Program-made: the position numbers and the translations under genes | Part shown: piece after piece, positions 1 through 20,000 of the stretch | Position numbering within the stretch: position 1 is the first letter of the stretch | How the letters are laid out: each line of letters opens with the position of its first letter | Notes under the pieces: generated by a model | What the model saw: only the letters and a program-made list of their open reading frames with translations | Databases searched by the model: none | Told to the model about the DNA's origin: nothing | From: an uncultured virus (IMG/VR IMGVR_UViG_3300024270_000055) | Taxonomy: Duplodnaviria; Heunggongvirae; Uroviricota; Caudoviricetes | DNA: 20,000 nt | Virus record (IMG/VR): IMGVR_UViG_3300024270_000055 | Direction: 5' to 3' (one strand)

Positions 1-2
1 AT

Positions 3-173
3 GATTATACCACAATATTCCATACAGACAAAGGTGTATTCGTAAGATGCGGATGCTTCAAAGGGACATTGGATGAGTTCGAGTCAAAGGTTAAACAAAC
101 TCATAATGGAAGTAAGCATGAGAAGGATTACCTCGCACTAATCCAGTTCGTCAAGATTAAGTTTGAGTTATGA
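3..173 (+). CDS. C-terminal part of a phage protein (truncated by window edge), probably hexapeptide/beta-helix repeat family
   Basis: Frame 3 reads DYTTIFHTDKGVFVRCGCFKGTLDEFESKVKQTHNGSKHEKDYLALIQFVKIKFEL*; the VxCGCFxG..EF...V..TH pattern is a tail I recognise from phage beta-helix repeat proteins. Confidence 0.6.
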   Translation, partial: DYTTIFHTDKGVFVRCGCFKGTLDEFESKVKQTHNGSKHEKDYLALIQFVKIKFEL

Positions 174-306
174 TAGACGATTACCAACCAAGCGAAAGCC
201 TCTTAGACGGGGATTTTAGCTGCGAAACTACGGAGGAGGAAATATAATGGAGGTATTGAGTATTATATCGTGCATATTGGTTTTCTTTGTTTGCATCTTG
301 ATTTAC

Positions 307-702
307 CTACTTCCTATTATATGCAACAAAACAGATAATTCCAAAGATAATGTTTGTAACGACAATAGAGAAACTCAATAAGTTATACCCCAAATCATGC
401 AAATATGGTATGGGTATAAGAGTAGATGATATTGCTATTGTCGGCAATATGAGCATCATTTTAGTTATTCTATCGTTGAAACCGCATTTTTGTAATGGGA
501 TAGCATGTGCTATAAATGATAGATACACGCACCCTATACTAAATGCTGAAGTGAAAATCGTTTGGAGATGCATTTCTAGGTTTTTGAACTCCGGGATATA
601 AAAGTAAAGCAATGTAAAGCATAACGGCAATAAAATACAGAAGCAAGAGAATATGTCCTTTTCTGATTTTGAGAACTCTTTTAGTATATTAAAGAAATCC
701 AT
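307..702 (-). CDS. 4-TM membrane protein, reverse-strand moron
   Basis: 131 aa, about four hydrophobic segments, AT-rich, opposite to flanking operon, own promoter at 728-735. Confidence 0.75.
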   Translation of the reverse strand: MDFFNILKEFSKSEKDIFSCFCILLPLCFTLLYFYIPEFKNLEMHLQTIFTSAFSIGCVYLSFIAHAIPLQKCGFNDRITKMMLILPTIAISSTLIPIPYLHDLGYNLLSFSIVVTNIIFGIICFVAYNRK

Positions 703-809
703 AACAATAAAAATTTTAGTGACATCGCAAAGTTATAAATAAATTCGGAGTGTTCGGCTAAACAATAAAAGTTTTAGTGACGCATTACTTCTATTAGGTC
801 GAACACTCC
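703..809. repeat. 21-bp direct repeat with the second copy inside an inverted repeat
   Basis: AACAATAAAARTTTTAGTGAC at 703-723 and 761-781 (20/21); GGAGTGTTCGGCTAA 747-761 pairs with TTAGGTCGAACACTCC 794-809. Confidence 0.9.
728..735 (-). promoter_or_regulatory. Bacteroidetes primary-sigma -7 element (TAACTTTG) for the moron
   Basis: Matches TAnnTTTG, 25 nt upstream of ATG at 702. Confidence 0.7.
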
Positions 810-826
810 ACTTTATATTGACGATT

Positions 827-1045
827 ATGAAAATAGAAACTAAGTACAATGTTGGTGACAAAGTATGGGTCATTAACGATACTCAGAAGGCAGTTAATGT
901 CCAAATTCAACACATAGACGTGGAGTTTCATTCAGCAACTCCCTTTGATGATGACATGTTAAGTATCACTTATGAGTTTGGATTTGGCAAAAGATGTGAA
1001 GGGTTTGTTTTCCCCACCAAAGAAGAATTACTTAAAAGTTTGTAG
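827..1045 (+). CDS. small phage protein (KIETKYNVGDKVW...FPTKEELLKSL family)
   Basis: ORF with termini typical of Bacteroidales phage early proteins. Confidence 0.8.
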   Translation: MKIETKYNVGDKVWVINDTQKAVNVQIQHIDVEFHSATPFDDDMLSITYEFGFGKRCEGFVFPTKEELLKSL

Positions 1046-1048
1046 AGT

Positions 1049-1153
1049 ATGAAAGAGATTTTTGAACTTATGAATGAATACCCTATAACTTCGAATTGTG
1101 CCTTAATCTTTATATCATTATTAATATGTGTCTTATCTGTAAGGAGGGATTGA
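1049..1153 (+). CDS. small single-TM peptide
   Basis: MKEIFELMNEYPITSNCALIFISLLICVLSVRRD*, fills the gap in the tight operon. Confidence 0.55.
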   Translation: MKEIFELMNEYPITSNCALIFISLLICVLSVRRD

Positions 1154-1154
1154 T

Positions 1155-1319
1155 ATGAACGAAGTAAGCATAATAATCAACGGAGTGAGGTATGATGCGG
1201 TGGAAGCAGCAGGATGTACTGAATGTGCGTTTTTTGAAAACTGCAAAGACCAATGTGTGTTTTTCGAATTGCCTCTTGATAAGGTTTTCAAGAAATCCGA
1301 TAAAAAGTTTGAGCCATGA
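1155..1319 (+). CDS. small Cys-rich phage protein
   Basis: MNEVSIIINGVRYDAVEAAGCTECAFFENCKDQC...; AAGGAGG upstream, ATGA overlap with next gene. Confidence 0.75.
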   Translation: MNEVSIIINGVRYDAVEAAGCTECAFFENCKDQCVFFELPLDKVFKKSDKKFEP

Positions 1320-1648
1320 GTAAAGATAAATGTTGCGGAAATTGCATGCACTTCAAGGATGAAGATGTAAGCGGTAAAGGATGGTGCGAAGAACAATCTT
1401 GGGTAACTGAATGTAGTAAGGTATGCAAATGCCATGAACCCGACCTTAACGGTTGGACTGAAATCACTCCCGACAATGTGGATGAGGTAAGAAATAACGA
1501 AAAGAATGCTGTAATAATGCACCCCAAAGAATGGAATGCCCCTGAGATTGTTTGTTTTATAACAGCAGAAAATCTATCCTTTTATTCGAGATGGGGAGGT
1601 TACTATTACTATGTCTTACCTAAATTAAAATTGGAGGAATCAAAATGA
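1316..1648 (+). CDS. hypothetical phage protein, N-terminal Cys cluster
   Basis: CCGNC..F......GWC........C..C..H motif; ATGA overlaps at both ends. Confidence 0.75.
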   Translation: MSKDKCCGNCMHFKDEDVSGKGWCEEQSWVTECSKVCKCHEPDLNGWTEITPDNVDEVRNNEKNAVIMHPKEWNAPEIVCFITAENLSFYSRWGGYYYYVLPKLKLEESK

Positions 1649-1827
1649 AAGTAAAGGATTTGATAGCAGAATTGAGAAAACTCGACCAAGAGAAAGGGAT
1701 TTGGTGTATCTATGACGGGTTTGCATTAGTAAACCTTGTCCCAGAAGGTGAAGTTGATGAATACGATGTGAGAAATTTCAAGAATGAAGGGATGGAATTA
1801 GGAGATTATGTAATAAATGCTGACTAA
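1645..1827 (+). CDS. hypothetical phage protein
   Basis: MKVKDLIAELRKLD N-terminus, coupled ORF. Confidence 0.75.
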   Translation: MKVKDLIAELRKLDQEKGIWCIYDGFALVNLVPEGEVDEYDVRNFKNEGMELGDYVINAD

Positions 1828-2056
1828 TATGGAATTATCCCCATTTGAAAAGAAATGCCTCGCACTCACCATTGGATTAGAGCATAGCGTATGCGATGGG
1901 AAGTATTGCGAAAGGAAGCTGACTTGTCTTCGATACATGCTTCATACGAAGGCGAGACTTGAAGAACGGGGTGGATGCTTGAGTTATATAGGTAAAACTT
2001 TTAATGATAACTGTTATTTGAAATATGGACAAGAAGACAAGCAAGAAAATAGATGA
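1817..2056 (+). CDS. hypothetical Cys-rich phage protein
   Basis: CDGKYCERKLTCLRY motif; start may be ATG at 1829. Confidence 0.7.
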   Translation: MLTNMELSPFEKKCLALTIGLEHSVCDGKYCERKLTCLRYMLHTKARLEERGGCLSYIGKTFNDNCYLKYGQEDKQENR

Positions 2057-2198
2057 TGCCGTATCTGAAATAAGGATAGCATTATACAATGCAACTTTGA
2101 AGATAACCGATGAAGTTCAACGGGAAATAGAAACAAGGCTTATACAGACCATCCACGACCGATGGGAGTATATGGAGAGAAAGAAAGAGAAGAAATGA
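2025..2198 (+). CDS. hypothetical protein (57 aa)
   Basis: MDKKTSKKIDDAVSEIRIALY...KKEKK*, fills operon gap, below ORF-track cutoff. Confidence 0.6.
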   Translation: MDKKTSKKIDDAVSEIRIALYNATLKITDEVQREIETRLIQTIHDRWEYMERKKEKK

Positions 2199-2270
2199 CA
2201 CTGACTGATATATTAACTATGCTCTTTGCGGTTGTAGGACTGCATGGGGAGATATTTAAAGGAGGATAAA

Positions 2271-2471
2271 ATGCGAGTAAATAAAATAATCCACAAAGCC
2301 GAAAGAGCCAACGATGAAGGCTATTGGCTTGTTTGGGCGCAGTGTCACATCAATGGGCAGTACAGGTATTGCACGTTGATATACGATACTTGGGAAGAAT
2401 CAAGGGCAGTCAAGGAAGGGCAGCTCTTGGATGTTGAGAAAACAAGATTCAGCATTAGGAGTTATGGATAG
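2271..2471 (+). CDS. hypothetical protein
   Basis: ATG at 2271 preceded by AAGGAGG. Confidence 0.7.
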   Translation: MRVNKIIHKAERANDEGYWLVWAQCHINGQYRYCTLIYDTWEESRAVKEGQLLDVEKTRFSIRSYG

Positions 2472-2679
2472 GAAACAAAAGCTGTTCAGTCTTCTTTACG
2501 AATGGACGATCGAAGAGAATTGCGACTACTGCAAGTATCTTAAATCGTTCCGTGACGAAGACAATCGACACCCTTGCAACAGGTGTGAGACTTACGATTT
2601 ATTCAAGTTGGACGATGCCTTGAAGAAGGAACTGGACGACAGAGTTAGACAAGTTATTAACACAGTTAAAGCTGAATGA
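2464..2679 (+). CDS. hypothetical protein with CxxC...CxxC
   Basis: CDYC...PCNRC; overlaps neighbours. Confidence 0.7.
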   Translation: MDRKQKLFSLLYEWTIEENCDYCKYLKSFRDEDNRHPCNRCETYDLFKLDDALKKELDDRVRQVINTVKAE

Positions 2680-2882
2680 TTATGAAACTATGGATAGCCC
2701 GTAATGAGGATTTAAGATTGCTTATATTCCCATGTAAGCCTAATGTGAATCTTAATAAAATAACGGATTTACATTATTGGACTTGCTATAATGCGATGGA
2801 AATTAGCCCAGATAGATTTCCCGAAGTAACCTTTGAGAATAGTCCACAAGAAGTTGAACTTAAATTGGTAAATGACTTATGA
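2676..2882 (+). CDS. hypothetical phage protein (KLWIARN...FPEVTFENSPQEVEL family)
   Basis: Recognisable Bacteroidales phage early-gene motif; ATGA overlaps. Confidence 0.8.
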   Translation: MIMKLWIARNEDLRLLIFPCKPNVNLNKITDLHYWTCYNAMEISPDRFPEVTFENSPQEVELKLVNDL

Positions 2883-3223
2883 CAAGAGAAGAAGAAATAA
2901 AACGGTACTGTGCAGACAACGGATTCCCTTATGGAGCTTGTAGCAGTATGTCAAGTCTTAAAGCTAATATAGCAACAGAGGCGATAAAGTGGGCGGATAA
3001 TCACCCAAACGGCAGTCTTATTAAATGGCAGACGGTAGAGCCGAAAGAAAGAGGAGTTTACCTTGTGACATATCAACTTGAACTTTCCCCATATACAACC
3101 GCACTTTTCTATATTGGTGGGGTATGGTTGAATGGAGATTGGTTGGAATGTCCTAAAAGAAACATTAAGGCTTGGTGTAAGCTAAGCGACATTGAACCTT
3201 ATAGAGAAAAGGAGGAAATATAA
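2879..3223 (+). CDS. hypothetical phage protein with DUF551-like C-terminal region
   Basis: KWQTVEPKERGVYLVT...IKAWCKL pattern. Confidence 0.7.
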   Translation: MTREEEIKRYCADNGFPYGACSSMSSLKANIATEAIKWADNHPNGSLIKWQTVEPKERGVYLVTYQLELSPYTTALFYIGGVWLNGDWLECPKRNIKAWCKLSDIEPYREKEEI

Positions 3224-3423
3224 TGAGTAAAGAGTTTGTTAGTATCGTTAAAGCAGAGAATCCGTTTTGGAATTGTGTATGTGCAAGAGTCCGTTCCACG
3301 GGGGTGATAATTATGGTAAGAAACATTCATGCATTTGAGCCTGATGTTGTTCCCGAATGGGTGCAGATTGGTGCAAACGGAATAGAACTTAGACATTTCA
3401 AGCACCATGAATTAGAATTCTAA
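3223..3423 (+). CDS. hypothetical protein
   Basis: TAATG overlap, AAGGAGG upstream. Confidence 0.65.
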   Translation: MSKEFVSIVKAENPFWNCVCARVRSTGVIIMVRNIHAFEPDVVPEWVQIGANGIELRHFKHHELEF

Positions 3424-3435
3424 GGAGGAAACGAA

Positions 3436-3591
3436 ATGAAAATGACTACAGCAGCAGTATTAATAGAATTGTTTAATTGTGCAACAATCTGTTTCGGTGT
3501 TTATATCACTGAGTGCGGATGGTGGTTGTTGTTATTGTGTCTTATGAAAGTTAGTATCAGAGATAAAGATGATAAGGAGGAACAACCATGA
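3436..3591 (+). CDS. small membrane peptide (51 aa)
   Basis: MKMTTAAVLIELFNCATICFGVYITECGWWLLLLCL...; TAAGGAGG upstream. Confidence 0.6.
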   Translation: MKMTTAAVLIELFNCATICFGVYITECGWWLLLLCLMKVSIRDKDDKEEQP

Positions 3592-3686
3592 TATGTATAG
3601 CATACGCAATATGCGCCACCTTGTAGTGTTCGCAATACTAGGCGTGGTAGCATTTGTGAAATTCGTTAAAACAATTTTTGGAAAGG

Positions 3687-3899
3687 ATGATGAACAATAA
3701 CGAAGACCCTCAGAAAGTCTATCTTATCGCAAAGATAGAAGAGCTTGAAAAGAGTTTGAAAACTGCATTAACTCAATCGGACGAAGCAATCAAGCTCGCC
3801 AAGATGTACAAGGAGAAGTACGATGACTTGGTAGAAGAAGTCGAGATGTTTAACATGATGCCTTGGTACGAAAGGCTAATACATAAATTTGAAGTATAA
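3687..3899 (+). CDS. coiled-coil hypothetical protein
   Basis: Heptad-like charged helix ending MPWYERL; TAATG overlap with next gene. Confidence 0.7.
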   Translation: MMNNNEDPQKVYLIAKIEELEKSLKTALTQSDEAIKLAKMYKEKYDDLVEEVEMFNMMPWYERLIHKFEV

Positions 3900-4489
3900 T
3901 GGTAGAGATAAGCAATGTAAGAGTTTATGATTTAAGGGAGAGTGTAATAAGTTCTAGGAACGCCATGCGGATTGCACCTCCACAATATACGGATGAAGAA
4001 TTTGAAGCTGCACTACCGAGAGCAATCAAATTAGCAAAACTCGGTGGAGGAAGCGGACATAGTAATTTCAGAAAGGGTATCCGTGTGTCATTCGACATCA
4101 AATACCCGAACTATTTCTCTCCAGAGTTGCAAAGATATGGCTTTGTTGATATTGTATGCTCGTCTAGTAAGATGCACAAGTTAACCTCAATGGATATGGA
4201 CGCTTGCTTCAACGAGTATGTCACCGATGACACGAAGACCTACATGAAGGTGCTTTTGCAGAGGTACAACCAAGACAAGTCATACGAAAATTGGATGACA
4301 CTTCTTTCAAATTGTCCTCTTGGTATAGAATTGTTCATGAGGTGTTCAACCAACTACGAACAGCTTGCAACGATTTATAAGCAAAGAAAGCATCACCGAC
4401 TGAAAGATGATTGGGGCGCATTTTGCAAATTTATTGAGTCTCTTCCTTATGCCAACGAATTAATACTTTGTAATTATGATAAACCTTAG
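3899..4489 (+). CDS. divergent ThyX-like (flavin-dependent thymidylate synthase fold) protein
   Basis: GHSNF, ELQRYG-x7-S (cf. RHR-x7-S) and NYEQL...YKQR line up in order with ThyX motifs; near dUTPase. Confidence 0.55.
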   Translation: MVEISNVRVYDLRESVISSRNAMRIAPPQYTDEEFEAALPRAIKLAKLGGGSGHSNFRKGIRVSFDIKYPNYFSPELQRYGFVDIVCSSSKMHKLTSMDMDACFNEYVTDDTKTYMKVLLQRYNQDKSYENWMTLLSNCPLGIELFMRCSTNYEQLATIYKQRKHHRLKDDWGAFCKFIESLPYANELILCNYDKP

Positions 4490-5525
4490 TACGCCGAATG
4501 AAGAACTCTTGAAAGAAATACAAGAGGATGAAATTAAGGCTGAATACTGGTTAAAGAAGAAGATTGGCGGAGAATGGAAACTTGAAGAATTAGGTCGATA
4601 TTTGTATTATAAGGCAAAGGTTTCAAATAAGATAGAATTCTCCGACAGTATTGAGTATATCTCGCCAAAAGGCAACAGATGGTTTTGTGGCATAAGCGTA
4701 GGTAGCATCAGTGGAAACGCCTACCCGTTTGTCCAACTGAATATGTTCGTTTACTACGAGACATACGGTAGCATCGGTGCTTTTATACCTACGGTTAGTT
4801 TGGGCGCAAATCTTAAATCATGTGTTATATTCACTTCGCACTTCTTCTACCAGTTTTGTGAACGTGCAAAGATTGCATTCAGAAGCAGGGAAATGATTAT
4901 GGCATTTAATAGACTCCTTCCCGTTATGACGTTCAAGATTGTGAAAGATAGGGGTAAAAAAGAAATCTTGTGCAGACTTCCCGGTGGAATAGGTTTCGGA
5001 GTACCTAGAAGCGAAGATACCTCCGTTGTAGAAATCAGAACCTACCTAACTGACCCCGAACTAAATGGAAGGCAAGGGCGTGTAAGCGAAGATTTGCGAA
5101 AGAGGAGTGACGATAAGACTGACGAATTTCTTGAACTCGCTCTCGGAGCTAATGTAATAGATATAGAGAAGGCTTTCAAGGCGATGAATTTAATGTGCAA
5201 AAATAATTTGATTAAAGAAGGTTACAAGGAAAGTCAAGCTGTAAACGTCTCGTCTGTATTGTCCATCGTGTATTGCGTATTCGTTTCTGTTGGATATGCA
5301 GGAAGAGTGGACTTCCAACAGCAACGTGAGCATTTCAAGATTAACGCAAAGGTAGTTCACGAAGCATTGCTTAATCCAGACCTAACCGATGACCAACTCT
5401 TTGAAATGCTGTTCACTGCTTGTGCAAAGAATTTAAAGATTGAAGATTTTGATTTAGAGATATGTATGAAGAATCTACATGACTCCGTAGATAAAATTAA
5501 GAAAAAGAAAAATTTGCAAGTATGA
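4476..5525 (+). CDS. hypothetical protein (349 aa)
   Basis: Long ORF coupled to both neighbours; FTSHFFYQFCER motif. Confidence 0.8.
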   Translation: MINLSTPNEELLKEIQEDEIKAEYWLKKKIGGEWKLEELGRYLYYKAKVSNKIEFSDSIEYISPKGNRWFCGISVGSISGNAYPFVQLNMFVYYETYGSIGAFIPTVSLGANLKSCVIFTSHFFYQFCERAKIAFRSREMIMAFNRLLPVMTFKIVKDRGKKEILCRLPGGIGFGVPRSEDTSVVEIRTYLTDPELNGRQGRVSEDLRKRSDDKTDEFLELALGANVIDIEKAFKAMNLMCKNNLIKEGYKESQAVNVSSVLSIVYCVFVSVGYAGRVDFQQQREHFKINAKVVHEALLNPDLTDDQLFEMLFTACAKNLKIEDFDLEICMKNLHDSVDKIKKKKNLQV

Positions 5526-6034
5526 AAGTTAGAATTAAGAAGTTACACAAGGATGCCGTTGTCCCTAGTTATGCACATAAGGGTGACGCTGGTATGGATT
5601 TGACAGCAATTGATTATTACTTTGACCTTGACGGGAATGTAGTTTACCACACGGGATTGGCAATCGAAATACCCGAAGGATATGTGGGTCTTGTATTCCC
5701 ACGCAGTTCAGTATGCAAGAATGACATTAGCCTTGCGAACGCTGTAGGGGTGATTGATTCGGGCTATCGTGGTGAAATCACGCTGAAGTTCAAGCCTACA
5801 TTGGTCTTTAATCCTAATGATGATACTGAATTTAAAGAAGGTAAATTCGATGTGCATAGCGGAGTGTCTATCCCTTATGATGAACGGATTCCTATTGAAC
5901 CTAGTTTCTATAAGACTGGTGAAAGAATCGGGCAGCTAATCATTATGCCTTATCATAAGATTGAGTTTGAAGAGGTGGAAGAACTAACCGAAACAGATAG
6001 GAACAATGGCGGATTCGGAAGCACAGGGAAGTAA
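5522..6034 (+). CDS. dut: trimeric dUTPase
   Basis: All five motifs: AGMDL, PRSS, GVIDSGYRGEI, ERIGQL, RNNGGFGSTG. Confidence 0.97.
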   Translation: MKVRIKKLHKDAVVPSYAHKGDAGMDLTAIDYYFDLDGNVVYHTGLAIEIPEGYVGLVFPRSSVCKNDISLANAVGVIDSGYRGEITLKFKPTLVFNPNDDTEFKEGKFDVHSGVSIPYDERIPIEPSFYKTGERIGQLIIMPYHKIEFEEVEELTETDRNNGGFGSTGK

Positions 6035-6323
6035 GAAATATGACGAAGGGAAATTGATGTGGCATCTTCTTCCATTGTCATTAATCAAGCCCGTAGTTGA
6101 GATATTCCAATACGGATTGAAGAAGTACAAGGAAGAAGGTTCTTGGAAGCGTCTTGACAATGGTTATATCCGTTATAGGGATGCTTTCTTCAGACATCTT
6201 GAACGACATGAAAGCGGAGAGTCAAAAGACCCCGAAAGCGGTTTCCCTCATATTCAGCATTGTGCTTGGAACGCACTTGCGATGATGTATTTTGCATTGA
6301 GAGATGAAAGAAAAGAAATGTAA
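6006..6323 (+). CDS. dATP/dGTP diphosphohydrolase-domain protein (DUF5664-like)
   Basis: KYDEGK..W.LLP, YGLKKY, W, Y.DA..RHL, DPESG.PH..H.AWN. Confidence 0.85.
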   Translation: MADSEAQGSKKYDEGKLMWHLLPLSLIKPVVEIFQYGLKKYKEEGSWKRLDNGYIRYRDAFFRHLERHESGESKDPESGFPHIQHCAWNALAMMYFALRDERKEM

Positions 6324-6795
6324 GCCCCCAAAGTCAAAGGTGGTTGTTATGGAAGTTCTCGACAAGCCTGTAGGATGGTTTGACAGCATCACCGATGCCG
6401 CAAGAAAGCTCGGCTACAACAAGGATTCCATTTCCAACCGAATAAAGAAAGACCTAGTTATATCGGGTGTAAGGATAAGATACCCTAAAGAGGGGGAGGA
6501 ATACACAAGCCTCCCCAACCTTTCCCCTCCAAAGGTTTACGGAAAAAGCGAAAGACCTAAAGGCAACAGAGGAGGAAAGAAGAAGGCTGAAAAGCCTAAG
6601 GAAGAGAAGAAGGAGGTATTCAAGGAACTCAACAGGGAGAAGTACAGCATCATCCCCTACGAAGTACGAAACGTCCTTCAATGTATCACTCCTTGCCCTT
6701 ATATGCTGTCACCGAAGATTATGGTCGGCAGCGTGAAATGCCAAAAATGCGGCTCGTTCAGGGGAAAAGACAAAAGGACGCATGAAGTGGCTTGA
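6304..6795 (+). CDS. NUMOD1-like HTH DNA-binding protein with C-terminal Cys cluster
   Basis: FDSITDAARKLGYNKDSISN; Lys-rich linker; CITPCP...VGSVKCQKC. Confidence 0.65.
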   Translation: MKEKKCKPPKSKVVVMEVLDKPVGWFDSITDAARKLGYNKDSISNRIKKDLVISGVRIRYPKEGEEYTSLPNLSPPKVYGKSERPKGNRGGKKKAEKPKEEKKEVFKELNREKYSIIPYEVRNVLQCITPCPYMLSPKIMVGSVKCQKCGSFRGKDKRTHEVA

Positions 6796-6825
6796 AATAG
6801 AAGTTATTACAAATGAAGTTTAGTT

Positions 6826-7419
6826 ATGGCACTTGAAGATATACTAACCAAGGAAGCGATAGAGGACATTTACAAGGATATATACGCTTCGAAGGAATAC
6901 AGGAAACTGGCTGACAAATATCAGTCTTTGAAAGCACAAGGGAACATCGCCCAAGCAGTCATCTATGCCAAGAAGATGAAGCAGTACGAGATTGGAGTTT
7001 TCGAAGGTATTGCAAGGAGATATGTAGACAGGCAGATGATGATGCAAGACTGGGTTTCGAGTATGACACCAGAGGACAGAACGAAGATGAACGTGTTGTC
7101 TTACGGTCTGTTCATGATGACCGATGTGTTTGAGATGTTCATTATGGACGTGAACACGATTGTGAAGAAGTATTCGGGAGGCAAGACACATGCCTTTGAC
7201 AAGTTAAACGAATCGTTGAAGGAATCAAAGAAGGTAATATCCAGCTTCGACGGGTGGGTAACTGACAACAAGGAATCAAAGATATTCGGTTCTGTGTCCG
7301 ATAACCTTTATGCGATGTTATATAACAAAGCCAATTCACTGGTTAATAAAATTAGGTCTTATGAGGAACAAGTTAAAAGAAAAGCTAAGAACGATGAACA
7401 GGTGGCGAAGGGGTGCTGA
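6826..7419 (+). CDS. hypothetical helical protein
   Basis: 197 aa ORF in operon. Confidence 0.8.
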   Translation: MALEDILTKEAIEDIYKDIYASKEYRKLADKYQSLKAQGNIAQAVIYAKKMKQYEIGVFEGIARRYVDRQMMMQDWVSSMTPEDRTKMNVLSYGLFMMTDVFEMFIMDVNTIVKKYSGGKTHAFDKLNESLKESKKVISSFDGWVTDNKESKIFGSVSDNLYAMLYNKANSLVNKIRSYEEQVKRKAKNDEQVAKGC

Positions 7420-7534
7420 CATCCCCATGCCCCTCACTCCTACCGAGTTTGGGAAAGCGATAGACGATTGCATCCTACTTCTTGAAAGAATGAGTGACGA
7501 ACAATTTAAAGAATTGATGAATGGAAATCTTTGA
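7361..7534 (+). CDS. small phage protein (NRWRRGADIPMP family)
   Basis: Motif recurrent in Bacteroidales phages; start uncertain. Confidence 0.6.
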   Translation: MRNKLKEKLRTMNRWRRGADIPMPLTPTEFGKAIDDCILLLERMSDEQFKELMNGNL

Positions 7535-7555
7535 TGTTAAATTGGAATTTCATGT

Positions 7556-7744
7556 ATGATTATAACAGAAGAAAATGAAGAGTTTTATCTCCAGGCATTG
7601 AGAGTTGACTTTCTTACGCAACGATGGGAGAGGGAGTGGTACGCTCTCGCTCTTATGAGTGCGGCAGCTTGGGGAGAGAAGATAGACAGACAAAACAAGG
7701 AGTACAAACGTACACATAGATTAATAGACAAATATAATGTTTAG
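7556..7744 (+). CDS. hypothetical protein
   Basis: 62 aa ORF ending 3 nt before ssb. Confidence 0.6.
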   Translation: MIITEENEEFYLQALRVDFLTQRWEREWYALALMSAAAWGEKIDRQNKEYKRTHRLIDKYNV

Positions 7745-7747
7745 ATT

Positions 7748-8158
7748 ATGCACAAGATTTTTTTAACAGGTAATGTGGGTCAAGACCCACAAGTAAAGAC
7801 CTTCGAAAACGGAGGTAAAGTAGCCAACTTCTCGGTAGCTGATACGGAAAGAGGCTACAAGACAAAGGATGGAAAGGAAATTCCAGACCACACCGAATGG
7901 TTCAGATGCGTAGTTCGTTCAAGTCTCGCAGATATTGTCGAGAAGTATCTGAAGAAGGGTATGCATGTTGAGATTATCGGTAAGCTCAGAACCCGTGAAT
8001 ATGAAAAGGACGGACAGAAGTATTCTACAACCGAACTTGTAGTTGAAGAGCTGAAGTTGCCGCCAAAGGGTGATTCCAATACTCAATCAGATACGAAGTC
8101 TGATTCTCAGTTTGTGACTCAAATCCAATCTGACGGCGGTTCGGATTTGCCTTTTTAG
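7748..8158 (+). CDS. ssb: single-stranded DNA-binding protein
   Basis: KIFLTGNVGQDP, VANFSVA, HTEWFR, GKLRTREY, acidic DLPF C-terminus. Confidence 0.97.
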   Translation: MHKIFLTGNVGQDPQVKTFENGGKVANFSVADTERGYKTKDGKEIPDHTEWFRCVVRSSLADIVEKYLKKGMHVEIIGKLRTREYEKDGQKYSTTELVVEELKLPPKGDSNTQSDTKSDSQFVTQIQSDGGSDLPF

Positions 8159-8161
8159 GCT

Positions 8162-8188
8162 AAAAAAGGGAGGTGCAATGCCTCCCTT
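8162..8188 (-). terminator. intrinsic terminator at convergence of the two transcription blocks
   Basis: AAGGGAGG/CCTCCCTT stem; U-tract on - strand; may also act on +. Confidence 0.8.
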
Positions 8189-8212
8189 CCAACTACTAAC
8201 CCTAAAAAACAA

Positions 8213-8422
8213 TCAATCACCAATATATCTTAATATGGGACATTCTCTCTTATACTCCTCAAGCGTGAGGACTTCTACTTCACCAACGATAACGTCTAGG
8301 TTAAGAACAATAGGGGCAAAAGAATAGCACACGAAGTCCTCGCCGTTGTTGATGAGAAAGTCGTTGCGCTCCTTCCATTTCAACACCCCGTTCTTATTGT
8401 CGAATTCTTTCCAAGTTGCCAT
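8213..8422 (-). CDS. small hypothetical protein, paralog of adjacent gene
   Basis: LKWK...F..YS...IVGEVEVLTLEEY. Confidence 0.7.
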   Translation of the reverse strand: MATWKEFDNKNGVLKWKERNDFLINNGEDFVCYSFAPIVLNLDVIVGEVEVLTLEEYKRECPILRYIGD

Positions 8423-8424
8423 AA

Positions 8425-8658
8425 TCAAGGGAATATACTACAAAAAGCGCAATCCTTGGTTTCTTCATTGTATTGCTCCATCGTGATTTCCTCCACATTG
8501 CCAACGACTTCATTAATGTCTACCAACGCTTCATAAGGAGAATACCTAAAACCTTCCGTAGACTTGTTCTCTCTATAGTTCCATGATTTTACTTTCCACT
8601 TCAATGCCATACCTTCATCGGCAATGAATCTCTTGAAATTAACGTCTTTTACTTCCAT
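8425..8658 (-). CDS. small hypothetical protein, paralog of adjacent gene
   Basis: Start MEVKD at 8658; LKWK...FRYS...VVGNVEEITMEQY. Confidence 0.75.
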   Translation of the reverse strand: MEVKDVNFKRFIADEGMALKWKVKSWNYRENKSTEGFRYSPYEALVDINEVVGNVEEITMEQYNEETKDCAFCSIFP

Positions 8659-8725
8659 AAATATTGCTTTTCTTACAGAACAAACAAAACTTGAAAATGT
8701 TTGTAGAAAGTTGTAGAATCTACAA

Positions 8726-8749
8726 GAAAAAAGCCCCAATTAAGGGGCT
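8726..8749 (-). terminator. intrinsic terminator
   Basis: AGCCCC-TTAATT-GGGGCT followed by U-tract on -. Confidence 0.8.
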
Positions 8750-8802
8750 AGTTTGCGGTTTGGCGACCCAGTAGTGATACCTGTAAGGATATTCTTGTGG
8801 TG

Positions 8803-8810
8803 CAAATATA
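8803..8810 (-). promoter_or_regulatory. -7 promoter element TATATTTG
   Basis: TAnnTTTG in intergenic DNA. Confidence 0.6.
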
Positions 8811-8849
8811 GAACATATTTCTGAAATTCTATACATCTCAGTTTGATTT

Positions 8850-8951
8850 TTACATATTCCACCACAAAATAAGCATCATCCGACAATAATCCGAATGACA
8901 CAACCAATCAATGCGGTCTAGGAGAATATCTATGTTATCAGAGGTAGACAT
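8850..8951 (-). CDS. 33-aa peptide
   Basis: MSTSDNIDILLDRIDWLCHSDYCRMMLILWWNM*, overlaps the end of the upstream gene. Confidence 0.5.
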   Translation of the reverse strand: MSTSDNIDILLDRIDWLCHSDYCRMMLILWWNM

Positions 8952-9328
8952 AATTTATAAAGGTATCTAGCTATATCTTCGTTGATGTAACACACTTCTT
9001 CACCTTCCAAATCCAATCCACAAGCCGATGCAATCTGAACTGATACGTGATGCATTTCATGTATTGCCAAGGCAAAGTATTCTCTTGGATTCTCACATCT
9101 AGCCCATACGGAGATTGTTTCCCTATATAGCGGATTGGTATATGTTATCCCGTTGTTCACCTTACCGCTTGTAAGGTTGCCTAGTGCGGTCATGTAGTTC
9201 TCTTTGTTGATTCCAATAGAATACAAGGCATCCATGATTTGACTCACATGATACCTTGTAATCGGCAGGAATATGGTAATATACCAAGGCTCTCCGTCAA
9301 CTATGATATGGAATCTACTCCGTATCAT
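8930..9328 (-). CDS. putative minimal zincin metalloprotease
   Basis: GITY...LAIHEMHH (HExxH) with downstream EEVCY. Confidence 0.7.
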   Translation of the reverse strand: MIRSRFHIIVDGEPWYITIFLPITRYHVSQIMDALYSIGINKENYMTALGNLTSGKVNNGITYTNPLYRETISVWARCENPREYFALAIHEMHHVSVQIASACGLDLEGEEVCYINEDIARYLYKLCLPLIT

Positions 9329-9740
9329 CCAAGAAATCGCTCCAATAAATAGGTTCTCCGTTGCCTACCATTGTCGAATACCATCTACGCATGGTAGTTC
9401 CGTCAGCTACATCGTCATCCTCAAAGATATACTTAGCAATAAGTAACTTTTGCTTATCGTCAAATGGAGATTTCTTCAAGTCACAAAAATACATGTGGTA
9501 GAGATACACGAAGTCATAGTTGATTTTCTTCTCCAGCTTGATTCCATGCTTGGTAAGAAGTTCCTCAACCTTTTCCTTCGGTGTATACTCCATCTGCTTT
9601 TCCTTATCGCCCTCCTTGTAGTACATCAATGACACTGCGAATCGACAAAGTTTTTCCGAAAAATGCCATGAATAGGAACTAAGGTACGCTATCTGCGACA
9701 TGGGACGCATATCGTATAAATCCAACGCTTGCTTACACAT
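9315..9740 (-). CDS. conserved Bacteroidales phage hypothetical protein
   Basis: YL..Y.WHF..KLC.FAVS.M, YD.VY..HM...D, DD.D..DG....RWY..M...G.PI.W.D motifs. Confidence 0.85.
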   Translation of the reverse strand: MCKQALDLYDMRPMSQIAYLSSYSWHFSEKLCRFAVSLMYYKEGDKEKQMEYTPKEKVEELLTKHGIKLEKKINYDFVYLYHMYFCDLKKSPFDDKQKLLIAKYIFEDDDVADGTTMRRWYSTMVGNGEPIYWSDFLDDTE

Positions 9741-9782
9741 ATATATAAGGTATTAAGAGGGGCTGTTACACCCCTCGGTTAA

Positions 9783-10052
9783 TTACATGAAACGTGGGTC
9801 GAACCACTGACCTTCCTGCGGGAACTGACTACCCATAGGATTCATCGGCTGCTGTCCCCAAAAGACACCGCCCGACTGCCCCATAGACTGACCGTTCCAG
9901 TTGCCTTCGTTCTGTCCCATACGCTGATAGCCACCACCACGGCTGTAACCACCACTGCGCTGACCCATCTTCTGAGCCTTCTGGTACAACTTCTGCGACT
10001 TATGAGCAAGCTCCTGTGCTTCCTCCATAATTTCTTTCAATTCTTCGTTCAT
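9783..10052 (-). CDS. Gly/Gln-rich low-complexity protein
   Basis: N-terminal helix then MGQ repeats. Confidence 0.8.
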   Translation of the reverse strand: MNEELKEIMEEAQELAHKSQKLYQKAQKMGQRSGGYSRGGGYQRMGQNEGNWNGQSMGQSGGVFWGQQPMNPMGSQFPQEGQWFDPRFM

Positions 10053-10058
10053 AACTTA

Positions 10059-10481
10059 CTAATTTAAAAGATTCTTGAATTCTAAAATATCCTCCGAAGT
10101 GAATCTCAGCCTAGAAGTTCCGACAAGCATATCAAGGAATATGTTTCTTGGCAAATCAACCGCCAACTCTCCGTTGCCTACCGTCAAATGGAAGCCGCCC
10201 ATATCATACTCGCTGGGCTTCATTTCCTTGAACATCTGAGCCATCCCGTCAATCATGACATCGGTATCAACCACGCCGTCTTTAGAGACAAACATGAATA
10301 AATTATCAATACCTTGGTTCAGCATGGAATCATACCTGTTCATCGCATTGTTCAAACCGTTCTTTGCAAACGTCCGACCCATTGCGCTGTTAGGAAACAA
10401 CTCGTCAATCTTGGACTCTCCCCACGATTGGAAAGCGGTCTTAATCTCGCCCTTGAATCTGTTTACATCCTCAATTCTCAT
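10059..10481 (-). CDS. hypothetical protein
   Basis: 140 aa, ATGA-coupled to upstream gene. Confidence 0.85.
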   Translation of the reverse strand: MRIEDVNRFKGEIKTAFQSWGESKIDELFPNSAMGRTFAKNGLNNAMNRYDSMLNQGIDNLFMFVSKDGVVDTDVMIDGMAQMFKEMKPSEYDMGGFHLTVGNGELAVDLPRNIFLDMLVGTSRLRFTSEDILEFKNLLN

Positions 10482-10981
10482 TTCTTCTTGTTTTTTGGTT
10501 CACGTTTCATGTTCAAATAATCGTCATAGCTCATGTGGCTGTACTTAGCCTTGTATTCTTGGAAGTCGTTCAATTCATTGTCAACTTCCATAGATGCCGA
10601 CTTCTTCACTCGTTTGGTCAAAGTCAAATGATGGTCTAGCGCATCCTTGCCTTCCTTCGATTGCTCGATGATAGGTCGTAGCATCTGAAGCTGTGCCGCT
10701 TGAATCAATCCCATGATTCTATTGTTGCTTTCTACCCACTCATCGTTTGAAGTGACAATCTGATACTCCTTCTCGGTCATTCCTTGAATGATTTTGTCAA
10801 TCTCATCCCAAACGGGTGTCTGACTTTGTTGTGGCTGCTGTTGCTGCATCATCTGCTGCTTGTACTGAGCCAACTTAGCCTGTCGCATTTCAAGCTCCTT
10901 CTCCATCATTGCGATGTCACTTGAATAGTCCCGTGAACCTAGCAACGGGTCGTTGTTGATAAAAATATTGTTTCCTGCCAT
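10478..10981 (-). CDS. hypothetical helical protein with Gln-rich segment
   Basis: DPLL, poly-Q, PVWDEID, basic tail. Confidence 0.85.
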   Translation of the reverse strand: MAGNNIFINNDPLLGSRDYSSDIAMMEKELEMRQAKLAQYKQQMMQQQQPQQSQTPVWDEIDKIIQGMTEKEYQIVTSNDEWVESNNRIMGLIQAAQLQMLRPIIEQSKEGKDALDHHLTLTKRVKKSASMEVDNELNDFQEYKAKYSHMSYDDYLNMKREPKNKKK

Positions 10982-11085
10982 AATTTACCTTGATACTTGT
11001 CGGAGGGTGGGGTTAACCACCCTTCTTTGTTCTACGCCTTGATTTCTTCGAAGCACAGGAACTACTATAAGGTACATCTTTAGCG

Positions 11086-11943
11086 TTACAGGAACAATCC
11101 ATCTGTATTTCTTGTTTTTGGAACCTTTATAGTCAAAGGAATGTCTTCTGATGTCTTGTATCTCCATATATAGCCAGCAATAGTCCTAAACTTGCCTCTG
11201 GCGCACATCCCTAAATGCCTGCTATTGTATATTGTTTGTGGTTCACGAATATTCTGCCACTCTTTGATGAAAACACCTTCATCAGAATATTGAAGTATCG
11301 GCTTCCACTTTGATGGTACTTTTTTACCTATTTTTGCTTCTGCCGCATTCTTCCTATGCTCTTCAGACTTAGGAACGCCTCTCATGGTTTCACTAATTTT
11401 GCGCTTAGTTTCATCCTTTTGAGCGTGTCCTTTCCCTTTAAGAGCTTCAGAAATTTTCTTCTTCCTTTCTTCAGAGAATTTTCTTCCAAGTAGTTTTGGA
11501 CGTTTTATTCCTATAAATTTCTTTCCAAAATTAGGGTTGTTTTCTCCTTTCATCCTTTCGGAATATTGTTTGCGCCTTTCCTCAGTCCATTCTTTGCTCA
11601 TCCTTTCCCCCAAACCAAAAGCTCCTTTCCCACCTTTCGTAAGATTATACCCTTCTTCTACGGTGTTATATTTCTCGATATAGAATATTTCTTTCTCATC
11701 AAGATGGCGGTCTAGCAACTTTTTATCTTCAAATGGTTCAGATTCATAAAGAATTTCAAAATCAAAAGCGTCTATTCCGAACTCAAGAAATGCTTTTACT
11801 ATCGGTCTTTCAAGGGTTTTACCTGTTGCTTTCCTAACAACAGCTCTATGTTCACACATTCTTTTTTTAATGTCCATTGTCCGACCAATATAGGATTTCC
11901 CGTTTATCCTATTAACCAATCTGTAAACTACTCCTTTTCTCAT
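11086..11943 (-). mobile_element. free-standing GIY-YIG homing endonuclease with NUMOD3 repeats and NUMOD1-like C-terminus
   Basis: GVVY..YIG..R..H..E..YN catalytic domain; SEERKKKISE/DETKRKISE/SEEHRK repeats; KPILQY...FIKEW; own promoter. Confidence 0.92.
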
Positions 11944-11969
11944 ACATTTTATAATATTATGCGTCTTTA

Positions 11970-11977
11970 CAAAGATA
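11970..11977 (-). promoter_or_regulatory. -7 promoter element TATCTTTG for the endonuclease
   Basis: 26 nt upstream of ATG 11943. Confidence 0.7.
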
Positions 11978-12053
11978 AGTAATTACAGATAATTAATACT
12001 ATAACAACGCTTATTTTTTAACCCTTTTAGTATTCCTTTTTGTTACCGCTTTC

Positions 12054-12821
12054 TTAGCCTGCGGCTGCTGTACTTTGGTTATTGCAGCAGCAGTAACTCG
12101 TAACACCTGTAACGGTGGGAGTAAGCGGCAATGTATTGACACCCTTGATATTGCGACAATCAAGTCTATCAACATAGTTAATTACCTTTTCCAGACCTTG
12201 ATTCAACTTACACATGATGAGTTCATCTTGGTACGGTCTAACAGCCGAATTGATAGCCACCTGTGCCTTCAAGTCGCAAAGTTCCTTCTTGATTTCATCG
12301 TCCTTGTCACGAGTGTACTTGTACTGAGAGAACAATTCATCGTTGATACGGTTGTTCACTCGGTCAATGTTGTCTCGGTTGTCCTTGTACAAGTTGAAGT
12401 CTGCTGTGATTTGGCTCTGATACAAACCGAACTTTTCAGCAATGTCGGTGTTGCGTTGAGCAGCCAACAATTCCAATGTGTTCACCTTCTGACCCCACAA
12501 TGTGTTAGTGAGCTTCAAAACGTCGTCACACTCATGTTGGTACACCTCAAATGTAGTAGGAGCGACACAACCGCCACCCAAGCCACCATTGATGTTTACG
12601 TTGGTCGGAACACCGCTTGAAGAACCACCGCCGCCAAGCAAATTACTAAGACCACCACCATTACGATTCCATAAGCTAATAAGCCCCAAAGCAGTACCGG
12701 CTATGCCGAAGCCCAATGCAGTTCCTGCTTTAGCTCTTGTAGAATCATGACCATAGCCATTGTTGTAGCTACCATAGTTTTCTCCGCACTCACGGATAAA
12801 GCTACCTTGTTCTTTAATCAT
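12054..12821 (-). CDS. conserved gut-phage hypothetical protein: Gly-zipper hydrophobic segment, coiled coil, Cys-rich tail
   Basis: GTALGFGIAGTALGL; AEKFGLY..Q..ADF.LYK; RPYQD; LP.TPTVTG..SYCCC. Confidence 0.85.
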   Translation of the reverse strand: MIKEQGSFIRECGENYGSYNNGYGHDSTRAKAGTALGFGIAGTALGLISLWNRNGGGLSNLLGGGGSSSGVPTNVNINGGLGGGCVAPTTFEVYQHECDDVLKLTNTLWGQKVNTLELLAAQRNTDIAEKFGLYQSQITADFNLYKDNRDNIDRVNNRINDELFSQYKYTRDKDDEIKKELCDLKAQVAINSAVRPYQDELIMCKLNQGLEKVINYVDRLDCRNIKGVNTLPLTPTVTGVTSYCCCNNQSTAAAG

Positions 12822-12905
12822 AACTTTAAAGATTAATAATTAAACATACACAGCCTTCGTTGGCTGATATGCAAAGAACTTGATAAGTCCGTGTAAGGGA
12901 AATCA

Positions 12906-12963
12906 GTTTGTGGATGGTTCGTGGAAAGTTTGTAGACTTTCCAATTTGTAAAGTTTTGGAATG
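12906..12963. repeat. 11-bp phased direct repeats, candidate operator
   Basis: GTTTGTGGATG / GTTCGTGGAAA / GTTTGTAGACT at 12906, 12917, 12928 plus two degenerate copies. Confidence 0.7.
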
Positions 12964-12981
12964 AAATGAAGAGTTTTGGGA

Positions 12982-13076
12982 TTAAGTTGATTTTTATTTC
13001 AAAAGTTTAAACTTAAGTTGATAGAATCTCCAAAAGTTGATAACTTAAGTTGATTTTTATTCCAAAAGTTGATAAC
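12982..13076. repeat. three tandem 31-32 bp repeats
   Basis: TTAAGTTGAT-n8-CAAAAGTT...AAC at 12982, 13013, 13045. Confidence 0.9.
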
Positions 13077-13134
13077 TTTTGATTGAGAAACCATCTTTTT
13101 GATTTAATCTTTTGATTTTCATGAAAACTCAATC

Positions 13135-13165
13135 AAAAAAAAGCGGTGACAATCCGTCACCACTT
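13135..13165 (-). terminator. intrinsic terminator
   Basis: AAGTGGTGAC-GGATT-GTCACCGCTT then U-tract on -. Confidence 0.85.
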
Positions 13166-13337
13166 AGAAACTCCTTCAACAGCTTGGTTGATGAGATGCA
13201 CATGGATGTCAGCTCCATGCAAACTTCCGACCTTACGATTCGGCACACCATTTGAGCGTCATTCCCATTATCAAGCGGGATGATAAGCTTGTGTGGAGTT
13301 ACGTTGAGCCAAGTTGCGCACCTTTGCTCTTCACATG
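13135..13337 (-). ncRNA. candidate ~200-nt structured RNA
   Basis: Promoter TATATTTG at 13342-13349, multi-hairpin body, terminator; the only ORF spans both promoter and terminator. Confidence 0.55.
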
Positions 13338-13351
13338 GATGCAAATATAGT

Positions 13352-13382
13352 AAAAAAAGGCGTACCTACAAAAGATACGCCC
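13352..13382 (-). terminator. terminator of hicAB
   Basis: GGCGTA...TACGCC stem with U-tract on -. Confidence 0.7.
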
Positions 13383-13416
13383 AAGTGGTATTATAAAGGT
13401 AGCCTCACGGCTTAAA

Positions 13417-13824
13417 TTAAACTGTAATGCACATCATTTCTTCCGCTAGAGTTCTTAATCCGCTTGCAATCTTTTCAGATTGCCGTTTTCTAGGTTTGCT
13501 TCGACCTGCCGCATAATGCGCTAGCTGCTTTTGATTAATCCCCGTAATATTCTCCAATGCAGAATAGGAGAATATACCTTGGTAGAACTGCAATAGGCTT
13601 TGTACATCAAACTTGTACTCTAATTCATAGTCTTCATCAAATACAGACGGATAGGCAATACCGTCCTCTTTAGCACAATCAATATAGAATTGTATACTTT
13701 CAATCACCTCTTTCTTAAATTCGGAGAAAGAGCCAGAGCAAGCAACAATCCAATTGGGAAGGAGTTCACAATTTCCACTATATCCCCTTTCCGTTTTAGC
13801 TGTTGTGATAGTTACTTTTTTCAT
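13417..13824 (-). CDS. hicB: HicB-family antitoxin with C-terminal HTH
   Basis: N-terminal HicB-like region, ALENITGINQKQLAHYAAG..KPR HTH; directly downstream of hicA. Confidence 0.88.
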   Translation of the reverse strand: MKKVTITTAKTERGYSGNCELLPNWIVACSGSFSEFKKEVIESIQFYIDCAKEDGIAYPSVFDEDYELEYKFDVQSLLQFYQGIFSYSALENITGINQKQLAHYAAGRSKPRKRQSEKIASGLRTLAEEMMCITV

Positions 13825-13874
13825 TGTTATTTCGCTTTATACATAAATGCCTCTTTTCAAGAGAACGGTCTGGG

Positions 13875-14072
13875 TTAGAAAACTAACCCCGACTGTTCTT
13901 CAATACTGCTTAGCAGATTTCCCCATACATCATCAGAAGGATGTCCGTTAACTGTAACAGTCCCCTTTTTTGATGGATGCTTGAATTGGCGATGGCTGCC
14001 TTTTTGCCTTGCAATGTACCAACCATCCTTTTCAAGCGTCTTAATAATTTTGATAACCTTTATTACCTTCAT
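13875..14072 (-). CDS. hicA: HicA mRNA interferase toxin
   Basis: LEKDGW...RQKGSHRQFKHPSKKGTVTV. Confidence 0.95.
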   Translation of the reverse strand: MKVIKVIKIIKTLEKDGWYIARQKGSHRQFKHPSKKGTVTVNGHPSDDVWGNLLSSIEEQSGLVF

Positions 14073-14097
14073 ATTTAATACCACTTGAAATACAATG

Positions 14098-14150
14098 CAA
14101 AGATAGTGATTTTACTATTATTTGCAAAATAATTCGTAGTAAATTTACTA
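14098..14150 (-). promoter_or_regulatory. hicAB promoter with two palindromic operators
   Basis: TATCTTTG 14098-14105, TTTG 14125-14128 (19-nt spacer); TAGTGATTTTACTA 14104-14117 and perfect palindrome TAGTAAATTTACTA 14137-14150. Confidence 0.8.
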
Positions 14151-14429
14151 TTAATATGCAGAATTTTTCAATTCCTTGTACATTTCCTTCAATCCCCACC
14201 TAAATTTACACCTCTCATGAAAACTGTTCCTAGCCTTGTTAACTAGAGCTACACTCCAGCCGCTAATCTCGGCTATCTGCCTGTCTGAATACCTTTCGCT
14301 TAGTACGGCGATAACCAAGTATCTGGCATCTACACATTCCTCTTGATGGGAATTGCACACTTTCCCCTCCGAAAGTTCGGTCATTTCACACACTTTCCCT
14401 AGGATGGAATCAAAATAATCTCTTTTCAT
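14151..14429 (-). CDS. stand-alone DnaA domain IV/TrpR-like HTH protein
   Basis: IL..VC....L....V......ECVDARYL....L....SDRQIA...G.S...V pattern parallels DnaA C-terminal domain. Confidence 0.7.
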   Translation of the reverse strand: MKRDYFDSILGKVCEMTELSEGKVCNSHQEECVDARYLVIAVLSERYSDRQIAEISGWSVALVNKARNSFHERCKFRWGLKEMYKELKNSAY

Positions 14430-14436
14430 AAACAAA

Positions 14437-14545
14437 CCCCGTAAGTTAATTGTTAAGACTTCAAAGCCGCTACAATCAACTGACGAGGGATGTTGTTCTG
14501 ATAATCATTTCTACAAAGTGCGGCTTTTCTTTTTTATGCCGCTTG
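14437..14545 (-). promoter_or_regulatory. structured leader with alternative pairings in front of the HTH gene
   Basis: 14472-14489 pairs with 14437-14453; 14520-14527 pairs with 14463-14470 or with 14538-14542. Confidence 0.55.
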
Positions 14546-14586
14546 GTGCATTTAGTATATAAAGCGAGCTACACTTAACCTAACGG

Positions 14587-15084
14587 TTAATTAACTCTCG
14601 ATTTCAATTTCCAACAAAGATAGGCAATTATTATCAAAGTTCCAATACCTAAAACTTCACCGAATCTCTCCCATACAGAAGATACACCTTGATTTTCTGT
14701 AACGGTCTCGGTTTCCACCTTTTGCGTAAACCCACGAAAATGGTTCAGACTATCCCGTGAGTGGATTTCTATTCTTTTTTGCTCTTCTTCGGAAACCACT
14801 TCGTCAGAATCTTGTGCAATCTTCCTTTCTGTCTCGGTCTTTTCGGTAACAGCACCCGTATCTTTATCATACTTCGTTATGGTTATATGTTCGGTTATGG
14901 TTAGCTTTGACTTGTCTATCCCGATTTTAAGTATCCTAGTAGTATCTACAAGTGCTTGATACTTAGTGTAGTTGGTTTCCGTCTTTTCTTTGCTCACGAA
15001 ATTATTTTCATGAGCAACCTTCTTCGTCTTGCAGCTGCACATCAGCAAGATGAATACAAATATACTTATCCAAAAACTTTTCAT
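14587..15084 (-). CDS. putative unimolecular spanin
   Basis: Lipoprotein signal (ILLMCS-CKTKK), Thr/Glu-rich beta-type middle, C-terminal TM with basic tail; follows endolysin. Confidence 0.75.
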   Translation of the reverse strand: MKSFWISIFVFILLMCSCKTKKVAHENNFVSKEKTETNYTKYQALVDTTRILKIGIDKSKLTITEHITITKYDKDTGAVTEKTETERKIAQDSDEVVSEEEQKRIEIHSRDSLNHFRGFTQKVETETVTENQGVSSVWERFGEVLGIGTLIIIAYLCWKLKSRVN

Positions 15085-15085
15085 A

Positions 15086-15607
15086 TCAATCTTCAAATTG
15101 CAACGAATGTATCCTGTTAATCCAGCCTCGAAGGAATTTCTGATTGGCTGGGCGAGTTTTACATATCCTTTTGAAAAACTCCATCCTAGCCATCTGAATC
15201 TGACCGAACAGAGGAAGTGGACTGTGTGAATTGATAGCCGACAAGGTTATGTTACCGATGATACCGTCAGTCTTGACACCCAAGACTTTTTGAACTTCCT
15301 TGACTGCCGTAGCCGTACCGCTATGCCAAGCCCAATCGACAATCGCATTGGCTACACTTTGGCTCTCGATGAAGTCAGCCTTGCAAGCATCCCAATACAT
15401 CGTCTTCAATATATCGGTAAACTCTTCATCGGACAATCTTATCAAGTCACCGATGGTAGGAGCTGGAAGACCTCTTCTCTTCCTGTACAGCTTATAGGTC
15501 TTGAAGCATACGCCCTTACAAGTAGCTCCTCCAAGGTCGTCGGGGTCATTGACGAAATCACCTTCCCACTTCAAGATGAACGGAACAAGTTTATTTACAT
15601 CTGCCAT
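15086..15607 (-). CDS. endolysin, glycoside hydrolase family 108 with peptidoglycan-binding C-terminus
   Basis: ILKWEGDFVNDPDDLGGAT..GV, DWAWHSG, DGIIG..TL.AIN, KFLRGWINR. Confidence 0.93.
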   Translation of the reverse strand: MADVNKLVPFILKWEGDFVNDPDDLGGATCKGVCFKTYKLYRKRRGLPAPTIGDLIRLSDEEFTDILKTMYWDACKADFIESQSVANAIVDWAWHSGTATAVKEVQKVLGVKTDGIIGNITLSAINSHSPLPLFGQIQMARMEFFKRICKTRPANQKFLRGWINRIHSLQFED

Positions 15608-15609
15608 AA

Positions 15610-16248
15610 TCAAAACGCATCAAATTCGTTATCCTGATACTCTGGTAGGTTAAACTGGATGTTCATTGCCGCTTCGTGCATAATCTTATGCAACTCGCTT
15701 TCTGAACACTTGGGCTTATCAAGGAACTCACAGAAGATAGAACCGACCCAATCCCTAGATGAGTTCAACCGCTTTACAGCAGCAGCTATCGTACCGTTAC
15801 TTGACAAGAGCGACTTGGCTACACGGTCTTCAACCTGTTCATCTATGTTGTCGAAATACATGAAGATGTTCTCGGTCATCATTTTGCTGAACAGAGGAAC
15901 TTCACTCATTTCGAGCTTCTGCACGTTCATCTTCATGCCCTCAACTCCGTTAGCCTTGACTTCAAACTGAATGGAAAGAAATGCAATATGCCCCAACGGG
16001 TGAGGTTGCACTATATAAACCCTGTCAGCTTCGGTAGCCATCATTATCTTATACAATTCACCCAACACCTTGCCGATATTGGCACTGCGTTTATAGCTAT
16101 TCGTCCTCTCTTGATTCCTGAAACGCTCAATCTTCAAGTCGGTCAGCTTGTCCTTTGTTTTCTGATTATAGGCAAACCATCCTGTCAGAAATGTCGAAAG
16201 AGCACCACAAATTGAGCCTACAATACCTACTATCATTTCTCCTTCCAT
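15610..16248 (-). CDS. putative holin: single N-terminal TM plus GAF-like domain
   Basis: Immediately upstream of endolysin; TM IVGIVGSICGALSTFLTGWF; L..I...TEADR.Y...HP and WVGSI..EF...AA..I GAF pattern. Confidence 0.65.
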   Translation of the reverse strand: MEGEMIVGIVGSICGALSTFLTGWFAYNQKTKDKLTDLKIERFRNQERTNSYKRSANIGKVLGELYKIMMATEADRVYIVQPHPLGHIAFLSIQFEVKANGVEGMKMNVQKLEMSEVPLFSKMMTENIFMYFDNIDEQVEDRVAKSLLSSNGTIAAAVKRLNSSRDWVGSIFCEFLDKPKCSESELHKIMHEAAMNIQFNLPEYQDNEFDAF

Positions 16249-16262
16249 CTTTCTACTTTGAT

Positions 16263-16309
16263 AAAACAAAAGAGCCTACAATGGACTATAAAGCCCACTA
16301 TAAGCTCTT
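16263..16309 (-). terminator. 17-bp hairpin terminator/attenuator before lysis cassette
   Basis: AAGAGCTTATAGTGGGC/GTCCATTGTAGGCTCTT with G-U pairs on -, then TTGTTTT. Confidence 0.75.
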
Positions 16310-16371
16310 GAATATTATTTGTTAAACAGTCTTTCCATCTCACACGTCGAGTGCATCTTCACACTCCACTA

Positions 16372-16379
16372 CAAAGATA
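16372..16379 (-). promoter_or_regulatory. -7 promoter element TATCTTTG
   Basis: TAnnTTTG with TTTG at 16398-16401 upstream. Confidence 0.7.
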
Positions 16380-16439
16380 CGGAATAACTTTGAATATCAA
16401 AGGGTTATTTAGAAAGAAATATGACTGAAAAACAATATT

Positions 16440-16913
16440 TTACATTATTCTAAAGAGATTGGCAATCAAACCGCCAACAACGGCACATTCAACCCACCAA
16501 CACCATTTGTCCTTCCAAGTCAAAGCCAACATTCCACCTATCCACAAGAACAGCAATGTAACATCCCAAAGACCTTCCAATATCTGCCAAAGAATGATAC
16601 ACACACAGCTTACAACAGCCGAAGAATAGTGAACCAATCCGTCCAACTCCAATCTGAACGAAGGTGCAGCAGATACGAACAACAAGGATGAACAAGACAA
16701 GAATACCAACCATTCATGCCACTCTGAAACCATCGGCAACCAAACAAAGAACATCAACATCGCCTCGATGAACATGAACACTTGGAACAACCAACCTTTA
16801 CTGCCTAAGTCATAATAGGTAGCACTCAGCGATTCGGGTATTCCTTTTCTCATTGAAAAGAGAAGGTAAGACACACACAATACGGTCAGGGTAATTAATG
16901 CTATTTGGTTCAT
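16440..16913 (-). CDS. polytopic membrane protein
   Basis: 5-6 hydrophobic segments; GIPESLSATYY motif. Confidence 0.85.
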   Translation of the reverse strand: MNQIALITLTVLCVSYLLFSMRKGIPESLSATYYDLGSKGWLFQVFMFIEAMLMFFVWLPMVSEWHEWLVFLSCSSLLFVSAAPSFRLELDGLVHYSSAVVSCVCIILWQILEGLWDVTLLFLWIGGMLALTWKDKWCWWVECAVVGGLIANLFRIM

Positions 16914-16956
16914 GTCGATTTAGTTGATGCAATTTTTTATGAGATGAGACCAACTC

Positions 16957-17373
16957 TCATTCATTCAAATACTCCTTATAGAAATGACCTTCATTTATTA
17001 GCCACTCTATGCAGTCTATAATGTTGTCATACAGATTCATTTGTTCAGAGAAAAACACTTCGTATTCTGCCTTGTTGCTCTCCTCGCAATAATGAATACT
17101 GGTATCTAATATCGTTTTATGAAGGCATGGGTTTGTATCGATGCAATTAGGACACATCGCAATCAGACGATGAAGAGACCAAGCAGGAATATCTTCATTT
17201 GAATATATAATCGTTGAAGGTTTATAAGTTGCCAATACAAAAATCATAAGAGTCCCATTGTTTCCTACAAAACATCTAGTCAAATACATATCTGACGTTT
17301 CCTTCCTCAATCCTAAAGAAATAAGTCTTTCCGATTGTTCTTTGGTTGTACAAACTTGCGTATTGAAGTCCAT
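16957..17373 (-). CDS. Bacteroidales phage hypothetical protein
   Basis: CTTKEQSERL..LG...ETSDM...IPAWSL..L family motif. Confidence 0.85.
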   Translation of the reverse strand: MDFNTQVCTTKEQSERLISLGLRKETSDMYLTRCFVGNNGTLMIFVLATYKPSTIIYSNEDIPAWSLHRLIAMCPNCIDTNPCLHKTILDTSIHYCEESNKAEYEVFFSEQMNLYDNIIDCIEWLINEGHFYKEYLNE

Positions 17374-17374
17374 T

Positions 17375-17680
17375 TTATACCTCCTTTTTCTTCAACCATT
17401 CTTCATACTTCTGTTCACGCTCGACAATCATTTGTTCACGTTCCTGTTCTACCTTTCCTCTTTGCTTGTCCGCATACAGTTTCTTGGCAAAGTCAATTAC
17501 TTCGTCACGAAAACTCCTCGCTTCTTCTGATGAATAAAAGAAAAAGCCATTCTTCTTAGCCATATCCATTATCCACTTCGCAGATGTTGGTATTACTTCA
17601 TTTTCATAACAGAAAAGTCTTTCACCGACAGTTTCATGTGACATATCTCCTATCACTATTGCATGCAGTTTCTTTTTCAT
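17375..17680 (-). CDS. hypothetical protein
   Basis: 101 aa; promoter TATCTTTG at 17700-17707. Confidence 0.7.
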   Translation of the reverse strand: MKKKLHAIVIGDMSHETVGERLFCYENEVIPTSAKWIMDMAKKNGFFFYSSEEARSFRDEVIDFAKKLYADKQRGKVEQEREQMIVEREQKYEEWLKKKEV

Positions 17681-17712
17681 AAGCTAGCTATATTTTCCAC
17701 AAAGATAGCAAA

Positions 17713-17745
17713 AAGAAAGGGAAACACTTCAAGCGTTTCCCTGAT
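17713..17745 (-). terminator. terminator of higBA
   Basis: AGGGAAAC...GTTTCCCT then TTCTTTTT on -. Confidence 0.8.
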
Positions 17746-17774
17746 TTTTGAAGAATGCCCTACTGGGCGGGTTG

Positions 17775-18875
17775 TTAGTTTATTTTTCCCGAACGATAAG
17801 CCTTCACATTCCAAACATTACTTTCGAACTTGTAACGGGAAACGGCTATGCTTTTTGATACGCCATACTTCTCGGCTTCGTCAGCTATACACTTTGCAAT
17901 GACATGAGGGTAAGTACTCTTCGGTCGAACGCTCATAATGGATTTCCAAACGCTTACAGGTATCAACATATCCCTAGCATAGTCATTGGCTTCCTTCTCG
18001 TAAGGGCTTTCTTCGTAGCCGTCGTAAGAGATGAAACCCATACACCCGTCACCCAAATGATGCTCGATATGACATAACTCATGCAATATAGTAAATGCCA
18101 AAGAATCAATATCATTCCTTCTGTATGTCACCACAATTACAGGTCTGCCGTATCTTATTGTGCAATATGCATCTATCGGAGCCTTCTCCATCTTCTCGAC
18201 AAAGCAATAACCTATTCCACGACCGTTAAGGCAATCCTGTATGGATTTCTTTGTCAGCAACCCTTTGTTTGCCATGCTTGCTATTTCCACTGCGGAAGAG
18301 TGTGCATTCCCTTTTTCGTATTCCGTATCAAGAACCACATCCCTTGCTGCCATATTGGCAAACACAATCCATGTACGCATATTCTTCTCGTCTATCTGAC
18401 ACTTCGAACTATGCTTGAAGAAACCCTCGTCCTGAGAATCAATTGCAGCTTCCGAGCAAGCGTTCCCTACCATTCTTCTCATCTTGGAAAGCCTGTCCTT
18501 TGCCGTTATGCAACGGATATCCAACCGCTTGTACAAGATAGCGGTATTGAAGAATGAAGAAAAGGACTGTTCTTCATAGATGGCTTGCTGTTCTTCCTTG
18601 TTTCGCTTGGCGATAGCTTGCATGTCGTAATAATAATCGTCTTGAAGCCCGACCCATGTCTTGTAGCTGATGCCAAGATACTCTTCCAACTTTAGAGCCA
18701 ACTCCTTTGTGATGTCACGCTTCCCCTTAATCACCGCATTCAGATGTGTGGCTTGCATGCCTATCATCTTGGCAAAGTCCTTCTGTTTGATTCCACGAGC
18801 TTCAAGTTCGGCTCCAAGGGATGAACCCGGGTGAACCGCCACAAACGGAATGATTCTTTCATTTTTTGTTTCCAT
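17775..18875 (-). CDS. higA: HigA-family antitoxin (XRE HTH) fused to ImmA/IrrE metallopeptidase
   Basis: HPGSSL..EL..RGIKQKDFA...LNAVIKGKRDIT..LA..LE; FTILHELCH...EKEANDYA. Confidence 0.9.
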   Translation of the reverse strand: METKNERIIPFVAVHPGSSLGAELEARGIKQKDFAKMIGMQATHLNAVIKGKRDITKELALKLEEYLGISYKTWVGLQDDYYYDMQAIAKRNKEEQQAIYEEQSFSSFFNTAILYKRLDIRCITAKDRLSKMRRMVGNACSEAAIDSQDEGFFKHSSKCQIDEKNMRTWIVFANMAARDVVLDTEYEKGNAHSSAVEIASMANKGLLTKKSIQDCLNGRGIGYCFVEKMEKAPIDAYCTIRYGRPVIVVTYRRNDIDSLAFTILHELCHIEHHLGDGCMGFISYDGYEESPYEKEANDYARDMLIPVSVWKSIMSVRPKSTYPHVIAKCIADEAEKYGVSKSIAVSRYKFESNVWNVKAYRSGKIN

Positions 18876-19188
18876 AATGCTCTTGGTTTAATTCTATCAA
18901 TTTAATTCTAATTCCACCTTCATGCTCTGTAAAAATCAGTCTTTCGACCCTGTTCCTTATCGGACGGACTGAGCTGTAGCCACTATAGTCATATTTCAAT
19001 TTCTCGTAGCACATCCAACTGAACTGTGCCAATTCGGATACACTTTCAACTCGTTGCATGTGGCTTATTACAAGCAACAGCCTTTCTATAAAAGCCTTAT
19101 CCTTGCATAGTTTCTTATATGCTTTCTTGGTAGTCTTGCCCGTCTCGACAATTTCTTGCAACCCAATATCTTCAAATTCTACAACCAT
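18859..19188 (-). CDS. higB: HigB/RelE-family toxin
   Basis: VEFED..L......YEKLKYDYSGYSSVR...RVERLIF...IEL..EHYG; overlaps higA start. Confidence 0.85.
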   Translation of the reverse strand: MVVEFEDIGLQEIVETGKTTKKAYKKLCKDKAFIERLLLVISHMQRVESVSELAQFSWMCYEKLKYDYSGYSSVRPIRNRVERLIFTEHEGGIRIKLIELNQEHYGNKK

Positions 19189-19202
19189 ATCTAAAAATTT
19201 GA

Positions 19203-19233
19203 TATGCAAATATACTAAAAGTTATGCAAATAT
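19203..19233 (-). promoter_or_regulatory. higBA promoter with repeated 11-mer
   Basis: TATATTTG at 19207-19214; TATGCAAATAT at 19203 and 19223. Confidence 0.6.
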
Positions 19234-19294
19234 GGTAATTTTTAAAGACTTATTTATATTATTTAGAGGAATTATAATTATATAAACCCTTTTC

Positions 19295-19424
19295 AAAACA
19301 AGACAAGAGAACCATTCCGATGATTCTCTTGTACCCTGAAGTATCCCAGTTGCGGCGGAACTGGTATATGCAGCTTTAGGCATAGTTTAATAACCACACC
19401 TACAATAACTTGCATTCAAGGGTA
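19295..19424 (-). ncRNA. candidate three-way-junction RNA followed by terminator-like hairpin
   Basis: P1 TACCCTTGAA/TTCAGGGTA, P2 TAGGTGTGGTT/AACTATGCCTA, P3 CCAGTT/AACTGG; ACAAGAGAA/TTCTCTTGT hairpin. Confidence 0.5.
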
Positions 19425-19435
19425 TTGACGTACAT

Positions 19436-19660
19436 CTACCTAGTCTTGAAATACAGATACCAAACGACCGCCAACAAGACATAGATGGAAGACAAGCAAT
19501 ACACCAAGACTGAATGGGTTCTTTCCATAAAAACCATGCCAAAGGTCAAGGCTACCGCACATATCGTACACATCACGGCCATGACACACCACCAGTCAAC
19601 CGAATCTACGGCTGTAGTTCTGCTCTTCGGAGCTGGACACACCCATGTTTTACCTATCAT
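19436..19660 (-). CDS. small 2-TM membrane protein
   Basis: 74 aa, two hydrophobic segments. Confidence 0.6.
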   Translation of the reverse strand: MIGKTWVCPAPKSRTTAVDSVDWWCVMAVMCTICAVALTFGMVFMERTHSVLVYCLSSIYVLLAVVWYLYFKTR

Positions 19661-19710
19661 GTTATAAATTCTATTAAAAGTATTAAACTCTATTCAAATT
19701 CTTTAATAAG

Positions 19711-19836
19711 TTACGCATTCCGTAAATACGGATTGCTGCACCTTACAGGGCTTAACAGAAGCCCGCTACCGATTATCCTTGATGTTATCTCGGAATCACC
19801 GACTACTTTTCTGAGGATGTTTACCGCTCCGTTCAT
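19711..19836 (-). CDS. 41-aa peptide with own promoter
   Basis: MNGAVNILRKVVGDSEITSRIIGSGLLLSPVRCSNPYLRNA*; TAACTTTG at 19854-19861 and A-rich leader. Confidence 0.45.
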   Translation of the reverse strand: MNGAVNILRKVVGDSEITSRIIGSGLLLSPVRCSNPYLRNA

Positions 19837-19933
19837 ATACTTCTATTTTTTCACAAAGTTACAGAATTTGAACGAAACAACTTGTATTTCTGCCCAAGAA
19901 TAATTTCCTTTGCAGAAACAAACAGCAATAGCC

Positions 19934-20000
19934 ATGAAACAATATACCCAAGAAGAAATTGATTTCATACAGCGATGGATGAACGGTGAAAGAAACGTAG
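19934..20000 (+). CDS. start of divergent ORF (truncated)
   Basis: MKQYTQEEIDFIQRWMNGERNV..., open to window end. Confidence 0.4.
   Translation, partial: MKQYTQEEIDFIQRWMNGERNV

Follow-up and report, generated by a model that had tools for sequence, protein, structure and literature searches.

Small phage proteins that act at promoters with a poor upstream element are familiar from two systems. Phage lambda CII acts at pRE through direct repeats straddling the -35 element, and the T4 middle promoters carry a MotA box in its place. The phage protein is itself made from an ordinary promoter, and its sites replace or flank the poor element. In Bacteroidota the canonical sigma-A promoter consists of a -7 TAnnTTTG box with a -33 TTTG element about 20 nt upstream. 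To our knowledge, almost nothing has been described of transcription control in gut Bacteroides phages.

A second body of relevant knowledge concerns DnaA. Domain IV of E. coli DnaA reportedly contacts bases of its box, TTATCCACA, through R399 of a basic loop and through D433, H434, T435 and H439. Small proteins (90-200 aa) of the same fold occur in phages as "DnaA C-terminal" proteins (BFVD entries, TM 0.65-0.85), including the "DnaA protein" of Cellulophaga phage phi19:1, a protein of Tenacibaculum phage Gundel_1 and the "chromosomal replication initiator protein" of Bacteroides phage C3_41T2LP. These annotations were made by similarity alone, and a literature search on such stand-alone proteins found no function, target site or promoter link.

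The window analysed here is a 20,000-nt stretch of an uncultured Caudoviricetes virus (IMG/VR IMGVR_UViG_3300024270_000055), and the locus under study spans positions 8213-14545, with all features on the minus strand unless stated otherwise. A candidate regulator with the DnaA domain IV fold is followed by a phased repeat array at a weak promoter and by a module of genes common to crAss-like phages. The arrangement recalls CII and MotA, but the protein folds differ and there are at least four same-orientation putative sites in 11-bp phase at a Bacteroidota-type -7/-33 promoter. Moreover, in many lineages the sites overlap the coding end of the regulator's own gene.

A stand-alone protein with the DnaA domain IV fold

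The 92-aa ORF (14151-14429) lies behind the lysis cassette, a GH108 endolysin gene (15086-15613) and a spanin-like gene, as the first-pass annotation had placed it. The AF2 model has a pLDDT of 93.4 and a pTM of 0.86. The ten best Foldseek matches to this model are all DnaA (TM 0.74-0.80). It superposes 89 of its 92 residues on 1j1v_A, the E. coli domain IV in its DNA-bound form (VIA Z 13.9, rmsd 2.0), and 89 residues on 3pvp_B from M. tuberculosis (Z 13.4, rmsd 2.0-2.1), the fold being shared across the whole protein. The next-best fold family reaches Z 5.6 at most. The Trp repressor family has a related helical HTH core and a weak Pfam likeness (E 0.024), but scores no more than Z 4.6-5.3 over some 60 residues, well short of DnaA. 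Judged from the model, the protein has the DnaA domain IV fold and is not a generic HTH protein, which bears out the original reading.

This likeness was reached by fold comparison only. Pfam gave only weak matches for the protein, to Trp_repressor and HTH_23; PF08299 (Bac_DnaA_C) did not match it at E ≤0.1 or reach the curated cut-off, and a six-frame search of the phage's own record gave no PF08299 match at E ≤1. Across 27 family members PF08299 matched 11 weakly, the best at E 0.0015 and all below cut-off. PHROGs and NCBIfam searches returned no family, and PDB sequence and profile searches returned no DnaA, the best matches being unrelated HTH proteins at E ≥0.1. Sequence identity to DnaA is 15-17%.

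Domains I-III of DnaA, including the AAA+ domain III, are absent from the polypeptide, which sets it apart from full-length DnaA and Hda-type proteins. The best 150 of 682 relatives measure 47-149 aa and a search for longer proteins bearing the domain found none, so the earlier description of a lone domain IV without AAA+ stands. At the places of the DnaA base contacts (comparison by eye) the family reads SNxEEC and SVxLVNK. Presumably neither the basic loop of E. coli DnaA nor its DHTTV-type contact residues are retained, and we take the acidic SNxEEC loop to be located where DnaA has its basic loop. Gp38 of C3_41T2LP, encoded within the same set of neighbouring genes, is homologous at 38% identity.

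The gene appears to have its own canonical promoter. A -7 box TATCTTTG (14615-14622) falls within the last part of the spanin-like coding sequence, and of the 15 close relatives that could be evaluated, 13 have TAnnTTTG 160-232 nt 5' of the start codon. The long leader thus defined (14430-14622) has conserved blocks in relatives. An inverted TTTGTAGAAA within it (14508-14517), noted in the first pass, is present in the window but not conserved in relatives L002, L007 or L092, which leaves autoregulation unsupported.

Two terminators, both omitted from the first-pass annotation, separate the gene from the repeats. Also overlooked were hicA (13875-14072; HicA_toxin Pfam E 7e-20, phrog_353 toxin) with its HicB-like neighbour (13417-13824), a candidate small RNA and an endonuclease gene in the module. 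The hicA and HicB-like genes (13417-14072) are an inserted toxin-antitoxin pair outside the switch; they are missing in L002, where the terminator of the regulator gene abuts the repeats. The candidate structured RNA of about 207 nt (13135-13349) is an optional insert between the regulator gene and the array; it has a canonical -7 box of its own, TATATTTG (13342-13349), and ends in a terminator (13165-13141). Homologous elements occur in five other loci, and RNAalifold on the six sequences gave 32 pairs, with compensatory changes in 10. The RNA had no Rfam match at the gathering score or at E ≤1; the Rfam search of 8213-14545 yielded nothing relevant, and a tRNA scan found no tRNA.

A phased repeat array at a promoter lacking the -33 TTTG

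Three TCCACGAAC-type repeats in exact 11-bp phase lie at 12906-12936, 5' of a non-consensus -7 box, GTTCTTTG (12872-12879). On the gene strand they read TCTACAAACTT (R1, 12926-12936), TCCACGAACCA (R2, 12915-12925) and TCCACAAACTG (R3, 12904-12914); with the G of TTTG assumed at -4, the centre of R3 falls at about -42. The promoter spacer holds a degenerate proximal site, R4 (TACACGGACTT, 12885-12895), 19 nt further on from R3. Downstream of the box a terminator-like hairpin (12845-12871, core 12851-12866; MFE -13.1 kcal/mol) would stand at the very start of the predicted transcript. The consensus of R1-R3 over 33 sites from 11 loci is TTTCCACGAACTT; R4 has the same position in 11/11 group-A loci, with the consensus CATCCATGTACTT.

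The motif is well above chance. GTTYGTRGA occurs five times, at 12906, 12917 and 12928 in 11-bp phase and at 8699 and 1038, against 0.56 expected, and none of 200 shuffles reached five. TTGTAGAA occurs seven times against 1.26 expected (0/200 shuffles reach seven), its copies including 8701 and 8711 (plus strand) and an inverted one at 14509-14516. The lone GTTTGTAGA at 1038-1046, on the opposite strand at a gene junction, was put down to chance. Spacings of 10 or 26 nt do not suit an ECF-sigma promoter, and GAAC...CGTC was therefore not read as one.

Both the 11-bp phasing and the lack of TAnnTTTG beside the repeats, noted in the first pass, were confirmed and extend to relatives. Among 26 curated loci the -7 box starts with G in 24, has TA in none and is accompanied by a -33 TTTG in one, and TAnnTTTG is missing in all 26; the promoter thus differs from the canonical sigma-A type. 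All 26 loci have a predicted hairpin in this position, with differing stems, and in 15/26 its stability exceeds that of 95% of random windows. The 26/26 counts for TTTG and hairpin are partly built in, since the anchors were picked by hand on these two features because automatic picking had settled on hairpins in coding regions at several loci. Autocorrelation peaks at lag 11 in 21/26 promoter regions versus 1/26 control coding regions.

R1-R3, R4, a G-starting xxxTTTG box without -33 TTTG and the 5' hairpin keep one register in 11/11 evaluable close loci upstream of homologues of the 255-aa gene, and the same register recurs in more distant lineages. There, strict three-copy repeat detection found nothing, and the repeats emerged only once anchored on the -7 box. 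The regulator gene is directly 5' of this promoter in essentially all loci compared, an adjacency kept in more than 100 loci, and inserts between the two (hicAB, KilA-like genes, endonucleases) leave the array intact. A conserved array at the -33 region, a weak promoter and an adjoining regulator gene together resemble an activator-dependent, class II-like phage promoter. Unlike the array promoter, those of the regulator gene and the small RNA use TAnnTTTG, as do L004 and L005; in these two relatives no regulator was found and the same downstream gene follows a canonical TATCTTTG promoter with no repeats.

The repeat core is lineage-specific: TCCAC (A), GmCAC (B), GATAC (C3_41T2LP), GCAAT (C), GCTCA (E), ACAAy (F/G/I), GTAAm (D/J) and TACAC (Bacteroides MAG). 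Lineages with a common recognition-helix type have a common core, the co-variation that the first pass had suggested looking for. The agreement is confounded by common descent, since the regulator gene itself contains the repeats, at its 3' end, in lineages E, F, G, I, D, J and H.

Activator, repressor or another binder

The favoured reading, to which a probability of roughly 0.5 is given, is that the stand-alone domain IV, made from its own canonical Bacteroides-type promoter, binds R1-R4 and activates the array promoter. Several monomers would probably occupy the direct repeats R1-R3 (about -64, -53 and -42) and R4 (about -23), sites lying to either side of a T-rich vestige of the -33 element. 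The bound protein would then recruit or stabilise the host RNA polymerase at a promoter predicted to be unable to work alone, with G for TA in the -7 box and the -33 TTTG missing. The transcript would open with the stabilising hairpin and encode the proteins of 255, [endonuclease], 167, 140, 89, 141 and 132 (and perhaps 33) aa. A wider reading, given slightly less weight, is offered tentatively: in a large, uncharacterised family of Bacteroidota-phage proteins the initiator's DNA-binding domain would have become a single-promoter activator, each lineage with its own co-evolved, orthogonal 11-bp array that replaces the -33 element, serving a module common to crAss-like phages. In many lineages the array would be embedded, in another reading frame, in the last codons of the regulator gene.

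The same site positions would suit a repressor as well. With R3 reaching into the -33 zone and R4 placed in the stretch from -33 to -7, a protein bound there could occlude -33 and spacer and act as a timing brake or a lysogen silencer. Relatives are temperate, an integrase adjoins the module in G002, and the canonical promoter of the regulator gene could be on in lysogens. A repressed promoter, however, is expected to be strong, whereas this one has the -7 TA in 0/26 and the -33 TTTG in 1/26 loci, and relatives without the regulator drive the same gene from a canonical promoter. Repression is considered unlikely.

Alternatively, the repeats may be bound by another factor, host DnaA in group A or another phage protein, while the lone domain IV acts elsewhere, for instance by competing with host DnaA at oriC or DnaA-regulated genes during takeover. 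Group-A repeats contain the TCCAC centre of the DnaA box; their sites match TTATCCACA at 4-8 of 9 positions, 4/33 of them at 8, so that host DnaA could bind some. Same-orientation 11-bp arrays are also reminiscent of the arrays of low-affinity DnaA sites in E. coli oriC, and phage records label such proteins "chromosomal replication initiator". The phage sites nevertheless differ from those of DnaA in lying at a promoter rather than an origin and in varying among lineages that all apparently infect Bacteroidales. An invariant host protein leaves this variation unexplained; a separate core in each lineage argues for a phage-specific binder, and the gene-to-array adjacency is likewise against another binder. 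This alternative is considered unlikely. That the array is a replication origin or other DNA-transaction site (iterons with DnaA boxes), its promoter features being incidental, is considered very improbable. The boxes are DnaA-box-like and AT-rich direct repeats lie just upstream (12979-13073), but neither L002 nor L086 has the latter and those of L003 and G002 are unrelated, the array has a spacing to the -7 box and hairpin fixed to the base, and the complete genome G002 has its replication and recombination genes 9-14 kb away.

One promoter type with a likely dedicated regulator is thus readable in more than 100 phage contigs. If activation by the 92-aa protein is correct, phages have put the DNA-binding domain of a replication initiator to new use as a transcription factor, these genes would no longer be annotated "chromosomal replication initiator", and compact, possibly orthogonal activator-promoter pairs would become available for Bacteroides genetics. 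The idea is directly testable with homologue-bearing phages in culture, C3_41T2LP (B. uniformis) and BS162P1 (B. salyersiae).

The downstream module and the extent of the regulon

The first gene of the module (12054-12821) encodes a 255-aa Gly-rich membrane/coiled-coil protein homologous to crAssphage (Carjivirus communis) gp61. By tblastn it matches 26 phage records, with 37-45% identity to crAss-like phages, where it is annotated "putative tail protein"; in the ESM Atlas its clusters bear the name "tail protein family" (score 0.96). Next comes a mobile insert present in L003 and missing from L002, the gene for a 285-aa GIY-YIG/NUMOD3 homing endonuclease (11086-11943; Pfam and PHROG matches). 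The remaining genes (8930-10981), syntenic across loci, encode proteins of 167 (gp60-like), 140 (gp59-like), 89 (RGG/GQ-rich), 141 (DUF7841, E 3.5e-18) and 132 aa (HEMHH motif). A local iterative search gave E 1e-40 for gp60 and 3e-29 for gp59, values relative to a small ORF set. The gene list of the first pass holds at its coordinates apart from the missed endonuclease.

The 255-, 167- and 140-aa genes keep the order gp61/gp60/gp59. The crAssphage gp61-gp56 block ends in gp56, annotated as a small zincin, and the window block in the HEMHH protein, whose C3_41T2LP homologue is annotated as a PolyVal metallopeptidase; the likeness of the two ends is one of annotation and motif only. From these homologies the module, a block common to crAss-like phages, is probably virion-associated, contrary to the earlier statement that it is not recognisable virion structure. 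The regulator could then give a handle on the timing of gp61-gp59-type module production. In crAssphage itself no HTH homologue is listed, and upstream of gp61 there is no TTTG-type promoter or repeat. PDB sequence searches with the 255-, 167-, 140- and 132-aa proteins gave nothing real, WD40 rows being Gly-rich low-complexity matches (0 stretches), and AF2 modelled the 140-aa protein poorly (pLDDT 65, pTM 0.45).

Megablast of 8213-14545 against GenBank phages gave no match, and a genome-contig search gave only one relative. RNA-library contigs of relatives fall on 9.2-12.8 kb, one of 1,411 nt bridging 10911-12322; as contigs of relatives from a single study, they lend weak support, and their lack of cover over 13061-14747 (regulator gene and hicAB) is uninformative.

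At the end of the minus-strand block, genes for 77-aa and 69-aa paralogues (8213-8658) converge with an SSB gene (7748-8158, plus strand). Between a terminator (8749-8732) and these paralogues lies the second motif pair, GATTCTACAAC TTTCTACAAAC (8699-8720), which the first pass took for another target. The pair is present, but its spacing is 10 bp rather than 11 and it lacks the architecture of the array promoter. It is absent in L002; in L086 the region retains a 47-nt stretch, 85% conserved, with one good motif copy. Its role as a regulator target is doubtful. With this pair outside the architecture, the leader motif not conserved and one array per record in 3/3 whole or partial phage records (one a complete 40.7-kb genome), the two-operon regulon with autoregulation is not supported, and the claimed regulon reduces to one promoter.

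The array promoter and its layout

The motif GTTYGTRGA occurs five times in the window against 0.56 expected, a number reached by none of 200 shuffles. The copies at 12906, 12917 and 12928 are spaced exactly 11 bp apart and lie in the array (12885-12936), which consists of three 11-bp repeats, R1-R3, and a proximal R4. TTGTAGAA is present in seven copies against 1.26 expected, including two at 8701 and 8711, 10 bp apart, and an inverted one at 14509-14516. The octamer adjoining the main repeats is GTTCTTTG (12872-12879) and not TAnnTTTG. The first-pass annotation, which left out hicAB, the homing endonuclease and the terminators, was correct in placing phased repeats upstream of the 255-aa gene with no consensus TAnnTTTG beside them.

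Loci of related phages were collected via the 255-aa protein and via an alignment of the HTH protein, the 92-aa candidate regulator encoded at 14151-14429 (-). Those whose HTH protein is at least 49% identical to that of the window form the close family, lineage A. As had been predicted, the repeats are conserved upstream of homologues: the promoter layout is kept, in the same register, in all 11 distinct close-family loci that extend as far as the next module gene (window/L001, L002, L003, L007, L008, L086, L088, L089, L091, L092 and L099/G002); six more end too early to judge and are outside this count. The layout consists of three 11-bp units with the consensus TTTCCACGAACTT (33 sites), an eight-base spacer, a fourth, degenerate unit with the consensus CATCCATGTACTT, five bases, the octamer GTTCTTTG, GATTTTTG or GTTATTTG, and then a hairpin. 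It remains constant while the first downstream gene varies (255-aa type, MSDKTYVF type, others). Immediately upstream of the array, at 12979-13073, are three AT-rich direct repeats of ~32 bp (AACTTAAGTTGAT...CCAAAAGTTGAT); the same spot holds unrelated repeat sets in L003 (GTGGTAAGGTT) and G002/L099 (AATCGCAY), and none in L002 or L086.

Twenty-six curated loci from 12 lineages were anchored on TTTG, with anchors hand-picked after an automatic picker went astray; by convention the G of TTTG is taken as -4. The -7 octamer has TA in 0 of 26 loci and G as its first base in 24, and a -33 TTTG is found in one. By autocorrelation, lag 11 is best in 21 of the 26 promoters vs 1 of 26 control coding stretches; since loci of one lineage are not independent, the count by lineage is about 9 of 12. 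A hairpin lies 5-9 nt past TTTG in every curated locus, with differing stems, and at 15 of the 26 it beats 95% of random windows in stability. A canonical TATCTTTG promoter without repeats is found in two relatives that carry the 255-aa gene and have no HTH gene on their contigs, which are 75% and 60% complete.

In essentially all fetched loci the array promoter comes directly after the HTH gene. In some, the two are separated by hicAB, a KilA-like gene, a 293-aa gene or, in the Bacteroides phage C3_41T2LP, an HNH endonuclease. The hicAB-type pairs occur at this junction in two lineages and in opposite orientations, at 13417-14072 (-) in the window and at ~3300-4100 in L014/L029, where the inserted DNA seems to have taken the place of the HTH C-terminus, leaving the repeats as non-coding DNA. 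A two-unit pattern search found one array per record in three of three records, one of them a complete temperate genome of 40,685 bp with 123-bp terminal repeats and the order structural genes, lysis, HTH, array, module, integrase.

Two further sites had been proposed, a second target at 8699-8720 and an inverted motif in the HTH leader, and neither is supported. The 8699-8720 pair is spaced at 10 bp and does not show the geometry of -7 box and hairpin; L002 does not have it, and L086 keeps it only in part. The leader motif recurs as GTAGTAGAAA in five relatives and is missing in L002, L007, L092 and others. Because the pair is off-geometry and poorly kept and the leader motif is not kept throughout, the HTH/array system reads as a single-promoter switch, not a regulon. 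Close to the 8699-8720 pair, a canonical TATATTTG box at 8803-8810 (-) is followed ~55 nt on by a terminator (8749-8732). This stretch, 8726-8810, could be transcribed into ~70 nt of RNA or act as an attenuator ahead of the 77- and 69-aa paralogues; L002 does not contain it, and 8745-8918 is missing from one DNA-run contig.

Fold and family of the HTH protein

An AF2 model of the HTH protein, built from 32 relatives, has six helices with a pLDDT of 93.4 and a pTM of 0.86. The ten best Foldseek matches in the PDB are all DnaA, with TM 0.74-0.80 at an E of only ~0.01. VIA-align superimposes the model on E. coli DnaA domain IV in complex with DnaA-box DNA (1j1v_A) with Z 13.9 and rmsd 2.0 over 89 residues, and on the M. 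tuberculosis DnaA domain with Z 13.4; the next family (DeoR, TrpR) reaches Z <=5.6. Chance alone can give helical models a Z of 13; this match spans the full domain, and its score is far above the next rows. The domain IV fold proposed earlier is thus recovered by structure comparison.

The sequence-level link to DnaA is weak. Pfam gives only Trp_repressor (E 0.024) and HTH_23 for the window protein, Bac_DnaA_C is matched by 11 of the 27 family members, in no case reaching threshold (best E 0.0015), and PDB sequence and profile searches did not reach DnaA. None of 458 close relatives among metagenome proteins has a Pfam domain. A profile search of 1.84 billion representatives returned 682 clusters at E <=0.001, 180 of them at E <=1e-10; the best 150 of the 682 are 47-149 aa long, and a search among longer proteins found no longer forms. 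BFVD contains many phage proteins of 90-200 aa with this fold, some of which, including Cellulophaga and Tenacibaculum phage proteins, are named 'DnaA C-terminal', so lone domain-IV proteins in phages are already annotated. The literature listings and abstracts that were searched describe no function for them.

Lineage-specific cores and proposed mode of action

Each lineage has its own repeat core, with the register unchanged. The core TCCAC occurs with the helix segment SGWSVxLVNKAxN in lineage A, GmCAC with LSRTCANKIRN in B, GATAC with LSRPCTNKIRN in C3_41T2LP, GCAAT with LTRQAVNYIRN in C, GCTCA with (K)LPRQSVNRIRN in E, and TACAC with LSNACVNKIRN in the Bacteroides MAG prophage L126. Lineages F/G/I (ACAAy) have the helix QQxVNxLKN in common and D/J (GTAAm) have TRPxVC; the segments for group E, TRPxVC, QQxVNxLKN and L126 were assigned by reasoning, not by computed helix-locus pairing. 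Cores differ by lineage also where the arrays are non-coding (A, B, C (L014/L029), C3_41T2LP and L126). The arrays of lineages E, F, G, I, D, J and H lie out of frame within the last HTH codons, and the helix-core match there is therefore confounded by descent.

The preferred reading, given roughly even odds, is that the HTH protein binds R1-R4 and switches on a promoter whose defects are by design. The protein would occupy R1-R4, sites flanking a T-rich -33 remnant, and once bound would activate the array promoter. Lambda CII and T4 MotA have a similar mode of action. Repression from the same sites is unlikely. To a like degree it is doubtful that another factor binds the repeats while the HTH protein acts on host DnaA boxes. 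In favour of that reading, 4 of the 33 group-A sites agree with TTATCCACA in 8 of its 9 bases. Copies are alike within an array and arrays are unlike between lineages, a pattern that points to a lineage-specific binder and therefore favours a phage protein over host DnaA. An origin function for the array is very improbable. The HTH gene itself is preceded, in 13 of 15 evaluable loci, by a TAnnTTTG of its own at a distance of 160-232 nt, after which comes a long conserved leader. In the window the leader is ~190 nt (14430-14622 (-)) and block-conserved (AAAGAAAGCCGCAC ... GTRCGGCTTTGA ... CTTAACAAT ... TTTTGTTTATG); a long-range GCCGC/GCGGC pairing is possible, and the leader may control HTH expression.

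Genomic setting and module genes

The window corresponds to bases 3398-23397 of a phage contig of 26,330 bp, whose GC content is 40% and whose CheckV completeness is 34%. Plus-strand genes, among them a dUTPase-like gene and an SSB gene, reach 8158, and the minus strand carries genes from 8213 rightwards. The minus-strand order is an HTH_3/M78 regulator with a toxin-like partner, membrane proteins, a GH108 endolysin (15086-15613 (-)), a spanin-like gene, the 92-aa gene, hicA (13875-14072 (-); Pfam E 7e-20), a HicB-like gene, two terminators, the repeats, the 255-aa gene, a GIY-YIG/NUMOD3 homing endonuclease, and then genes of 167, 140, 89, 141, 132, 33, 77 and 69 aa. Within 17775-19209 (-), the HTH_3 + Peptidase_M78 (ImmA/IrrE-like) protein, 366 aa long, follows a 116-aa protein whose toxin PHROG match is weak. 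Right of the window, at G000:C1:24274-26096 of its own contig, a diversity-generating retroelement is suggested by two ORFs whose translations were judged by eye: one of 401 aa that is reverse-transcriptase-like and one of 118 aa that resembles a four-helix bundle (Avd-like).

Between hicB and the array, a candidate structured small RNA of ~207 nt (13135-13349 (-)) carries a canonical TATATTTG box of its own, together with a strong terminator. It has homologues in L088, L089, L092, L008 and L007, with compensatory changes in 10 of 32 predicted pairs, and matches no Rfam family.

The 255-aa protein matches 26 phage records. The majority are from crAss-like phages, with identities of 37-45%, and among these is Carjivirus communis gp61, annotated 'putative tail protein'; the ESM Atlas neighbours of the 255-aa protein are also named 'tail protein'. 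A local iterative search linked the 167-aa protein to gp60 (E 1e-40) and the 140-aa protein to gp59 (E 3e-29), E values being relative to a small ORF set. The 141-aa protein (-) matches DUF7841 (E 3.5e-18). The 132-aa protein (-) has a HEMHH motif, and its likeness to crAssphage gp56, annotated zincin, is positional only. Its C3_41T2LP homologue is annotated PolyVal metallopeptidase, and Iyer et al. 2017 (PMC5512222) tie such peptidases to virion-packaged or injected proteins. A virion-associated role for the module proteins is a guess. RNA-library contigs of relatives, from one study, map on 9.2-12.8 kb, a weak hint of transcription.

Mobile endonucleases cluster round the first module gene: GIY-YIG in the window (11086-11943 (-)) and L003, absent in L002, and an HNH I-HmuI-like enzyme in C3_41T2LP; the sites include L121 9392-10012. 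An intron-like insertion of ~260 bp splits the 255-aa homologue in L004 (~5745-6000) relative to L005. The 33-aa ORF (8850-8951 (-)) is probably a real small protein; the peptide LLDRxDxxCHSDxCRMMxxLWWN is kept in L002, L003 and L086, with 44-47% identity in distant lineages. In the 89-aa protein (9783-10052 (-)) the N-terminus is acidic and helical, and the tail is disordered and RGG/GQ-rich; in other lineages the slot of this protein is taken by analogous low-complexity proteins (L011, 96 aa; L064, 99 aa).

Follow-up and report, generated by a model that had tools for sequence, protein, structure and literature searches.

AbiF proteins (Abi_2/HEPN RNases), the toxins of an abortive-infection system, are countered by a structured non-coding RNA, the abiF RNA of Rfam family RF03085 (AbiFr or RCd22). 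In C. difficile, RCd22 carries two abiF motifs and neutralises AbiF in cis as well as in trans. It acts by binding AbiF directly, and mutations that break its stems abolish neutralisation; the canonical abiF RNA also works in cis on its own gene (10.1101/2025.04.15.648962). Reviews place the AbiF of Prevotellaceae among the type III toxin-antitoxin (TA) systems, with an ncRNA that blocks the HEPN active site, and regard AbiF as the ancestor of Cas13.

Phages carry pseudo-ToxI or captured ToxI RNAs that neutralise the toxin ToxN of type III ToxIN systems, and ToxI itself consists of 36-nt repeats arranged in tandem, which its toxin processes. RNA anti-CRISPRs (Racrs) are solitary CRISPR-repeat mimics in viral genomes (PMC10651486), and lactococcal phage sk1 has, in its cos region, a hairpin that protects against AbiF and is described as unlike the AbiF ncRNA (PMC13064643). 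A cyanophage paper lists an abiF RNA, an entry that gives no function (PMC9964418). A literature search, with supplements and the primary paper on Prevotellaceae AbiF outside its scope, returned no description of orphan phage abiF RNAs as anti-defence elements. In Bacteroides, a promoter together with a terminator defines the architecture of high-confidence intergenic sRNAs, for example, GibS (PMC7366714).

The 20,000-nt stretch of gut-phage DNA analysed here (the window) comes from a 26.3-kb IMG/VR virus record, of which it makes up bases 3398-23397; the record is estimated to be 34% complete. Its gene set is that of a Bacteroidota-type phage and includes a GH108 endolysin, an HTH_3 + M78 regulator, a GIY-YIG homing endonuclease, and DUF7841. 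On its minus strand lies a real, conserved non-coding element of about 200 nt (Table 1). Through two homologues from metagenomes, its central hairpin can be placed by sequence comparison as a homologue of the abiF RNA.

The window RNA and the canonical abiF loci of Bacteroidales have the promoter type in common. Several features set them apart, namely that no abiF gene follows the window RNA, that the motif is embedded in a 200-nt RNA whose four other hairpins are missing from the canonical loci, and that no U tract comes directly after the motif. The analogy with pseudo-ToxI would lie in an antitoxin-type RNA that a phage carries without the toxin and that would block a TA system of the abortive-infection kind; the window RNA, however, is a single hairpin motif within a composite RNA and is known here from sequence. 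The sk1 hairpin is also phage-borne and inhibits AbiF, but it is the window RNA that is homologous to the AbiF ncRNA. Racrs offer a likeness as viral orphan copies of the RNA component of a defence system that act as decoys, a function that would apply to the window RNA by inference, and they concern another defence system and another RNA. With GibS-type sRNAs the element shares a TAnnTTTG promoter, an intrinsic terminator, a length of 100-200 nt, and a combination of hairpins and conserved unpaired stretches. It has no sequence or Rfam relation to them, and it is phage-borne and confined to a few related phages.

Table 1. Features of the element and its surroundings, in coordinates of the window.
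Feature	Position	Strand	Basis or remark
94-aa HTH gene, marker of the syntenic site	14151..14435	-	relatives in 37 metagenome loci
hicA-hicB cassette with own promoter and terminator	13351..14168	-	HicA_toxin E 8.8e-20
Intrinsic terminator after hicB	13382-13358	-	terminator prediction
TTTG, candidate -33 element, in loop of hicB terminator	13369..13372	-	sequence and consensus
TATATTTG, Bacteroidota sigma-ABfr-type -7 box	13342..13349	-	consensus match
Predicted RNA, ~200 nt	13133..13337	-	start placed 5-7 nt past the -7 box, end at the U tract
P1 hairpin GAGC-A-AAG GUGCGCAA CUU-G-GCUC	13306..13329	-	pair probability 0.9 in the window
Diverged abiF-type hairpin	13244..13295	-	homologous to RF03085 matches in L073 and L075
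18-nt insertion in apical loop of abiF-type hairpin	13264..13281	-	gap columns 51-68 of the alignment
P3 hairpin, GUAA tetraloop	13227..13243	-	probability 0.95 in the window
P4 hairpin (G/A)CAUGGA-7 nt-UCCAUGU	13199..13221	-	probability 0.8-1.0
P5 hairpin CUC-A-UCAAC..GUUGA-AG-GAG, allele-specific	13171..13195	-	window fold
Intrinsic terminator of the RNA, 13165-13141, 11-bp stem then U tract	13133..13165	-	terminator prediction
AACTCC / GGAGTT	13300-13295 / 13174-13169	-	closing helix of the first-proposed fold
TCATCCC / GGGAATGA	13283-13277 / 13266-13259	-	hairpin of the first-proposed fold
ACGC / GTGT	13259-13256 / 13248-13245	-	hairpin of the first-proposed fold
CCGAATC-GTAA-GGTCGG	13243-13227	-	hairpin of the first-proposed fold, GNRA loop
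GCATGGA / TCCATGT	13220-13214 / 13206-13200	-	hairpin of the first-proposed fold
TCAAC / GTTGA	13191-13187 / 13180-13176	-	hairpin of the first-proposed fold
10-nt repeat CATCCATGTG	13341-13332 and 13208-13199	-	repeat family D6

Promoters of Bacteroidetes follow the consensus TAnnTTTG at -7 with TTTG near -33 (PMC7366714). An earlier note on this DNA had credited the element with a promoter and a terminator of its own, and both are borne out as consensus matches, the combination of TAnnTTTG promoter and intrinsic terminator that marks intergenic sRNAs of Bacteroidota. In the window, TANNTTTG occurs 33 times against 20.7 expected, a count reached by one of 200 shuffles, and TAT[AC]TTTG copies lie directly upstream of several minus-strand genes. 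The same -7 box ends the 94-aa ORF in the related loci L004, L073, and L075. Contigs from two RNA libraries of two studies (public runs X19 and X21) cover 13227-13337 at a low depth of 4-13; such contigs reveal neither transcript ends nor strand, and their source may be DNA.

With the 94-aa ORF as protein anchor, 37 loci were recovered from metagenome contigs. Members of this gene family match HTH_23 in 14 of 18 cases and, weakly, Bac_DnaA_C in nine of 18. Two of the 37 loci carry a homologue of the RNA at the same site, after the 94-aa HTH gene; the match to the window element is 79% across 151 nt for L073 and 76% across 133 nt for L075. Across the core, identity with the window reaches 104/116 nt (L073) and 102/115 nt (L075), that is, 89-90%. 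The adjacent 94-aa ORF is 77-80% identical overall, with 0.58 (L073) and 0.48 (L075) at third codon positions. The 3' third of the window RNA is wholly unlike that of L073 and L075, though all three sequences form a hairpin in this part and possess a terminator of their own.

The element occurs once in its own record, and blastn against 50,697 phage records returned no match to it. Exact-pattern scans recovered, beyond chance matches, a single identical, truncated IMG/VR contig: P3 gave that contig and five chance matches in unrelated phyla, P4 the contig and 27 chance matches, and the linker no viral match and 13 chance genome matches. A covariance model built from the three sequences (R1) found only its own members over 67 sources, with no match in 26 prophage loci, one genome, and 151 Bacteroidales genomes. 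Among 35 viral loci that bear an abiF core, R1 recovered the abiF motif only, the rest of those RNAs being unlike the window RNA.

Codon-level conservation of a 71-aa ORF (13344-13129), which the earlier note had named as the sign of a protein instead, was not found. The frame meets a stop in L073 and a frameshift by a 1-nt deletion in L075, and no antisense reading frame is conserved among the three sequences. It is open in the window, and the 18-nt indel that separates the alleles is a multiple of three, but an encoded small protein, be it the 71-aa product or that of an inner 40-aa ORF starting MVCRIV, is extremely improbable. In the three sequences the inner ORF ends after 40, 23, and 34 codons, and between the window and L073 each of its four codon differences changes the residue (read by eye). 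Moreover, the 71-aa ORF has no Pfam or PHROG match and no relative among 5.8 billion protein clusters (39-125 aa), and it continues through the terminator. The reading as a stand-alone phage ncRNA holds up: the element is non-coding, is conserved at a single syntenic site in related phages, and lies between a promoter-like box and a terminator.

Every sequence element that had been listed for the RNA is present on the minus strand in its place. The minimum free energy structure from the predicted start is exactly the multi-branch fold drawn before, with AACUCC/GGAGUU pairs at a probability of about 0.8. This fold is, however, no stabler than shuffles (z -1.44, with 17/200 shuffles as stable; -1.32 and 18/200 in a second run), and the antisense strand of the element reaches -1.99. 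Since these scores lie at shuffle level, the window alone cannot show a structured RNA. The fold of L073 has z -2.76 in sense, with 0/200 shuffles as stable, against -1.47 in antisense, and its sense fold is 11.8 kcal/mol better than that of its antisense strand.

The homologues back only part of the multi-branch fold, which is not conserved as a whole. P3 and P4 are kept in both. The closing helix and the TCAAC hairpin fall in the 3' third, which is non-homologous among relatives. The TCATCCC hairpin coincides with the 18-nt insertion and is missing from both homologues, and the ACGC/GTGT hairpin is incompatible with the fold established for abiF in this segment, a fold that turns the TCATCCC/GGGAATGA hairpin into an extension of the apical loop of the motif. 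The 10-nt repeat CATCCATGTG, proposed as an alternative pairing, is present in both copies in the window, but its 5' copy is imperfect in L073 and absent in L075.

The best-supported helix, P1, had not been listed. Two of its pairs have changed on both sides with pairing kept, and its octaloop is invariant in the three sequences. This covariation amounts to two pairs from only three distinct sequences, a count that 64/500 column shuffles reach, so that the test has little power. The collection of homologues and covariation that had been called for thus yielded two homologues and two double-changed pairs, at a level that shuffled columns can equal. P3 is invariant between the window and L073, with L075 one loop base short. 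P4 is retained in all three sequences, its closing pair passing from G-U to A-U, and an unrelated hairpin stands at the place of P5 in L073 and L075. The RNA is best read as a string of hairpins: P1 comes first, followed by the abiF-type hairpin and the GNRA hairpin, then by P4 and a P5 that varies, and finally by the terminator.

The earlier note could assign no family and had pointed to an Infernal search against Rfam. For the window that search returned, at E <= 10, only chance-level fstAT, miRNA, and CC0734 matches far under their cut-offs. RF03085 gave no match at its gathering cut-off of 37 bits and none at E <= 10 in either 701 nt or 91 nt. The homologues, in contrast, match RF03085 at 38.7 bits (L073:898-931 and L075:2159-2192; E 1.2e-5 to 1.5e-4). 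Their 24 central nucleotides are identical to the consensus, and their outer stem is different but paired. The central hairpin can accordingly be placed in the abiF family through its homologues, with the window copy falling outside the model. A seemingly novel, Rfam-negative RNA can thus be assigned a family by way of less diverged homologues.

Within the window hairpin, most of the family architecture is recognisable. It has the 5-bp outer stem (CACAC 13295-13291 / GUGUG 13248-13244), the unpaired A (13290) and inner stem (AGC 13289-13287 / GCU 13257-13255), and the 6-nt 3' bulge of RF03085 (CAAAUN; here CAAAUG 13254-13249). What the window does not have is the conserved apical loop of 11-12 nt (CUCU....AU), which is kept in all eight Bacteroidales and all 35 viral examples considered below. 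In its place stands UUAUC + 18 nt + AAUGAC instead of CUCUCAACGAU, that is, an 18-nt insertion and four substitutions. The insertion allele also occurs in contigs of runs X19, X21, and X12, without indels and in at least three different contexts, and the contigs of these runs show no fewer than two further alleles of the RNA. The window allele is diverged, and is either retargeted or weakened.

The element had been placed between hicB and the downstream operon. That position is right, yet the link to hicB is accidental. The hicA-hicB cassette sits between the 94-aa ORF and the RNA promoter. Homology to L004 and L073 breaks at the cassette ends, and compared with L004 the window has extra DNA between the conserved 94-aa ORF and a conserved tandem-box promoter region. 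Joints in X21 contigs skip hicAB, passing from 13337 or 13332 to 14186, 14168, or 14356 (13332->14168 and 13337->14186 among them), which identifies the 818 bp of hicAB (about 14168-13351) as a later insertion. In L073 and L075 the RNA is present without hicAB. The cassette is a later insertion upstream of the RNA promoter and unrelated to the RNA. An RNA associated with hicB was rejected, as 0/57 loci of hicB relatives carry the element.

Other relatives hold different contents at the same site. It is empty in L072, a 75-nt promoter-to-terminator unit occupies it in L004, another hicAB pair in L074, and other ORFs in L005 and L076. These differences mark the site after the 94-aa gene as a hot spot for cargo, which includes TA modules, with hicAB of two kinds. 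An attP site or a host-gene fragment was also considered and set aside, with no tRNA or tmRNA, no host match to two invariant 17-18-mers, and a position that is not typical.

The RNA itself is mobile. One X19 contig is identical to 13335-13227 and differs on both sides beyond, diverging directly after the GNRA hairpin, and X21 contigs, from a second RNA library of another study, span 13337-13234 with four differences. Four public runs, with X19, X21, and X12 among them, were compared with the region through contigs only, and parts of the region, for example 12909-13211, have no cover in them. These contigs show that the 5' half of the element occurs in other phage backgrounds. Over the 3' part of the RNA, L073 and L075 are identical at 93/93 positions, although their adjacent ORFs share 77% identity; the RNA therefore passes from phage to phage as a cassette. 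Recent cassette transfer, and not selection, may account for part of the high identity among carriers.

Gene order in the homologues raises the question of whether the element is a structured 3' UTR of an upstream transcript (that of the 94-aa gene or of an inserted ORF) that stabilises and terminates the mRNA. In L073, the promoter box TATCTTTG overlaps the ORF end and is followed by the RNA and its own terminator; the ORF extends into P1, with no terminator between ORF and RNA. In L075, a small inserted ORF precedes the RNA, which has the L073-type 3' part and no TAnnTTTG box directly upstream. Both arrangements fit a 3' UTR. In the window, however, the hicB terminator separates the RNA from the upstream genes and the RNA is still intact, and in L072 the same 94-aa gene is terminated by a simple hairpin. 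Moreover, stabilisation leaves 200 nt at 90% identity with an abiF motif unexplained. A 3' UTR role is therefore very unlikely.

The attenuating leader put forward in the earlier note is not supported. A leader, attenuator, or riboswitch acting in cis on read-through would be in keeping with an RNA that lies upstream of a long minus-strand operon and ends in a terminator, and canonical abiF RNA does act in cis on its own gene (10.1101/2025.04.15.648962). Nonetheless, the RNA is missing from 35/37 loci of the upstream gene and from 30/30 other loci of the downstream 255-aa gene family (0/4 in L004-L007 and 0/26 in loci of Bacteroidales-type genome bins). For the downstream gene there is a separate, conserved promoter region that holds tandem boxes, and in the window some 200 nt of repeats stand in between. 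Among the homologues the 3' third and the terminator differ, no alternative pairing or other switching sequence is conserved, and neither is the 10-nt repeat. Such cis action is highly improbable and, together with the small protein, counts among the poorly supported alternatives.

No toxin gene accompanies the element. Abi_2 (PF07751) has no match in the 26.3-kb record, although the same search recovered one in B. thetaiotaomicron as a control. By tblastn, none was found in the record or in the available flanks of L073 and L075, and blastx downstream of the motif gave no Abi_2 remnant. As the record is about 34% complete by estimate, an Abi_2 gene may still lie elsewhere in the phage. In sampled Bacteroidales, RF03085 occurs in 8/151 genomes (five over the cut-off), and an Abi_2 gene follows the match in six of these eight. 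In all eight loci a TAnnTTTG-type box lies 10-15 nt upstream of the motif, and a U-rich stretch follows it.

A phage hairpin of this type could be the relic of a lost AbiF TA cassette, with the toxin gene deleted and the RNA neutral or decaying around a broken motif. The hot spot does accept TA cargo, the motif loop of the window is disrupted enough to fall outside RF03085, and recent transfer can explain the high identity among carriers. Even so, we regard a relic as unlikely: no Abi_2 coding trace follows the motif, and instead of lying just past the promoter and ahead of a U tract, the motif is embedded between P1 and P3-P5. The non-motif hairpins are conserved at 89-90%, with covariation in P1, and the insertion allele occurs in several different contexts.

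Viral contigs with the exact 23-nt abiF core provide a wider comparison. Among 35 such loci, Abi_2 lies within 2.5 kb in four and not in the other 31, as judged from a Pfam scan of the 23 loci with a downstream ORF of at least 120 aa starting within 700 nt (the other 12 have none) and from tblastn over all 35. tRNA genes occur in 14/35 loci, and in nine the motif lies at most 60 nt from a tRNA on the same strand. Two loci have a tandem pair of abiF motifs ahead of a DNA polymerase gene. Since the viral sample was drawn by exact core and the Bacteroidales sample by covariance model, the contrast in orphan copies between the two is only indicative. Orphan abiF forms would comprise solitary hairpins, tandem pairs, copies in tRNA arrays, and, in the window, a copy grafted into a larger, stabilised sRNA.

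An abiF hairpin in a phage without an abiF gene leads us to read the element as an orphan antitoxin mimic. We tentatively favour an antitoxin-type phage sRNA that would act as an anti-AbiF decoy, here in a diverged allele, and give this interpretation somewhat less than an even chance. We infer for the RNA transcription, AbiF binding, and an anti-defence role, along the following lines. Transcription would start at the Bacteroidota TAnnTTTG promoter, originally overlapping the 3' end of the 94-aa HTH gene, and would end at the intrinsic terminator of the RNA itself. Made in infection or from a prophage, the RNA would present the AbiF antitoxin hairpin, which would bind the toxin and block its active site. 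The AbiF RNase of the host would then be kept inhibited once its own labile antitoxin RNA runs out. The extra hairpins and the terminator would stabilise the RNA, and the hairpins may add other functions.

The decoy role is less sure for the window allele than for its homologues, because its loop has changed while other parts have not. Between the window and L073 the abiF-type loop is the least conserved part of the core, whereas P1, the linker CAACGUAACUCC, P3, and P4 hardly vary. This pattern points to a function elsewhere in the RNA, and a second function may reside in those four parts. A rival reading is a trans-acting, base-pairing sRNA, a phage moron that would regulate host or phage mRNAs by pairing through the linker and the P1 loop GUGCGCAA, with the abiF-like hairpin incidental or structural. 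Loops and linker do not vary among the three sequences, and the promoter and terminator architecture is that of Bacteroides intergenic sRNAs (PMC7366714). We nonetheless consider base pairing in trans quite unlikely. The phage offers no conspicuous target: its best seed duplexes are weak, and the best duplex over 76 start regions is equalled by 58% of shuffled RNAs. With neither scan better than shuffles, phage mRNAs were set aside as targets. Furthermore, the 24-nt identity to the abiF consensus would be unexpected for an unrelated sRNA.

The anti-AbiF decoy may also extend beyond this locus. Most exact motif copies in the small viral sample are orphans, many of them in tRNA arrays, which suggests that the phenomenon may be general. 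It is possible, though somewhat doubtful, that orphan abiF-type RNAs form a widespread, hitherto unrecognised class of phage anti-defence decoys against AbiF, in which the window allele, with its expanded loop, would have become retargeted or cleavage-resistant through an arms race with AbiF variants. A composite, toxin-less, phage-borne abiF-type RNA is a variant for which the literature search gave no prior counter-defence description. Phage escape from AbiF is barely known, the sk1 hairpin being the one recorded case. If the decoy reading is true, this RNA would represent direct counter-defence, the AbiF counterpart of pseudo-ToxI and of the RNA anti-CRISPRs.

The hicAB cassette of the window is inserted into the 94-aa ORF at the cargo site, a hot spot between that ORF and the conserved promoter region of the 255-aa gene. 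Insertion falls exactly after the codons for ...KEL, and the original C-terminus of the ORF has been replaced by the cassette. Its hicA gene matches HicA_toxin (E 8.8e-20), and the 135-aa hicB-like gene is without a family match. In L074, a related metagenome locus, the same site is occupied by a hicAB pair unrelated to that of the window. Weak matches to Bac_DnaA_C occur in 9 of 18 members of the 94-aa ORF family, the best of which (E 0.0019) falls below the cut-off.

Features at and around the cargo site (window coordinates unless a locus is named)
Feature	Position	Strand	Remarks
255-aa glycine-rich protein gene	12054-12821	-	
5'-UTR hairpin CAGCC-aacgaa-GGCTG	12851-12866		~30 nt before the 255-aa gene
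Tandem 11-nt boxes TTTCCACGAAC / CATCCACAAAC	12906-12927		just downstream of the cargo site
Three 32-nt direct repeats	12979-13073		between RNA terminator and box promoter
hicA + 135-aa hicB-like gene, 818-bp cassette	13351-14168		own TATCTTTG promoter and terminator
94-aa ORF, HTH family	14151-14435	-	EECVDAR motif invariant in family
~75-nt unit: TATATTTG box, hairpin GCTAAAG..CTTTAGC, terminator	L004:630-715		same cargo site

The 32-nt direct repeats are composed of ATCAACTT half-sites and a perfect palindrome, AACTTAAGTT, spaced about 16 nt apart. They are absent from L073 and L004, two further related loci, and could be operators, iteron-like sites or a repeat RNA. L004 carries at this cargo site a unit different from the RNA of the window, and this unit may itself be a small RNA.

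Downstream of the cargo site, the tandem boxes are kept in six related loci (L004, L005, and L072-L075). The promoter that follows them is of a TTTG-only type, for which the boxes look like candidate operators; we also take them to resemble DnaA boxes. The hairpin preceding the 255-aa gene reads CGACC...GGTCG in L004, a change on both sides of the stem, and other hairpins occupy the same position in L072-L075. Compared across these loci and the window, the predicted structure is conserved and its sequence variable. Relatives of the 255-aa protein are carried by many Bacteroidales-type genome bins, often directly behind an ORF related to the 94-aa one, and are covered by contigs at very high word depth (~175-1900) in two RNA libraries.

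The abiF motif is the antitoxin RNA of the AbiF system. Where its core occurs unaltered in viral contigs it is mostly orphan, with an Abi_2 gene within 2.5 kb in only 4 of 35 IMG/VR loci (L148-L182). Two of these loci (L168 and L174) hold the motif as a tandem pair, and the gene downstream of it codes for a family B DNA polymerase. tRNA genes are present in 14 of the 35, and in nine a same-strand tRNA lies no more than 60 nt from the motif, as if the latter belonged to a tRNA array transcript.
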